This document shows, one piece after another, positions 1 through 64,000 of a stretch of 64,000 nucleotides of DNA. The stretch covers positions 1 through 64,000 of IMG/VR virus record IMGVR_UViG_3300043539_002606, one strand, 5' to 3'. The translations under genes were made by a program, and so were the position numbers. How positions within the stretch are numbered: the first letter of the stretch is position 1; every line of letters starts with the position of its first letter. The notes under the pieces were generated by a model. The model saw nothing but the letters and a program-made list of their open reading frames with translations, did no database searches and was not told where the DNA came from. Origin of the DNA: a virus.

Positions 1-171
1 GCATAGGCCATAGGCACTATGCTCTTCTAATAGATTTGCCTTTCTTTTTACAATAAGCTCAAGTTTGCGTTTACTTGGCAGCAATTCCTTTATGGCAAAA
101 TCTATTGATTTTTTTACGATAGCCTTAAGTGTCGGATCATCCTTAAATCCATATATTCTTATGCGTATCAT
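1..171 (-). CDS. Hypothetical protein, N-terminal part only (runs off the window edge)
   Basis: Manual translation from the ATG at 171: MIRIRIYGFKDDPTLKAIVKKSIDFAIKELLPSKRKLELIVKRKANLLEEHSAYGLC, with no stop before base 1. Not in the ORF track. Confidence 0.6.
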   Translation of the reverse strand, partial: MIRIRIYGFKDDPTLKAIVKKSIDFAIKELLPSKRKLELIVKRKANLLEEHSAYGLC

Positions 172-188
172 AATCTATCTATGCTAAT

Positions 189-217
189 AAAAAAGGGCTG
201 AGGTTTCCCCCAGCCCC
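189..217 (-). terminator. Rho-independent terminator after the ATPase gene
   Basis: Minus strand GGGCTGGGG-GAAA-CCTCAGCCC followed by TTTTTT. Confidence 0.8.
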
Positions 218-232
218 TATCAACCCATAAAA

Positions 233-1771
233 TTAGGCGTATAATTTAATCATTTCAGCTAGCGCTGCACCATCAATACTAACTCCGGCTGCACTTGCTC
301 CTGCTGCCATATTAAGACCGCGTTGAAGTTTTCGGAAGTTAGCAGTTTGTTTGCTCTTGCCTGCTTTAAGCAATGTAATAACCTCTTTGCGTTTTGCCGA
401 GCTAAGTACTAGACCGTCTGCAATTTCCATATCGTCAACGATTTTTTCCATGTGCTCATAGACTTCTTCGTCGGTTGGATCAATGTCAATCATAAACGCA
501 CGTGTACGAATAGCACCATCTGGATCGAGTTTATCCATGCTTAGGTTACTAATAAAGATAATACGACCTGTAAATTCGAAATAGCGAGGTATCAAGCCCT
601 GATCGAGAATCTCTTCATCAGTCATATCCTCGTCTGGATCAACAACGTTTTTACCCATTTTGTTCCAAACAAGTTTACGCTTTTTCTTTGTATCAGTTGC
701 TGCTTTAATAATGTTGCGGCTTTCTTGATCTTTTAGTGCATCGTCACTGTCGTCAAACAAGATAACTTTATCTTTATATTTGAATAGCAAGCTATACATA
801 CCAGCTGCTGTTGCGCTGCCTGTATTTTTGAAATAGCCAGCACCGTCTCTAAGTCCAGCCTGTTTTAGGATCTTTTCAACGCCGTGTGTTTTACCAACAC
901 CGCCGCGACCAGCAATAAAGAGAGCATTGCTTGCACCGCTAATGGTCATGCGAATAAGGTTTTCCATGTGCTCAAGCTGCTTTTCATATACAAGACGCTC
1001 TACATTGTCTTCAATTTGTTTTTCTTTTGCGCTCGGTGTATATTCCTCATCGCTGCTTCCTTTACGAACACTTACTTTAACGCAACCAAGTTTTGTAAGA
1101 ATACGCTCTTTATCGTCTTTGAATTTCTTAAGATCAGCTTTTGTACCAACAAAGGCAAACTTGTTGCCGTTCTTTGTGATTACATCTTCGCTTGCATTTG
1201 CAACAAGATAGTCAAAGATTTTTTGGCCAGCACTGCGATATGCTTTATATACAGCAAGACGACTAAACTTAGGATCAGTGAGCATGTCAACAACACCATC
1301 AAAAATGTCGTTCATATCGCTTGATGCACTCTCAACAATAAAGTTAGGCTTATATTGCAATGCGCTCTCATTAAGCTCTACTTCGTTTGGCATTGTCCAG
1401 CCATCTTTCATATTAGAGCCAGTCAATACAGCAGCCGCAATTGGCAATGTCTTTACAAGACTAACCTTTTTATCAAACTCAATAGTTTTCTTTGATTTTC
1501 CGTTAAAGACGTCAATGCTTTGCAAAGCCATCATGTTAACATTCTTGCTCGACCAGTTAAAACGAACGCTCTGATCACCAGCTTTGCTATAGAGACGAAT
1601 GCCATGGCCGCTGTGATCGCCGCTGCTAAACTTCTCAATTCCAGGATATCTGAAAAACTTTGTACCAGTCTTCTTGTTTAGATAGCTAATAATAATCTTT
1701 ATTGCTCCATCAATAGAGCTGACATCAAGCTCTTCTTTTAAATATTCACTAAATGATAATGTTGTCTGCAT
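233..1771 (-). CDS. P-loop/AAA-type ATPase with a long N-terminal extension; late-expressed, possibly capsid-packaged
   Basis: Walker A GRGGVGKT and Walker B ILFDDSD; N-terminus LSFSEYLKEE; TATAAATA 6 nt upstream of the ATG. Confidence 0.75.
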   Translation of the reverse strand: MQTTLSFSEYLKEELDVSSIDGAIKIIISYLNKKTGTKFFRYPGIEKFSSGDHSGHGIRLYSKAGDQSVRFNWSSKNVNMMALQSIDVFNGKSKKTIEFDKKVSLVKTLPIAAAVLTGSNMKDGWTMPNEVELNESALQYKPNFIVESASSDMNDIFDGVVDMLTDPKFSRLAVYKAYRSAGQKIFDYLVANASEDVITKNGNKFAFVGTKADLKKFKDDKERILTKLGCVKVSVRKGSSDEEYTPSAKEKQIEDNVERLVYEKQLEHMENLIRMTISGASNALFIAGRGGVGKTHGVEKILKQAGLRDGAGYFKNTGSATAAGMYSLLFKYKDKVILFDDSDDALKDQESRNIIKAATDTKKKRKLVWNKMGKNVVDPDEDMTDEEILDQGLIPRYFEFTGRIIFISNLSMDKLDPDGAIRTRAFMIDIDPTDEEVYEHMEKIVDDMEIADGLVLSSAKRKEVITLLKAGKSKQTANFRKLQRGLNMAAGASAAGVSIDGAALAEMIKLYA

Positions 1772-1777
1772 ATTTCT

Positions 1778-1785
1778 TATTTATA
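1778..1785 (-). promoter_or_regulatory. T4-type (gp55-dependent) late promoter
   Basis: Perfect TATAAATA, 6 nt before the ATG at 1771. Confidence 0.75.
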
Positions 1786-1793
1786 CTTTTTAT

Positions 1794-3191
1794 TTATTCA
1801 ACAGTGAAATCTTTAAAGTCATTGACCTTACGTGATTTATTAGAAAATGGGCTGCTCACAACTGGATTTGAAGTTGGGCTTGCTGCATTAATTAGATTTG
1901 CAGTAGGATCTGCAATATCATAGAGCCTCATTTTTGCTCGATCAAGACCAACTGTAAATCTCTTATTTTTGGATATATCATTATAACGATTTTTAAGTTG
2001 TTTGATCATAAGCTGACCCATACTTTCAAGCTGTTCAGTGCTTAGCAATGCAAGAAATAAGTCTGCTGTAGCTGGCAAACCAAAGCTCTCACTTGTATCT
2101 GTAAGCTCCATATCACTGCTGCTTGCGCCTTGGCGATTAACTTGTGTTGCAGTCCAGATCGGCACGTTATTTTCAACAGCAAGACCACGTAATTCTTCAG
2201 CAATTGCTTTTACGAGACTATATGTGTTAACACCACCGCTTAGACCTTTGATTCTGCTGCTTGCACAAATATTCAAATAGTCAATAAAAATTACATCGGC
2301 CTTGAAATTCTTTTTAAGAGCTAGCTCGTTAATGAGTGCTCTAAAGTGTCCAGCGTGTGCGCTCGCAGTGGGATATTCCTTAATAAGAAGTTTGCCTCTT
2401 GTCTTTTTAGCAAGATCACCTATCTTACTTGAGAAGCTGCTTTCACTTAGATTTTTTAGTTGATCAATTCGAGTATCAAGCAGATTGGCATCAATACGTT
2501 CAGCGATTCTCTCCTCTGCCATTTCCATGGTAATATAGAGAACATTCAAACCCTGCGAGAGATATGAACTTGCAAAGTGACACATAACCAAACTCTTACC
2601 AACACCAGTGCCTGCCATGAGCAGGTTAAGAGTCTTGCGACCTACTCCACCGTTTGTAATGGTATTGAGCATATCAACATCAAAAGCAATCTTATCTTCT
2701 TTTTTATGATAAAAGTCATAGCGAGCAGCAGCATTGTCAATATAATCATGACCAACGTTTGTATCAAAGCAAACACTAAGTGCACTGCTTAGTAACTCAG
2801 GGATCATGCCTTCTGTTTTATTAGATCGCTTGCCATCAATAATAGCAATGCTCTCCATTACAGCATTAAAGACTGCTCGATCTTTACACCATTTTTCGGT
2901 GTTTTCGAGCAACCATTCTCTATCTGTTTCAAGTGGAGTTGCAAAGCCAGTTAGATGTTTTGCAATCTCAGAGATATGTGGACTATTGACAATATCCGCA
3001 TTCTGGCATTCAACAGCCAGACTTGTTGCATTTGGTCTATTATTATATTTTGTGATATATGCATCAATGAGTTTAAACGTTTCCTTTGATGCTCCTTCAA
3101 AATATTCTGCCTTTAAATGTGGCAGCGCAGTTCTGCAAAATTCTTCATTTGTTACGAGATTATTAAGAATGATTTCTTCAATGCTGTGCAT
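1794..3191 (-). CDS. gp41: Replicative DnaB-like helicase
   Basis: AGTGVGKS Walker A, YITMEMAEERIAERIDAN, IFIDYLNIC, SESFGLPATAD and KQLKNRY motifs; uvsX-40-41 synteny. Confidence 0.97.
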   Translation of the reverse strand: MHSIEEIILNNLVTNEEFCRTALPHLKAEYFEGASKETFKLIDAYITKYNNRPNATSLAVECQNADIVNSPHISEIAKHLTGFATPLETDREWLLENTEKWCKDRAVFNAVMESIAIIDGKRSNKTEGMIPELLSSALSVCFDTNVGHDYIDNAAARYDFYHKKEDKIAFDVDMLNTITNGGVGRKTLNLLMAGTGVGKSLVMCHFASSYLSQGLNVLYITMEMAEERIAERIDANLLDTRIDQLKNLSESSFSSKIGDLAKKTRGKLLIKEYPTASAHAGHFRALINELALKKNFKADVIFIDYLNICASSRIKGLSGGVNTYSLVKAIAEELRGLAVENNVPIWTATQVNRQGASSSDMELTDTSESFGLPATADLFLALLSTEQLESMGQLMIKQLKNRYNDISKNKRFTVGLDRAKMRLYDIADPTANLINAASPTSNPVVSSPFSNKSRKVNDFKDFTVE

Positions 3192-3459
3192 ATTTTTCAG
3201 TTAAAATGTTGTGTAGTATTTTGTTCATAATTATTTTAAAATCGTCATCTAGTTCTAGTTCAGATGTGCATTCATAGAGTTCATTGCCATTCTCGATTTT
3301 AAAACTATAGTGCAGTGTAGCACTATCTTCATTCTCAGTTACGCTTACGCTTGAGTAATAGTATTTAATGCCAGCATATTCACCAGTTAGTAATTCAATG
3401 CTAGTGTGCTTTTCATCATGAGTGCTTGGCACTAATTTATAATGTTTGTTTTCAATCAT
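3178..3459 (-). CDS. gp40: gp40-like head vertex assembly chaperone (probable start MIENK at 3459)
   Basis: Small acidic protein between uvsX and gp41, the position of T4 gene 40. The longer start at 3477 falls inside a hairpin. Confidence 0.5.
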   Translation of the reverse strand: MIENKHYKLVPSTHDEKHTSIELLTGEYAGIKYYYSSVSVTENEDSATLHYSFKIENGNELYECTSELELDDDFKIIMNKILHNILTEKYAQH

Positions 3460-3466
3460 AAAAATT

Positions 3467-3487
3467 AGGGGAGACATTGTCTCCCCT
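3467..3487. terminator. Stem-loop after uvsX (terminator or processing site)
   Basis: AGGGGAGACA-T-TGTCTCCCCT inverted repeat with A/T flanks. Confidence 0.65.
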
Positions 3488-3498
3488 TTAGGTTAAGA

Positions 3499-4536
3499 TT
3501 AATTTTCTTCTTCTTCGAAAAGGGCTACACCGCCAAGTTTATAGTTTTGTTCAATCTTGTCTTTAAAGTTAGTTTGATTAAATAGCAAATCCCAGAATTC
3601 TTTATTTTCTGTATCAGCAGCTCTTAAATTACCAGTCAATGGACTTGATGTTTCAGGATTATAAGCCATATACCAACCATTTTTTGGTTTTTGCACATAG
3701 CCAAGTTTAAGAGCTAGCTCGAGCAAGCCACTCCATTTGCTTACACCATGTTCATAGGTAACAAGCAAAGGAATTTTACTGCCTTCACGAACTGTTCGGC
3801 TCTTTTCAATCTTGATATTGAATTTGAATCCAATTAGATCTGTGCCATCCTTTTCTTGAGAACGACTAATAAACCAAATAGCATTAGCACCATAATATGC
3901 GCCTTTACCACCAGACAAAATAGTTTTGCCATACATCTTTTGCTCTTCATAGGTATGTCCAATTGCAATCATTGGAATATCTTTAAGAGTAAGATATGGT
4001 GTGATCATACGGAAAAGACCTTTAAGCGCTTTAGCGCGACTCATATCAGCAGCGCTATTCTCATTCACTGCATCATCAATTTCCTTTTTACTTGCGATAT
4101 TACCAAAGCTATCAAGAATAATAAAGACTTTTTCTTTTTTATCAATAGTTTCAAGTTGATTAACAATATCAAACTTAAGCTCTTCGATATTTTTTACTGG
4201 AATATGCAGCACTCGATTTGTATCAATGCCAAATGTTTCAAAATAGCTTTGTGGACTGCCAAACTCACTATCATAAAACATCAATACACCATCATCATTT
4301 GCTTTTAGCCATGCCGCTGCCATAAGCAAGCTTAATGTACTCTTAAAGCTTTTGCTATCACCAGCAAAAATGGTTAATCCATTTGTGATGCCTCCATCAA
4401 TCTTTCCACTTAGGCCAACATTTAGCATTGGCACGCCAACACTAATTAACTCCTTTGCTTCAAAGAATGACGAATCAGCCAACACTTCTGCCTCTTTAAC
4501 TCGGCAGTTCTTTTTTAGTTTCTCTAATAATGACAT
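3499..4536 (-). CDS. uvsX: RecA-like recombinase
   Basis: AGDSKSFKS P-loop, FYDSEFG, DSFGNIASKKE and ADMSRAKALKGLFR motifs. Confidence 0.96.
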   Translation of the reverse strand: MSLLEKLKKNCRVKEAEVLADSSFFEAKELISVGVPMLNVGLSGKIDGGITNGLTIFAGDSKSFKSTLSLLMAAAWLKANDDGVLMFYDSEFGSPQSYFETFGIDTNRVLHIPVKNIEELKFDIVNQLETIDKKEKVFIILDSFGNIASKKEIDDAVNENSAADMSRAKALKGLFRMITPYLTLKDIPMIAIGHTYEEQKMYGKTILSGGKGAYYGANAIWFISRSQEKDGTDLIGFKFNIKIEKSRTVREGSKIPLLVTYEHGVSKWSGLLELALKLGYVQKPKNGWYMAYNPETSSPLTGNLRAADTENKEFWDLLFNQTNFKDKIEQNYKLGGVALFEEEEN

Positions 4537-4542
4537 ATCTCT

Positions 4543-4571
4543 ATCTTATACTGTTTTTTCGTATTGTAAAC
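4543..4571 (-). promoter_or_regulatory. Early sigma70-type promoter for uvsX
   Basis: GTTTAC-17 nt-TAAGAT; ATG 6 nt downstream. Confidence 0.6.
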
Positions 4572-4911
4572 CTAATTTTCTATTTAAAAAGTCCCTATCA
4601 GGACTTTGACCTTGCATTTGCCCTCGCGAATATTCAACTGCAAAGCTACAATAGTTAATAGTATCTTTAAAACTATCTTCAATACTCTCAAAGTTTGGAG
4701 AGTAGTTTGGATCATGTTGCATCGCTTCAATGACACTACGAATACGCAGCATTTTAGCCCAAACAATATCAAGCAGTGTGCTTACTCCATTTGGATAATA
4801 GTCAGCTTGTTGAATGCTGCTATATGGATTCTGATAATCATTTCCCTTTTTGAGTTGTAATTCTACACACTCTCGTAATACCTTTACGCTTTCTTTTTCT
4901 TCTAGTCTCAT
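4546..4911 (-). CDS. DUF1599 / nucleotide-modification-associated domain 1 (Nmad1)-like all-alpha protein (probable start 4911)
   Basis: KKGNDY...K.LRI...SIEDSFKDTINY pattern; directly downstream of gp42. Confidence 0.7.
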   Translation of the reverse strand: MRLEEKESVKVLRECVELQLKKGNDYQNPYSSIQQADYYPNGVSTLLDIVWAKMLRIRSVIEAMQHDPNYSPNFESIEDSFKDTINYCSFAVEYSRGQMQGQSPDRDFLNRKLGLQYEKTV

Positions 4912-4912
4912 G

Positions 4913-5593
4913 TTATTTTTGTTTATAAATTTCTCCAGTTTTTGCATAGTGTTCAACAAGATAAAACTGTCTTTCGTATAGATGTAAATTACCAACTTGC
5001 CAGACTATATCTCCAGGCAAGATGCCAAGATCATCAGCTAGCGCATGTTGAACGTGACATTGCCATGCATAGTCATTGCGATAGCCAGCCCATGCATCAT
5101 TGCTTCGCATCTGCACAACTGTTTGCAAGCGACCATCGCGAATTTGATATTGTACTGTATTTGTACAAATGAAATCGCTCATGCCATCTGTATTATATTC
5201 ATAGTGCATACTTGGTCGAGTATAGATCATAACAGCGCGACGGCTATTAGGATTAGTTCTTAATTCAAGCAATACGTTTTGATATTGATTATAGTTCTTT
5301 TCGTGCCAAACCAAATAGCCATAGTTGCTGTTAATATATCCACCTTTACTTGCTACTTGTTGCCAGATCTTTGGCACATCACCCGGAATATCATCTACTC
5401 TTAGACTTTGAGAGAGATACCATGCCAGTTCGCGTGTGACATAATCTTCGTTGACTTCACCGAAAATACTTGGCTCATCAGCAATAAAACTAGCGCCCAA
5501 TATTTCGATTGTTTTGCAACCAGTCTTATCAGTTGTAAACTGTCCTGAATTATAGGCAGTTAAAAAATTATTTCTTATATCTGTTATCAACAT
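4913..5593 (-). CDS. gp42: dCMP hydroxymethylase (thymidylate synthase family); probable start 5593
   Basis: Long blocks match T4 gp42 as recalled: DKTG.KTIEI.GASF.ADEP.IFG, PKIWQQVAS, INSNYG, IYTRPSM, DGMSDF.CTNTVQY, MRSND...G.RNDYAWQ. It has Asp (dCMP-specific) rather than the Asn of thymidylate synthase. Confidence 0.92.
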   Translation of the reverse strand: MLITDIRNNFLTAYNSGQFTTDKTGCKTIEILGASFIADEPSIFGEVNEDYVTRELAWYLSQSLRVDDIPGDVPKIWQQVASKGGYINSNYGYLVWHEKNYNQYQNVLLELRTNPNSRRAVMIYTRPSMHYEYNTDGMSDFICTNTVQYQIRDGRLQTVVQMRSNDAWAGYRNDYAWQCHVQHALADDLGILPGDIVWQVGNLHLYERQFYLVEHYAKTGEIYKQK

Positions 5594-5597
5594 AGAT

Positions 5598-6011
5598 TTA
5601 TACATAACGGTTAATTGTTGCACGATTATCAAGCAACATGATCATATAACGGCGATCAAATTCTTGGATCTTTTCAATTGCTGCGCACAAATTTTGTTCA
5701 TCAATTTTGCCGTGAATATATTCCAATTCAGTTTCAATAAGCCAATTGACCATAAGCTCACGATCGTTATTTAGATATTCGATAAATTCTTCAAAATCTA
5801 TACGAGTTTGATCAGTTGGCCAAATATAATCACCAGCTAAAGTTTCTGTTATATGCTTATAGAAAGTTTCACCTGCTTTAAACAAATGACATCTAATGTC
5901 ATCGTTTTCTGCGACAATGAGACAATCAATTGCATTTGACAATTCATGGCTTGTTGTTTGCATATCTTTTGTTTTTATCATATTGTTATGGAATGTATTA
6001 TAGTCTATCAT
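5598..6011 (-). CDS. Hypothetical protein (true start probably 5981 or later, downstream of the promoter)
   Basis: Fills the gap between gp42 and the primase-like gene; no recognisable motif. Confidence 0.6.
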   Translation of the reverse strand: MIDYNTFHNNMIKTKDMQTTSHELSNAIDCLIVAENDDIRCHLFKAGETFYKHITETLAGDYIWPTDQTRIDFEEFIEYLNNDRELMVNWLIETELEYIHGKIDEQNLCAAIEKIQEFDRRYMIMLLDNRATINRYV

Positions 6012-6030
6012 GTTTTTTGTATTTTGTAAA
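6002..6030 (-). promoter_or_regulatory. Early promoter driving hypothetical-gp42-Nmad1
   Basis: TTTACA-17 nt-TAGACT with extended -10 TGn. Confidence 0.6.
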
Positions 6031-6038
6031 TCATAAAA

Positions 6039-6983
6039 TCATATTAAAACGCTTTCAATTGCCCAATTAAGAGCTCTTTGGCTTTCAGTATGCAAATCTC
6101 GGCTTTTATACCAGCCTCCAGTATCGGCGTCAAGTTGTTTAGCAATCATTTCAAGATCATATGCACTTATATCAAAGCCTCGTTTGAGGGCATTTGCGGC
6201 TGTTGAGCAGAGTATAAGATACATCTTATGATACCAACCACTCGTAGTTAGTGCTCGATATTCTGCAACTGCTTTTTTATTAACAAACGGACAATCAACA
6301 TAGCTGCTCCATTTAGCATTGCGATTTAAACGCTGACGCTGATAATCAAGCAACTTTTGTTTAATCTCATCACTTAGTTGTGCCTTAAAGCTTGTGCTCT
6401 TGAAACTATTGTCATTATACTCAACACTTGCGAGAAGTTCATCAACTTTAATAGGCTCTCCGTTAAAACTATGGAAAAAACTATATGCTTGTGGATATTG
6501 TGCAGGCACATAATACATGCGACTAAGATCTTTAGTTTGTGGATCTCCTAGTTCATTATATCTCTTATTAAGCGCATACCAAAAATGTTTGATTTCACCA
6601 GCTGCGATATCTCGATCGCATGCTAAGACTATTCTAAACTTAGCATGTTCAGCACGACTGCTTGAGCTGTTATAAACCACACACTGACAATCCTTAAAGG
6701 TATCAATAACGCTTTGAGCATCACCATTATAGTCATCAATATCGAGTGCAGCCCAACCAGCCCAGCATTCAACATTGGCATTTGCTCGTGTTGAATCTCG
6801 TTTATAAACAGCTGGACTAATTAGTGGACTGCCCTGTCGTCTTTCATCGCGTTTGGGTTTATAGCCAGGCTGAGTGTATAGATTATGCAAACATTCAACA
6901 AACTGTTCCCAGTTTTCAAACTCACCATGTCGATGAGTCTTGTTATCAAAAATTGATTTGAATATTGTAAAACCTATTTTCAT
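6039..6983 (-). CDS. Archaeo-eukaryotic primase (AEP/PrimPol)-like protein with a helical C-terminal domain
   Basis: hhhDhD motif WAALDIDD, VYNSSSS...KFRIVL, and DPQTKDLSRMYYVP. Confidence 0.7.
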   Translation of the reverse strand: MKIGFTIFKSIFDNKTHRHGEFENWEQFVECLHNLYTQPGYKPKRDERRQGSPLISPAVYKRDSTRANANVECWAGWAALDIDDYNGDAQSVIDTFKDCQCVVYNSSSSRAEHAKFRIVLACDRDIAAGEIKHFWYALNKRYNELGDPQTKDLSRMYYVPAQYPQAYSFFHSFNGEPIKVDELLASVEYNDNSFKSTSFKAQLSDEIKQKLLDYQRQRLNRNAKWSSYVDCPFVNKKAVAEYRALTTSGWYHKMYLILCSTAANALKRGFDISAYDLEMIAKQLDADTGGWYKSRDLHTESQRALNWAIESVLI

Positions 6984-7387
6984 ACAAGTTCAGAAAAACG
7001 GCCATGATTGCCGCTATGATTTGGTGGTTGCCAGCCTTCTGGCTTAATTAAGTCTGGAAGACCAAAGGCATTTGGTCGACTTGCTTTTACGCCAACCTCT
7101 TTATTCATATTTGCAGCAAGTACTTCATTCCATGCTGCATGACTATCAACACCAAAAAGATCAAGTGTGCCGATCGCGACAACACAAAGATCAATCAATG
7201 CATCAACTGTTTCTTCAGAATCACGACGCGTAATTGCTTCTTGCAATTCAGCTAGCTCTTCTGCTAGAAAGCTTACTCTAAATTTAATAAACTCATGTAG
7301 CAGCTCTGGCGAAAGAGTCGCCATTTTAGCTTTTACATTATAATGCTCATGCATCTTTTCAATATCTTCTACCCAGTTTTGTGACAT
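6980..7387 (-). CDS. MazG/PRA-PH-like all-alpha NTP pyrophosphohydrolase (candidate dCTPase/dUTPase)
   Basis: EELAEL...ETVDALIDL acidic motif, ANMNK, and DLIKPEGWQPP C-terminus. Confidence 0.8.
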   Translation of the reverse strand: MSQNWVEDIEKMHEHYNVKAKMATLSPELLHEFIKFRVSFLAEELAELQEAITRRDSEETVDALIDLCVVAIGTLDLFGVDSHAAWNEVLAANMNKEVGVKASRPNAFGLPDLIKPEGWQPPNHSGNHGRFSELV

Positions 7388-7409
7388 ATATTTTTTTAGT
7401 TATTTGTTA

Positions 7410-9932
7410 TTATGCGAAAAAGTCTTCGAGGCTTGAACGCTCCTCTGCGCTCCAGCCAATTGCATCAAGAATTAGTTGTATTGGCTCAAGAAACGCCTTT
7501 TGAAATTGCATATCAAAGTCAATATAACTTTCAATCTTAAATTCAATTGGCAGTTTACCAACAAATGCTATGCAATTTTCTCGTGTTGGATTTTGTGGTC
7601 GCAAGAATATGTATTTAATCTTTTCTCCGTTTTTAATCTTTGGCACATTTTTGCAATTCACTTCATCAAGCAACCAGTTATGCATAAGACATCCACGCAC
7701 ATGCAGCGGTGTGCCCTTTGTATAGATGGTTTTGCGATCAGCATATTTGCGAACATTAGTAACACCACGCGGCAATCCAATTTGTTCAGGAGTCATGCTT
7801 TCAAACTCACGTCTAAATTTAGCAATTGCATCTTGTGTTTGTTTTTGATTGCCGCTAATAATAACAGAGAATAGATTTTTCATAGCTTCACGACAAACCT
7901 TTGGCGTACTGCTTTTTACTGCTTCAATGCCTTTCATTTTAATTTTAGGCTTTGCATATTGTACGCCTTCACTGTTATGCACATTCAGAATATATCTTTT
8001 CTTTGCAGTCCAGATTGCGCGATCAGCAATAACTTCTCGCTTCATATTCATAGTATTTTTATATGCTTGAGTCATATCAGCGAGAGTTTTAAATGTTTTT
8101 TGAAAAAGAGGCTCAAGTGCCTTGGAACCAAACTCATCAAGAAATGCTACTGGATTTTTAGGTGAGAATTGATTAACTACGTCTTCAACATTCAAATAGA
8201 TGCTATCAGTGTCCATTGCAATAACATAGTCTTTAGACTTTGTGTTTTTCAAAAAGCTATTGAGATATGTATTGATTGCATACTCAGCTTTGTTAATAAC
8301 AAGCTGGCCAGTAAGTGTAATGCCTTCTGCAATAAGAATATCAAAATAGCGGAAATATTTGTTTGCAATAGCACCGTAAAGACTATTCATCAAAATCTTG
8401 ATACACATCTGCTCGGTATCAAGACGAGAGATTTCAGATACGAGAGCTGGAGACTTTGAGATTTCATAGTCTTGCTGTTTGCCTAACATCTCCTTTTTAA
8501 TAATCACTCGGCGATTATAAAGCTCTTCAACAATCGCTGGCAAAAAGCCTTGTTTATCTCGACGAAATGTTGCACCATTTGCGGCAACAGCAAGATTATC
8601 TTCTAAGCCATCAATTTTAGATAGAGTCAATAGCTTATCAGGACCTAATCCACTAATCACGCTATGTCGTACGAGCATTTCTGGACTCATGTTATATTGA
8701 ATAATGATATTAGGATATAGACTATTCAAGTCGAAGCTTAGCACCCAATTATACATGCCAGGTTTTGGATCCTTAACATATCCACCAGCATAGTCTTGTG
8801 CAAAGCTAGCTCTGTTATTTGGTGGTACAGCAATTTTTTTATTTGCAAGATAGCGAAAGATAATGCTATCCCAGATACCAACAGTGCCGAGCGTGTCGGC
8901 ATAGTTAACACCGCCAAAATAGGCAAGTGTAAAAACAAGATTAAGTAGACCAAGCTTTTGCTCAAAGCGTTCAATAAGTTCAACGTCAACAACGTTATAT
9001 TCAACATATGTTTGATAGTCTGTTTCATAGAGATTTTTTAGACTGCCACTATAATCAACCTTATTTTCGCCAAGCACAACTTCAGCGATATGATCAAGCT
9101 TATAACTTTCTTGTTGACCATATGTGTTGAGAGTAAATTTCTTAAAGAGCTCAAGATAGTCGAGCTGTTGTATGCCTACGATATTATAACCATATTGCTC
9201 TTGACCTTTGACAGTGACATTACGCTCTTCAATTTGTTTCCATGGACTAAGCTTAAGAACTTCTCCTTCATCAAGCAAAAGACTGCAGCGATTAACAAGA
9301 TATGGTATATCGAAAAAGTTTGTGTTCCAGCCAGTAATAACATCAGGCGTATTATCAGGATCACTCCACCAATCAATAAAGTCTTGAAGCATATCAGACT
9401 CTTTGATAAACTCGCGATATTCAATTTTCAAATGGCGAAGCTTGCTAATTGACATGTCATATTCTTTAAGACCCCAAACAATATAAACATCTTGTCGACT
9501 ACTCTTAACAGTAATTGTTAGCACACGATTGCTTGCCATGCGTGCTTCACTATAGCTTCCTTCTTCATCGCAGTCAACCTCAATATCGATATACGCAATA
9601 TCAATAAAACGCTTGACATAGTCAATCCTATCTGGAAATTGACTTTGAATAAACGCAGGAATCCAACGATCATTGCCATAGATCTTAAAACCAGAAATGC
9701 CTTCATATTGTTTTGTAAAAGCTCGGGCTTCGCTCATGCTATCAAATCGAACTGGCTCCAGAGCTTTGTCATCAAGACTGCGCCAACCACTTTTTGGATC
9801 CTTTGATTCAACATATAGACATGGCTTATATCGAAAGCTTTCATAGAGTTTTTTACCGCTCGCATCATAGCCTCGATATTTAATGCTATTCATGTGGCGA
9901 TCCACGTTTGTATAAAAACCAGTTAATGTCAT
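7410..9932 (-). CDS. gp43: Family B DNA polymerase
   Basis: Exonuclease motifs DIEVD, GWNTNFFDIPY and YNVVDV; polymerase motifs SFDLNSLYP, KILMNSLYG, DTDS and KKRY. Confidence 0.98.
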   Translation of the reverse strand: MTLTGFYTNVDRHMNSIKYRGYDASGKKLYESFRYKPCLYVESKDPKSGWRSLDDKALEPVRFDSMSEARAFTKQYEGISGFKIYGNDRWIPAFIQSQFPDRIDYVKRFIDIAYIDIEVDCDEEGSYSEARMASNRVLTITVKSSRQDVYIVWGLKEYDMSISKLRHLKIEYREFIKESDMLQDFIDWWSDPDNTPDVITGWNTNFFDIPYLVNRCSLLLDEGEVLKLSPWKQIEERNVTVKGQEQYGYNIVGIQQLDYLELFKKFTLNTYGQQESYKLDHIAEVVLGENKVDYSGSLKNLYETDYQTYVEYNVVDVELIERFEQKLGLLNLVFTLAYFGGVNYADTLGTVGIWDSIIFRYLANKKIAVPPNNRASFAQDYAGGYVKDPKPGMYNWVLSFDLNSLYPNIIIQYNMSPEMLVRHSVISGLGPDKLLTLSKIDGLEDNLAVAANGATFRRDKQGFLPAIVEELYNRRVIIKKEMLGKQQDYEISKSPALVSEISRLDTEQMCIKILMNSLYGAIANKYFRYFDILIAEGITLTGQLVINKAEYAINTYLNSFLKNTKSKDYVIAMDTDSIYLNVEDVVNQFSPKNPVAFLDEFGSKALEPLFQKTFKTLADMTQAYKNTMNMKREVIADRAIWTAKKRYILNVHNSEGVQYAKPKIKMKGIEAVKSSTPKVCREAMKNLFSVIISGNQKQTQDAIAKFRREFESMTPEQIGLPRGVTNVRKYADRKTIYTKGTPLHVRGCLMHNWLLDEVNCKNVPKIKNGEKIKYIFLRPQNPTRENCIAFVGKLPIEFKIESYIDFDMQFQKAFLEPIQLILDAIGWSAEERSSLEDFFA

Positions 9933-9938
9933 GTCACT

Positions 9939-9968
9939 ATATTACCACAAATTTTATCATTTGTAAAC
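9939..9968 (-). promoter_or_regulatory. Early promoter for gp43
   Basis: GTTTACA-17 nt (ending TGG)-TAATAT; ATG 6 nt downstream. Confidence 0.7.
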
Positions 9969-9969
9969 C

Positions 9970-9997
9970 AAAAAAGCACTGCTTAAGCAGTGCTTTT
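9970..9997. terminator. Palindromic, probably bidirectional terminator
   Basis: Perfect palindrome AAAAGCACTGCTTAAGCAGTGCTTTT at 9972-9997. Confidence 0.75.
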
Positions 9998-10021
9998 GTT
10001 TTAAGAATATTGGACTTAATA

Positions 10022-10675
10022 TTATTTAATAGTTTTGCCAAACAATAGTTCCTTTGCTTGCTCTAATATTGTTTTTCCACTATAATGAGATTCGTTTTTC
10101 ATTTTGGAGATTTTGGCTAAATCAACAATGGATCTTTTTAAGCCGCTCATATCGGCAGGAGACTGCAAATATAGCTTACCAATATTTTTTAGTGCAGAGG
10201 CAGCAACTGTTGCACGTGTTCTAACTCCATCTTTTTCTTTTTGCAATATTAGATTAAGAAGATCTTTGCCTGCGACTAGTGGTTTTAAGTATTTGGTAAC
10301 ATAGTTAACTGTTAAAAAGTCAGTTTTTACCCCTTTATCATTTTCTAGGCCATAGCTCTTTAATTTAGCTTTCGTAGCTGCACTTTCATTATTAATAATC
10401 TCAGTAAGAGCAGCTAATGCCTCTTTATAATTATTTTTGAAAAATGTTTTTGCGATACTATTAATTAGGGCATTGCTATCTTTTAGACACTTAAGAAGTG
10501 CATCAGCATAATATTGATTCATATCATCAACTGAGATTTCTGTTTTCATAATACCAGCTTTTGCCTTTGATGCAGACTTTAATAGATCCTCTGAATCACC
10601 AATAAATTGTTCTGTAGCATCTTGATAAGCAACGGCAATACTTTTTATTAATTTCTTATATTGATCTTTTTCCAT
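10022..10675 (-). CDS. Hypothetical Lys-rich helical protein with its own late promoter (possible internal head protein)
   Basis: 217-aa ORF flanked by TATAAATA and a terminator. Confidence 0.7.
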   Translation of the reverse strand: MEKDQYKKLIKSIAVAYQDATEQFIGDSEDLLKSASKAKAGIMKTEISVDDMNQYYADALLKCLKDSNALINSIAKTFFKNNYKEALAALTEIINNESAATKAKLKSYGLENDKGVKTDFLTVNYVTKYLKPLVAGKDLLNLILQKEKDGVRTRATVAASALKNIGKLYLQSPADMSGLKRSIVDLAKISKMKNESHYSGKTILEQAKELLFGKTIK

Positions 10676-10682
10676 ATTATCT

Positions 10683-10690
10683 TATTTATA
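10683..10690 (-). promoter_or_regulatory. Late promoter
   Basis: TATAAATA 7 nt before the ATG at 10675. Confidence 0.75.
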
Positions 10691-10696
10691 GTTTTT

Positions 10697-11152
10697 TTAC
10701 TTTTTAACTACTCCAATTTTATATTTGGCTTCAAGACTCCATTCACTCTTTTCGCGATATGGTACAATCTTGATGCTCTTTAGGCTGCTAACGTTATTAG
10801 CAATCTTATTGCGATCAACAATAGTGCATAGTCCCCAATCGTGCAGCAAGCTTGCAATTGCATTACGACGAGCAATGTCATCGCTACTCAATGTGCTAGG
10901 CTTGCCATCAAGCATAAAGAGCTCTTTGAAATGGCAGATATAATAACGACCTTGTTTATGCAAGATGTGACAGCTTTGCCAAAGTTTCTTTTCTTCGTTT
11001 TTACTTGCGACACCAATACGTGTTAGCGTCTCTTTAACCTTCAAGAAATCATCTGGCTCTTCAAGTGAAATCTCTAGCATCCAGCTACTATTCCATTCAT
11101 AATCTGATTGTGTTGTCATGTTACTATTTATCTTAACATTTTCCTCCAACAT
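10697..11152 (-). CDS. regA: Translational repressor RegA (true start may be slightly downstream)
   Basis: PDDFLKVKETLTRIGVAS, QSCHILHKQGRYYICHFKELF and RRNAIA motifs. Confidence 0.97.
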   Translation of the reverse strand: MLEENVKINSNMTTQSDYEWNSSWMLEISLEEPDDFLKVKETLTRIGVASKNEEKKLWQSCHILHKQGRYYICHFKELFMLDGKPSTLSSDDIARRNAIASLLHDWGLCTIVDRNKIANNVSSLKSIKIVPYREKSEWSLEAKYKIGVVKK

Positions 11153-11570
11153 TCATAGCAAGTCGCAATTCTCGCAAAGCATCCTCTCCGAAGAGAGGCA
11201 ATACTTCTCGAGCTTTTTGACTGCTATAGTCATAGCGACGTTTGATTAGTTCAACATCATCGCCGTCTGGCAATGCCTTGAACCATTTACTAAAACGTTT
11301 GCGAGGCCTCAGACTATGTCGATAAAAATCATATGACATTTTTGCGGGCAAATCATGATGAATATTCATCTCATTTGCAAAGAGTATGCTGTCTTGAAAA
11401 AAGCTTAATCCGCGATTAATCATAAACGAGTTATAAGCCTTTTCATTCTCAGAGACTGTCGCTTCTGTTGGAGTAGCAGTGCTATCACACAACAAATCAT
11501 CGACCTTTGGGCCACTATTGATATTTGTTAATATATCAAAAAAGTTAATTGATTTTTTACTCATTTCCAA
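11133..11570 (-). CDS. gp62: Clamp loader small subunit
   Basis: YNSFMINRGLS, FANEMN and RPRKRFSKW motifs; 44-62-regA synteny. Confidence 0.92.
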   Translation of the reverse strand: MEMSKKSINFFDILTNINSGPKVDDLLCDSTATPTEATVSENEKAYNSFMINRGLSFFQDSILFANEMNIHHDLPAKMSYDFYRHSLRPRKRFSKWFKALPDGDDVELIKRRYDYSSQKAREVLPLFGEDALRELRLAMNVGGKC

Positions 11571-12496
11571 TTTACATTACCCATAAGTTCAGTGCAGCAT
11601 GCAACAAGATTAATTTCTTTATCTGCTACAAAACTAGATTTATATTGATAGTCGGCTAGAATAAGAACAGCTGCTGGTTTACTCGCAGGCTCGATCCAAC
11701 TATCCATGTTATCATAGATCTTGCGAAACACATATGTGCTATCGCCATTGCTGCTATTTGCAACCCACTCACGCATAGTCTTAAAATTTTTAGTTTTAAG
11801 GCTATCACGCAGAACTGCAAAACTATCATCACCGCTATCAGCTAGAATGTGAGCTCCGATACTACCACTTAATGCATGACGTTGACATTCACCAATCACT
11901 CGTCTCCAGTCTGGAGCATGCTTGCAAATAAGTTGGGCAAGCACAGCATCATCTGCACTTACACCTTCGCTTTGCAAGATATATTGCAGCCGTTGCATAA
12001 ACTTGCCTGCTAATGAAGCTAGTGTCTTTTTATTGACATTAAATTCAACTACAGTGCATCGACTATGCAATGGCTCAATAATACGATTTTTGAAATTACA
12101 AGTTAAGATGAAACGACAGTTATTACTAAACTCTTCCATAAATGCACGCAACGCTGGCTGAGTGCTATGAACGCCGAGATATTCGGCCTCGTCAATAATA
12201 ACAACTTTGGTGCCACCACTTAAACTAATGCTGCTTGCAAATTGTTTAATTTTGTTTCGCAGCACATCAATGCCACTCTCTTCAGAGCCGTTGATGAAAA
12301 TCCAATCACACCCCATTTCTTTGCAAAGTGCCTTCGCTAGTGTTGTTTTGCCAGTGCCTGCGCTGCCAGCAAAAATCATATTTGGTACATTGCCACTCTT
12401 AACAATCTCTTGAAAGGTTGTCTTAAGAGTTTTTGGCAGGATGCAATCTTCAATTTTTTGTGGTCTATATTTTTCTACCCAAAGTGTTTCTGTCAT
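11561..12496 (-). CDS. gp44: Clamp loader large subunit (RFC-like AAA+)
   Basis: LWVEKYRP, GSAGTGKT, IIDEAE and IIEPLHSRC motifs. Confidence 0.97.
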   Translation of the reverse strand: MTETLWVEKYRPQKIEDCILPKTLKTTFQEIVKSGNVPNMIFAGSAGTGKTTLAKALCKEMGCDWIFINGSEESGIDVLRNKIKQFASSISLSGGTKVVIIDEAEYLGVHSTQPALRAFMEEFSNNCRFILTCNFKNRIIEPLHSRCTVVEFNVNKKTLASLAGKFMQRLQYILQSEGVSADDAVLAQLICKHAPDWRRVIGECQRHALSGSIGAHILADSGDDSFAVLRDSLKTKNFKTMREWVANSSNGDSTYVFRKIYDNMDSWIEPASKPAAVLILADYQYKSSFVADKEINLVACCTELMGNVNWK

Positions 12497-12499
12497 AAT

Positions 12500-12754
12500 T
12501 TATTGTTTCTTCAATGCGTCATATAATGATTTAATATCGCTCGTTTCTTCTTCGAAACTTGCTCCAGCTCGTTTATGATAGAGACGCGCTACCTTACGAA
12601 CCATTGGTTTTGGCAGATCAAGACTATCATGCACAGCATGAATAATTTCTTTGATCTGATCTTTAGCAGCATCGACAATATCGAGCTGCTCATCAATTTC
12701 TTTGATCGCATCATAAAATGCGACTCGATCTGTTTCAGACTTGAATTCAATCAT
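12500..12754 (-). CDS. dsbA: T4 DsbA-like dsDNA-binding protein
   Basis: AIKEI...IKEII...LPKPMVRKVARLYHK helical pattern and size. Confidence 0.65.
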   Translation of the reverse strand: MIEFKSETDRVAFYDAIKEIDEQLDIVDAAKDQIKEIIHAVHDSLDLPKPMVRKVARLYHKRAGASFEEETSDIKSLYDALKKQ

Positions 12755-12756
12755 GT

Positions 12757-13020
12757 TTATAGAGGAAGTTCAAGTTGTTGTTGAGCTGCGTCAGGTTGGC
12801 AATCACCATCACAAACTTCAAGCTGACGCTCGCAGTCGCAGTCGGTTGAGCATTCAGCTTCAACATCAGATTCTAGCATCTGACCGAGAAACTGCATGGT
12901 AGCATATACTTCGCCAACGAGTTGCAACTCATCTTCATGAAATGCAGCGCGCTCTCGACATGCTTCAAGAATTGCCAATACACAGAAAAATGGATTTTTA
13001 TTTGCTTCGATTAATTTCAT
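12757..13020 (-). CDS. Small acidic, Cys-rich hypothetical protein
   Basis: ORF closely packed between gp45 and dsbA. Confidence 0.6.
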   Translation of the reverse strand: MKLIEANKNPFFCVLAILEACRERAAFHEDELQLVGEVYATMQFLGQMLESDVEAECSTDCDCERQLEVCDGDCQPDAAQQQLELPL

Positions 13021-13033
13021 AGTAAGTTATCTA

Positions 13034-13705
13034 TTACGCGTTAAATGTTGAAGTTTTTTCAAGTGCGATGTAATATTGAACGCCTGCACCAGCGTGAGTC
13101 CAATGACTAATAAAGCGTTTACTAAGCTCGACACTATAGTCACCATTTAGCAACTTAAGATTGGCAATCAAAATATGAAAGTCAAAGCTATCAGTATTGT
13201 CATTGCTAGAGTCAAGCAGCAATTCAAAACTATTTGCGCTACTATTTTTTGGATCACTAATTCGTGCAATAATCTTGCCACTATTGCCAACAATACTCAG
13301 CACGCTTTGACCAAGAACTGCAGCAGCTTTGCGTAATTGACCAAGCTGAGCATTTGAAAATGATACTGTCACATCAACGCTAGGCATAGTAATGCTCTTT
13401 TGTGGATGTGTAAGAATATTTGGATCTGCAAAACGATAGTTTGCGCTAATGCCTCCATCGCTAATCTTGACGCTCTTGTCCGAGAATTCAAGTTCAGCAT
13501 CAGTGGAGCCGATCAAGCCATATACATTCATGAATTCATTGAGATCATAGATTCCAAAGTCAACATCAAATGTTTCATTTGCAGTGGCATAGATGCTTTT
13601 TGCATCGTTAATTGTATCAAGCGGCTTATTAGCCTTGACAACAAGATTAGGGTTGATTGACGCAAAATTGCGTAGGATTTCGATTGTGTTTGTTTCTAAC
13701 TTCAT
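13034..13705 (-). CDS. gp45: Sliding clamp
   Basis: ILRNFASINPNL, FGIYDLNEF, NLKLLNGDY.V and YYIALE motifs. Confidence 0.95.
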   Translation of the reverse strand: MKLETNTIEILRNFASINPNLVVKANKPLDTINDAKSIYATANETFDVDFGIYDLNEFMNVYGLIGSTDAELEFSDKSVKISDGGISANYRFADPNILTHPQKSITMPSVDVTVSFSNAQLGQLRKAAAVLGQSVLSIVGNSGKIIARISDPKNSSANSFELLLDSSNDNTDSFDFHILIANLKLLNGDYSVELSKRFISHWTHAGAGVQYYIALEKTSTFNA

Positions 13706-13714
13706 AGTGTTATT

Positions 13715-13744
13715 AATATATCATAAGGCGTGATGTTTGTAAAC
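13715..13744 (-). promoter_or_regulatory. Early promoter for the gp45 operon
   Basis: GTTTACA-17 nt (ending TGA)-TATATT. Confidence 0.6.
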
Positions 13745-13785
13745 AAAAAAATGCATCTTGTCGACCACCACAATCGACAAGATGC
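13745..13785 (-). terminator. Rho-independent terminator
   Basis: GCATCTTGTCGA-loop-TCGACAAGATGC followed by a T-run on the minus strand. Confidence 0.75.
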
Positions 13786-13802
13786 TATTGCTAAGCGAGC
13801 TA

Positions 13803-14072
13803 TTAGCCACGCTTAGGAGATCCCAAACGATAGCGCATAACTGTGCCACCAGATTTGGTCTTACGAGGATTGCAATAGATTGCAGCTCCTTCGTTACGAA
13901 GATTATAAATTACGCGAGCAGGATCAGCGATGCCGGCAAGCTTAGCCTCAACTGTGCTAAATTCATGGCCTTCTCCGAGAAAGCGAAGAATCGCATTGGC
14001 TTGAGTGCTATTTTTTACGAGACGAACGAATTTATCGAGTTGTTTTTGTGTCAGTTTTGTACTTGGTTTCAT
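13803..14072 (-). CDS. Small basic winged helix-turn-helix protein
   Basis: TQANAILRFL...STVEA...GI..PARVIYNLRNEG.AI...YRL pattern. Confidence 0.7.
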   Translation of the reverse strand: MKPSTKLTQKQLDKFVRLVKNSTQANAILRFLGEGHEFSTVEAKLAGIADPARVIYNLRNEGAAIYCNPRKTKSGGTVMRYRLGSPKRG

Positions 14073-14122
14073 ATGTTATGTTGTTTGTTGTTTTGTGATT
14101 AGTCAATATTGTCGACTAAAGC

Positions 14123-15289
14123 TTAGAAAGGGACTTCGTCAACTGCAGTGAGGAGAGTATTATCGGCGAGACTCTGTGCATCAATTTTGCTATAGAGGTC
14201 GAGAAAGGCTTCGCGAGTATCGCTATCAAAGCGAGCAATGCACATGCGAATTGCAGTCATGCGATCGCGAAAGATAGCAAAGCTCTTAACGATGTGACAG
14301 AGGCGTCGTGTAGAGACTACTTCATCCACACCTTCGTTTTCAAAGGTTGCGCGAATAACGCTGCTCCATGATACAAGTCTATTAGCAAACTCATCGTCAT
14401 CACATTGCAAGCTAGTCATATGCTTCTTGACGATTTTGAGCTCAGTAGCAAACTCAGGATATGGCTGGTCGATGCTAGCAACAAAGCGTTCAATGAATGC
14501 TTCGTCAATGATTTGAGCTGCCACATAGCGACCATCATCGCTGCCGCGACCCTTTGTGTTGGCTGTTGCAATGACGTTAAAGCCTGGGGCCGGAGTCACG
14601 GTCTCACCTGTTTTCTTGATGAGAATTGGCTTGCCTTCGAGAACGCCTTGCAAACACATAATTTTGTTGCTGCCGCGGTCGAGCTCATCAATAAGTAGGA
14701 TGGCACCACGTTTCATCGCTTTAATGACTGGACCATGTTGGAAAACTGTCTCGCCATTGACAAGACGAAAGCCGCCGAGAAGATCATCTTCGTCTGTTTC
14801 GGGACTGATTTGCACACGCACATATTCGCGCTTGCTTTTGGCGCATGCTTGCTCAACCATAATGGTCTTGCCATTGCCGCTCATGCCGCTAATATAGAGT
14901 GGGAAAAACATGCGACTATCAACAATGCGCTTGACATTTTGATATTCTCCCCATGGAATGAAATTACTATCGACAGCAGGCACATAAATCTCATCGCTCG
15001 AGACACTCTGCACGCCACGTAGAGCCACAACTGGTGCAGCCTTTGGAGTTGGAGTTGGAACTGGAGCTTGAGTTTGAACTTGTGCGGCAACTACGCCATC
15101 GGCGAGATGCGCTAAGTTCCATGAGCCGCGACCAACTTTGTGCGTCATAAAGGTGCTATTTGCACCGTTATAGCTAAAGCCATTGGCACGTGCGTGCTCA
15201 TAGATTTGAGTTGTGCTTGCTGTGGGCCAGGCGCCAATAGCTTTGAGTGACGCGAGGGTGGATTCGATATTTCCTGATTTAGTGGACAT
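14123..15289 (-). CDS. cobS: MoxR/CobS-like AAA+ ATPase
   Basis: GMSGNGKT, ETDEDDLLGG, LLIDELD, TANTKGRGS, EAFIERF and STRRL motifs; typical of the phage CobS family. Confidence 0.9.
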   Translation of the reverse strand: MSTKSGNIESTLASLKAIGAWPTASTTQIYEHARANGFSYNGANSTFMTHKVGRGSWNLAHLADGVVAAQVQTQAPVPTPTPKAAPVVALRGVQSVSSDEIYVPAVDSNFIPWGEYQNVKRIVDSRMFFPLYISGMSGNGKTIMVEQACAKSKREYVRVQISPETDEDDLLGGFRLVNGETVFQHGPVIKAMKRGAILLIDELDRGSNKIMCLQGVLEGKPILIKKTGETVTPAPGFNVIATANTKGRGSDDGRYVAAQIIDEAFIERFVASIDQPYPEFATELKIVKKHMTSLQCDDDEFANRLVSWSSVIRATFENEGVDEVVSTRRLCHIVKSFAIFRDRMTAIRMCIARFDSDTREAFLDLYSKIDAQSLADNTLLTAVDEVPF

Positions 15290-15309
15290 AATATTGTGGT
15301 GTTGAGATT

Positions 15310-15339
15310 ATTATAAACTGAAATTGTGATATTGTAAAC
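15310..15339 (-). promoter_or_regulatory. Early promoter for cobS
   Basis: GTTTACA-17 nt-TATAAT. Confidence 0.75.
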
Positions 15340-15349
15340 AAAAAAGTGA

Positions 15350-15613
15350 TTAAGCCAGTGTTGCTTTGTAACACTCAGCGCTAACGCGCATGACAGATTC
15401 ATCTGCATCGCAGAAGCAGACTCCAGATGGGTGGCAAAGACCATCAGCGTCGATCCATTCCTTTCCAAGGATGTATTGATCGCAGCTTTTTTTGGTTAAG
15501 AGGCATATTCTGAAAAAGCCTTGTTCAAGTGATATGACGTTGCCTACTGCGCAGTCGGAGATTTTGATTGCTTTGAGGGGGGTATTAGCGTTGGTGAACT
15601 TGTACTTGATCAT
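15350..15613 (-). CDS. Hypothetical early protein (probable start MIKYKF at 15613)
   Basis: ORF lying between two early promoters; the longer start at 15658 overlaps the promoter. Confidence 0.6.
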   Translation of the reverse strand: MIKYKFTNANTPLKAIKISDCAVGNVISLEQGFFRICLLTKKSCDQYILGKEWIDADGLCHPSGVCFCDADESVMRVSAECYKATLA

Positions 15614-15628
15614 ATTGGTTACAGGATC

Positions 15629-15681
15629 ATTATACCATATTTTGATGAGATTGTACACAAAAAAGTGAAAAAAAGTGAAAA
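15629..15681 (-). promoter_or_regulatory. Early promoter with a phased T/A-tract upstream element
   Basis: GTGTACA-17 nt (ending TGG)-TATAAT, preceded by (TTTTCACTTT)x2. Confidence 0.7.
15660..15681. repeat. 22-bp inverted repeat, copy 1 (partner at 18121-18142)
   Basis: AAAAAGTGAAAAAAAGTGAAAA is the exact reverse complement of 18121-18142. Confidence 0.85.
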
Positions 15682-15684
15682 TAT

Positions 15685-15714
15685 TTTAGGGCCCCCCTGG
15701 GGGGGGGTGGCCTC
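15685..15714. repeat. GC-rich hairpin containing a 15-bp direct repeat (partner at 18174-18188); possible terminator
   Basis: TTTAGGGCCCCCCTG followed by a G-run. Confidence 0.7.
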
Positions 15715-15717
15715 AGA

Positions 15718-18069
15718 TTAGGCAATCAAGTCCATGAACTTGCTCAGAAAGACTCGGCTTTGCTTTTTGTTAGCAGTATGCTTCGTGAACTCCTTGGCGA
15801 GCTTATTACGACCTGCGCGGCTTTCAGTATCAAGATCATTGATGCTAAAGTCATCCTCGGCTAGTTTAACTCCGGCACGAGCATCGCGCATTACGAAATA
15901 GCCGTCGAAGCCAAAGCCGCCTGGGATATAGATCACTCGCTCATTTGAAGTGCGCGAAGCTTTCATAGTCTTTTCATAGGCAGTATAACCTTCGCCCCAA
16001 GTTTTGATATTTGGAAAAGAATCGCTGCTGATATATGCATTGGAGCATTTAGCAACAAGATCTTTTTTGCCGCTAGTTGGCAAGAAGAAGCAGAGAGTGT
16101 TGCTGCCAGTGATTGCTTTAAAGTCGCGCATCAACTGACTTGCCATTGCTGCTTTATCTGTAGCTTCGCGAGCGAAAAACTTGATCTCTTTCTTATGCCA
16201 GACAAAGCTTCGTTGAGTGCTATAGCTATGGTTATGAGAATCTTTGTTATGCAGTGAATCATTGCCATTTTTAAAGACACTGAGATTGCAACCATCACCA
16301 TCGCTAATGAAAATTGTGTTCATCTTTTGCACTCCAGTTTTTGCTCTAAAGGCATTGACAAGATGTGCAGCAATGATGGTTGTTTCATAGAGAGGTGTGC
16401 CGCTCATAACTTCAAGTTGGCTGCCAAAGACATTGCTACGACCGCATGCATAGTTGAGAAAGAGCTCTTTGCTCGCAGTTTCAAAGTCGACTTTATTGAG
16501 CTCACTATTGAGAAGCTCATTGACTGTCGCCCAGCGAAAATCAATATTGTCACCAATGCGAGCTTCGCGATAGTCATAATTTTCGCTGATCGAGGTAAAG
16601 CCATAGACAACAAAAGGAACGCCAACCGCTTTGCAAAACCAAACAAGTTCAAAAGTTTGTTTGACGACATCAGAAATTACGCCCTCCATGCTTTGACTGC
16701 AATCAAGAAAGAATGCCATGCCGTGGCTTTTGCTTTGTGCTAGGCGAGATACGCTCTTGAAGATTTGGTCGTCATAGCGATAGGCATGCAGTTTGTTGAC
16801 GTTGATCTGACCAGTTGTAGCAAGAGTAGCTCTGCTATATTCAAAGGCGCTCTTTTTACGTTCGAACTCTTTGACAAAGCTTGCTACACTTGACTTGCTG
16901 CTCTTTTTGAAATCGTTCCAACGATCATTCCAGTCTGCATGAGTCATGGCATCGTTATAGCGACTCAAGCGTTTTTGACGTTCAGCACGAACTTTCTTGA
17001 TATCGTTAATGCATTTTGCAAAGTCAGATGGAATTGGAGTATTGACTGTGCTATAGTCATTGCCTTCGTGAAGCTTGTTCAATTCGCTGTCAAAGCTTTG
17101 TTGTGTCGAGCAGCTATAGTCAGCTTCTTTGGTCTGAGTTGGAACTTTGACATTTTTGCCGGCACCGGGGTTTTCAGACTTATCAGCTTGAGGCTGAGTA
17201 ATTGGCTTTTGCTCTTTTGCATCGTCTTGAGAAGCTTCAGTCGTAGACTCTGCTTCAGTGCCATCATCGACCTCGTCAGACTTCTCAGAGCTTTCAGATT
17301 TGTCGCTCTCAGATTTGTCAGATGCTGCATCGCTCTCAGAGCTTTCGCTATCATCTGCAGGCTTAGGGTGACTCAGATTTTGAGTATCGTCATCTGCTTC
17401 ATCTTCGCTTTTTTCATCGCTGCTTGGAGATGACATGTCATCTTCTTCGGACTCTTGCGGCTGGGGAATTTGAGGATTGACATTTTTGTCGCTCTCAATA
17501 AAGTCAATGATGCGGCCGCAAACTTCAAGCACATCGCTCCATGTTTGTGTAGCGTCACATGCTTCAAAGAGAGCTTGCTCTGCATCAGAAAATGTGATGC
17601 TTACTTGATCGCGCAGTTTGCCTTTGAGATTAAGGCGATCAAGAAAGCTCAGTTGAGAGAGATCTTTGCCTGCGATCTTAAAGAAGTCTTGCTCTAAGAA
17701 GTAGCTATAGCCATTGCGAAATGGACTAATAAGGCCTGGGAAATTTTCTTGCACTAGACGCTCGATGCGAATATCTTCGACAATGTTTGCAATGTCAAAT
17801 GGTGCTTTTGGATAGCGAGTCATAAACTCAGTGTGTGCTTGAACTGGAGTATGCAGCGCATGTCCAACTTCGTGGCCTACTAGCAAGTCAGCCACATTCT
17901 TATCAGAGATGTTCCAACTTGGCAGGCCGAGGATTCGGTTTTTGACATCAAAGAAGGCGGTGCTATAATTGCCTACGCGAATCATGATGTTTTCTTTAGC
18001 CAACAGGCGGGCGAGTTGCTTTTGGCTCTCGAAGTTGAAGGCTGGTTGTTTTGAGGTGGTGTTGCTCAC
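15718..18069 (-). CDS. Metallopeptidase-like + acidic linker + VWA domain protein (CobT-like partner of the MoxR ATPase); GTG start
   Basis: HEVGH zincin motif with NIVEDIRIE; S/D/E-rich linker; MIDAS motif DCSQS, GTPL and FISDGD. Confidence 0.85.
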   Translation of the reverse strand: MSNTTSKQPAFNFESQKQLARLLAKENIMIRVGNYSTAFFDVKNRILGLPSWNISDKNVADLLVGHEVGHALHTPVQAHTEFMTRYPKAPFDIANIVEDIRIERLVQENFPGLISPFRNGYSYFLEQDFFKIAGKDLSQLSFLDRLNLKGKLRDQVSITFSDAEQALFEACDATQTWSDVLEVCGRIIDFIESDKNVNPQIPQPQESEEDDMSSPSSDEKSEDEADDDTQNLSHPKPADDSESSESDAASDKSESDKSESSEKSDEVDDGTEAESTTEASQDDAKEQKPITQPQADKSENPGAGKNVKVPTQTKEADYSCSTQQSFDSELNKLHEGNDYSTVNTPIPSDFAKCINDIKKVRAERQKRLSRYNDAMTHADWNDRWNDFKKSSKSSVASFVKEFERKKSAFEYSRATLATTGQINVNKLHAYRYDDQIFKSVSRLAQSKSHGMAFFLDCSQSMEGVISDVVKQTFELVWFCKAVGVPFVVYGFTSISENYDYREARIGDNIDFRWATVNELLNSELNKVDFETASKELFLNYACGRSNVFGSQLEVMSGTPLYETTIIAAHLVNAFRAKTGVQKMNTIFISDGDGCNLSVFKNGNDSLHNKDSHNHSYSTQRSFVWHKKEIKFFAREATDKAAMASQLMRDFKAITGSNTLCFFLPTSGKKDLVAKCSNAYISSDSFPNIKTWGEGYTAYEKTMKASRTSNERVIYIPGGFGFDGYFVMRDARAGVKLAEDDFSINDLDTESRAGRNKLAKEFTKHTANKKQSRVFLSKFMDLIA

Positions 18070-18075
18070 AAGGAA

Positions 18076-18142
18076 ATAGTACCATATTTCGGGAGAAAAG
18101 TAAACAAAAAAATGATATTTTTTTCACTTTTTTTCACTTTTT
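18076..18142 (-). promoter_or_regulatory. Early promoter with an A-tract upstream element
   Basis: GTTTACT-17 nt (ending TGG)-TACTAT; GTG start 6 nt downstream. Confidence 0.7.
18121..18142. repeat. 22-bp inverted repeat, copy 2
   Basis: TTTTCACTTTTTTTCACTTTTT. Confidence 0.85.
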
Positions 18143-18173
18143 AGCCAAAGCTATGATGGGCATGGAGACAAAA

Positions 18174-18240
18174 TTTAGGGCCCCCCTGACATGGGAGGCC
18201 CCGGTTTTTAAATAACGTGCGCCCCCAGGCGGGGGAGTCA
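18174..18240. repeat. GC-rich stem-loop cluster including copy 2 of the 15-bp repeat
   Basis: TTTAGGGCCCCCCTG at 18174-18188; GGGCC-CCC...GGG-A-GGCCC; CCCCC-AGGC-GGGGG. Confidence 0.65.
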
Positions 18241-18241
18241 C

Positions 18242-19966
18242 CTACTCAGTCTCAGACTTGAGTCTCGTGAAGTTTTTCACCTTCTCAAATTCAAGCTTAC
18301 GTTCAAATTTGCCGTCCTGCATCTCGGCATTGTGCGAGATAACAAAGACTCGTGTGCTCGGATCAAGCGTCTCCATAATCTTGAATAGATTCTCAATGCC
18401 CTCACCATCCAAACTGCCATCAAATACCTCGTCAAGCATAAGCAGATTGGTATTTGCGCTATTCTTCATCTTTGAGATTTGTCTCCATGCAAAGAGCAAG
18501 CTTAAATCAATACGTGCTCTTTCGCCTTCGCTGAAACTAGCATAGCTAAAGTCATCACGATAGCGACTACGCAGGGTCTCGGTGAAATTCTCATCAAGCT
18601 CAAAGCTTACGAAAAAGTCAAGAACTTGCAAATAGTTATTGATCAGCTGATTCATGACTGGCAGATATTGGCGAATAATCTTGGTTTTAATGCCAGTGTC
18701 CTTTAGCATCTCTGCAACCACATCATTATAGTGACGGCTGTCTTGTAGATTGCTCTTAAGATCCGAGAGATTATCTCGTTGACTCTTTAGTGTTTCAAGT
18801 TCAGCTTGTGAGCTTTCAATTGCAACAGCATCAGCAATACTATCTCTGGACTTTTTACACTCAGCCAATCTCTTTTCAAGATTTCGCAAATGCAAGCTGT
18901 TTGCATGAATAGCATTTTGTAATTTGGAGAGTTCATTCATCTGCTCTGTAAGAGCTCGAGCTTTTTCTGCAGCATGTGAAATTGTTTCTGTGATGCTTGT
19001 ATCACCAGCTGCCAACTCAGTTGCTTTGTGGGTGCATGTCACAAGTGCTTTTTCTCGAGTCTCGCTAGAGATGTCCTGTGTGCAGGTAGGGCAGTGTGTA
19101 TGCTCAGAATAGAATGCGCTCTGCTCTTGCAGATCCTTGTATTTGAGTTTGATTTGGGTTTTTAGGCCTTGTAACTCTGCAATCTTTTCTCGTTGCTTAT
19201 CGAGTTTGATCTTTACATCTGGGGCATGTGCATTATAGGTTTGTAGCTTGCTTGAGTTTTCCTCTAGCACACTCGCTATTTCGGCATCAATCTCTGCAAT
19301 CTCAATCTCAAGTTTATCAGAGCTATCACCACTAATCTTTTGTAGCTTTTCAATGTGACCATGCTGCAATCGCACTCGCTCACGTAAACTCTCAAGTTGA
19401 GTCTCTGTATAGCGAAGCTGTTCTTTGAGCTTGCCTTGATTTTCTTTAAGCAGCGTATTCATTTTACTAAAGATACTAATGTCAAGCAGATCTTCAATAA
19501 CAGTACGACGCTGACCTTGGGGCAGTTGCATAAATGGTATAAAGTTACCACTGCCGAGAACAATGACCTGGTGAAAGCTCTTATGATTTAGTTTTAGGAT
19601 GTTTGTCTCAAGAATCTTTTGATAATCACGATTATGTGATTCCTGATTAAGCATCTCTCCGTCAAGCCAGATCTCAAAGATATTTGGCTTTTGACCTCGT
19701 ACTACTCGATATTGTTTGGTGCCGCAACGAAACCATATTTCAACGAGCAGACCTTTGCCGTTGATGCTATTCACAAGCTGTGTTTTGTTAATGCCTCGAT
19801 GAGGCTTGCCAAAAAGTACAAAGCTAATCGCATCAAGCAGCAAACTCTTGCCACTGCCGTTTTTTCCAACAATAAGAGTTGATCTATATCCTTCGAGATC
19901 AACTTCAATAGGAGAAGCACCAACGCTCAGGAAATTTACATATTTAATTTTTTCGAAAATGATCAT
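18242..19966 (-). CDS. gp46: Rad50/SbcC-like recombination endonuclease subunit
   Basis: GKNGSGKS, CPTC zinc hook, FSEGE signature, LDEVFD and ISH motifs. Confidence 0.97.
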   Translation of the reverse strand: MIIFEKIKYVNFLSVGASPIEVDLEGYRSTLIVGKNGSGKSLLLDAISFVLFGKPHRGINKTQLVNSINGKGLLVEIWFRCGTKQYRVVRGQKPNIFEIWLDGEMLNQESHNRDYQKILETNILKLNHKSFHQVIVLGSGNFIPFMQLPQGQRRTVIEDLLDISIFSKMNTLLKENQGKLKEQLRYTETQLESLRERVRLQHGHIEKLQKISGDSSDKLEIEIAEIDAEIASVLEENSSKLQTYNAHAPDVKIKLDKQREKIAELQGLKTQIKLKYKDLQEQSAFYSEHTHCPTCTQDISSETREKALVTCTHKATELAAGDTSITETISHAAEKARALTEQMNELSKLQNAIHANSLHLRNLEKRLAECKKSRDSIADAVAIESSQAELETLKSQRDNLSDLKSNLQDSRHYNDVVAEMLKDTGIKTKIIRQYLPVMNQLINNYLQVLDFFVSFELDENFTETLRSRYRDDFSYASFSEGERARIDLSLLFAWRQISKMKNSANTNLLMLDEVFDGSLDGEGIENLFKIMETLDPSTRVFVISHNAEMQDGKFERKLEFEKVKNFTRLKSETE

Positions 19967-21048
19967 AGACTATCAAGGGCTTGGGCTTCAACATAAAGTT
20001 CTTGCAATAATGTTTTAATTCGATCTCTGTCAAGATCTGTTTCAACAGCATCTACATAGTTATTAAGCAAACTAACTGTGTCTGTTGCAACTGTAGATTC
20101 ATCGATCGTTACATTGCTTGCATTATATTCATCAAAATTTTCAACTGTCTTTACTTCAAATGGATTTGTTGCTTGTATTGCATCAACAAATTTGTCAAAG
20201 AGATAGGGATTCTTTTTGACTCTCACAACTAGCTTGACATAGGTCGATGTTAATGCACTAAAATCATATTCAGCGAGATCAGCATAGATGTTATCATCTG
20301 CATCGCTATCATCATAAACAAGCTTATTGAAAAGAGTAATGGGATTACGAATTGCAGTTAGCTCACGAGTCTCACTATCAAGAATATGAAAATATTTTGG
20401 ATCATCACAATCTGCCCATGTTAATTCATAGGGTGTGCCAAGATAGTGTATATTTCCTTTGTCACTTTTTGTATGATAGTGACCACTCAACACACTCTCA
20501 TAGCGAGAGAAAAGTTCTGCGTTCATGCCATGACTTGCAGCTGGCATGCCTTTCATCATCTCAAAGCCAGCAAGCTCTAGATGTGCACCAAGTATTGGAG
20601 CTTGGGCAGTTTGTATAAATTCAATGCTGCTAGCATAATTCTCTGGATTAATCCATGGCAGCAGTGCAATCTTTAATCCATCATAATCCAAAATTGTTGG
20701 ACTCATATGCAGCTTAATAACATCGCTATGCAACATGACAATCTCTTGCAAGCTGCAGACATCGTTTGTGCTCTTGTAATAGACATCATGGTTGCCAGGA
20801 ATAATATTCATCGTCATGCCATATTCACGAAGCTTTTCAATGAAATTGGCTTTGTTTGCAGCCAATGCTTTGATGTTCGTAAATTTGCGATGATCATAAT
20901 AATCACCTAGATGCAGGATTTCAGTGATGCCTTGTTTTTTACATTCAGGAAAAAATACTTCATCATAGAATCTCTTTTCATTGTTAATAAAGACATCGCT
21001 GCCATTTTTGATCCCGCTATGGGTATCTGTGATAATAGCTATTTTCAT
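19963..21048 (-). CDS. gp47: Mre11/SbcD-like recombination nuclease subunit
   Basis: ITDTH, HLGD, PGNHD, AHLEL and SGHYH motifs. Confidence 0.97.
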   Translation of the reverse strand: MKIAIITDTHSGIKNGSDVFINNEKRFYDEVFFPECKKQGITEILHLGDYYDHRKFTNIKALAANKANFIEKLREYGMTMNIIPGNHDVYYKSTNDVCSLQEIVMLHSDVIKLHMSPTILDYDGLKIALLPWINPENYASSIEFIQTAQAPILGAHLELAGFEMMKGMPAASHGMNAELFSRYESVLSGHYHTKSDKGNIHYLGTPYELTWADCDDPKYFHILDSETRELTAIRNPITLFNKLVYDDSDADDNIYADLAEYDFSALTSTYVKLVVRVKKNPYLFDKFVDAIQATNPFEVKTVENFDEYNASNVTIDESTVATDTVSLLNNYVDAVETDLDRDRIKTLLQELYVEAQALDSL

Positions 21049-21689
21049 AGTGTTGCAAAGAAATCACTCAATGGACCAAGTTCTGGTGTTTTTTTAGCTG
21101 GTCGACCTCTTTTCTTTTTGGTCGGCAATGGCTCATGATCCTTAACGCTGCAAAGATCATCATTATAAAAGTCTCCATCAAGTTTATGACGAGCTCGTTC
21201 AATCATGCTCTCTCCGATCTGACCGCTGTCGTCACCAAAGTCTGCAAATGAATCAAGACTTGAACCTTCAATAAGTTTCTGCTTAATCTCGGTTTGTTTC
21301 TTTTCTTTTTCAATGCGTCTCAAAAAGGCATAATAACTGATTTGGGTAAAATAGCTAAATGCATTTGGTGTGCCAGTTCGAGTAGGAGCATCAATATTAA
21401 AGTTATTGACAACCTTAATGCAATTCTCAACTGCATCCATAACCATATCATCTCGATAGCTATAGTTCATGAAGTTGGGACTTCTTGATAAGCCATTGGC
21501 AATCTGATAAATCCCCAATGCAATATAGTCTGTAACTACTGGATCCTCAATGCCGCTTGCTCGGGCAGTTTTAACGCTTTGAACATATGAGGCCAAAGCC
21601 AAACTAAGTTCTTTATTGTTAATATAATCGGATCCTTCTTTTCTTTTACGTGTACTTTTTACTTTTTTTGGTTGATCTTCTTCAATCAT
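21045..21689 (-). CDS. gp55: Late-transcription sigma factor (probable start MIEED at 21689)
   Basis: YINNKEL, NFMNYSYRDDMVMDAVENC and NAFSYFTQISYYAFLRRIEKEKK motifs. Confidence 0.96.
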   Translation of the reverse strand: MIEEDQPKKVKSTRKRKEGSDYINNKELSLALASYVQSVKTARASGIEDPVVTDYIALGIYQIANGLSRSPNFMNYSYRDDMVMDAVENCIKVVNNFNIDAPTRTGTPNAFSYFTQISYYAFLRRIEKEKKQTEIKQKLIEGSSLDSFADFGDDSGQIGESMIERARHKLDGDFYNDDLCSVKDHEPLPTKKKRGRPAKKTPELGPLSDFFATL

Positions 21690-21696
21690 GCTATCT

Positions 21697-21725
21697 AGTA
21701 TACCACAAAACAAAAGTTTGTAAAC
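21697..21725 (-). promoter_or_regulatory. Early promoter for gp55-47-46
   Basis: GTTTAC-17 nt (ending TGG)-TATACT; ATG 7 nt downstream. Confidence 0.7.
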
Positions 21726-21747
21726 AATTATTTTTATGAATTTTTTG

Positions 21748-21776
21748 GTTTACAAACAATCAGATTCATGTATAAT
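21748..21776 (+). promoter_or_regulatory. Antisense-oriented sigma70-type promoter, copy 1
   Basis: GTTTAC-17 nt-TATAAT, divergent from the gp55 promoter. Confidence 0.75.
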
Positions 21777-21815
21777 AGGTGCCATGCACCTTCGGCTGAA
21801 TGTAATGAAGCCGAT
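21768..21815 (+). repeat. 48-bp exact repeat, copy 1 (-10 box plus two hairpins)
   Basis: ATGTATAATAGGTGCCATGCACCTTCGGCTGAATGTAATGAAGCCGAT, identical to 35162-35209. Confidence 0.95.
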
Positions 21816-21879
21816 AGATGTTGCTGATTGTTTGCTCTTAAAATATCTATAATGATATTATAATCTCATAAGAGCATGA

Positions 21880-22893
21880 TTATTCTTTAATCTTTCGAAA
21901 GCCAAGTAAGGTATGTTTTACTGCCATCCACATGTCTAGATACTTATAGTTGCTTAATCTGCCTGTAAACATTACATTCTTTTCTTCGGCTTTAAGCTTT
22001 TCATATTGGGAGTATTGACGCTGTGCATCTCCCCATGGTATTGGATAATAAGGTATATCATTCTCTCTTGCCTCTTTTGGCAATTCGCTTGTAATGACAG
22101 TCAAGCCTTTATGATCTGGGTTAAAATAGCTATGATCATAGATTCTTGTATATGGCACATCAGCTCTATTTTGATTGACAATAAATGTTTCTTGTTTTGG
22201 AACAAATGCCTTATGATGAAATTCCAAACTACGATATGGCAATCGTCCATAGCAATAGTCATAATATTCATCAATTTTTCCAGTATAGACCAATAGATCT
22301 CGAGGAGCAGATTTCCATGCATCACCATCGGAGTTTATATGCACAGTTATATTCTCATGATCAAGCATGCTGGCAAACATAGCGCTATAGCCATGCTTTG
22401 GCAAGCACTGATATTTTTGATGTCGAAACCATGTTGGATTTTCATCATCTGCTGTTTGAGGTATGCGATTTGTAATGGTTTGTGGGATTTCTTCAAATGG
22501 CACACCCCATTGTTTTTCGCTATATTCCTTAAAGAAATATTCTCGAATCTCCTCTGGCTCAAGTTCTCGACCCAGTGCTGCAACTGTTGCCCGTGAATAT
22601 GGCAATGGCACAACTCCCAATCGAGTATCTCCTAATGGTCTTAATTCAAATGGAATCCATTCAGTGAATCGACTCAAAAATTCAAAAACCTCTTCATCAT
22701 CAGTATGAAAAATATGAGGACCATAGGTGTGTACTCTTACGTGACCCATTAACTGATCTGCACAATTGCCTCCAATATGATCACGTGATTCATATATTGT
22801 TACGTTCGCGCCAGCATCAGCAAAGCATCGAGCAGCTGTGCAGCCACTTAGGCCTGCTCCAACCACTACTATATTTTTATTAACATATTCCAT
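21880..22893 (-). CDS. glf: UDP-galactopyranose mutase (FAD-dependent pyranose-to-furanose mutase)
   Basis: VVGAGLSG, IGGNC, HTYGPHIFHT, YSEKQWG, YTGKID, LPYRSL, YTRI, PYYP and GRLSNYKYLDM motifs. Confidence 0.93.
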   Translation of the reverse strand: MEYVNKNIVVVGAGLSGCTAARCFADAGANVTIYESRDHIGGNCADQLMGHVRVHTYGPHIFHTDDEEVFEFLSRFTEWIPFELRPLGDTRLGVVPLPYSRATVAALGRELEPEEIREYFFKEYSEKQWGVPFEEIPQTITNRIPQTADDENPTWFRHQKYQCLPKHGYSAMFASMLDHENITVHINSDGDAWKSAPRDLLVYTGKIDEYYDYCYGRLPYRSLEFHHKAFVPKQETFIVNQNRADVPYTRIYDHSYFNPDHKGLTVITSELPKEARENDIPYYPIPWGDAQRQYSQYEKLKAEEKNVMFTGRLSNYKYLDMWMAVKHTLLGFRKIKE

Positions 22894-23557
22894 TGTCTTT
22901 TGCATATCTATAGACTAATTCTTCTTGATATTTTGTATCTGTATATGTTGCAATAATTTCATCGAGATTCTCATGAAATGCCTTTGCTATTTTCTTCATA
23001 TTCTGAAGATCACCACAATAAAAATTATCAACACCAATTACTGATCTGCTTAATCTTGGATGTCTAAAGACGAACTCTCTGGTAAAAATTAATTTATTGC
23101 ATATTGACATATTTGCTTGACATATTGGTCGGGTGAAATAGTCCCAACGTGTATTAATGATTCTAAAATAATCATCTGGTATTTTCTCTAATCCGCTGTG
23201 TATGCCAGCCCACATATTTTTCCAACTTATTTTTGGTATTTTACTTTGACAAATTTGACCATCAATCGTTTGATGTAGTTTTAATTTGCTATCATCAAGA
23301 ATCGTGATATTTTTAATAATATCCTTATGCTCAATAAAATAGTGTTCAATAAGATTTGGAGTAACAATCAATTTTGCACTATTATTGACTTCGCGATAGC
23401 TGCTATCAGCTTCAGCATATTTCCAACTTTGACAATAGACGTGTAAATCAACATCGCGTTTGCTTCTTAAATTTTGTACAAATTCCTTTAGACTTGGACT
23501 AAATAAGCCATCACGAATATGTCCTCGAATATAAAGGGCTATTTTGTGTTTGTTCAT
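22880..23557 (-). CDS. Hypothetical protein overlapping glf and uvsW; possibly a nucleotide-sugar-dependent transferase
   Basis: IALYIRGHIR start, INTRWD and GVDNFY motifs. The function is inferred from context only. Confidence 0.6.
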   Translation of the reverse strand: MNKHKIALYIRGHIRDGLFSPSLKEFVQNLRSKRDVDLHVYCQSWKYAEADSSYREVNNSAKLIVTPNLIEHYFIEHKDIIKNITILDDSKLKLHQTIDGQICQSKIPKISWKNMWAGIHSGLEKIPDDYFRIINTRWDYFTRPICQANMSICNKLIFTREFVFRHPRLSRSVIGVDNFYCGDLQNMKKIAKAFHENLDEIIATYTDTKYQEELVYRYAKDNGIC

Positions 23558-25038
23558 ATCTTAACTGTATATATTTTGTAATTAAAGCCTTCTTTATCAT
23601 AGATAGCAACACGCTCTGCTCCATGCTTTAGGCTGAAGTTTTTCTTTTTCTTCCATGAGAAGTTATCGCTAATATCATAGACAGTGGTAGCTTGACCATT
23701 ATCGCTCAATCGCAGGCCACGACCAATGCTTTGTAGAATTTTAATTTGGCTTTTGGTTGGTGCTGCAAAAATAATATTATGCAAATTGCGTATATTAATG
23801 CCTGTGCTAAAAGTAGCGCTGCTCGCAACAATAACTGCATTTGACTCGCTCTCTACTTCTCCACGTACTTTTTCGCGAACATCTGTATCTGTTTCACCAC
23901 TGACATAATAGATCTTACGATCTGGCTCCGCTGCAACCAATGCAGCATGCAACGGCTTGCCATGTTTTACTACATAGTTGAAAATTACAAGTGTATTGCC
24001 TTTGAGGCCTCGAGCAAGATTAACAATAAACCTATTGCGGGCAGAATGAGAAATAATCACATCAATCTCGCTAGCATAATCAAGCTTGCTTACTGCCTTT
24101 TTAACTTCATCATCATAATCAAGCACGATGCAGTGTATATTCAACTCTGCAAGTGTCTTGCTCTCCATAAGAGCCTTTGTTGTTGTGACTTTAAATATTG
24201 GCCCAAAATGTCCAACAAGCACACGCTCATTGCATTTGCTGCCATCAAGTGTGCCCGTTGTGCCAATGCGATAGCTTGCATTGGTCAGTGTATTCATAAT
24301 TGTATTGAGACTCTTTGCTTTAAACTGATGTGCTTCATCCCCAACAATCATGCCATATTTTTTGAACCAACTTTCAGGACATGTGATTGCACTCTGCCAT
24401 GTTGTGATTGTCACTCGTGTGCCAGCAACTTCTTTTTCTTTGCCGCTATAGATGCGATGCACTAGTTTTTCAGAATCAAATTCATTATCATGAGTGCTAT
24501 AGTCTGCAAAATCGCTGGCTAGCTGTTCAACAAGACTGGTCGTTGGCACAACAACTAGTGCCTTTTCAGTCTCATGATCAATATACCAACGCAGCAGCAT
24601 ATAAATGATCAAGCTCTTGCCGCTGCCAGTTGGACTCAAGACAAGTGTTCTGCCGCTTGTCAAGCTTTGTACAACTGCTTCAACCTGATAATCATGTGGT
24701 GTTATGCTATTTCCACGAGCAGATAGATTTAATTTTGAAATATAGTCAATCACCTCTTGACGAGATGGCAAAGGAGCTCGCAAGCTGTCATCATAATCAA
24801 CTGCATAGCCTCGTTCTTTTGCAAATTTTGCTAGCTCACCAATCAAGCCATAAGGCAGTGTATGCGATCTTAAATTAAACAATCTGATTTTGCCATCCCA
24901 GAGTTTATTACGATATGCAGGAATAAACTTATAGCCTTCTGCATAAAACGTAAAATGCTCACCAAGCTCCATGAGTGCACCAGTATCGGCGCTTCTCACA
25001 AAGATCTCTGCTTCATTCTTTTTACTTAGTTTAAACAC
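23554..25038 (-). CDS. uvsW: SF2 DNA/RNA-DNA helicase (probable GTG start at 25038)
   Basis: WDGKIRLF, SPTGSGKS, DEAH, GTTGT and QSIGRGLR motifs. Confidence 0.96.
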   Translation of the reverse strand: MFKLSKKNEAEIFVRSADTGALMELGEHFTFYAEGYKFIPAYRNKLWDGKIRLFNLRSHTLPYGLIGELAKFAKERGYAVDYDDSLRAPLPSRQEVIDYISKLNLSARGNSITPHDYQVEAVVQSLTSGRTLVLSPTGSGKSLIIYMLLRWYIDHETEKALVVVPTTSLVEQLASDFADYSTHDNEFDSEKLVHRIYSGKEKEVAGTRVTITTWQSAITCPESWFKKYGMIVGDEAHQFKAKSLNTIMNTLTNASYRIGTTGTLDGSKCNERVLVGHFGPIFKVTTTKALMESKTLAELNIHCIVLDYDDEVKKAVSKLDYASEIDVIISHSARNRFIVNLARGLKGNTLVIFNYVVKHGKPLHAALVAAEPDRKIYYVSGETDTDVREKVRGEVESESNAVIVASSATFSTGINIRNLHNIIFAAPTKSQIKILQSIGRGLRLSDNGQATTVYDISDNFSWKKKKNFSLKHGAERVAIYDKEGFNYKIYTVKI

Positions 25039-25477
25039 CTGCTTGGAATCTCTTAAAGTCAATAATGTTCTTGATTGTTTGATGTCTCCAACGCAACGTA
25101 TCAAGTATTTCTTTGCATGTATCAACATACACACCTATATATTCACATGCCATTTTGCACTCACTGATGTCAGTGTCTGTGTTATAATACATATCCATAT
25201 CACCCTTAAGTGGTTTATTCATGCCATGAAATGGATCATATATCCAGCCTCGCGCATCCATTTCATCCTTTGTCATTTTGCCATTATAATAGAGCCACTT
25301 ATCTTTTTTAAGTATGGCAAGATCAAGCTCTTTCTTTTTTAATCTCAGTTTGGCAACTGTATGGAATTCAAGATATTTGCTATGCAGCATTGCACCTCGT
25401 AAGGTTGTTTCATCAAGCGCATGCTCACTAATCTTTGAATCATTTGCCCATTGTTTTAATAGCTCTTCGACATCCAT
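25031..25477 (-). CDS. uvsY: Recombination mediator
   Basis: LHSKYL, KWLYYNGK and IKNIIDFKRFQAG motifs; gp3-uvsY-uvsW synteny. Confidence 0.9.
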   Translation of the reverse strand: MDVEELLKQWANDSKISEHALDETTLRGAMLHSKYLEFHTVAKLRLKKKELDLAILKKDKWLYYNGKMTKDEMDARGWIYDPFHGMNKPLKGDMDMYYNTDTDISECKMACEYIGVYVDTCKEILDTLRWRHQTIKNIIDFKRFQAGV

Positions 25478-25485
25478 GAATTTAT

Positions 25486-25944
25486 CTATACAAGATCAAA
25501 TTCGTCATAACTGAAACTTATGTCAAAGCTAGCATAGCCTGGCTCACCACTGCTATTAAATTCAATTGAGCTCAAACTGGTTGGAAATGCATTTGCAAAT
25601 CGAAAGCCGCGACTAACATTAAAATGGCTTGTTAGAGTCTCAATAGTGATATCAGTTGTTTTAATATCTGGTCCATCCTTTGCATTATGTTTAAGCCATG
25701 AGAAGCATTCGAGATATGCTGTCATCTTTTCATCACAAAGCAGTGTACAATTAAGAGCATCATATGTCAGGCTATTTCCAGGTGTAAATCCAGGCAAATT
25801 TCGATATTTAGTCGATATGGCTTCGCTCGAAACACCAGGTAAAGTAACACTAGTTGCAAAAAATGACAACTTTGGAAATTCATTTGTTCCGCCAATTATC
25901 ACGCGAAATTGACTATTGGCTAATAGGCTATTATCAATGCTCAT
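25486..25944 (-). CDS. gp3: Tail completion / tube terminator protein
   Basis: SVTLPGVS, LCDEKMTAY.E...W and NAFPTSLS motifs; position after gp23; CATAAATA 5 nt upstream. Confidence 0.85.
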   Translation of the reverse strand: MSIDNSLLANSQFRVIIGGTNEFPKLSFFATSVTLPGVSSEAISTKYRNLPGFTPGNSLTYDALNCTLLCDEKMTAYLECFSWLKHNAKDGPDIKTTDITIETLTSHFNVSRGFRFANAFPTSLSSIEFNSSGEPGYASFDISFSYDEFDLV

Positions 25945-25959
25945 GACTATATTTATGCA

Positions 25960-25990
25960 AAATAAAGCAGGGGAGCCGTAGCTCCCCTGC
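25960..25990 (-). terminator. Terminator after the major capsid gene
   Basis: GCAGGGGAGC-TACG-GCTCCCCTGC followed by TTTATTTT. Confidence 0.85.
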
Positions 25991-26026
25991 TGGGTTTCGT
26001 CCTAAGGTAAATGGACGTTAAGTTAA

Positions 26027-27337
26027 TTAGAATCCGTATTGACCGGAGAAGTTAGGCTCACCGCTGTTGATGTTAGTCACGCTAAAGTTACGGAAGTAAA
26101 CGTTAGAATTTTCAGTGATTGCACCAAGAGTGTTTGTTGGACCAGAACCTGCGCTGAATGGGTTAGCAACTAGACCGTAACGAGTCTTGAAGCCAATTTT
26201 TGGCTGGAAGCTTGCTTGGTCAACTGCACGAACCATAGTAAGTGGTACATATGGGCAGTAGTAGATACCTGCGTCATAAGCATTCGAACCTTTGAAACCA
26301 ACAGTGATATAATCAGCTGTGCTATAAGGGTCGATGAATACTTTAAGACGGCCATTGATGATACCAGCAAATGTGTTGCCAGTGTCGTCAACGTTAAGGC
26401 TTGTTGACAATGCTGGAGCATAGTCAAGTACACCTGCTGCTGCAAGAGCGCTAGCTACGTTGCTTGAGCAGATAACGAAGTTACCTTTACCACGACGTGT
26501 TGCTTTAGCAATCGCGTTAGCTTCTTTTTCAATTTGGAAAAGAAGAGACTTGAATTTTTCAACAGCCCAACGACCGTCTGCATCAACTGCAAGGTCAAAG
26601 TCACCGCTGATACCACCTGTGCTAGCAGACCAGTTGATCTTGTTGATAACCTCACGGTTGATTTCAGCAAGAATTTCTGTGCTCAAGATGTTAGCAAGTT
26701 CAGTTTCAGCGTCAAGGCCGTGAACACTCTTAAGGTCTTGTGCAAGCTCCATTGAGTATTCAGCTTTAAGCTGACGAGTTTTAGCTTCAACAATGCATTT
26801 TTCGATTGTGAAACCCATTTCGCCTGAAATGTTACCTTCACCAGCAGAACGCTCAAGGCCTTGACCAGTTGGTGTACCGGATGTACCAGAGAATGCGGTG
26901 TTAGCTTCATTGAAAAGCGCTTCTGGGTTATTAGCGTTACCACCAGTTGATTGAGTTGCGTCAAGACCATCACCTTTTCCTGCTGCGTCATGGCTATTGT
27001 AACGAGACTTCATCGCAAAGATAAGACCTGTTGGTCCTGTCATTGGCTGAACGCCAGCTACGTCATAAGCGATAAGGTTAGGCATCGCGCGGCGTACAAG
27101 GCTGATGAGAACTGGATCCCAGCGATCAACACCTGCACCTTGATAGTTACCGCCTTGGGCGCTAACATCAGTTTCAGTTAGGTATTGTGCTTGTTCGCGA
27201 GCCTCACGAGCTGCTTTTTGTTGGTTTTCCAAAAGAACAGCAGTTACACTCTTACGATATGTGTCTGCGAATTTTGGTGCGTCGGCAGCCTCAAGAATAG
27301 GTGCCCATTTTTTTTCTAGTGCTTCTGATTTAAACAT
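26027..27337 (-). CDS. gp23: Major capsid protein
   Basis: LISLVRRAMPNLIAYDVAGVQPMTGPTGLIFAM, LKAEYSMELAQDLK and FQPKIGFKTRYG motifs. Confidence 0.99.
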   Translation of the reverse strand: MFKSEALEKKWAPILEAADAPKFADTYRKSVTAVLLENQQKAAREAREQAQYLTETDVSAQGGNYQGAGVDRWDPVLISLVRRAMPNLIAYDVAGVQPMTGPTGLIFAMKSRYNSHDAAGKGDGLDATQSTGGNANNPEALFNEANTAFSGTSGTPTGQGLERSAGEGNISGEMGFTIEKCIVEAKTRQLKAEYSMELAQDLKSVHGLDAETELANILSTEILAEINREVINKINWSASTGGISGDFDLAVDADGRWAVEKFKSLLFQIEKEANAIAKATRRGKGNFVICSSNVASALAAAGVLDYAPALSTSLNVDDTGNTFAGIINGRLKVFIDPYSTADYITVGFKGSNAYDAGIYYCPYVPLTMVRAVDQASFQPKIGFKTRYGLVANPFSAGSGPTNTLGAITENSNVYFRNFSVTNINSGEPNFSGQYGF

Positions 27338-27366
27338 AGTAGTTATTTTGTTTTTTAGTTTGGGAA

Positions 27367-28506
27367 TTAGTAAGTAACGCTTTTATTCATTGCGTTAAGT
27401 GCTTTTAGGTATTGTGACATCTCAGGATCAAGTTTAGTTTGTTCTAAAATTTGGCCTTCGACGATTGTTTCAATTTCAGAATCTTCGTATTCGGAAGTTT
27501 CTTCGGTTAGAGTTTTCTTTGTTTTATTCTTTGAACTCTTGTTCGTAAAATAAAACTCTTTAAGGGTTTTAACCTTATCTGCAAATGTGTTTTCACTTGT
27601 AAATTCAACGCTCTCTGCAAGCTTCTTCAAACGAAGTGCTTCAGTTTGTGTCAAATCTTCGCATGCTTCTTCAATTGCTTTTGCGCGAGATAGATCTTCT
27701 ACTTTTTCAACAAGACCGCCAAGTAGTTCAAGTGATCGACCAAGTTTGGTTTCAACCTCTTGTTTTTCCTCTTCAAGTTTTGCGAATAGGTCAAGCTTGC
27801 TAGCTGGAACTTCAACATAGCTTTCAGTGAAGAGAGTCTTCAATGAGCCCATGAAGTTTTCAGCAATCTCTGTACGAAGGCTGCTTTCAATTGCAACTTG
27901 ATTTTCTTTCATCCATTGCTGTACAGCATAGGTGAGATAGCCATCAATTTGCTCTGTAAGAGAGTCTTCAACAAATGATACTGCTTCTTCTAGACGACGA
28001 GTGTAAGATTTTTTAAGACCTTCTCTAATGGTGCGAAGTTGTGATTTAACCTCAGCTTCGAAAATAAGGGCAGCTTTGCTCTTAAATTCTTCAGTAAGAC
28101 CAGCTTCACTTTCGATTAGATTGCTAACGTTAGTAAGATCGACTTTGAAGTTTTCATATTGTTCTTCAACTTCTTCCTCATCTTCTTCCTCATCTTCGTC
28201 TTCTTCTTTAGATTCGCCTTCAGACTTCATTTCGTCCTCGTCTTCTTCTTCAGATTCTTCTTCAGATTCTTCTTCATCTTCGCCTTCAGACATGTCATAA
28301 TCACAGGAAGCTTCATCAACTTCTTCCTCATCTTCTTTGTCTTCGCCTTCAGACTTCATTTCATCTTCGTCCTCGTCTTCTTCAAGATCATCTTCGTCCT
28401 CATCGCGCGCTTCTTCCTGAGACTGATAGTCGGACTCATCAAGAGCGAGCAAATCAGAATCAACAATATCTTCGATAAGATCTTTTAGTTTTGATTTTTG
28501 TTTCAT
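27367..28506 (-). CDS. gp22: Prohead core scaffold protein with a long acidic N-terminal tract
   Basis: LTEEFKSKAALIFEA, IDGYLTY...WMKEN and FTESYVEVP motifs. Confidence 0.93.
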   Translation of the reverse strand: MKQKSKLKDLIEDIVDSDLLALDESDYQSQEEARDEDEDDLEEDEDEDEMKSEGEDKEDEEEVDEASCDYDMSEGEDEEESEEESEEEDEDEMKSEGESKEEDEDEEEDEEEVEEQYENFKVDLTNVSNLIESEAGLTEEFKSKAALIFEAEVKSQLRTIREGLKKSYTRRLEEAVSFVEDSLTEQIDGYLTYAVQQWMKENQVAIESSLRTEIAENFMGSLKTLFTESYVEVPASKLDLFAKLEEEKQEVETKLGRSLELLGGLVEKVEDLSRAKAIEEACEDLTQTEALRLKKLAESVEFTSENTFADKVKTLKEFYFTNKSSKNKTKKTLTEETSEYEDSEIETIVEGQILEQTKLDPEMSQYLKALNAMNKSVTY

Positions 28507-28594
28507 CTATTTTGTTTTCGTTGTTGAGAGGAGGTTTATCCTCAGTCTCACATTTTCACCTTTCCCATACTAAATTCAAATAATCCATAATATA

Positions 28595-29248
28595 TTAAAA
28601 CTTGACTGAAATTTCAGTCAAGAAATCTTTGAAAATTTTAGCTTGCTGTTCAACAAGTTGTTTCTTATTAAGCTTTTTAATTTTTTTAACTGCTTGTTCT
28701 GCAGCAACAGCAACAATCTCGTTGCCTTTATAGAAATATTCAACGCCTTCCATGATGCCATTAACAAATGCACTTGGTGCGCTTGGATCCTGTACAATAT
28801 CAACTGTAGCAAGAATAAAGTCGTCATTAACTTTACTTGTGCCTTCAGTTTGACTAACACTGCCCATACCTCGGCTTGATACACCGAGCTGACAACCACC
28901 TTCAAGTAAACCTTTTGCGATGTTGCCCATAGGTGTGTTTAGGATAAGAGCTTTGCCATAGACATCGTTTTTATCCCAACGCAATTCAGTGATGCGGTGA
29001 CTTACTTTATCGAGATTAATTGCTGGACCTTCGGGGTGATTAAGCTCACCAACTGCACGGCCTTTTGAAACATATTCTTTTACATAACGATCAACAGCAG
29101 ACTCAAGAACCGCTTTAGGATAGATTCGTCCATTGCGATTTTTTTGCTCTGCTTGCATGAAAATACCTTCGATGATATATTTCTTATCACCCTTCTCACC
29201 TTCAGTAAGAAACTTAATATTTTCGTTATGTTCAGTAATTAACTTCAT
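28595..29248 (-). CDS. gp21: Prohead protease
   Basis: IEGIFMQ, NRNGRIYP, GELNHP, GVSSRGMGS and DPSAPSAFV motifs; TATAAATA at 29259-29266. Confidence 0.97.
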   Translation of the reverse strand: MKLITEHNENIKFLTEGEKGDKKYIIEGIFMQAEQKNRNGRIYPKAVLESAVDRYVKEYVSKGRAVGELNHPEGPAINLDKVSHRITELRWDKNDVYGKALILNTPMGNIAKGLLEGGCQLGVSSRGMGSVSQTEGTSKVNDDFILATVDIVQDPSAPSAFVNGIMEGVEYFYKGNEIVAVAAEQAVKKIKKLNKKQLVEQQAKIFKDFLTEISVKF

Positions 29249-29278
29249 CTCTGATCTTTATTTATATAAAATCACTTT

Positions 29279-29434
29279 TCAACTTTCACTGTTGAAAACT
29301 TTATTTGCAACTTCAACTCTTTGTTGATCAATCGCAACTGCAATTTTATCCTTTAGGATTTGATCAAGACGCAAATTAGCAATCTCCATCTTATTATCCT
29401 GCACATCATGTATTAGACTCTTTACTTCGCTCAT
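29279..29434 (-). CDS. gp67: Small prohead core protein (gp67-like), 51 aa, not in the ORF track
   Basis: Manual translation MSEVKSLIHDVQDNKMEIANLRLDQILKDKIAVAIDQQRVEVANKVFNSES; lies between portal and protease. Confidence 0.7.
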   Translation of the reverse strand: MSEVKSLIHDVQDNKMEIANLRLDQILKDKIAVAIDQQRVEVANKVFNSES

Positions 29435-29457
29435 AACTTTTTATTTATTTGTTTAAT

Positions 29458-31062
29458 TTATGCTTCTTCTGGAGGAGCTTCATCCGCCGGTTCTTCTTCA
29501 GCACCGGCATCAATTTCAGGCTCAGGAGATTCATCTGCTCCAAAATCCATGCCGCTATCACCTCCAAAGTCATCAGCCGACGGCTCTTCTTTTTTACCTC
29601 CAGCTTTTGCTTCAGCATTTTCGCTATCCATACGCTCAATATCTTCATCGCTTTGATTGAGAATATTGCTGCGTACCCATTTTTCGCTATAATATTTTCC
29701 AATATATTGTTCAATGCTGCTTAATACTTCAAGACGATCTTTAATAATCTCGAACTCTTTAATCTCACTGAAATAGTTGTCTTCAATAAAGTCAACACTA
29801 ATATTCTCGCGAATGATTTTCCATTCTTCAGGTGTGCAAACATTTTTTAGGATGCATTGTACACGCAGTGCATTAATAAAGAGCAAGCTAAATTTGCGGC
29901 GCAGTTTATTAACGAATTTCTGAAACTTAACCTCTTCACGAGTAATCTCAGAGACACGACCAATGTTATAGGCATTATCAGCATCAAGACGACCAGCTGG
30001 TACGTTAAGAGCTCTATATAGTTTTTTCTGGAAAAAGACGATATCTTCAATCTGACCCAAGTTTTCTCCACCTGGCAATGTTTGAATCTCTGTGCCTCTG
30101 CCGCCTTCGCGACGTGGCAACCAGAAATCCTCCATGATATTCATGCTCTTGCGATCTTCTCGAACTTCACCGCTGCTAGCATCATATACAAGCTTGTTTT
30201 TATATTTGCCCATGATGCCTTGCACATATTCTTCAGCTTTGCCTTTTGGCAAGTTGCCTACATCAATATAAAAGATACGACGTTCTGGTGCACGAGAGAT
30301 ACGATAGATAACCAAGCTATCCTCCATGATACGCAACTGATTCACAAGCTTAATGCACTTATGCAAATAGCTAATTGAAAACGCTCCGCTCTCATCAAGC
30401 AAGCCGCTTGGCACATAACATATGCTATCAACGTGAATTTTTAATGCATCGCTGCTAGTATGAATGTCTTCAGTATAGAGATAATATTCATCACTAACAA
30501 ACTTAACGCGAGTGCCAGTTTCTTTGTTTGTTCGAGTTGTTACCTCTTTGACTTTTTTCATTTTAAGAGGGTCAATGAGACGCATCTCTTGAACACCTTT
30601 TTCAACTTTTTCATTATCAACAACAAGGTGATAATAGAGTTTGCCGTCAACATACCAACGGCGGAAAATATCATGGCCATCAAAGTTGAAGTTTAGCATC
30701 TTAACGATGTTATCAAACTCATCGCGTAATCGATTTTTAATTTCATCAGGATAGTCAAGACTATCAAGCGTTAGTGTAACTGGTGTTTTATCGCTATCAC
30801 TAATAATTGCTGCATTAACAATATCGCTAACAGCAAGGTCACACTCAGGTTGAGCAGCTGCCATACGATATTTTAGGATAAGACCTTTTTCATCGTTGAC
30901 ATTAATGTCATCCATATTCAACACATGCCCATAATAAGCACTTGTCATGCTGCCATTGATTTCAATGGTGCCGTCAGTTGAAATTGGGGTAGAAAAGCCT
31001 TCTATTGTTTTTGACTTTCCAGCTTCTACAGCTTTACCTATTTCGAATCCAAAAATCTTCAT
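29458..31062 (-). CDS. gp20: Portal vertex protein
   Basis: FRRWYVDG, IYRISRAPERRIFYIDVGNLPK and EDFWLPRREGGRGTEI motifs. Confidence 0.98.
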   Translation of the reverse strand: MKIFGFEIGKAVEAGKSKTIEGFSTPISTDGTIEINGSMTSAYYGHVLNMDDINVNDEKGLILKYRMAAAQPECDLAVSDIVNAAIISDSDKTPVTLTLDSLDYPDEIKNRLRDEFDNIVKMLNFNFDGHDIFRRWYVDGKLYYHLVVDNEKVEKGVQEMRLIDPLKMKKVKEVTTRTNKETGTRVKFVSDEYYLYTEDIHTSSDALKIHVDSICYVPSGLLDESGAFSISYLHKCIKLVNQLRIMEDSLVIYRISRAPERRIFYIDVGNLPKGKAEEYVQGIMGKYKNKLVYDASSGEVREDRKSMNIMEDFWLPRREGGRGTEIQTLPGGENLGQIEDIVFFQKKLYRALNVPAGRLDADNAYNIGRVSEITREEVKFQKFVNKLRRKFSLLFINALRVQCILKNVCTPEEWKIIRENISVDFIEDNYFSEIKEFEIIKDRLEVLSSIEQYIGKYYSEKWVRSNILNQSDEDIERMDSENAEAKAGGKKEEPSADDFGGDSGMDFGADESPEPEIDAGAEEEPADEAPPEEA

Positions 31063-31072
31063 AAAGTATATA

Positions 31073-31096
31073 TGCGGGGGTTTTTCAACCCCCGCA
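31073..31096. terminator. Stem-loop after the tail tube gene
   Basis: TGCGGGGGTT-TTTC-AACCCCCGCA. Confidence 0.7.
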
Positions 31097-31112
31097 GTAG
31101 AATATCATTTAA

Positions 31113-31673
31113 TTAGTCAGTAATAACTTCGTTACCAACTCTTTCCCAGTATTGATATGCAAATTCAACTTCGAAAGTTTCAACTTCGTCAGTTTCATAG
31201 CTAAGCTCAATTGCATTAACATTAACAGGAAACGCGTCGATAAAACGATATTGAGCAATGCCAATATCTTCACTACGACCGCTCTTATCAAGCTGTACTA
31301 CTTGCAAATCACGCATATAATTCAATGGTGCACCAACTGCAGCATCAGCCGCAAAGTTACGGCTGTGAGAGTTAATGCTATTCATCCATTTTTCAAATGC
31401 GTTACGCAAATCGAAACTTGTGTCGTTATATACTGTTACTGTCCAGTTGTCTTCAAATGTACGTTCACCTGCAACCTTTAGATTACGACCACGATATGGC
31501 ACGTCAATCTTTGTGATTGTGCTAGCAGGAATGCTAGCAGCTTTAATCATAAAGCTTGCTCTACGGGTTGTGTTTGTATTTCCAGCGATACTTGGAAAGT
31601 CAACTACACACTTGAATAGGTTTGGTCTTGCTCCTCCGGCAAAATTACTTTTAAATTGAGAAATATTACTCAT
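31113..31673 (-). CDS. gp19: Tail tube protein
   Basis: GGARPNLF, GRNLKVAGERTF, WTVTVYND and FEVEFAYQYW motifs. Confidence 0.96.
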   Translation of the reverse strand: MSNISQFKSNFAGGARPNLFKCVVDFPSIAGNTNTTRRASFMIKAASIPASTITKIDVPYRGRNLKVAGERTFEDNWTVTVYNDTSFDLRNAFEKWMNSINSHSRNFAADAAVGAPLNYMRDLQVVQLDKSGRSEDIGIAQYRFIDAFPVNVNAIELSYETDEVETFEVEFAYQYWERVGNEVITD

Positions 31674-31698
31674 AGTTCTTTATTGTTTTCTTTGTTAT

Positions 31699-33474
31699 TT
31701 ATAGTGTGCTTGTTCCAATTACTTCTTCAAACGATACACCTGTGCGAACAGCTACAAAGTTTAGAGTGATATAGTTAATGCTCTTAGATGGCTTGATAAA
31801 GATCGTACCAACAAATCGATTGTTATCAACAACTTCAGATGTGTTATTGCTTTCATCGCAAATTACTCTAAAGTCAATGATGCCTCTACGACCTTGAACT
31901 TCACGGAGATATGGCTCAACTGCATTTCTGAATGCTGCACGAGTAAATTCGTCGTTAAGTTCGAATAGCAAGAATTTACTTGCTGTAGCAATTGCCTTTT
32001 CAATTGTAATAAAGAGGCGGCGAACGTTGATGCGGTCAAACGCACCAGGTTTAGCTTGCGCTGTTTTATCACCAAAGAGAACAATGCCATTACCTGGGCT
32101 GCTAACGATTGGATTAATACGTGCAGTGTATAGATCATCGCGATCAGTCTGTTTTGGATTATAAGCAAGTTTTGTTACACCCAATAGATTGCCTCTGTTG
32201 AATCCAGCAGGACTAAACCATGGATCAGCGAGACGATCTGTTTTGGCGCAAAGACCAGCCATATGTCCGCAAGCCGGAATCCAAACAAAAGCATCACGAT
32301 AACGGTTATAGACATAAACTGGAGTGCTATCAAATACAGTATAGCTATTTGCTCCACTAAGAGCACTGAATTTAGCTTTAACTGTTTCAAGCCTATCAGT
32401 AGATGAAGTAGCTATTGAAAGTGGTGCACTAATAAAAGCTAAACAATCGCGACGAGATGATGCAAGTTCAATAAGCTTATTATCTACTTGCAATTGAGTT
32501 GCTGTTACTGCAAAATTATGAGCAAACACAAAGTTAATATCAATTGATTCAGCATTTTGAAACTCGTCAATGGATGCTAATATAGTAGATTCAGAAAATG
32601 TAGTAGAATCAACTCCACCTTCAAAAAGATATGGACCGTCAAATAATTCAATAGTGAAATAATCAACATATGATGCTGATGTTAAACCATCTTTATCAGT
32701 TGTGAAGTTTACACCCCAAACATAACTTGAATTATTATTAAGAACATCAGCCCAATAGATTGATTGACCTGAAGTATTTTTTGCTGCAGTAAAGTAAGAA
32801 AGACCTTGATATACCTCAAGAACTTCTCCAGCAGTACCAGTAATAAGACCCAATCTATCATAAACAATAATTGTTAATTCATCATTTACTACAGTCTTAT
32901 TAAGTATACCTGCTTGATCGTCGCTCCAACCAGTAGAACTTGGATTATATGTTTTTGCTGATTTAATAGCCGCTGGTATTTCGATATCAGTTGTATTTGA
33001 ATCAATAACAAATACACTAATAGAATTTCCAAGTGCACCAGGGTAACGGGAAACAAATCTTATACGAGAGGCTTGAAGCGCACTTTGACTATTTGAAAGG
33101 TCACCAATATTATTAATATTAAGAGCTGGAGAAATGCCTGTGCCATTAGCAGTTTCACCGTAGCCATAACCAGCGGTAAAATCATTTGAACTATGAGCAT
33201 TTGAGCTGCCATCGGCTGTACGAACAACACGCAATGCGTTGCTATATTTCAAATAGCTTGCTGCTGTCATGAAACTAGTTTCATAATCTCCTGCACTTGT
33301 TGGTGCTCCGAATGTTCGTGCTAGTTCAGTTTCAGAACCGATGTTAACTGGTGTGTTAACTGGTCCCCATCTAAAAAACCCTGCAAAACCACCAACGCTT
33401 GTTGCTAGTGCGGGTATGATATTTGTCAAATCTGTTTCTTTGACTTCTACTCCAGGTGATATTAAAAATCCCAT
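31699..33474 (-). CDS. gp18: Tail sheath protein
   Basis: SPGVEVKETDLT, PWFSPAGFNRG and FDRINVRRLF motifs; SD-like GAAAGGA; TATAAATA at 33538-33545. Confidence 0.98.
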   Translation of the reverse strand: MGFLISPGVEVKETDLTNIIPALATSVGGFAGFFRWGPVNTPVNIGSETELARTFGAPTSAGDYETSFMTAASYLKYSNALRVVRTADGSSNAHSSNDFTAGYGYGETANGTGISPALNINNIGDLSNSQSALQASRIRFVSRYPGALGNSISVFVIDSNTTDIEIPAAIKSAKTYNPSSTGWSDDQAGILNKTVVNDELTIIVYDRLGLITGTAGEVLEVYQGLSYFTAAKNTSGQSIYWADVLNNNSSYVWGVNFTTDKDGLTSASYVDYFTIELFDGPYLFEGGVDSTTFSESTILASIDEFQNAESIDINFVFAHNFAVTATQLQVDNKLIELASSRRDCLAFISAPLSIATSSTDRLETVKAKFSALSGANSYTVFDSTPVYVYNRYRDAFVWIPACGHMAGLCAKTDRLADPWFSPAGFNRGNLLGVTKLAYNPKQTDRDDLYTARINPIVSSPGNGIVLFGDKTAQAKPGAFDRINVRRLFITIEKAIATASKFLLFELNDEFTRAAFRNAVEPYLREVQGRRGIIDFRVICDESNNTSEVVDNNRFVGTIFIKPSKSINYITLNFVAVRTGVSFEEVIGTSTL

Positions 33475-33557
33475 ATTTGTTTCCTTTCAGTTGTTGTTAA
33501 TAAGTTTATTGCATACTAAGTTTATGACTCACAAACTTATTTATAAATTATTCACTT

Positions 33558-35135
33558 TCAAAGAGTATGCCACTCTCTTGCATTATCTATAAGCTCATCA
33601 TATGCACTGCCCGTTGATGATGTTGTTGAAACATAACCAAATGGTGGTAGATCCTCTTCCATCTCAAGCATCTTTTCGCTATATAACAACTCGCGCAGGT
33701 CAGTATCGCTCATGCCATTAAACACGTCCGTACTCACAAACCACGAGAAGAGTACGAAATTCATAACACTATCATCATGTGCGCCTTCACTTGCAGCAAA
33801 GCTATCACCCTTTGGTACAAAGTTTGCAAGTTCAGCAATAGTATATGCATCAACAATATGCAGTTTATTAGCTTCAAGCAAGTCTTTTAAGTTACTGCAG
33901 CCAATGCGTTTAACTTTTTTGGTCATGACAACGCCAATGCCATTGCTCTTAACAGCACTTGTCGTAAACATATTTTCATATTCATAGTCATAATAAACAG
34001 CATTACACACAACCTGACCAACGTCATTGTTTTCAATAATAACAAGTGCTTGATTATATTGCGTTGCTGCCCGAACAATAAGATTTGGAAATAGCAGTGG
34101 TGAAATGGTATTGTTGCGATAGGTACAAACCTGCTTAAATGGTTTAGTTGATATATCAATTACCGAGAAGGTGCTATAATCCTGTCCACGACCTTTACTA
34201 ACATCAGCTACAAGTATATAGGCATGATCTTCTTGTGGTGCCTCATAATAAACAATATCATGCTGCATATTAATTGGACTTTGTGCTTGCAAGCCCAACA
34301 AACATGTGCTGCCTATTAGTGTATCAGCGCTGCCAACAAATTCACAAGAGAACTCCTGTCGAAACTGTGCTTCACTTGTATTTGCAATTGTCTTTGCACG
34401 CCAATCATCATCTCGACCTGGCACATCACGCCAATTAATAGTAAACGGTTTAAATTCGTTGCTATTACTAATTGCGCCTTGCCATAGTTTATAGAACATA
34501 TTGCCAACACCATTTGGTGTGCTTGTAATAATAACCTTTGTATCACTGCCAGAACTAATTACTGGATAGGTTGAGGTATAAAACTCTTCAGCTTTATGCA
34601 CAAAGGCAAACTCATCAAGAAAAATAATGTTTGCACTTATGCCTCGAATACTGCTGCTGCTTGTTGCCGCTGCAATAATCTCACTATTATGAGCAAATAC
34701 AATATTACCTTTATTGAGCACTCGCACACCTGGCTGCAAAAAGAATGGCAGATTTTCAAGCATGAGAGTAAAGCGACTCAACATCTCGCGAGCAGTTGCA
34801 CCTTTATTAGCAAGCACTGCAACCTTTTTATCTGCATTGAAAACCATATAGTGCAGCAGCCATGCAACACTAGTCACACTCTTACCGCTCTGTCTAGGTG
34901 CTAGAACAATACTAAATCGATTATCACTATAGTGTTTTACAAGATTGCTCTGATAGCCTCGCAATTCAAATGGCACAAGTCCATGATCCAGACTAATAAC
35001 CTTTACATAATTCTTGCAAAAATATTCAACATCATTTCGGCAACGAATATATTCGCTAACTTCATGCGCTGAGAAATTTTGTTGTACCCCATCTGCTTTG
35101 ATTTTGGGATTTCCATTATATGAATTATTTTGCAT
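33558..35135 (-). CDS. gp17: Terminase large subunit
   Basis: YNGNPKIK, PRQSGKS, FLDEFAF, TSTPNG, DVSKGRGQDYS and HDDSVM motifs. Confidence 0.98.
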   Translation of the reverse strand: MQNNSYNGNPKIKADGVQQNFSAHEVSEYIRCRNDVEYFCKNYVKVISLDHGLVPFELRGYQSNLVKHYSDNRFSIVLAPRQSGKSVTSVAWLLHYMVFNADKKVAVLANKGATAREMLSRFTLMLENLPFFLQPGVRVLNKGNIVFAHNSEIIAAATSSSSIRGISANIIFLDEFAFVHKAEEFYTSTYPVISSGSDTKVIITSTPNGVGNMFYKLWQGAISNSNEFKPFTINWRDVPGRDDDWRAKTIANTSEAQFRQEFSCEFVGSADTLIGSTCLLGLQAQSPINMQHDIVYYEAPQEDHAYILVADVSKGRGQDYSTFSVIDISTKPFKQVCTYRNNTISPLLFPNLIVRAATQYNQALVIIENNDVGQVVCNAVYYDYEYENMFTTSAVKSNGIGVVMTKKVKRIGCSNLKDLLEANKLHIVDAYTIAELANFVPKGDSFAASEGAHDDSVMNFVLFSWFVSTDVFNGMSDTDLRELLYSEKMLEMEEDLPPFGYVSTTSSTGSAYDELIDNAREWHTL

Positions 35136-35141
35136 TTTTTT

Positions 35142-35170
35142 GTTTACAAACTTTCAACATTATGTATAAT
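35142..35170 (+). promoter_or_regulatory. Antisense-oriented sigma70-type promoter, copy 2
   Basis: GTTTAC-17 nt-TATAAT in the gp16/gp17 gap. Confidence 0.75.
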
Positions 35171-35209
35171 AGGTGCCATGCACCTTCGGCTGAATGTAAT
35201 GAAGCCGAT
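35162..35209 (+). repeat. 48-bp exact repeat, copy 2
   Basis: Identical to 21768-21815. Confidence 0.95.
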
Positions 35210-35222
35210 TGCTACATCTTAT

Positions 35223-35657
35223 CTATGCCTGTTGATTGCTTAAGAATTTTTGAAGTTCAATAGTTGTACCAACAAAAATTGCATTGTTTGTTGTACTATT
35301 TGCCTCATTAGGTTTATTTCCTTTGATCAACAGCTTACGCTGCTTTTGAAGATCAAGTAGCTGCTGATTCATTTCAGCACTTTGTTTAATCATATTGCCA
35401 AGCACCTCATATGCCCGAGGATGTTCAGCATCGGTAGCAAGTGCATGTAAATTACTAATTACTTCATCACTTGTATCAAGCAATTTTTTCATGCGCACTC
35501 GAGCATATTCAAAATCATCCTGTGCATCGCTTATTAGTGCTTCATCGCTTGGCTCAGGTGTTAAAATCTTTGGAGCTGGTGGGGCTGGCATCATAATCTC
35601 AAGCTGACCAGTCAAATTTTTCATTAACTCGCTCTTATGGGATTGGTCTGGTTTCAT
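35223..35657 (-). CDS. gp16: Terminase small subunit
   Basis: DDFEYAR, HPRAYEVL and NNAIFVGTT.ELQKFL motifs. Confidence 0.93.
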   Translation of the reverse strand: MKPDQSHKSELMKNLTGQLEIMMPAPPAPKILTPEPSDEALISDAQDDFEYARVRMKKLLDTSDEVISNLHALATDAEHPRAYEVLGNMIKQSAEMNQQLLDLQKQRKLLIKGNKPNEANSTTNNAIFVGTTIELQKFLSNQQA

Positions 35658-36441
35658 AAGTTACTGGTATGGGTGGAAATTGTTCCTCAAAATATTCAAT
35701 CTCAAAGCCTTCATTAAGGGATGTTTGATCCTCAAAGTGTGCACGTGTTCGAGTTGACACCAAAGGATCTGCATCAGGCTCACTGTCAAAGTCAAAATAG
35801 CTAACATCAACTGCACTAATTAATCCGCCTCCTGCACTTAGATTAATTGGAGCGCTGATAAATTTAACGCGCACATCAAAGTCAAGGGTGTAGATAACAG
35901 TTCTTCTGCTATTTTCATAATCACCTTCATAGTTGTCTTCTTTATTAACCGCAGTTAGACTAACGGGTATATCTGTCAAACTATCAGGACCTTCTAGACC
36001 CTTTGCAGTAACACTATATGTTGGATTGAAATATGGCAAGATCTGTTCAACAATTTGCATTGCCTCGTCATGACCGCGACTTATAATGCTAAGACTAAAG
36101 TTTAGGATATATGGCACAGCTTGCCAGACTTTAACAACATTGTCTCCGTCTTGTTGTACAGTGCGATTCATGCGATTAAGCTTTGATTCTGTGTCAAGAT
36201 TCATGCTTGTTATTTCAAAAGCCATGCGAGGCAATTTGATACTAATAGCATCAGCTGGACCTTTAGCATTAATACGAGAAAGATAGCGTTCGATCGGTGC
36301 ATAGGTTAATGGCACACGAACTGTGCCAACACCTGCTCCATTTTCAGCAGGACGTACAATCTTTATATCATTAAAAAGTGTGCCAAAAATAGCTACAGTC
36401 TTTTTAATGGTTTTGTTATAATAATATTCGCGACTCATCAT
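35635..36441 (-). CDS. gp15: Tail sheath stabiliser / completion protein
   Basis: FGTLFNDI, VPLTYAP, LPRMAFE and QIVEQILPYFNP motifs. Confidence 0.95.
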   Translation of the reverse strand: MMSREYYYNKTIKKTVAIFGTLFNDIKIVRPAENGAGVGTVRVPLTYAPIERYLSRINAKGPADAISIKLPRMAFEITSMNLDTESKLNRMNRTVQQDGDNVVKVWQAVPYILNFSLSIISRGHDEAMQIVEQILPYFNPTYSVTAKGLEGPDSLTDIPVSLTAVNKEDNYEGDYENSRRTVIYTLDFDVRVKFISAPINLSAGGGLISAVDVSYFDFDSEPDADPLVSTRTRAHFEDQTSLNEGFEIEYFEEQFPPIPVTYETRPIP

Positions 36442-36444
36442 GGC

Positions 36445-37365
36445 TTAACTAGGCTCCCCAAATGGATTATCTTCAGAGAAATCAATAAAGTCCTCTTCAA
36501 TTGCTGTTTGTTTAAATTTGCTATTTTGACTCATGCGATCATTGTTGAATAGCAAATCGTTATTATCACCAATGACATAGCTATCTATAACTGTTGCAAC
36601 TGCACCTGATTTTGTGCCAGTAAAGACAGTGCCAACACCAAGTTGGGTAGGCGCTCCTGTTGTAAAGGTTGGCACACCTACAATTATTTGATTTTTATTT
36701 TCGTCAAGTTTATATTTGTAGAATTTAACAAGACCGCTTGTTCCAGAGAATGTAAATGTTAGGCTTTCACCAGCAAGAAACTCACCAGTTGCCGTTGTAG
36801 AATTATATTCAAAAATATTACTATCGCTGTTATTATATTCAATGCTATCAATCTCGTGCACACCTGTGTTTATATTCTGACTTTCATATTCAAAAAGTTC
36901 ACATGTGAGTGTCCAGATCGGTGCATCCTTTAATTGTAAAAAGGGCTTTTCATTTTCCACATATTTGATTTCAAATAATTTTTTAATAGGACTAAGCGGA
37001 AAGAATATAAGATCACCTTCTGTTGGTCGATTATTATTAACACCAAACCCATAACGACCAACTCCTTGAATCCAACGACGTTTGCTAACAACAAGATTCA
37101 TCTGATCTCGTATCTCGAGGCCAAATTTACCAAGCAGCTTGCCATCACCCTCATAGCCATCAATACTTTCAACATACATTTCAATCTTAAAACTATGGAT
37201 GAAATTGCTTAGCAGATCTTCGTTTAGGATATTATCTTTTGTTACAATATGACGAGGTATATAATAGACGTCGGTGCCATAGATCTTAATGGCCTCAATG
37301 ATTAGATTTTCATAGAGTTCCTTTTCTGATCTCTGACCATTCTGGAAATATTGATTAACTGGCAT
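36445..37365 (-). CDS. gp14: Neck protein
   Basis: IIEAIKIYGTDVYYIPR, KFGLEIRD, RPTEGDLI and DFSEDNPFG motifs. Confidence 0.95.
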   Translation of the reverse strand: MPVNQYFQNGQRSEKELYENLIIEAIKIYGTDVYYIPRHIVTKDNILNEDLLSNFIHSFKIEMYVESIDGYEGDGKLLGKFGLEIRDQMNLVVSKRRWIQGVGRYGFGVNNNRPTEGDLIFFPLSPIKKLFEIKYVENEKPFLQLKDAPIWTLTCELFEYESQNINTGVHEIDSIEYNNSDSNIFEYNSTTATGEFLAGESLTFTFSGTSGLVKFYKYKLDENKNQIIVGVPTFTTGAPTQLGVGTVFTGTKSGAVATVIDSYVIGDNNDLLFNNDRMSQNSKFKQTAIEEDFIDFSEDNPFGEPS

Positions 37366-37368
37366 AAT

Positions 37369-38118
37369 TTATCCAACAAAAAAGTCAACAGGATTGCTAT
37401 AGAAAAGATCAAATCTTTCTTTAAGTTCTTTGAGATCTGTGACAGCATCATCATAGATCTGACGACCACTAATTGTCACACCGCCTGGTAATTGCATGCC
37501 TTCGAACTTGCTAAGATTCTGACCCCATTGTTTTTTAATCATTAGTGTCAGCAGCTCTTTAAGTGCCATGTCATTATAAACATCTGGATAGCCATTAGGA
37601 TCGACGCTCGTATAGCATTCAATAATAATAAAGTCACCTACTTTTGTTTTATCTCGCAATAGACCATGAAATTGAAGAGTGTCCATGTGACGAGCATAGC
37701 TTAATTGACCAGTATGACCTGTGATAATATTCTGCACAAGACTAATATATTGACTTGTCATCTCATAGTTAATAATGCCACCTGGGTTTCTCAGACCATA
37801 TACGTCATTAAGAAACATTTGATATTTAGCGCTAAACATACTCGCGCTGCTCGTATCATTAAAACTAAGTATTCGAGTGACACTTAAGATATTCTCTGGC
37901 AAATTGCTAATCTTATTGTCATCGAGATCAGATTGTGTAATCTCATGCTTAAGAAGTGTGCGTACAACTGCGTCGCTGTGATATTCTTGCCAATATTGAA
38001 TTGCTTCATCAATGCGATCCTCTAATTGATCGTCATCAATATTAATCTCCATAACTGGTGCACCAAGTGCGCGCAAACAATAGTCGGCCAGTTCTTGTCT
38101 TGTACTAGGTCTTGCCAT
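37369..38118 (-). CDS. gp13: Neck protein
   Basis: YCLRALGAPVMEINI and KKQWGQNLSKFEGMQLPGGV motifs; TATAAATA at 38124-38131. Confidence 0.96.
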   Translation of the reverse strand: MARPSTRQELADYCLRALGAPVMEINIDDDQLEDRIDEAIQYWQEYHSDAVVRTLLKHEITQSDLDDNKISNLPENILSVTRILSFNDTSSASMFSAKYQMFLNDVYGLRNPGGIINYEMTSQYISLVQNIITGHTGQLSYARHMDTLQFHGLLRDKTKVGDFIIIECYTSVDPNGYPDVYNDMALKELLTLMIKKQWGQNLSKFEGMQLPGGVTISGRQIYDDAVTDLKELKERFDLFYSNPVDFFVG

Positions 38119-38147
38119 AAGACTATTTATATGTTAAATAAGATCAT

Positions 38148-38744
38148 TCAATTCTTTTCTTTTTTACATATGTAGGGCAAGCTAATGACTACGCTTAGCA
38201 TTGCAGCACTATATAAAAAATTCTTGAATCGTTCTAAAGATTGTGTAATCTTTACAGCATTTGAATTTACATAAGACGTCTTGATATTTAGAATCTCATT
38301 TATGGCAGAGACTGTTGGATCAGTTAAGCTATACATTTCTTGCACAACATTTGATTTGTTAACGCTAATATCTTCAGTCAACACTTTATCAATAAAAAGA
38401 TCTATCTTAACGTCATTGTCTTTTATAAGCTGCATATATGCAAGTTCATCTGGCGTAGTAGTTTTAAAATATTCATTAAGCAGTTTATTTTTTTCTTCGC
38501 GCTGACTTAACAAGATCTTTTTTAAATCTTCTTTGCTTTGCATGCCATATGAAAATTTAATAATGTTATCAACTATGGTTAATCCATACCAGTCGAATAC
38601 CAGGCCGATATTTTCAACTGTTGCTTTTTGCTGTGTCAAATTATCATTTATGGTTTTCTCAACATGATTCACTGTCTTAACACCTTGAAAGACAAATCCA
38701 AGAATGATTATTGTTAAGCAAATAATAAAGGTTCTTGGTTTCAT
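38148..38744 (-). CDS. Two-TM membrane protein with a chemoreceptor-type four-helix-bundle (4HB_MCP-like) periplasmic domain and no cytoplasmic signalling domain
   Basis: N- and C-terminal hydrophobic helices around about 150 aa of helical sequence with V.D.Y...IVD...K...G..S, Y..T.TP.E and E.Y...DP motifs. Confidence 0.6.
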   Translation of the reverse strand: MKPRTFIICLTIIILGFVFQGVKTVNHVEKTINDNLTQQKATVENIGLVFDWYGLTIVDNIIKFSYGMQSKEDLKKILLSQREEKNKLLNEYFKTTTPDELAYMQLIKDNDVKIDLFIDKVLTEDISVNKSNVVQEMYSLTDPTVSAINEILNIKTSYVNSNAVKITQSLERFKNFLYSAAMLSVVISLPYICKKEKN

Positions 38745-39058
38745 CTTTTGATAAATTTTTCAGGATTGTTTTGAAATTTTTTTCCAAGCTTAACGAGGCC
38801 GTTAATAATCTCTGGACTCACTACGCCGATGATACCATATGCAATAGCTTTATACAAACTAGAAATATCTGTTTGTTCAAGAATAAACCAGGCAATACCA
38901 GATGCGATTGCTGCACTAAATATTTTCTTAAGCTGTTCAAGTAAACTAAATTTAGTATCACTTGACATTAAGCGCGCTAGCATTGCAGCGGCACCAATAA
39001 GAGGAATAATCCATCCACCTTCGATAAATTGTTTTGCTAGAGCTCTAAAGTCTTCCAT
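38741..39058 (-). CDS. Holin-like small membrane protein (about 3 TM helices, basic C-terminus)
   Basis: 105 aa with three Gly/Ala-rich hydrophobic segments and a KLGKKF...KFIKR tail; TATAAATA at 39065-39072. Confidence 0.65.
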   Translation of the reverse strand: MEDFRALAKQFIEGGWIIPLIGAAAMLARLMSSDTKFSLLEQLKKIFSAAIASGIAWFILEQTDISSLYKAIAYGIIGVVSPEIINGLVKLGKKFQNNPEKFIKR

Positions 39059-39092
39059 AAATACTATTTATAAAAATAACAATATTAAGATT

Positions 39093-39260
39093 ATGAAACG
39101 TATATCTATCAATGACAATTACAAACAGCTATTCTGGAAACTTGGTTGCGGAACAGTTGAATATATCGAAATCTATAATGAAGATGGAGATAAACTATAT
39201 TTTAGAGCCGGCTCAGGTCGGTTTCATATGTTAAGGGGGGAGCTAGCTGATTATCAATAA
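39093..39260 (+). CDS. Small hypothetical protein (55 aa); the only plausible plus-strand gene
   Basis: MKRISINDNYKQLFWKLGCGTVEYIEIYNEDGDKLYFRAGSGRFHMLRGELADYQ fills an otherwise empty gap and has an AT-rich leader. Confidence 0.5.
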   Translation: MKRISINDNYKQLFWKLGCGTVEYIEIYNEDGDKLYFRAGSGRFHMLRGELADYQ

Positions 39261-39622
39261 GCTAGCTCAATTTTTTTCCAGGCACGGCCGCCATTCTCTG
39301 CAAAATCAGCTGGCACAACATAGTCAAGATCATAGAGAATAGTTTCAAGAATAACTGGCACAATCTGATAAAATTCAAGTGCTGGTGCGGCTCCTAATCC
39401 TGCAGTTGCATTCATAATGCCTATAACTGCATTTGTTGGAAACTCAGTACTAACAATAGTACTTACACCGGCTGTAGTTGTAATTGACAGGAAAAAAACA
39501 ATTGGATATGCAAGCGGACTATAGTCAACTGTATATGCACCCAATTGATTTAATGCAGCACGCGACTCGTTGTATGTCGCGGCTGTCAGCAATGTATCGA
39601 CGTTTTGTGTAACTTTTGGCAT
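39254..39622 (-). CDS. Hypothetical late protein
   Basis: ORF with CATAAATA 5 nt upstream (39628-39635). Confidence 0.7.
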   Translation of the reverse strand: MPKVTQNVDTLLTAATYNESRAALNQLGAYTVDYSPLAYPIVFFLSITTTAGVSTIVSTEFPTNAVIGIMNATAGLGAAPALEFYQIVPVILETILYDLDYVVPADFAENGGRAWKKIELAY

Positions 39623-39630
39623 AAACCTAT

Positions 39631-40071
39631 TTATGCTGTTATATCGCTGGTCTCTTCAGTAATAATTTCAGGCTCTGGAGTTATAACCTCTTCAATCACT
39701 TGTGGCTCAACAATAATTTCAGGCTCTGGAGTTATAACCTCTTTTACGATTAAAGAAACAACTCCATCAACAATTTCAAACTCTCGACCTGCAACAGCAA
39801 TTGCTGTGACTCCTTCGCTATTTGCTCTGCTCTTAATTTCATTTAATGCTGTAGCACTATATTCATGATTAGTGAATAACGACAAGAGTTGATTGTTGTC
39901 ATATAGCTTTTGTAGAACCGCTGTCAATCTATCGTCAGGTAGACTCCAAAAAACTCGGTGAGAGTTATTGAGAGAATCTATAGCAGCATTAACAGCATTC
40001 AAAAATGTTGTTGCTGATGCTTCTATACTGGCGATGTCAATATCTATTTGTTGTTTTGTTATTAAGTTCAT
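39631..40071 (-). CDS. Hypothetical fibre-associated protein with an EVITPEPEII repeat
   Basis: ORF directly after the fibre gene; 32-bp direct repeat at 39661-39692 and 39712-39743. Confidence 0.7.
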   Translation of the reverse strand: MNLITKQQIDIDIASIEASATTFLNAVNAAIDSLNNSHRVFWSLPDDRLTAVLQKLYDNNQLLSLFTNHEYSATALNEIKSRANSEGVTAIAVAGREFEIVDGVVSLIVKEVITPEPEIIVEPQVIEEVITPEPEIITEETSDITA

Positions 40072-40074
40072 ATT

Positions 40075-42753
40075 TTAAAATCTTAGTGAGTTCCAATTTG
40101 ATGGGGCTGATGAAGTTCCTGTTACTTTATAATGTAGGTAATCTATGAAAAGTTGAGATCTATTAGGAGCAGTATAAACGAAATGTCCACTTTGCAGACC
40201 AATCTCATTACTAGCACCAGTGGTATGTAAACCATTTCTGTTTGTCCATGTGCTAACAACGGGGTGCGTAGCTACATTATAACTAGCTTGAAATAGGACT
40301 ACATTATCCCTAGAGATAATGATTGTTATAGTAGGTCCAACCGCACGATCAATCTTATATGTTATGTTCACCCATTTAAATAACAGGTCAGTGAAATTAA
40401 CTCCAGTGTTTAAGAAGTCAACATTTGCTGATGTAGTTGTAAATGTAAATGGAGTTACAACGCCAGATTTATGAACTCCAAGAACTAAATTAGTGGGGTG
40501 TAGATAAGGATTAAATATCAAACCTCCTTGTAATGTAGTATCAGATCCTCCTGTTCCACCTTTTTGTATTGGTCCAACTTTCAAATATCCTTGAGTCGCA
40601 AAATCATTACCAGTTATAAATACACGAGATGTAAATTCATCTACTCTATTTGTTAAGCCATATGGTATAGTTGTTCTGTTTATGCCAATGTAGAATGCTT
40701 GACTATTTGCAGTTGGTCCTCTAACAAGAAAAACGCCTCGATGTGTATATAAATCATTACCTGTAAATCCAGGTGCATACACGTTACCTGAAACCCAAGT
40801 ATCACCAAAAACTGGACTTGCTGCAAACGTTGTCGCACCAGAAGCAGCAGTTATTATAAGATCTTGGTTATATTGATCATCAAAATCTAAAAATTGCTCC
40901 CATGTAGTTTGAACAAATGTAGTGTCATCAATGATTCTTTTGTTTCGGCTAGTATATCGAGAGTCTGCCGATCCTTTTATAATTATATCAGATGTAGCGA
41001 CAGCCAATTGATTTGGCAATCTATTTGCAGTTCCATTTCCAACAATACTATCAGAGAATGTCTTTACTCCAGCTATTGTTTGATCTCCAGTTGAGTATGC
41101 CAAATTGCTTGCAGTTACATTTCCACTAGCAATTATATTACCAGAGACAGTTAGTTTTTCAGTTGGTGATGTTGTGCCTATACCTACATTACCTGCAAAA
41201 TATCCATTGCCTTGATAATCAATAGTGTGAATAAGAGAACCTCCAAGAGTGTATCTTGTAAAGAATTTAGAACCTGTGCCACCAGTTCCACCAGTAGCAT
41301 CAATGTTAAACAGTGAATATCCACCTGTACCTGTATTATTTAATGCAACCGTGCCAAGTGTAAGTAGTTTATTCTCACCCCCTGAAGCAGTCCAAGTAGT
41401 GGGGTTATATCTGACAAATGATGTATTGCCGAGAGAGGTTCCTGAGTCAATAATAGAAGCCCAATCAGTACCACCTCTTTCCAAATCAAAGTTCAACGCC
41501 ACTGAAATATTGGAAGATTTTAATCTTACTTTCCTTAATGCTCCTGTACCTCTACCAAAAGTTCCAACTTCAAATACGTTGTTAATCCAGTTTAGTCCAC
41601 CGTATTCAACATTGTTCTCTTCATCTGTTGTGTTGTATAAGACGACCTGCGGAAACGTTGTACCAGTTGCAACTTCTCTTTTCGACATTCTAAACGAATT
41701 ATACGGATTTGCGAGTTTCAATGCTCCAGTGCTGTCTATTTCGATGTTTTTAGTTCCATCAGCAAATATATTACAAGCTGTTGTATTACCTACGAAGCGT
41801 GTTCTATATTGTAAGTTAGAAGTAACAGTTGCAGTATTATCTACATACAAAGTGGTTGTATTGTCACTAACCGTTGCTAAAAAACCAGCCACAGCAGTTG
41901 AAGTTCCACGATAAATTTTCCTTGCTATTACTTTCGGATCACTTGATACAGGGAGTGTTACATTGACCTGTGCATTTGCGGCAGAAGCTACTGTTATATT
42001 TGCAGAATCACCAAACTCCGTTTCGCCATCTGCTGTAACATAAGTTATATGATAGTAGTTTGTTCCAACTGGAACATTACCAGCAAGACCAGCTAGAGCT
42101 AGTGTAGGTGCTATAGGTTTTGTAACATAATCGAAATCAATACCTTGCTTTATTATACTTAATCTATTCTCTAGATCAACATTACTACTGATAACAAATT
42201 TAGCACCTGATCCTACTGCACTAAGAATAGTACTACCTACGGAATTTGTTGTAGCGTTCCAGTAATTATTTGTATCATAACCAAATCTTACTTGCTCTGT
42301 TGTGGAGATTGTGTGAAGTTTAGCTGACGGTGTTGTTGTACCGATACCAACATTACCCGCAGCAAAATTATGAATCGTTGTTGAAGCGTTACCGTAATTG
42401 ATCGTTGTGAAATATGTAGCAGCTCCTAGCGTTAATGAATTAGCTCCTTGAGTGAGAGATTGTTGGCTGTTCAAATATAAAATATAGCCGCCGCATAATA
42501 TATTACCACCAATCTTAGCTGCTCCCACTACATCTAGTGCGTAGCCAGCAGTTGGTGATGTTGTACCAATGCCTACACTATTATTGACACTATCAACAAA
42601 CAATGTATTTGTATCAACTGTTAAATTACCGCTTAAAGATAATGTATTATTAATCTGTGTCGGCACTGACAAAGTAAAGGAACCATCATTGTTGATGTTG
42701 GTTTGTGCAGCACTTGGTGCTAATACTTTTGATGTGATTTTAGTTCTTGCCAT
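40075..42753 (-). CDS. Tail fibre / adhesin with GNVGIGTT(S/T)P repeats
   Basis: Three (N/S)VGIGTT.P repeats, GDQTIAGVKTF fibre motif, G/T/S/N-rich composition. Confidence 0.75.
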   Translation of the reverse strand: MARTKITSKVLAPSAAQTNINNDGSFTLSVPTQINNTLSLSGNLTVDTNTLFVDSVNNSVGIGTTSPTAGYALDVVGAAKIGGNILCGGYILYLNSQQSLTQGANSLTLGAATYFTTINYGNASTTIHNFAAGNVGIGTTTPSAKLHTISTTEQVRFGYDTNNYWNATTNSVGSTILSAVGSGAKFVISSNVDLENRLSIIKQGIDFDYVTKPIAPTLALAGLAGNVPVGTNYYHITYVTADGETEFGDSANITVASAANAQVNVTLPVSSDPKVIARKIYRGTSTAVAGFLATVSDNTTTLYVDNTATVTSNLQYRTRFVGNTTACNIFADGTKNIEIDSTGALKLANPYNSFRMSKREVATGTTFPQVVLYNTTDEENNVEYGGLNWINNVFEVGTFGRGTGALRKVRLKSSNISVALNFDLERGGTDWASIIDSGTSLGNTSFVRYNPTTWTASGGENKLLTLGTVALNNTGTGGYSLFNIDATGGTGGTGSKFFTRYTLGGSLIHTIDYQGNGYFAGNVGIGTTSPTEKLTVSGNIIASGNVTASNLAYSTGDQTIAGVKTFSDSIVGNGTANRLPNQLAVATSDIIIKGSADSRYTSRNKRIIDDTTFVQTTWEQFLDFDDQYNQDLIITAASGATTFAASPVFGDTWVSGNVYAPGFTGNDLYTHRGVFLVRGPTANSQAFYIGINRTTIPYGLTNRVDEFTSRVFITGNDFATQGYLKVGPIQKGGTGGSDTTLQGGLIFNPYLHPTNLVLGVHKSGVVTPFTFTTTSANVDFLNTGVNFTDLLFKWVNITYKIDRAVGPTITIIISRDNVVLFQASYNVATHPVVSTWTNRNGLHTTGASNEIGLQSGHFVYTAPNRSQLFIDYLHYKVTGTSSAPSNWNSLRF

Positions 42754-42792
42754 TGTGATTTTTTGTTTGTGACATTGTTATAAATTTAAATA

Positions 42793-45297
42793 TTAAACTC
42801 TGTAAGCCAATGAGCGTATATTATGAAATGCAAATCCAGAGCTGCCAGCTCCACCGCTATTGGTAATTTGAAAAGAACATACATGGTTATTAGTAGTTAC
42901 TGAGCCAGTTGGTCCTCCAATTAGTGATGGTATGGTAGTAGAATTTAGGTAGCCACTAACTTGTCCATTATAATAAGACAACTTCCAGTCTGCTACAGTT
43001 GTCCAAGACGTGTATGCTAATTGACCGCCTTCAAATAAGTTGGTTCCATCGTGCGCCCAAAGACTTATTCCTGTAGGTGTTGCTTTAAAACCGAATCCTT
43101 TTTTATTTGGAAGCGTTACTGGTATGGCTTTATTAAATGTCTCTCCTATTACAAACCAAAACACTGACGCGCTATTACCAAATGTAATACGGCTCATTAT
43201 CATTTCCAACATAAATACTTTGTTATCGAATGAAAGTGCTGATACATCACCAGCAAGGATAAATGGACTAACTGGTTGTTGTGCGCTAGTCCAGTTATAT
43301 ATTTGGTCGGCTGTTGAATTATTAAAACCTACACCATCATTTGTAGAATTTGCTACTTGCCAAGATTTCCATTTTGGACCAAATCCTAAAAAGGATTCGT
43401 CATACAATCCTTTTGTCATTACATGAGAATCTCCTAACGCGCTTAAAGCTGGTTGTCCTACAACTGTCAATTCGCCAGAAACTTCAATGTTATTATCTAA
43501 CTTAGCACTCGTTACGCTGCCATCACTTGGTACAACCTGTCCTACTTGCACAGTATTGACTGGCGATATTACCACTGCTTTTGCTCCAGATTCGAGAGGC
43601 GATGTGAATATTATATTTCCACCGCTAACACTATAGTCAGCACCTGGCTCTTGCAATGCACCATCAATAGCAACAATTAATGCACTTGGATTAGTTAGTC
43701 CGCTTGCACCACTAATAGCATATACACTAGTTGAGCCATTGCCAGTAACTGTTGTGCGAACAGGATCAACGTAAGGAGCCGGTGGACCTTCAGGACCAAC
43801 ATCACCTTTTTCAGATGTTAATGTAACAGCAACAAACTTTAAGAATTCAACCTTGATACTAGCAGTGCTATCTTTGTTTTGAACAATAAAAAATATTCTA
43901 TCACCTGGATTTAGATCAAGAACTGTTTGAACAGCAGCAGCTGATGGTTTAGTCTGACTTACAGCGTTGGCATATATCTCACTTTCACTAATACGATTGA
44001 GATTTGGATCTAACGCTGATCCAGGAACTGTATTTTTACCTATGTAAAATCCACATGTATCATTTGAGCCTGAGTAAAAGTTGAAACTAGCAACCACATG
44101 AAAACGCCCACCGTCACCTGTATATTTCAATGAATTGGTAGTTGCATCCTTCTCAAAATTGAATAATAAACCAGTCTCCATTGTACCTGCTACAACTGCC
44201 CTACCATTTATGCTTGGTATAGTTGTTGCTGTAGCATTATTTTTTAAGTAGATTACACCAACATCATGATTACCTGCAACACCTGATCCAGGCAAGCCTT
44301 GATCGCCTGTATCGCCCTTCTCACCCTGAATTCCTTGTATGCCTTGTATGCCTTGTATGCCTTGATCACCAGTATCACCTTTGTCACCTTTTAAACCCTG
44401 TATGCCTTGAATGCCTTGATCTCCCGTATCACCTTTGTCACCTTTTAAACCCTGTATGCCTTGATCACCAGTATCACCCTTTAATCCTTGAATTCCTTGA
44501 ATTCCTTGATCACCTTTTAAACCCTGTATGCCTTGTATGCCTTGATCACCAGTATCACCCTTTAATCCTTGAATTCCTTGATCACCTTTTGATGCAGCGA
44601 GAACCCAATCAACACCAGGATAACCTGGATAATACGAAGAATACACACCAGTTGCTGTATAATAAAGAGAGCCATTATAAGTGACGAGATCTCCAGCAGC
44701 ATAGTCATACCCATTGACCCACACGCCTCTAAAATTCCAAAGTGCATCTGCACCGTCTGCGCCATTAGAACCTTGTATGCCCTGATCACCCTTTAAACCT
44801 TGTATTCCTTGTATGCCCTGATCACCCTTTAAACCTTGTATGCCTTGTATGCCCTGTATACCCTGTATGCCTTGATCACCTTTATCACCCTTCTCGCCTT
44901 TATCTCCGCGTGGTATTGTAAAGTTTATGATTGCATCATGAATACTACCAGCATTTGTTATAACGACATTTGATCCAGCGGCACCTGTTGTTACAGTGCC
45001 AATACTTATAGTAGCTGCATCACCTGTATCTCCCTTTGGTCCTTGAGCTCCAACATCTCCACGAGGTATTGTAAAATCAAAAATAGCAACACTGCTTGTG
45101 CCTCTATTGTTAACAATTACAAGACTGCCTGGTGCACCTGTTGTTACTGTGCCAACACTTATAGTAGCTGCAAGACCCTGAGGACCTTGTGTGCCAGTTT
45201 GAAATATAGGCCCAACATAATTGCCAGCTTCATGCAATGCTGGTATAATCAAATTAGGATTATTGTTAATTATAACGGGTGGTAATATTTCAGACAT
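42793..45297 (-). CDS. Collagen-like fibre protein
   Basis: Extensive Gly-X-Y repeats (GIQ/GLK/GDQ), duplicated ATIS.GTVTTGA.GS modules, beta-rich C-terminal domains. Confidence 0.85.
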   Translation of the reverse strand: MSEILPPVIINNNPNLIIPALHEAGNYVGPIFQTGTQGPQGLAATISVGTVTTGAPGSLVIVNNRGTSSVAIFDFTIPRGDVGAQGPKGDTGDAATISIGTVTTGAAGSNVVITNAGSIHDAIINFTIPRGDKGEKGDKGDQGIQGIQGIQGIQGLKGDQGIQGIQGLKGDQGIQGSNGADGADALWNFRGVWVNGYDYAAGDLVTYNGSLYYTATGVYSSYYPGYPGVDWVLAASKGDQGIQGLKGDTGDQGIQGIQGLKGDQGIQGIQGLKGDTGDQGIQGLKGDKGDTGDQGIQGIQGLKGDKGDTGDQGIQGIQGIQGIQGEKGDTGDQGLPGSGVAGNHDVGVIYLKNNATATTIPSINGRAVVAGTMETGLLFNFEKDATTNSLKYTGDGGRFHVVASFNFYSGSNDTCGFYIGKNTVPGSALDPNLNRISESEIYANAVSQTKPSAAAVQTVLDLNPGDRIFFIVQNKDSTASIKVEFLKFVAVTLTSEKGDVGPEGPPAPYVDPVRTTVTGNGSTSVYAISGASGLTNPSALIVAIDGALQEPGADYSVSGGNIIFTSPLESGAKAVVISPVNTVQVGQVVPSDGSVTSAKLDNNIEVSGELTVVGQPALSALGDSHVMTKGLYDESFLGFGPKWKSWQVANSTNDGVGFNNSTADQIYNWTSAQQPVSPFILAGDVSALSFDNKVFMLEMIMSRITFGNSASVFWFVIGETFNKAIPVTLPNKKGFGFKATPTGISLWAHDGTNLFEGGQLAYTSWTTVADWKLSYYNGQVSGYLNSTTIPSLIGGPTGSVTTNNHVCSFQITNSGGAGSSGFAFHNIRSLAYRV
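44290..44905 (-). repeat. Two tracts of 9-bp-unit collagen-coding tandem repeats
   Basis: Repeated CCTTGTATG / CCTTGATCA / CCTTTTAAA units on the plus strand, interrupted by about 170 bp of unique sequence. Confidence 0.9.
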
Positions 45298-45301
45298 AAT
45301 T

Positions 45302-45655
45302 TTAGTTTACAACTGGTGGTCTTGTCGCGCGCGGTGTGATTGTAACTTGTCCTTCAATAACACGTATAACATCATTGTCATTTGCGGTATAAACTTCAAT
45401 GTCAAATACATATCGTCCAGCTTTCATGCCTGAGGTCTGAGCTGGTGTTAGACTAATTCTTACGAGTCCATCTTCAGGATCGCCTTGCACCTGAACAAGA
45501 AAGTTAACTGCAAGAGTAGCATTATAATTGCGACGAATCTGACCTCGACCAGAATAATTAGTCAGATCAAGCGGCAAATTATTTAATGTCAATACAGGCA
45601 GAGTTGCATTATATGCAGAGCCTTGATCAATAATAATATCTGTATAGAAAGCCAT
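45302..45655 (-). CDS. Small conserved virion structural protein
   Basis: IIDQGS...DLTNY...QIRR...LTPAQT..MKAGRYVFDIE...RVIEG.V.ITP pattern common in T4-like phages; TATAAATA at 45661-45668. Confidence 0.75.
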   Translation of the reverse strand: MAFYTDIIIDQGSAYNATLPVLTLNNLPLDLTNYSGRGQIRRNYNATLAVNFLVQVQGDPEDGLVRISLTPAQTSGMKAGRYVFDIEVYTANDNDVIRVIEGQVTITPRATRPPVVN

Positions 45656-45713
45656 GTTTCTATTTATAAGATATAAACTTCAACAGAACGTGAGCTGTTT
45701 ATATCAACATTAA

Positions 45714-46010
45714 TTATGCCCAGAAAATATTAGGCGTCGCATCGTCAGTTGGTCGCGGCTCATCTGATGTGCTTGTCCAATGAATATATTGTTCACTGCC
45801 TTCAGGAATCGGAATACCGACAAGATCGCGAAACAACACCCACCATTGACCATCACCGTTATGCTCGCCAATGACGCACAGTGCGTGTTCGTGAGATGCA
45901 AGGGTTGATTGAGGTTCACCATTCTCGTCGATTGTTGTAAAGCCGTTGTCAATACCAAATTGTACAGCTACTTCTTTGCTTGGAAATTTCAAGATGTAAT
46001 CTATAGTCAC
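45714..46010 (-). CDS. Hypothetical protein coupled to the upstream spike/fibre gene (possible chaperone)
   Basis: 4-bp overlap with the 46007-47563 gene; higher GC. Confidence 0.65.
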   Translation of the reverse strand: MTIDYILKFPSKEVAVQFGIDNGFTTIDENGEPQSTLASHEHALCVIGEHNGDGQWWVLFRDLVGIPIPEGSEQYIHWTSTSDEPRPTDDATPNIFWA

Positions 46011-47563
46011 GTTGTGAGTGATTGGAGCTTCGCGTTAGGGAGGCGTTTCTTAAAGTATTGGATTCGGGCGATGTGTCCGTTAAGGAACAACGAAGCCCCA
46101 TTACCTCGGCTTCCAATGCTTAATGATGTGCTAATATCTCCTTGCAAGGGATCGGCTTGCACTGTCTTAGCTAAACTGCCATTAAGGCAAATCTGCTCGC
46201 CAGACGTTAATGCGATTTTATTCAGTTCAGTTAAAGAATATGCGGCGTTAGATGATGCGTCTAATCTGCTTGCTGCACCTCCGTGTCGGTAGATACATCT
46301 ATTAAATACTCCCCCAACCCCAGTAAAACTAATACTTTGCCAAGAAACTGAAGGACTTCCCTCCGTAATCATAGCACCACTAATACCCTGCCTAACAAAA
46401 TAGCCTATTACTATCGTGTCGTCTCCAGCGTTTGCCCAACCAGCAGTCGTCACACTACACACATCCGCGCTGCGGGTGAGTGCTGTGGTGGTTGTTGGAA
46501 TGTAGCTGGTGGGGAAGGAGCCAGCTTCTAGTTGTGCAAATTGAACCGTTCCCGTAACTGTTAAAGTAAGAGTGCCTGCCGTTGGTGTAAATGTAAGTGT
46601 GGTTCTAGCGGGATACGCTCCCGTGCCAACAACAGTTGCTGTATGCACCCCAGACAAGACAACTGTTCCTGTTCCGTAGAACGAAAGAGTGCGAGCAGCG
46701 GCAGTTACCGTTACGCTTTGAGTCGATAAGTTATCTGAGTTAAGCAGTGAGTTTTGCCTCGACTCCTCGATCAACAGCCCTTTGCAAGCAAGCGTCACAG
46801 GGTCGTGGTCAAAGCGTGGAGCATAGTAGGGATTTGTTAATGTTTGAAAATGTGGCCATGCAAATGTACCAGATGATAGTTGGCAGCTGCCGACGAGCAG
46901 ACCGCGAATAGCAGTGATAGGACTTCCATAATAGTCAGTGTTTGTGAAGACCAACTTATGAGTAGTAGACGAGGGTGTTTCACCTGGCAGATAAGCAATT
47001 AGCTTATACCATCCATTAGACTCTACTATCGAGCCAGTCGCACCTTCTGTCTGTGTTGCTACTGACCAAGTAGCTGTAGAGAAAGACACCCTTGCATTGT
47101 CTTTATATACTAAATGCAAATATGCAGGAAGAGTCACTCCAGGAGATGGCTTAACCCACCAGCTAAAAACACGTCTACGTGTATATGCATCAGCAAAGGA
47201 AGATGGAAGTTCTGTTCTTGCCTGTGATGAAATATTCGTCTCGACAACCATTAAGCAAGAACTTCCGCCGTCTGGATCTAATTCGTTGCTTGCATATTTG
47301 GTAGCAAATGCGCTCGTACGAGATGCGCCTCCACTATTCAAGAAAAGATTCTCAGGAGCATATTGAATCAATCCCGCTTCATTAACTCTAGTTGCGCTTG
47401 TTCCACGGCTGAAAGTCGGGGTCGGGCCCTTTCTAGCTGTCAGCGTCTTATCAAGCGCAAAATCAAGATACAATGATAATTCATTGATATCAATATCATC
47501 ATTTTTTTCTAATGAAAAAGCTTGAGGTCGATATAACGGCTGATATAGTGGCTGAGCGATCAT
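46007..47563 (-). CDS. Spike/fibre protein with LamG/concanavalin-like beta domains
   Basis: TFSRGTSAT, PRFDHDP...GLLIEESRQN, QLEAGSFPTSYIPT...TRSAD and LNGHIARI motifs. Confidence 0.75.
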   Translation of the reverse strand: MIAQPLYQPLYRPQAFSLEKNDDIDINELSLYLDFALDKTLTARKGPTPTFSRGTSATRVNEAGLIQYAPENLFLNSGGASRTSAFATKYASNELDPDGGSSCLMVVETNISSQARTELPSSFADAYTRRRVFSWWVKPSPGVTLPAYLHLVYKDNARVSFSTATWSVATQTEGATGSIVESNGWYKLIAYLPGETPSSTTHKLVFTNTDYYGSPITAIRGLLVGSCQLSSGTFAWPHFQTLTNPYYAPRFDHDPVTLACKGLLIEESRQNSLLNSDNLSTQSVTVTAAARTLSFYGTGTVVLSGVHTATVVGTGAYPARTTLTFTPTAGTLTLTVTGTVQFAQLEAGSFPTSYIPTTTTALTRSADVCSVTTAGWANAGDDTIVIGYFVRQGISGAMITEGSPSVSWQSISFTGVGGVFNRCIYRHGGAASRLDASSNAAYSLTELNKIALTSGEQICLNGSLAKTVQADPLQGDISTSLSIGSRGNGASLFLNGHIARIQYFKKRLPNAKLQSLTT

Positions 47564-47901
47564 CGATTATGAACAATAGCTGTTAGTTTAATAGCTGGAG
47601 TGGTTGTTGATCCAGTTACTCTAACAGCAAGCAATTTACTAGGTGGTGAAGTAACAATAGCACCGCCACTACTTGTTAGTGTAACATCTTCATTACTTGC
47701 ATTTTTAAATGACACAAAGGTATCAAGACTATCAATAAATCCAAGAGTAACTGTATCACTACCAAAAGTTCCAGCAGCATAGAGCACATAATTTGTACCA
47801 GCAAATGGAGCAACTAATGCATAGGTATTATTAGTCGCGATGCTTGTGATGCCAGTCGTTGGGTTATATTCGACGTAATTCGGTGATGTTGGTATTGCCA
47901 T
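47560..47901 (-). CDS. Hypothetical beta-rich virion protein
   Basis: ORF with TATAAATA 5 nt upstream (47907-47914). Confidence 0.7.
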   Translation of the reverse strand: MAIPTSPNYVEYNPTTGITSIATNNTYALVAPFAGTNYVLYAAGTFGSDTVTLGFIDSLDTFVSFKNASNEDVTLTSSGGAIVTSPPSKLLAVRVTGSTTTPAIKLTAIVHNR

Positions 47902-47922
47902 AATTCTATTTATATGATAATG

Positions 47923-48333
47923 TTATCTAAAGATGTCTTTAAACTGTTCTTCACTAATATCAAGAGCAGAGCATATCTCACTCATATTTTCTGCAATATA
48001 AGCATAGTCTGGAGATATTGTTGGGCTAGCATCATAACGCAACTTTTCTTCAAGAGGTAAGCTTTCAAGAATAGCTGAAAATGCTGTTGCAAGATTGCGT
48101 TCAATTAGTCGATCAACTAATTCTCGTTTTGTGAGAGAACGCAATTTCTTATCCTTTTGAATAAGAGTCGCGCCTAATTGTGATATTGCTGAATCTATAT
48201 TGTCAGCACTAACAATATTATGTTTAATCCTATCTAACAAATTAGGGGGTATTTCTCTAATTAAAAATAGTTTATTTTCAATCGTAATATTCGCTGAAAA
48301 TTTACTTGCTGAATGGTAAAAAAAATGTTTCAT
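47923..48333 (-). CDS. Hypothetical protein (possible fibre assembly factor)
   Basis: ORF directly after a fibre gene. Confidence 0.65.
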   Translation of the reverse strand: MKHFFYHSASKFSANITIENKLFLIREIPPNLLDRIKHNIVSADNIDSAISQLGATLIQKDKKLRSLTKRELVDRLIERNLATAFSAILESLPLEEKLRYDASPTISPDYAYIAENMSEICSALDISEEQFKDIFR

Positions 48334-48335
48334 AT

Positions 48336-49766
48336 TTAAGCTGGATCGTAGTAATAGTATTGTCTTTCAATATCTGTAGGATCTGAACTCATTTGCAGAT
48401 CATAGGATGTAAAGTAGAGATTATTAACATAATTACGATAAGGAAAAACACCAATATTTGGTACAGGAGTCATTTCTGTTAATATCGTAGGAGTCGAAGT
48501 ACTAAAATAAAGAACACCATTTGATTGTGAATAAAAGTTTCCTGGTGATAAAGAATTATAGGAAGGCCAATCTTCTATCGTAATATAAGGATCAACACTT
48601 ATACCGTCAAATGGCCAATCTATAGTCCATCCTGAGTCTAACATTTTTTCAATTGTAGCTTGTATCGGTTCAGAAAAAAAACATCCACCGTTACTAAAAT
48701 TAGCTGAGGCTAAATCTAATAATCTTACGAAGCTAGCTGGATAATCCAGCATAGTATTACAATTTCCAATCGTTTCTATAATAGCATCAATTGTTGGTTT
48801 ATCTGCTGGATTTGATGTAGCAGTAATTATTGAGTTTAACGAAAATGGCAACGGATCATAACCATAATAACTATTTTGAGTTAATGGTAAAACAAAATCT
48901 CCATCAATTACTAATTCTTCTAATCCATCAGGAAATATTGTTACTTCATATCCAGTATTGCCAGGACCATATACATAATTCCAACCATCATATTGCCAAT
49001 ATGCAGGAACCACAGTTTCTGCTAAGTGCTTATTATACAAATAAGGTTTAAGTATTTCAGGACCAGTTGGGCCCGGTGGTCCTTGTATGCCCTTTAGATT
49101 AACTCCTTCTTCTGGCCAAACACCAGCACTCTTTGGACCAAATAACACATAATTAATTCTATCAAGATAATAATCACCATCTTGACTCGATTCAGGAGGA
49201 GTCTCTAATATTCCACTAATTATTGTAGTGCCATTTGTGCCATTCAAACCAGAAGCAGCAACTGTTGCTCCAGTTAATTCTGTCCATGTTCCGCTGCTAG
49301 CAGTAGAATAGCTATAGATTCGTGGTCCAACTGGACTAAATTTAACACCAGGTGTCGCTGAATTTAGTCCTTCACGAACAATAAAGAGTGTGCCATTTTT
49401 ATTTAGGACATTAGCTATTGTGCTGCTATTTGGTAATTGATTAACATAATCAACAACACCATCAATAGCAAGACCACGACCTGCTGGACCAACGACATTA
49501 CCTAGAGCCTTTGATGTATTGTCTGAATATCTTGCAACCAATACTCCTTCAGAATTTAGATCAACGTCGCGCACATTAATTAAATCAGTTGACGTCGTTA
49601 AATCAATTTCAATAATAGGATTTATTGCGTCACGATTTTTATAATAGAGTTTGTTATCTGGAATGTTAATAAAGATTTCACCAAGCAATAGATCGCTATC
49701 AACTGGTTTTTCTCCAGAAACATTGCTATGGCGTAATACAATTCGAGATGGTGTTAGACTAGGCAT
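48336..49766 (-). CDS. Tail fibre-like protein with an N-terminal attachment motif and a short collagen stretch
   Basis: IVLRHS...P...L..GEI.INI.D.KLYYK; DGDYYLD...LFGPK..G.W; GIQGPPGPTGP. Confidence 0.7.
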   Translation of the reverse strand: MPSLTPSRIVLRHSNVSGEKPVDSDLLLGEIFINIPDNKLYYKNRDAINPIIEIDLTTSTDLINVRDVDLNSEGVLVARYSDNTSKALGNVVGPAGRGLAIDGVVDYVNQLPNSSTIANVLNKNGTLFIVREGLNSATPGVKFSPVGPRIYSYSTASSGTWTELTGATVAASGLNGTNGTTIISGILETPPESSQDGDYYLDRINYVLFGPKSAGVWPEEGVNLKGIQGPPGPTGPEILKPYLYNKHLAETVVPAYWQYDGWNYVYGPGNTGYEVTIFPDGLEELVIDGDFVLPLTQNSYYGYDPLPFSLNSIITATSNPADKPTIDAIIETIGNCNTMLDYPASFVRLLDLASANFSNGGCFFSEPIQATIEKMLDSGWTIDWPFDGISVDPYITIEDWPSYNSLSPGNFYSQSNGVLYFSTSTPTILTEMTPVPNIGVFPYRNYVNNLYFTSYDLQMSSDPTDIERQYYYYDPA

Positions 49767-49781
49767 ATGAGTTTATTTATC

Positions 49782-52700
49782 TTATAGGATATCGCGATCA
49801 ATCTTCTTAAATTGAGGAATTGTTTTTAATTGTGTAGAAACTGGGAAATATGAACGACTAACTTCTTTACCGGCAACATAAACTCTTCCAATATCTTCAC
49901 CTTCGTCCTTACATAAGATATATGTTTGATCCATCGCACCAGCTATATTGACAATATTTTTTGCATTTTCTGGAAAGATAACCTTAGCATATTTTGGTGT
50001 TGCAACTCCTAAAGATACACTTGTGCCAAGAATATAGTTAATATTAATTCCACCAACATAGAGTTCAAAGATACCACTGCTTGGAGCTGTTTCCACGATT
50101 ACAAATATTCGGGTGCGGCTTGCGTCATCAATAACGAAAAAGTCATGAACATTTGGCAGGTTAAAACTTGTCCATATTGATATATTACCCGTAGCAGCAC
50201 TACCACTATTTGCACAACCGCTTGCACGATTGCCCGCGAAATATAATACTCCGTTACTAGCTAGAGCAAATGAAACTGCACTAAAATTACATGTTTGTAT
50301 TTTAACTATTTTATTATTAGTTCCAGGAGCAGATCCACTAAAGGCTGTTATTGTTGGTAAATTTGGATTAGTCAAATTATCTTGACCAACTGCCAAACGA
50401 CCATTGCTGTTTAAGCCACAGCAATATAATCTATCAGTTAAAATGTTTTGTTCAGGCACACTATCAAGTAATCCAGCTGGCAGAGTATCAAACGTTAAAG
50501 CTTTTCTGAGTATAATGCCGTCACCTGAAGTATCAGCTCCAGTGCCTCGAGAAACACTAATGTCAACAATACCTCTTAGTCTGCTACGACGTAGGTTAGC
50601 TGCTGCAATTCCATTAGTTGCACTATTAGAAAGAAGCACATCGTCTGTTGTTTGACTAGAACCAATAAATGCAAGTCTAGCACCATTAAAACTACTGAAT
50701 AGTCTAAATTGCGTTGCACGATTTGCTCCAGCAGCATTTCCTAAAATTACATAATAGTTTGTTGTGCCATATGTTAATGTATCAAAATCTAATAGGTTAT
50801 GTGCTGCAAGATTTGAACGTTCAAAAACTGTTCCAGTTGCAGTTGGTGTTGTTGTTCCTAATACTCTAAATGTGCCAGCGATATTTGATGGTTGAGGATT
50901 AATAACAGCATCAGACTCTGCAGTTAACATTGGGGCAAAATCGCTAAGACTTAAAGAGTTAGCTCTTAGATTTCCAAATGCACCTTTACGATTTACACCT
51001 GTACACCAAACCTCGTTATCACTTTCGTTTCCTGGTTTTCCAACAATTACATAATGAGCATCATATGTTCGTACTACCTTTTTAATATACCAACTATAGT
51101 CATTAAATGCTTCGGTAGTTAAACCCGTTTGCGTTCTCCATGCACTTAGTGCATCTGGAGCTGATGTAGCAAGGCCTCCTGCTGTTATTGCATTTGGTTT
51201 AAACCAATTGAATCTCTTACGAATTTGTTCAGAGCTGCTGCTATTCAACAATGTTGTTAATTCTCCAGGTGTTTTAATCGTTTGCTTTTGTGTTTCAGTT
51301 AAAGCAAAATTATACCAAAGATTTCTACCAGGAGAATCAACAGTTGGTCCCCAAACAAGTGGGCCAGTTGCTGCTGAAGTTGATACAAGATCTCCACGAC
51401 CAAATTGACCAGTATTATTAAGACCTGTGCTTAGATAATAACCACGTGTATATGGTATAGTGCCATTGAAATAGCTAACTAAGCCTGATGTTGCAGAATT
51501 AACGTTATTGTAACTATTATCATAACCATCCTTTGTTTTTAAGGTTATATTAGAATAGCTATCGTTAGAACCCGATATACCAGTTACGCTATCAAGTAAT
51601 ACTGCATTTGCTGACCATTTTTCTTTAATTGGCAAAAACGCAGGCAGAAGCTGACTAATTTGAACAGAGCTATTATATGGATTAGTTGGGAAAAATCCGT
51701 CATAATAGCTGCTAAATTCACTAATACCACGACTTGTTGCAGCAATATCACCTCTTGCATTTGTGCCATAGCCATATACTACATCATCTTGATCAACAAA
51801 AAAGAATTGATCAGGTGTTGCAAATGTTCGTTGTAATTGTGTAACCTTTCCTAGGTTAGAACCAAATGGGCCAATACTGTTTAATGTAACATCAGCATCA
51901 ATTGAACCTGAAGAAAGTGTGCTTGTTGCAACTGTTCTCCATGCTCGGCCTGCTCCACTTTTATCAACAATACTAAACGAATTTTTAGCGTCGCTATAGC
52001 CTAAACCATCTGAAGATTCCATTAAGTCAAAGCAACTGCCTTCAACTCCACCCGATAATATTCGTGTATCAACATACTCTTTATTTACTGCATCTGTATT
52101 TGCAGCAGGAGTTGCAGTAGTTAAGCGACCACTATTATAACGCGGAATATTTGTTTTTAGTTGAAGTTGTCCACCTGTAAATTGAAAAACAGTACTATCA
52201 GCATTAAGTGCAATATGAGTTATTCCATTTTTTAATGACGCAGTATTTTTTGGAGTAGTGCCATTTGCTTCAAAAAATGATATACCATTTCCTTTTGCTA
52301 GTGAAAAACTAGAAACAGCATCAGGCAAATATTTAATAAGTTTAACAGTCGCCGGTGATCCTGTTGTTGAATTTGGTAATAGAGTCGCACTTCTTGGAAA
52401 ACCAGTTTGACCGGGAACAAGCAAATCAACTAGTTCTACAAAAACACTATTTGCATCAGTTGCAGTAATTGTTCCTCCATTTAAGATAAGCCAACCATAA
52501 AAATCTTCATCTGGTATATTTCCACCAGCTAATGAACCCGACCATTGTTGAGCTTTTGTTGTATCAACTTCAATGATCGTGCCAACAGGCATCATTTCAT
52601 TAGTATTAATTAACGCAACACTACTAGCAATTTCACTAGTTAAATCTTCAACAAGTGAAGTAGCAGATTTCCAAACAATTGCTGAAGTTCCTGTATCATA

Positions 52701-53231
52701 TGTTAATACTGATTCAACACCAGGAAAACTAGGAAATGTCCATGTATTAGCGCCAAATTTAATTTTTGAATTTTGAATTTCTAAATTAACATTGTTGGCA
52801 ATCTTAAAAATTCCACCAGCTGTTTCATAATCAAGAATTAGGGTGTTAAATGTTGAAGCAGTTGGAAAACTAAAACTAAATCCATAGTCTGATGCATTTG
52901 CTAGCAAATTAATGCCATTTGCTCCAATAAAATTTATATTGCCGTCAACAGCATATGTTGAATTGAACTGTTTAGCCGCATTATTTGTTTGAATAAGGCC
53001 ATTGGCTAGATTTAAGTTACCGCTGATTGTAACATTTGAATTAAAAATACTAGCATTGTCAAATGTTTTTACTCCAATAATTGTTTGATCATTTTGACGA
53101 TCAACATATTCATCATTAACTGCGAAATTTGTAGTTTTCAACTCAGTAACAATATCATTGAATCGATCAATCCACACTTTAAAATTATCGCTATATGCGA
53201 TAGGCTCAATACTGTATAGTATAGTACTCAT
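49782..53231 (-). CDS. Large baseplate/tail fibre protein with RCC1-like beta-propeller repeats
   Basis: DNFKVWIDRFN N-terminus, DAVNKEYVD motif, repeated G.N..G..G (YGYGTNARG, TGLNNTGQFG, CGLNSNGRL). Confidence 0.7.
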   Translation of the reverse strand: MSTILYSIEPIAYSDNFKVWIDRFNDIVTELKTTNFAVNDEYVDRQNDQTIIGVKTFDNASIFNSNVTISGNLNLANGLIQTNNAAKQFNSTYAVDGNINFIGANGINLLANASDYGFSFSFPTASTFNTLILDYETAGGIFKIANNVNLEIQNSKIKFGANTWTFPSFPGVESVLTYDTGTSAIVWKSATSLVEDLTSEIASSVALINTNEMMPVGTIIEVDTTKAQQWSGSLAGGNIPDEDFYGWLILNGGTITATDANSVFVELVDLLVPGQTGFPRSATLLPNSTTGSPATVKLIKYLPDAVSSFSLAKGNGISFFEANGTTPKNTASLKNGITHIALNADSTVFQFTGGQLQLKTNIPRYNSGRLTTATPAANTDAVNKEYVDTRILSGGVEGSCFDLMESSDGLGYSDAKNSFSIVDKSGAGRAWRTVATSTLSSGSIDADVTLNSIGPFGSNLGKVTQLQRTFATPDQFFFVDQDDVVYGYGTNARGDIAATSRGISEFSSYYDGFFPTNPYNSSVQISQLLPAFLPIKEKWSANAVLLDSVTGISGSNDSYSNITLKTKDGYDNSYNNVNSATSGLVSYFNGTIPYTRGYYLSTGLNNTGQFGRGDLVSTSAATGPLVWGPTVDSPGRNLWYNFALTETQKQTIKTPGELTTLLNSSSSEQIRKRFNWFKPNAITAGGLATSAPDALSAWRTQTGLTTEAFNDYSWYIKKVVRTYDAHYVIVGKPGNESDNEVWCTGVNRKGAFGNLRANSLSLSDFAPMLTAESDAVINPQPSNIAGTFRVLGTTTPTATGTVFERSNLAAHNLLDFDTLTYGTTNYYVILGNAAGANRATQFRLFSSFNGARLAFIGSSQTTDDVLLSNSATNGIAAANLRRSRLRGIVDISVSRGTGADTSGDGIILRKALTFDTLPAGLLDSVPEQNILTDRLYCCGLNSNGRLAVGQDNLTNPNLPTITAFSGSAPGTNNKIVKIQTCNFSAVSFALASNGVLYFAGNRASGCANSGSAATGNISIWTSFNLPNVHDFFVIDDASRTRIFVIVETAPSSGIFELYVGGININYILGTSVSLGVATPKYAKVIFPENAKNIVNIAGAMDQTYILCKDEGEDIGRVYVAGKEVSRSYFPVSTQLKTIPQFKKIDRDIL

Positions 53232-53241
53232 ATATTGTTAT

Positions 53242-53448
53242 TTATGCTAGCAAAGTTTGTATTTTTTTCTCTAATTCATGGACACGCATCTCAAGATTAT
53301 CAATTCTTTCTAATAGTTTTTTCTCGTGAGCAGCTCTCTTTTTACGGGCTAATGCCGCGGCATATGCTTCATTATCAACATTAATTACTGCTCCAGATCG
53401 CGGGTCTTTTGCAAGACCCGCATTACCTTGAACTTTAACTAAACTCAT
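53242..53448 (-). CDS. Small conserved T4-like protein with a coiled coil
   Basis: KVQG...L.KDP.SGAVIN followed by a coiled coil; usual position after the DUF4815 gene. Confidence 0.75.
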   Translation of the reverse strand: MSLVKVQGNAGLAKDPRSGAVINVDNEAYAAALARKKRAAHEKKLLERIDNLEMRVHELEKKIQTLLA

Positions 53449-56400
53449 AGTGTTGCAATAGCTCTAAAGTTTCTAATTGTTGGAACGTCAATATAATCTT
53501 TTCCTCTAAATTCGATCTTAACTGCAAATTGTTTGAAATCAACTGGAGGATTAACATTGAATTTTACTTCGCTATATTTTGCACGATCGCTATTAACTGG
53601 TATAATTTTTGGCGATGCTGGTGTTAATTCAATCCAATCTGTTTCAACTGAAACGGGCAAAGCAATACTATTTGAATCAACATCAACTTTTCCACTTGTT
53701 CCAGATGCTGGCACTAAATCATAGGGAGTTGCGGTATTAATTGCTGTTTTTTCGGCATAGTAATAACGCCAAACACCGTCAACCTGTTGAATATCAATTA
53801 TGATTGCAACTACATCTTGTGTGTTATTAGCAACTAATCTCCAACCAACATCAACACCACTGAATCGAACTCCTGAATTTGGAGATTTTCTTGTGAAATA
53901 TTTGTTATCAATAGCATTGCTATTCTCATCAAAGAATTGACCATAGACTTTAACATTTGATGTTGTTGTTGGCAAATTAATATCAATAATAACATCAAGC
54001 TGATCAGCTGGGTCTGCAAGATATACTGGTTTTGAAAAATATCGGCTAGTAGCACCAGACTCTCTTATCGCATATTCTCTTGTTTCAAGACTAAGTGATT
54101 CGAGATCAATAACAGGACTAATACGATTATCTGTTGTTGTTAAACGTGTAGACAATCTAACATCAGCTGTTGTATCAGTACCAATTGCAAAATTGCTATT
54201 AACGAGATCTTCAATAGGCTCTCCAGATTCAACACTATATGTTCTAGCATTAGCACCAGTATCAAGTTCAAGAATATTGGAAATTTGTGTTTTTCCACTA
54301 AGTTCAATAAACTTCTGATTGAGATTAAATGCACCAATTCGATATTGAGGACGTTTGCCTGCAAATGTTGCGCTTCTTACAATAGTTCCAGTTGTTTGAT
54401 TAGTTTGAGTGACAGTAATTACTGGATCACTTGTATAACCAGTTCCGGGCTCAGTAATATTAAATCCAACAATAGCAGTATTAATGCTATTAAAGACTGG
54501 ACTAACAACTGCATTTCTACCACCAGCTGGAGCTGCAGTAACACTAACAGTTACTACAGCAGATGTTTCCCAACCAATGTTTTCAAAAGGTGCACCGATG
54601 ACATCATTAAACGAGGATATATCAACTCTATGTAAACCACTGCCAATAACAGGATTAACTGCCAGTGTTCCACTTGTCGCGTTAAAGTTAGCACGATTAA
54701 TCTTGAATTTAAGATCTCTGTTTTGTGATGCTGACCATGTTGTTTTATTTGCGCTAGTGAAAAATACACCAACTGCAGGCTGTTCAGAAATAATATCTCC
54801 AGCATTTGTAATATCAGGTGCACCTAAATCTGCGATATATGCTTTATAACCATATGAACCGCTAAATGCAACAACTGCATATTCAACATTTGGCTCAAGA
54901 TAGATTGGATTATCAAACTCAAATCGAGTCATAGCACTTGAATCATCGCTAACAACAATTTCACTATTTTTCAAACTCGTCTCACTGCCTGGCACAATGA
55001 AATCAGTTGGATAGCCATTAGCCACTGTCACAAGATATACCTGTACTTGAGCACTGCCAACTGGTGGTTTTTGTGCAAACGCAAGTTCTATGCTGCTTGC
55101 GAATATACCGCTATCATCTTGAATTCTGAATGTTTGGGCAATCGGATCGTTTTTGCGTACACAAATTCTATTGCGTTTAACCTCTTGACGTTTTACACGT
55201 GGAACTTGTGTTGAAATTACAGTTTCAGCACTATCAATATCAAGACCATTTGATATAAAGCGCGCTTCAGCAAAACTATCCTCTTCATCGTTAATATTGC
55301 GAGGACTGTTTGTTAAACGAAGTAATTTTTCTCCAGTTGAGAATTTAAAGTTCGCATCATTTGGTATGATAAACATAGCAACAATATTGCCATCATCATC
55401 ACTCTTCAATTCGAGCTGTGGAGTTGTGGAATATTTAGCTAAGAGTTCTGCTTGTGATTTACCTTCATCTGCTGTCAGATTATAGGTCGCAGGATCAAAT
55501 GCATCAGGCAATAGTTTTACAAATTGTGTAACATCTTTACCATCAAAAAATGCATAGAACTGAGTATTTGGTTTTACACCTGCAACATCAACGAGAACAG
55601 GTCGTGTTCTCATATATGTTGAGATCTTTACATCTTTGACATAATCACCTAAACTCTGTTCAACATCTTCAAATGCAAGATCAGTTTGTATGCCGCTTGC
55701 TACTTGGTTTTGAATAGTAATTCTCTTTTTCTTTTTGCCGAAAAGGCCGCCGAAAAGTCCACCAAATTTATTAGAAAATTTACCAATATCAACACCTGTT
55801 GCTCCATTAGCTTCTAAGAACTTAAGAGCAGCTTTTTTGTTTTTAACTTTCTTAGAAACCTTTGATGTTGTTACCCATGAATTCCATTGTGTGCCAGTAA
55901 AACCAGCTTCATTTGCAAAATCTCGCAATACACTATCAAATCCGTCATAGAGTTCAACAGTTGTTTGAGCTTGTTCTGATTTTTCAGACCAGGTATCAAC
56001 TTCTGGAGTCAGATTCATAATACCAACATCAGCGCTCTGCTCATGTGGTTGTAGATCAATAAATTGACTTGCTGATAACTGTGTCAAATAATCAACATCT
56101 GTTTCAGTATATGATAAAAATGCTTTATTATTTTTAATAGTAATTCCATTGCTTATCGCATTTGGATTAAATGGTATGCTATATCCAGTATGATATGGAT
56201 AGAGTATGCCTCGTGCACTATCGATCGAACATAGAAACTCTGGCTGAGAACTATCGCTAACATCTAGATTTCTAAAGCCATCAGTGATAAATCCATTTTT
56301 GAATTTTTCACCATCTGTTCCAAAAATACTACGATCATTTGCATCTCTTTCTAATAGAGATAGACTTGTGTAATATTCAATAGCACCAATGCGTTTTTCA

Positions 56401-58943
56401 ATATTTCCAATATCGCTCATAGTATAGCGACGATTTTCAATAAATCGTACGTCAACATCAGTTGCATTTGCAGTAAATTGTGGCACATAGAGTGCATATA
56501 TTGCCATGCCATCATCTGGAATATTTGGCAATTTTGGCTCAAGGTCAGATTGACCGTTGATAACAACCAAACTATTGTCGCTATTTACACAGATCAAGTC
56601 AAGTCTTGGCAAGTAGAAATCGATATCGGCTGTGATAGCGCTATATGGATCAAGACTCAAACGAAGTGATCCAGGAAATGTTCTGCAATCAACAGCGTCA
56701 CTTAAAGCAATATCACCATATGTTGGAATTTCATCAAGTGGCGCTTGTGTTAAAGTTGTGATATTTCCGACCTTATAGCTATTAACTGTATAATAATTGG
56801 TACCAGTTGTTATAAAGTCCCAGTGAGTTACTTCTATGTCATCTGATGTTGATGCATTGCCGATTCTTCTAACTTTAGCATTAACATAGCTATTATCGCG
56901 TTGACCATCATCGACTAAAATCCAGTTATTAGTATCAGTAACGCTAATAGCATGATATACATTATTAAGACTATAAATGTCTCCTTCGACTGCAGTTAAA
57001 CCCACTAGTTCAGTTGTTTTTAACTTTGTACCAAGACTTGATTCAATATCTCCAGTTTCAGTTACAATAACAGAAATTACAGTACCAATTGTTTGATTCG
57101 CATCAAAGATAATACTAATTGCTCCGTTACTAGCTGGAATAATATAATATCCTGATGTTATGATTTGTTCATTTTTTGCAACAATGACATTATTGCGACT
57201 TGCATCCAATGATCTTAGACTAGATGTAGGTTCAAACGTGACAACGTTATTAGCCGATGTTAGTGTTTGTGTTAAAGATAGACGACGACTGACAACTAAA
57301 TTCTTTACATCAGTAATAGCTTGATTGGAAAATTCAAAGATTGAATCATTATTGTTAATGTCATTTAGTGCTATGCCATTTAGTTTTTCAACAACAAAAT
57401 TAAATATTCCAAAATTATTAATATCAGCTCCTAATATTTCAACAACATCGCTAAAGCGCTTACCACTATTAAGAACAATACTATGAAGATATACTCGTGC
57501 GCGAATTTGACCAGTTGCTTCTTCTCCTTCTGGCTCGATGCCTAATATTTTTGTAGTACCAATAACTTGATCATAAAGATCTAAAAGATTATAGCTAATA
57601 CTATCATTTTCAAAACTAGGCAAACCGCTGCCGCTTAGACCTGCAGTATAACCAACAACATAGTTTCCATATATTGCAGTTGTTGCTGCATTATATGTTG
57701 TTCTTTGACCCTTTCTTTCAAATGTCAAATCAGTATATGTTTTTGTTGCTTTAGGAATAACTAAATTAGTAGGAGCAAGGGTCTCAACTCTTTTTCCTTT
57801 AACATAAGCAACTCCAGGAGAAAGCTTTGCTGCAAAATATTTAGATGCATCTGTTGAAGATATGCCTGTAAAATCAAGTACATCATTAGAAGAGGTATAG
57901 AGTGCGTTATAATCTGAACCAAATAATTCTTTTAGTTCAAGTTCGAAATTCTTTACAGTATAATTCCCAGATTCCTCGTAAGTTCTACGTGCAAGAGTAT
58001 CTTCAAGAGTAGCGCCACTTTGATCAATGCCGTTATATTGAATATAAATTTCGTTTGATCTAATATCAGCTAGCTTAACTGCATTTGCCGCGATGCTTAA
58101 TTCCGCTGCTGTTAAAAGTTTTAAGGTTAAAACAATTTGATAACGATCTGCACCAGATTCTAAAAAGTTACTTGTATCAAATGCATTGTCGTTTAGAGTA
58201 GAATCATCATATGATTCACCTCCATTTGAGGAAACATATCGTTCTTCAACTAAGAAATAAGCAAATCCATTGAAATTATCACTATCTGTATCGAGAGGTC
58301 TTGCTGCATATTGTCTTTGCGCAGCAACCATGCTGCCTCTTACAAAATAAATGCCAGCATCTGCTGTTAAGCCAATTGCTTTTTTATAATCAATTGGAGT
58401 TAGTGTATATGAGTCAGTAATAACATCACCATATAATAGTGTTAAAGCTTCGCTTGTTGAAATAACATTTTCAATTGGAGTGCCTTCCGTATTTTTATAA
58501 TAGATGCGATGAGTTGCACCTGGAGAACCTGGCGCAGTTGAATTTGTAACGGACTCAATAGCAGTAACAGTAGCTTTGCTAATAGCAGCAGTAGAATCAG
58601 ATGTTTGTCTTGTAATTTTAAGAAGTGTCAAATCCTCTTGAAATTGTGTAAGTAAAGATTCTGTAATTTGAGTATTATCTGTAATAGAAAATTCAATACA
58701 ACCAATAGTAGAATCGAGTGTAACTTGTCCACCAACAACCTGGCTATTAGGTTTAAATAGTCCAGATCCAAGACGATCGATTTGCGCTTGCAATATGCTC
58801 TGTGCTTGGTTAAGTTCGCGTGTTTGAACATTAACACCTGGCTTAAAAAGAACTCGTAGATAATTCTTATCAAGATGTGAGCCATCAGCATATTGAACGT
58901 TTAAATCGTCAAAATATGTGTCAGTTTTGGTAGTGATTGCCAT
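53445..58943 (-). CDS. DUF4815 / VrlC-like large virion structural protein
   Basis: YFDD...RVLFKPG..VQTRELNQ.QSILQ.QI, GADR, LARRTYEESGNY, RRYTMSDIG.IEKRI..IEYYTSLSLLE, DPIAQTF and DLKFKINRA motifs. Confidence 0.9.
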   Translation of the reverse strand: MAITTKTDTYFDDLNVQYADGSHLDKNYLRVLFKPGVNVQTRELNQAQSILQAQIDRLGSGLFKPNSQVVGGQVTLDSTIGCIEFSITDNTQITESLLTQFQEDLTLLKITRQTSDSTAAISKATVTAIESVTNSTAPGSPGATHRIYYKNTEGTPIENVISTSEALTLLYGDVITDSYTLTPIDYKKAIGLTADAGIYFVRGSMVAAQRQYAARPLDTDSDNFNGFAYFLVEERYVSSNGGESYDDSTLNDNAFDTSNFLESGADRYQIVLTLKLLTAAELSIAANAVKLADIRSNEIYIQYNGIDQSGATLEDTLARRTYEESGNYTVKNFELELKELFGSDYNALYTSSNDVLDFTGISSTDASKYFAAKLSPGVAYVKGKRVETLAPTNLVIPKATKTYTDLTFERKGQRTTYNAATTAIYGNYVVGYTAGLSGSGLPSFENDSISYNLLDLYDQVIGTTKILGIEPEGEEATGQIRARVYLHSIVLNSGKRFSDVVEILGADINNFGIFNFVVEKLNGIALNDINNNDSIFEFSNQAITDVKNLVVSRRLSLTQTLTSANNVVTFEPTSSLRSLDASRNNVIVAKNEQIITSGYYIIPASNGAISIIFDANQTIGTVISVIVTETGDIESSLGTKLKTTELVGLTAVEGDIYSLNNVYHAISVTDTNNWILVDDGQRDNSYVNAKVRRIGNASTSDDIEVTHWDFITTGTNYYTVNSYKVGNITTLTQAPLDEIPTYGDIALSDAVDCRTFPGSLRLSLDPYSAITADIDFYLPRLDLICVNSDNSLVVINGQSDLEPKLPNIPDDGMAIYALYVPQFTANATDVDVRFIENRRYTMSDIGNIEKRIGAIEYYTSLSLLERDANDRSIFGTDGEKFKNGFITDGFRNLDVSDSSQPEFLCSIDSARGILYPYHTGYSIPFNPNAISNGITIKNNKAFLSYTETDVDYLTQLSASQFIDLQPHEQSADVGIMNLTPEVDTWSEKSEQAQTTVELYDGFDSVLRDFANEAGFTGTQWNSWVTTSKVSKKVKNKKAALKFLEANGATGVDIGKFSNKFGGLFGGLFGKKKKRITIQNQVASGIQTDLAFEDVEQSLGDYVKDVKISTYMRTRPVLVDVAGVKPNTQFYAFFDGKDVTQFVKLLPDAFDPATYNLTADEGKSQAELLAKYSTTPQLELKSDDDGNIVAMFIIPNDANFKFSTGEKLLRLTNSPRNINDEEDSFAEARFISNGLDIDSAETVISTQVPRVKRQEVKRNRICVRKNDPIAQTFRIQDDSGIFASSIELAFAQKPPVGSAQVQVYLVTVANGYPTDFIVPGSETSLKNSEIVVSDDSSAMTRFEFDNPIYLEPNVEYAVVAFSGSYGYKAYIADLGAPDITNAGDIISEQPAVGVFFTSANKTTWSASQNRDLKFKINRANFNATSGTLAVNPVIGSGLHRVDISSFNDVIGAPFENIGWETSAVVTVSVTAAPAGGRNAVVSPVFNSINTAIVGFNITEPGTGYTSDPVITVTQTNQTTGTIVRSATFAGKRPQYRIGAFNLNQKFIELSGKTQISNILELDTGANARTYSVESGEPIEDLVNSNFAIGTDTTADVRLSTRLTTTDNRISPVIDLESLSLETREYAIRESGATSRYFSKPVYLADPADQLDVIIDINLPTTTSNVKVYGQFFDENSNAIDNKYFTRKSPNSGVRFSGVDVGWRLVANNTQDVVAIIIDIQQVDGVWRYYYAEKTAINTATPYDLVPASGTSGKVDVDSNSIALPVSVETDWIELTPASPKIIPVNSDRAKYSEVKFNVNPPVDFKQFAVKIEFRGKDYIDVPTIRNFRAIATL

Positions 58944-60415
58944 TATAGTTGAATTATGATTTTGATTTCTTCGTTTTGACCTTGTTCGCGAGTAACCGCA
59001 CCTCTATTATCTATAAAGAGAATTTCACCAGTAGCTGTATTAAATAGATTGCTACTATCGTTTAGATCATATTGGTTTGAGGCGAGAGTTATATTAGAAG
59101 TTATATTAATATATGATGGAGCAACAAGAGTTAATGATGCAGTATCGTCAATATTAAATAAACCAGCTTGAATACTATTACGATAATAATAATGCCATAC
59201 ACCATCTTTAAATTCAACAGCACTAATTGTCGCAATATCGTATGTGCCTTGTTGAATTTTCCAATCAGCATCAACATCAAAACCATCAACAGTTAATCTA
59301 ACATTGGCTGGTTTTCCATTTCCAGTTGTAGAAAATGATTTATGAATACGATCATATGTTGCATCGATCATGCTGCTATTATTATTTCTCTTTGGATTTT
59401 TAATAATTGAGATTTGTCGATACGTAGTTCCACTTGGTACGAATTGTGCATTAATAGTATCAGCTCCAACACCAACATACCAACTTGGCAATGTTGTTTG
59501 AATATTATTCTCATAGCCATTACTTGGTGCAACAATTGGAACAATACGCGTTGATGTATAACCTGCTGTTGTTATTCTTGCAGTAACATTTGAAAAGAGT
59601 TTATATGTTGTACCACTGGTAATATCAGCATTTAGAGTTACTTTGACAATTTTTCCATTTACTATTTTAAGTAAAGCTGGAACGTCGGATAATGTTGTTT
59701 TAACACCATTTTTTAAACCTTTGATTTCTATTGTAACAGCAACAGAATCGGCATTTGTTAAACTAACACCTCCATTAATAACATGAAAGCCATGAATAAG
59801 TCCTTCAGATACTGCTGAAGAAATAGTTTGTTCAAAATCATATGCAACAAATGCTCCGTTATTTACTGCAGTAGCTGTTGGCGAATAACGACCCATATAA
59901 AGCCAAGTATAACCATCTTGCGAATAAGAATAAAGACCCGGAACTGCAGCAGTAGGTGAACCAATACGCCCGTAGCTATAACTTGCTACCGTTGCAGCAT
60001 GAGTTTTAGCTACGCATAAAAACACGTGATCGCCTGTTCCACCACCAACTGTGTCTAGTCGTGATATCACAAAGCATGGAAATTCACTAGAGCTAGCATA
60101 AAAACATGTAGGATCATATGGGTTATAAACTTTATAACTACGATCTGCTTGAATTATGTGTTTTGGCAACATTGTAGAAATGCTACTGCCCAATACTTTA
60201 AATAAGGCAGAAATATTATTTCTTACTTCAGTTGCGTCTCCTGGTGTGCCAGCTGGAAATGGACTAGATGGAACCGTTTGATCAGGGTTTAATTCTGACC
60301 AAGCATCTTGTTTACCAATGCTAATATAATAATTGTTATTAGCATTATTCTTAATATCATCAAATAGTCTTTTTCTAGAATTGATTCTAAATTGTTCTGT
60401 TATAATCGCTGCCAT
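58943..60415 (-). CDS. gp8: Baseplate wedge subunit
   Basis: MAAIITEQFR, DGYTWLYM, YRQISIIKNP and GEILFIDNR...R...Q.EEIKIIIQL motifs; TATAAATA at 60425-60432. Confidence 0.88.
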   Translation of the reverse strand: MAAIITEQFRINSRKRLFDDIKNNANNNYYISIGKQDAWSELNPDQTVPSSPFPAGTPGDATEVRNNISALFKVLGSSISTMLPKHIIQADRSYKVYNPYDPTCFYASSSEFPCFVISRLDTVGGGTGDHVFLCVAKTHAATVASYSYGRIGSPTAAVPGLYSYSQDGYTWLYMGRYSPTATAVNNGAFVAYDFEQTISSAVSEGLIHGFHVINGGVSLTNADSVAVTIEIKGLKNGVKTTLSDVPALLKIVNGKIVKVTLNADITSGTTYKLFSNVTARITTAGYTSTRIVPIVAPSNGYENNIQTTLPSWYVGVGADTINAQFVPSGTTYRQISIIKNPKRNNNSSMIDATYDRIHKSFSTTGNGKPANVRLTVDGFDVDADWKIQQGTYDIATISAVEFKDGVWHYYYRNSIQAGLFNIDDTASLTLVAPSYINITSNITLASNQYDLNDSSNLFNTATGEILFIDNRGAVTREQGQNEEIKIIIQL

Positions 60416-60442
60416 GGTTATTTGTATTTATATTGATTTGTT

Positions 60443-61750
60443 TTAAAAAATAATTGCTCCTTCATCGCTAATAGCAGAAGCTTCATTATCGTTGTTATAG
60501 TTTTGTGATGTTCCGAGCTGATCATAACCTGAATTATAATTGCCATCAAATACAAAATATGAATTTAGACTATTGAATTGTGGGCCAGAACCTGTTATTG
60601 GTGGATTTGCAATTGCATCTGATAATGTCAAATCTCCATATTCAGCAAGACTTGCGCTATCAATTGTTTTATCATAACCGTTCCAACCTTCTCTAAAGAT
60701 TGACAGCGGTGTATTTTGATTTGTATTAGTTATGCCATATGTTGTATAAAATGCTCTAAGAGCTTCATCAAAAACATATGAGCCATTATTACTTCTAATT
60801 GGTCTTAGATTTCTAATAAAATGATAACCACCATCAGGCAGCAATGATAGGATTGTAATAAAGTCGTAGATATATGCTGCACTTTGATTTGTCGGCGTAT
60901 GCTTGCCTCTAGCAGATTCCCAGTTAATACTACGCCAACAGTTATCATCAACTATAGGATCTATTTTATCAAGATTTAAATCCAATTCAATGAAATAATA
61001 ATAATCTTCGCCGTTTTCGAAATAATAATAGTCATTATCTGGACCAGCATAAGCATTATCTCTAGATATATTTGGAGTTTCTGACCAATCAATATTCAAA
61101 CAACCAATATTTGTCCAATCATTATTATTCGCAAGCTCAAGTACAATTGTTGCAAAAAACTTTAAACCAGCTGGGTGAATGTATTTTGCATATTCTAGAC
61201 CCCATTCACTTTTATCCAATTGGGTATAAATGACATATGAATAGTTTTGCCAGCGTTGATTATCATTTAAACGATAAACGTCAGATGTCTTTGATCGGTT
61301 AATATCACTTGTTGTAAACAAAAAGTTTTTAGGATAAAACAGACTAACGATTTCATTGAAAAACAATCGAAAGAAACTAAAGATACTCTCTTCACTGCCA
61401 CGATTTGTATAATAGTTTGCAATAATCTTGTAAAGACGCACTCGGTCAATAGATTGACTTGGCGGTATATAAGAGCCAATAAGTCTTTCAATAGCATCAA
61501 GATAACGATCATCTGTCGTCATATCAATGTCATGATTTCGAGTAATATTGCTTATCTCAAAACTTGCTCCGCTTGAATTATTGTCAACTCCAGTATATTT
61601 CTTATTAAGAAATCGATAATAAGCTTCAAGCAATTTCACTAATTCACCTGCTTCATTTTCAAAATGATGCGGCAAACTGCTTAAAGCCTTTGCTGGCTCA
61701 ACAATTTCAGAATATTCGATACGCGCGTTGGCTGTTACTAATTCACTCAT
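60443..61750 (-). CDS. gp7: Baseplate wedge initiator-like protein
   Basis: LLEAYYRFL, YTNRGSEESI..FFRLFFNE and WQNYSYVI...IHPAGLKFF motifs; lies between gp6 and gp8. Confidence 0.7.
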   Translation of the reverse strand: MSELVTANARIEYSEIVEPAKALSSLPHHFENEAGELVKLLEAYYRFLNKKYTGVDNNSSGASFEISNITRNHDIDMTTDDRYLDAIERLIGSYIPPSQSIDRVRLYKIIANYYTNRGSEESIFSFFRLFFNEIVSLFYPKNFLFTTSDINRSKTSDVYRLNDNQRWQNYSYVIYTQLDKSEWGLEYAKYIHPAGLKFFATIVLELANNNDWTNIGCLNIDWSETPNISRDNAYAGPDNDYYYFENGEDYYYFIELDLNLDKIDPIVDDNCWRSINWESARGKHTPTNQSAAYIYDFITILSLLPDGGYHFIRNLRPIRSNNGSYVFDEALRAFYTTYGITNTNQNTPLSIFREGWNGYDKTIDSASLAEYGDLTLSDAIANPPITGSGPQFNSLNSYFVFDGNYNSGYDQLGTSQNYNNDNEASAISDEGAIIF

Positions 61751-63669
61751 CTATCTTTAGGAAATGTTTTATAATCAACACTACGACTATTACCACCTCT
61801 AGCAATTTCATCAACAAATACATTGGTTGTTGAAAGAGATTCATTGATCTGCAATAGTGTATTTCTTTTTGCTATGACGTCATTTGAAAAGCTATTAACA
61901 ATAAAGTTAAATGTTACATTGCTATCACTATAAAGAGTGTTAAGAGTCATTATGCCAGTTTCAATGTTAAAAGTTCCAACATCTGCATATTTTACTTGCT
62001 TATTATCTCTGATATAATAGCTATAGATTTTTATAATCTTTTTGTCAGATGTTTGCTCTTCATTAAAATAAAGTTCAAGATCACCTAAAACCCATGGCAC
62101 ATCGCTAACAATGTTAACAAAAACTTTGCCATCATCGGTCGCACAGCGTGCACCAAAATTCAAAGAAACGTTATTAACTCCAGTATCATTTAACGTAAAT
62201 GATTGACTAAGATAGACACGAACAAGGCTGTTTAATATGGAATTAGAACTATCTTCAATTGCTCTCACAAATTGGCTATGTCTAAAAACACTATTAAATT
62301 CATTGATGCGATTAACATTATAGCTTGTTATGACATCATCAATTCGCGATGCAATAGCTGATTGAGATAGTGACGTGATATTTGGATTATATTTTACCAA
62401 AATATCCAATACAATATTGCATGTATTAGGATCAATTATTTCTGGAAAAATACTCAATACCTTTTTAGATTGCAAATAGTCAAGTATATCTGCTTTATCA
62501 GAATCGCTAAGAGTTGTGATTACTGACGCATTCTCGACTGTTTGAATCTTATTAGCGCTAATAAAAACTTTACCATAGACTGGAGGCACATTATCTTCTC
62601 CACCCCAAACGCTTAGGCTATTGATATAACCAAATTGGGCTTTAATTAGATTGGTATAGTCATCGCTTGTAACTGCACGATTTTGGGTAGCAAAACTTGA
62701 TATTGCATTATTTTTTAGTGCAGATATACTTTCTTTTTCTTGACCACCGCTTGAACGGCCTAAAACACTTAGCGAACCTATCGTTATATTGCCAATTGTA
62801 TTTGGATTTGAAACAATCAGATTCTGATTAATAAGCGTTCTACAATTATTTGCAACTACACCATTTGTAACAATATATTCAAGTCGAATGATATCGCCTG
62901 ATTCTAGTTTTTTTCCAAAGACTCCATCACCAAAACTAATTTCATATTTTCCAAAAATGTTTTCAGTAATGAAATATACAGCAGTTTTATCAGTTACATT
63001 TGAACTGCTATTAAACTGCTGAAATAATAAATTACTCGTGAAACCAGCGGAACCTGATGATTCTACTCGCACCTTTAGTGAAGAAATATCAATGTTCTCG
63101 TCAGTTATTTCATAGGTTGCGCTTGAATCATATGCAAGAGCTGAATATGATCGTGTTACTAAACTTCCTTCATGAGCAATAACATTGGTTGCGACATAGT
63201 TATCTCCAGTTAGTGTTAATACTACATCTTCAAGTAGAGTAAAATTATAATCGCCTGAATCATTTTGAGCACGCACAGTTGAAGTTGTATTATTAACTAC
63301 ACCTCCGCTAATTGTTATTTGTTGATCTGGATCAGTAGCATTAGGATTTTTAGGTATGCTAATATTGAATGTTATTTCTGATGAACTACGACTACGCGGT
63401 ATATAACCTAATAGTTTGGCTGCTGATACAACACTGCTTCTTAATTGTGCGCTATCAATGAAACTTTCATTAACTGCCATATGAGCAAGCATCGCATTAT
63501 AGTGTGTATTATATGCAAGCACATCGATTATTGTATTAAGATTGCTGCCTTCAAAATCCCAATCCGAAAATCGACCATTTTCATCATTTTTGAAATAGTT
63601 AATAAGATTGGTTTTGATTTGATCAAAATCAAGAGTTGTAACATCGATCTGTTTGCCTAGATTTGCCAT
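61747..63669 (-). CDS. gp6: Baseplate wedge subunit
   Basis: LDFDQIKTNL, DFEGSNL, LAYNTHY, FGDGVFG, QNRAVT..DY and WGGEDN.PP.YGKVFIS motifs. Confidence 0.96.
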   Translation of the reverse strand: MANLGKQIDVTTLDFDQIKTNLINYFKNDENGRFSDWDFEGSNLNTIIDVLAYNTHYNAMLAHMAVNESFIDSAQLRSSVVSAAKLLGYIPRSRSSSEITFNISIPKNPNATDPDQQITISGGVVNNTTSTVRAQNDSGDYNFTLLEDVVLTLTGDNYVATNVIAHEGSLVTRSYSALAYDSSATYEITDENIDISSLKVRVESSGSAGFTSNLLFQQFNSSSNVTDKTAVYFITENIFGKYEISFGDGVFGKKLESGDIIRLEYIVTNGVVANNCRTLINQNLIVSNPNTIGNITIGSLSVLGRSSGGQEKESISALKNNAISSFATQNRAVTSDDYTNLIKAQFGYINSLSVWGGEDNVPPVYGKVFISANKIQTVENASVITTLSDSDKADILDYLQSKKVLSIFPEIIDPNTCNIVLDILVKYNPNITSLSQSAIASRIDDVITSYNVNRINEFNSVFRHSQFVRAIEDSSNSILNSLVRVYLSQSFTLNDTGVNNVSLNFGARCATDDGKVFVNIVSDVPWVLGDLELYFNEEQTSDKKIIKIYSYYIRDNKQVKYADVGTFNIETGIMTLNTLYSDSNVTFNFIVNSFSNDVIAKRNTLLQINESLSTTNVFVDEIARGGNSRSVDYKTFPKDR

Positions 63670-64000
63670 TATCGTATTTTGTTAAGTATAAATTTAATTT
63701 CTCCAGTTTGGGAATATTTAGTTTGAAAAAAGATGCTAATGTTATAACTATTGCCATCATAATCTGCAACGGTCTTTACATTAAAGTCTGAAACTCGAGG
63801 CTCAAAGTTTCTAATGCCATTTTCAATTTCAAGCGTAATTTGACGTTGTGTTATAATGTCAATATTTTCAAATAGCAGACTCGTCACACGTGTGCCAAAC
63901 TCTGGATTAAATGGTCGCGTACCGACTTCGGTCAAAACAATGTTTTTAACACTATTTTTAATAGCATCAATATCACTTGCTACCATAACATCACCTGTTG
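63669..64000 (-). CDS. gp25: Baseplate wedge subunit, 5' end beyond the window
   Basis: TGDV...DAIKNSVKNIVLT..G.RPFNPEFG and FEPRV motifs; the frame stays open to the window edge. Confidence 0.9.
   Translation of the reverse strand, partial: TGDVMVASDIDAIKNSVKNIVLTEVGTRPFNPEFGTRVTSLLFENIDIITQRQITLEIENGIRNFEPRVSDFNVKTVADYDGNSYNISIFFQTKYSQTGEIKFILNKIR

Follow-up and report, generated by a model that had tools for sequence, protein, structure and literature searches.

The timing of lysis sets the burst size and fitness of a phage. To our knowledge, phages have few known means of tuning this timing to outside information, and T4 lysis inhibition is the classic example. T4 RI is reported to relay a periplasmic superinfection signal (PMC8385771, PMC11413866). 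In phage P1, LydB is an experimentally proven antagonist of LydA that delays LydA-dependent lysis (PMC9025707, PMC7692668), and it is reported to be without homologues of known function. On the side of bacterial sensing, GlnX probably signals onward by protein contact, to PknG (PMC9769921). The locus described below joins a putative holin to a protein with the predicted fold of a bacterial sensor module. The first-pass annotation, which proposed a holin coupled to a stand-alone chemoreceptor-like sensor, knew of no described system of this kind; the architecture turns out to be that of P1 lydA/lydB, while the nature of the second protein is indeed new. Literature searches found nothing that joined the terms antiholin, four-helix bundle and periplasmic; those for 4HB_MCP with phage returned only unrelated work, and those for holin with methyl-accepting chemotaxis nothing relevant.

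The gene pair comes from a freshwater T4-like phage, and both genes are on the minus strand of the window, by which we mean the whole stretch of DNA analyzed (64,000 nt, positions 1 to 64,000 of IMG/VR record IMGVR_UViG_3300043539_002606). The features of the locus are these, in the order of transcription:

39065-39072, minus strand: late promoter motif TATAAATA, T4-type, ending 6 nt before the holin ATG
38741-39058, minus strand: putative holin gene, 105 aa, class-I-like, LydA / holin superfamily III type (PF16083, PHROG, AF2, BFVD)
38741-38744, minus strand: 4-bp ATGA overlap of the partner ATG with the holin TGA (the plus strand reads tcat)
38148-38744, minus strand: partner gene with its stop codon, 198 aa, predicted TM1-4HB-TM2 (ORF, AF2, fold and profile matches)
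38670-38732, minus strand: partner TM1, about residues 5-25, preceded by MKPR (hydropathy, AF2)
38223-38669, minus strand: predicted periplasmic four-helix bundle (4HB) of the partner, about residues 26-174 (AF2, fold matches, conservation)
38166-38222, minus strand: partner TM2, about residues 175-193 (AF2, hydropathy)
38148-38165, minus strand: C-terminal KKEKN of the partner and stop (ORF)
38124-38131, minus strand: next late promoter motif, 5 nt 5' of the gp13-like gene (motif scan)
37369-38118, minus strand: gp13-like neck gene (phrog_211, head-tail adaptor, 2.8e-40)

The motif scan found no further TATAAATA between the holin and partner genes, which agrees with the earlier reading that one late promoter drives both. 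The window contains 11 matches to TATAAATA against 6.8 +/- 2.5 in shuffled sequence, a count within chance; 10 of the 11 are on the coding strand and 8 sit 5-10 nt 5' of an ORF start, and it is this placement rather than the number that supports T4-type late promoters. Only 29 nt separate the partner stop from the gp13-like start, and the motif at 38124-38131 delimits the two-gene unit on its downstream side. The ATGA overlap, also described in the first-pass annotation, suggests that translation of the partner is coupled to that of the holin. This 4-bp overlap is kept in 30 of 33 non-identical loci that have a second gene (in locus L001 it is 1 bp). One freshwater metatranscriptome contained a 152-nt contig that falls within the partner gene (38501-38652, one mismatch); DNA carry-over is possible in such a sample, and contigs give neither strand nor level, so the match does not count as evidence that the gene is transcribed.

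Several lines of evidence support the 105-aa protein as a putative LydA/holin-like protein, with a match of its own just under the Pfam cut-off. It scored 26.0 bits against PF16083 (E 9.9e-6, model positions 11-76 of 78; cut-off 28.4), and the same family was matched by 30 of 37 holin homologues, with a best E of 1.6e-6. More than 500 homologues were found in all, and precomputed PF16083 labels are present on close ones. PHROG holin families were also matched (phrog_6384 holin, 1.4e-5), and most of the fold matches in BFVD carry the annotation "Holin" or "LydA holin." The AF2 model (pLDDT 83) has three hydrophobic helices at residues 17-32, 39-61 and 67-97, and the C-terminus is basic and rich in Lys and Arg, so that the protein has the class I feature set of small size, three TMs and a charged tail; the holin-like 3-TM gene of the first-pass annotation is thus borne out. 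The positive-inside rule would put the acidic loop EQTD between TM2 and TM3 outside, and the topology is probably N-out/C-in. Comparison by hhalign of the holin alignment with the single sequences of the P1 LydA or the SM1 holin was not significant; single-sequence templates carry little signal, and the Pfam model is therefore the better test of family. When the holin alignment was scanned against genome contigs, the one match was a 1.8-kb contig from an Acidimicrobiaceae MAG, too short to point to a host.

The partner has hydrophobic segments at about residues 1-25 and 175-194 and stops 5 residues past TM2, which is the TM-helical-TM layout noted at the outset. Its AF2 model (pLDDT 85) contains helices at residues 3-65, 71-93, 98-123 and 130-193. 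The first runs on from TM1 and forms alpha1 of the bundle up to residue 65, the second and third are alpha2 and alpha3, and alpha4, from residue 130, continues into TM2. Model and hydropathy together give an up-down four-helix bundle of ~150 residues between two TMs, with the helix pattern of Tar-like sensors. Because both termini carry basic residues (MKPR and KKEKN), the positive-inside rule would make the protein N-in/C-in and the bundle periplasmic; relatives have longer basic tails. The TM1 region has neither a lipobox nor an AXA cleavage site, and its Cys9, in the context FIIC, is missing in the relatives P0004 and P0005. Identity as an i-spanin or u-spanin was considered and rejected, given the C-terminal TM and a Cys9 whose FIIC context is no lipobox: an i-spanin has one TM, at its N-terminus, and a C-terminus free in the periplasm, and a u-spanin combines an N-terminal lipobox with a C-terminal TM.

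In Foldseek, the top matches of the partner were Vc1313-LBD (TM 0.70), MCP2201 and QseE. The VIA matches were MCP2201-LBD (Z 14.4), McpN (12.9), the Adeh_2942 kinase sensor (12.7), PcaY (12.5) and NarQ (12.1). Designed helix bundles scored nearly as high in VIA (Z 12-13), and for this reason the fold alone is weak evidence. A search of PDB sequences with the partner family profile was likewise uninformative, since all that it returned were designed helical proteins (E about 1e-3). The partner of the window had no Pfam match even at E up to 1, but 6 of 26 family members match PF12729 (4HB_MCP_1), two of them, P0023 (30.3 bits) and P0026 (30.1), above the curated cut-off of 27 bits and P0027 (26.6) close to it, and one viral cluster in the Atlas is 95% PF12729. 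The window clade aligns over its full length with the sister phage clade of P0023 and P0026 (hhalign 98.7%, E 1.7e-16), and it is through this profile match to a clade above the cut-off that the window partner is tied to the 4HB_MCP_1 class. Taken with the model, these matches support a chemoreceptor / histidine-kinase 4HB sensor fold and topology, as the first-pass annotation proposed from the pattern of the extracytoplasmic part.

What the partner lacks is an output domain. Nothing follows TM2 that would resemble the cytoplasmic output of MCPs or sensor kinases (HAMP + MA, HisKA/HATPase, GGDEF). The exhaustive search yielded 29 representatives of 91-255 aa, apart from one of 406 aa (P0033), and neither the partner nor any aligned member (26 of the 29 representatives, all from among those of 91-255 aa, which form the family alignment A2) had HAMP, signalling or other output domains; the absence of HAMP and signalling domains had been asserted from the sequence of the partner before. 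A search for longer, fused relatives of P0023 found none, which is weak evidence; the exhaustive search and the search for longer proteins found no bacterial full-length relative of the partner; and a related-locus search with P0005 returned no locus. The chemoreceptor-like motifs that had been listed for the partner are all present: V49.D51.Y53...I57V58D59...K63...G67..S70, Y92..T95....E100, and E136.Y138...D142P143. Conserved stretches are FDWYG (49-54), E100, EMY..TDP (136-143) and N149. Six residues (F50, D51, W52, Y53, E100 and N149) do not vary at all within the closer clade (alignment A4), and D51, Y53, E100 and N149 remain at least 90% conserved over the 26 members of A2.

The association of partner and holin is strict. 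In four divergent clades, each family member lies directly 3' of a LydA-like holin, and when the family HMM was run over all ORFs of 85 loci, it matched only the ORF beginning at the holin stop. The fourth clade keeps this placement in other genome contexts, and the two genes are still found together where the partners share about 20% identity and the holins about 46%. Conservation of the pair in other phages, which the first-pass annotation had asked to be checked, is thus borne out. In all of 91 comparisons, divergence was twice as fast in the partner as in the holin; mean identity is 27% for the periplasmic domain vs 57% for the holin.

The slot 3' of the holin is nonetheless variable, and we counted its variants over 48 non-identical holin loci. 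It holds the 4HB form, a bare 2-TM hairpin or nothing. A hairpin-only protein of 49-57 aa occupies the same overlapping slot in 15 non-identical loci, with both of its TMs alignable to TM1 and TM2 of the long forms (e.g. ALCLSLC.G..IRE); because these loci carry the hairpin alone, the hairpin appears to be the core of the partner. Such a partner gene is missing in 15 of the 48 loci, of which 13 have no ORF in the slot and two (L054 and L070) continue with an unrelated gene. When the 4 kb around the partner-less loci were searched with the A2 model, no relative of the long form turned up, short hairpins being below its detection. Identical holin proteins occur with long or with hairpin partners. 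In loci L073 and L077, the flanks are 94% and 92% identical and the similarity breaks exactly at the partner ATG and about 8 nt before the stop. Judged from these alignments, it is exactly the partner cassette that has been swapped between near-isogenic phages, and the partner gene is accessory and swappable.

The lysis context of the window phage rests on its relatives, because its 83.6-kb contig, about 46% of the genome, yielded no endolysin (Amidase_2, Phage_lysozyme), no T-holin and no spanin; the Phage_holin_T model matched no control genome either, so its silence does not imply absence. In loci L003 and L004, a gene for a signal-peptide protein comes next after the pair, and an Amidase_2 endolysin (PF01510, 2.4e-11) lies two genes downstream. 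Among 50,697 cultured phage records, tblastn found no match to the partner or to four holin variants, a weak negative for TM proteins searched with a low-complexity filter.

With a probability of roughly one half, we favor the reading that the partner is an accessory regulator of the antiholin kind within a late lysis-control module, working through its TM hairpin and receiving its input through the 4HB. The 105-aa protein would be the holin and the 198-aa protein its cognate inner-membrane partner, both expressed late. The partner would cross the membrane twice, N-in/C-in, and place the 150-residue four-helix bundle between TM1 and TM2 on the periplasmic side; in this form it would be equivalent to the TM1-4HB-TM2 module of chemoreceptors and histidine kinases with everything beyond TM2 removed. 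Its TM1-TM2 hairpin may engage the holin within the membrane and set its trigger time, most likely by a delay, as an antiholin would. As in Tar and NarQ, the state of the 4HB, whether it has bound a ligand, formed a dimer or met a periplasmic signal, could move TM2 relative to TM1, and the movement of TM2 would alter the grip on the holin. Of the holin, no more than about 14 + 7 residues reach into the periplasm, and the conserved motifs of the 4HB lie in its membrane-distal half; because of both, contact with the holin would have to be intramembrane or juxtamembrane. The bare hairpins in the same slot, together with the lack of a bacterial full-length relative, also point to action on the holin at the level of the membrane. 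Prediction of a complex of the holin (alignment A3) with the partner (A2) scored 0.00 in both runs, which were made without controls and speak neither for nor against binding. Tentatively, and with doubt outweighing confidence, the regulator may go further and be a signal-gated, single-protein lysis switch, in which the output-less TM1-4HB-TM2 passes periplasmic ligand binding, superinfection or a host-state signal through the hairpin directly to the holin. In abundant lake phages, burst timing would then depend on the chemical or viral environment, and populations would toggle between sensor, hairpin and nothing.

Other explanations make different demands on the 4HB and on the hairpin. The partner could regulate or stabilise the holin constitutively and without sensing, its 4HB being a bulky dimerising spacer that, for example, hinders holin packing. 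Such a spacer would be free to diverge as fast as the periplasmic domain does and to be lost wholly, as in the hairpin forms, and no known ligand-binding motif was recognised in the 4HB. Yet D51, Y53, E100 and N149 hold their conservation across clades that are otherwise 20-25% identical, and because this polar/aromatic set stays conserved, a specific site fits better than a spacer; the module also comes from a family whose known role is sensing. We regard the spacer as rather unlikely. A somewhat poorer prospect is that the partner is a second holin subunit or a pinholin, with the 2-TM hairpin making the lesion or completing it with the 3-TM protein. The short hairpins, N-in/C-in, do resemble class II holins, the long C-terminal tails rich in Lys, Arg and Pro in several clades are a holin hallmark, and P1 too has several holins (PMC9025707). 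An obligate subunit is nevertheless unlikely, because 15 of the 48 loci encode a near-identical holin without such a partner and have no long form within 4 kb, and the partner's twofold faster evolution also goes against a shared lesion.

A role outside lysis is improbable in our view. The partner could be a late inner-membrane block on superinfecting phage, and T4 Imm is likewise a small protein with two TMs; or, as the first-pass annotation suggested in its second option, it could be a decoy that jams host 4HB chemoreceptors or kinases, a dominant-negative heterodimer being conceivable for a 4HB without an output domain. The decoy lost ground in our searches: because neither the exhaustive search nor the one for longer proteins gave a bacterial full-length relative, there seems to be no host receptor similar enough to pair with, and the hairpin-only forms that share the slot could not be receptor decoys. 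The strict 4-bp coupling to the holin in four clades and a promoter context that is late rather than early speak against any non-lysis role. Least credible, and very nearly negligible, is a spanin-like or outer-membrane-disrupting component. Periplasmic helices anchored in the inner membrane loosely recall an i-spanin, but TM2 anchors the C-terminus back in the inner membrane, which would put an o-spanin out of reach, and Cys9 lies outside any lipobox and is not conserved. Moreover, Pseudomonas phage SM1 encodes a similarly folded protein beside its LydA holin and has an Rz1/LysC-like gene as well.

If the antiholin-like reading is right, a holin has been wired to a sensor module of the bacterial chemotaxis/two-component type in widespread uncultured freshwater T4-like and other phages. 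Should the sensor work, this would be the simplest signal-to-lysis device known, with only two membrane helices between sensor and pore, and direct intramembrane action on another protein would be a new type of output for 4HB sensors. Even a plain antiholin would represent a new, abundant antiholin family for LydA-type holins. The near-identical phages with sensor, hairpin or no partner form a natural experiment, and the module is small.

How, then, does the pair relate to described systems? It shares with T4 T/RI a T4-like phage and the prospect that a small helical protein, acting on the holin, could time lysis from the periplasmic side. The differences are considerable: the partner has no sequence relation to RI or homology to any tested antiholin, and T, with its single TM, offers RI a large periplasmic domain to bind, whereas here the holin is almost without periplasmic mass and the periplasmic domain is on the partner, so that any contact between the two would be in the membrane. 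With the 4HB_MCP_1 / TarH modules (Tar, McpN, MCP2201, PcaY, NarX/NarQ, QseE), which include its best fold matches, the partner shares the order TM1-alpha1...alpha4-TM2 and about 150 residues; unlike them, it has no HAMP, kinase, MA or GGDEF, and alone it falls below the Pfam model. GlnX of Corynebacterium and Mycobacterium also has 4HB_MCP-like periplasmic bundles without enzymatic output, but it is a bacterial protein with two such bundles and four TMs and has no link to lysis (PMC9769921). In SM1 (Samunavirus), a cultured phage, gp019-gp020 comprise a 210-aa TM-helical-TM protein, annotated hypothetical, that overlaps a LydA holin (PF16083, 56.4 bits), within a cassette that holds an endolysin and an Rz1-like gene. 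The 210-aa protein matches the partner model in fold (Foldseek probability 1.0, TM 0.56-0.58) and shows no sequence homology to the partner (hhalign 0.8%) and no Pfam match, and the order is reversed, with the bundle protein upstream of the holin; SM1 may be a cultured analogue. The closest parallel in gene layout is P1 lydA/lydB, with its late promoter directly 5', its holin of the LydA family and its 4-bp overlap with a second gene, and the partner, overlapping the holin under the same late promoter, has the antiholin-type arrangement. The second proteins differ: hhalign gave 0.3% between partner and LydB, and where LydB has 147 aa and is reported to be without a TMD, the present partner crosses the membrane twice and carries a 4HB.

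The window takes in the first 64 kb of a viral contig from IMG/VR; the contig is 83.6 kb long and by estimate makes up about 46% of a genome. Nearly all genes lie on the minus strand. A first-pass annotation, made by a model from the sequence, had described a late promoter driving a holin gene that overlaps a TM-helical-TM gene, and had proposed a ligand-controlled lysis switch. The pair, preceded by the T4-type late-promoter motif TATAAATA, is real and conserved:

39065-39072, minus strand: TATAAATA in front of the holin gene
39058..38741, minus strand: holin ORF, 105 aa
38744..38148, minus strand: partner ORF, 198 aa
38124-38131, minus strand: TATAAATA in front of the gp13-like gene
1778-1785, 10683-10690, 29259-29266, 45661-45668, 47907-47914 and 60425-60432, minus strand: the other TATAAATA sites 5-10 nt before start codons

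The holin stop and the partner start share the sequence ATGA, and the motif ends 6 nt before the holin ATG. The motif occurs 11 times in the window, a count no higher than chance; 10 of these sites, however, are on the coding strand, and 8 stand 5-10 nt ahead of an ORF start. Because the motif is placed before ORF starts and a scan of the window found none between holin and partner, we take the two genes to form one late unit. Late transcription in T4 starts about 6 nt downstream of the motif; if the same holds here, the late mRNAs would have little or no leader and no room for a Shine-Dalgarno sequence.

Genes resembling those for the T4 neck proteins gp13 and gp14 lie immediately downstream of the pair (phrog_211, 2.8e-40; PF11649, 1e-31), and fibre-like genes lie upstream. 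The gp13-like protein has its nearest cultured relatives in T4-like cyanophages and Stenotrophomonas phages (39-47% identity). Over 10 studies of lakes and freshwater have metagenomes that contain near-identical DNA. Between the holin gene and a 122-aa gene is a small plus-strand ORF (39086-39260; about 58 aa from MKRISIN...), the sole opposite-strand gene of that stretch, whose upstream region abuts the holin late promoter; it is kept as a protein, with just a few conservative substitutions, in the related locus L001 (2813-3040, minus strand). A 146-aa protein (39631-40071, minus strand) encoded downstream of an 892-aa fibre-like gene carries a C-terminal acidic repeat (VITPEPEII..., twice), has a divergent 134-aa counterpart in L001, and is a possible chaperone or assembly factor for fibres.

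The holin-like character ascribed to the first gene was borne out. Its product, with three hydrophobic helices followed by a basic tail, matches two PHROG holin families and the LydA holin model PF16083 (E 1e-5; 26.0 bits, slightly below the cut-off of 28.4), a model also matched by 30 of 37 homologues. When its fold model was compared with viral structure predictions, the hits were mostly annotated holins, several labelled LydA. Metagenomes hold more than 500 close homologues, on contigs of up to 171 kb; there are none in 50,697 cultured-phage records and essentially none in the 185,579 bacterial species genomes searched.

The partner has a hydrophobic segment at each end, with the stop codon 5 residues past the second, and itself matches nothing in Pfam or PHROG. 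An AlphaFold2 model built from a six-sequence alignment (pLDDT 85) has four helices (3-65, 71-93, 98-123 and 130-193), in which TM1 is continuous with alpha1, two shorter helices follow, and alpha4 is continuous with TM2. The top Foldseek matches in the PDB were four-helix-bundle (4HB) ligand-binding domains (Vc1313-LBD, MCP2201, QseE, NarQ, Adeh_2942 and PcaY), with weak E-values (best 0.025) and target-normalised TM up to 0.73. An independent all-against-all structural alignment ranked MCP2201-LBD highest (Z 14.4), then LytS-N, McpN, a kinase sensor, PcaY and NarQ. Since designed bundles are interleaved with these natural sensors at Z 12-13, the modelled fold by itself suggests the 4HB sensor class without being decisive.

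Sequence comparison ties the partner to this class more firmly. Among 1.84 billion representatives, searched exhaustively, there were 29 relatives, 28 of them 91-255 aa long and one 406 aa. PF12729 (4HB_MCP_1) is matched by 6 of 26 aligned members, two of which score above the curated cut-off and cover nearly the whole model, and hhalign joins the window's clade to the PF12729-passing clade over its full length (probability 98.7%, E 1.7e-16). A language-model search, as independent evidence, puts the partner next to two clusters, one viral (95% PF12729) and one bacterial (4HB_MCP/TarH). On the fold ranking, the PF12729 matches and the hhalign result, the proposed chemoreceptor/kinase-type domain is supported, and the motifs cited for it are present and rank with the most strongly conserved positions in the family. 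The absence of a signalling domain was likewise upheld: no HAMP or other output domain occurs in the 26 aligned members of the 29, and a search for longer proteins found no longer relatives.

Conservation of the pair in other phages, which the first-pass annotation had proposed as a check, was assessed in loci gathered with either gene as the query: four clades for the partner, 80 loci for the holin. Coupling is strict: each partner relative immediately follows a LydA-like holin, in nearly all cases with the 4-bp overlap, and an HMM run over all 3,352 ORFs found no family member elsewhere in the fetched loci. The pairing is also kept in a clade without neck-gene neighbours; the pair therefore moves as a module. 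In the related loci L003 (4371-7811) and L004 (4357-7823) the genes are compactly arranged as membrane proteins of 110, 92 and 201 aa, holin, 4HB partner, a 144-aa signal-peptide protein and an Amidase_2 endolysin. This is a lysis cassette, because endolysin, signal-peptide protein and small membrane proteins flank the pair; no spanin is recognisable in it. The signal peptide of the 144-aa protein looks cleavable, and an outer-membrane beta-barrel is possible. The partner was more diverged than its own holin in 91 of 91 pairwise comparisons (mean identity 28% vs 57%).

Occupants of the slot behind the holin gene (48 non-identical holin loci, overlapping downstream gene scored)
14 loci: long TM-4HB-TM gene, 198-239 aa
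2 loci: intermediate 2-TM gene, 79-80 aa
15 loci: bare 2-TM hairpin gene, 49-57 aa
2 loci: 41-aa basic peptide
15 loci: partner gene absent (13 without an ORF, 2 with an unrelated gene)

The partner gene as a whole is thus accessory to the holin, and it is swappable. TM1 and TM2 of the hairpins align to those of the long form, in part almost identically; the long form occurs at no fewer than 4-5 places in the holin tree, the deepest branch included, and identical holin proteins are paired with either form. Between L073 (hairpin) and L077 (long form) the flanks are 94% and 92% identical, and similarity is lost precisely over the stretch that begins at the partner start codon and ends about 8 nt short of its stop. 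This difference is a cassette replacement rather than a simple internal deletion. From the slot forms, the TM alignment and the swap, it seems that the membrane hairpin persists as the core, with the periplasmic bundle as an optional module. The 41-aa peptide (L009 4315-4440, same position in L010), present in one holin subclade, combines a short hydrophobic N-terminus with a strongly basic tail, and is a third type of occupant.

We favour, at roughly even odds (about 0.5), an antiholin-like regulator whose 4HB domain is a putative input domain. The hairpin would contact the holin inside the membrane, since the holin shows the periplasm only about 21 residues and the conserved bundle residues are membrane-distal; by analogy with P1 LydB it would modulate holin triggering, probably delaying it, and TM2 would relay the state of the bundle, as it does in Tar and NarQ. 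Within the otherwise fast-evolving 4HB domain D51, Y53, E100 and N149 are conserved, a hint from sequence that is the sole pointer to a putative ligand. An antiholin-like regulator that senses nothing, with which the bare hairpins would also fit, is possible but clearly less likely. That the partner is a co-holin we consider somewhat less likely again, and a role outside lysis, set against the strict placement behind holins, is the least probable. The ligand-controlled switch is a hypothesis, and one testable in E. coli.

As far as we could find, the pair has not been described before; no account of a holin coupled to a 4HB sensor module turned up in our literature search. The pair is best regarded as a variation on the holin/antiholin theme, with a chemoreceptor-type sensor module as the partner. 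In P1, lydA and lydB likewise overlap by 4 bp downstream of a late promoter, LPdar. LydB has been shown to antagonise LydA by an unknown mechanism and reportedly has no TMDs (PMC9025707), and in Campylobacter phages an antiholin was predicted from the same overlap (PMC7692668). LydB and the partner, however, are not homologous. T4 RI/T is a functional analogue, in which lysis delay is informed by the periplasm, but it has neither sequence nor architecture in common with the pair. The viral fold library yielded another lead, a protein of similar predicted fold in the cultured Samunavirus Pseudomonas phage SM1:

L103, NC_041877, 20608-23584: SM1 lysis cassette (gp019, gp020, gp021, endolysin, Rz1/LysC-like gene)

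Here gp019, a 210-aa TM-helical-TM protein with no detectable sequence homology to the partner, overlaps the bona fide LydA holin gp020 (PF16083, 56.4 bits), in gene order reversed relative to the window pair. Both gp019 and gp021, a 162-aa protein with an N-terminal TM, are annotated as hypothetical, and the Rz1/LysC-like gene scores 24 bits, under the cut-off. SM1 shows that one phage can carry both a protein of such a fold and a spanin gene, and being cultured it lends itself to the study of such proteins.
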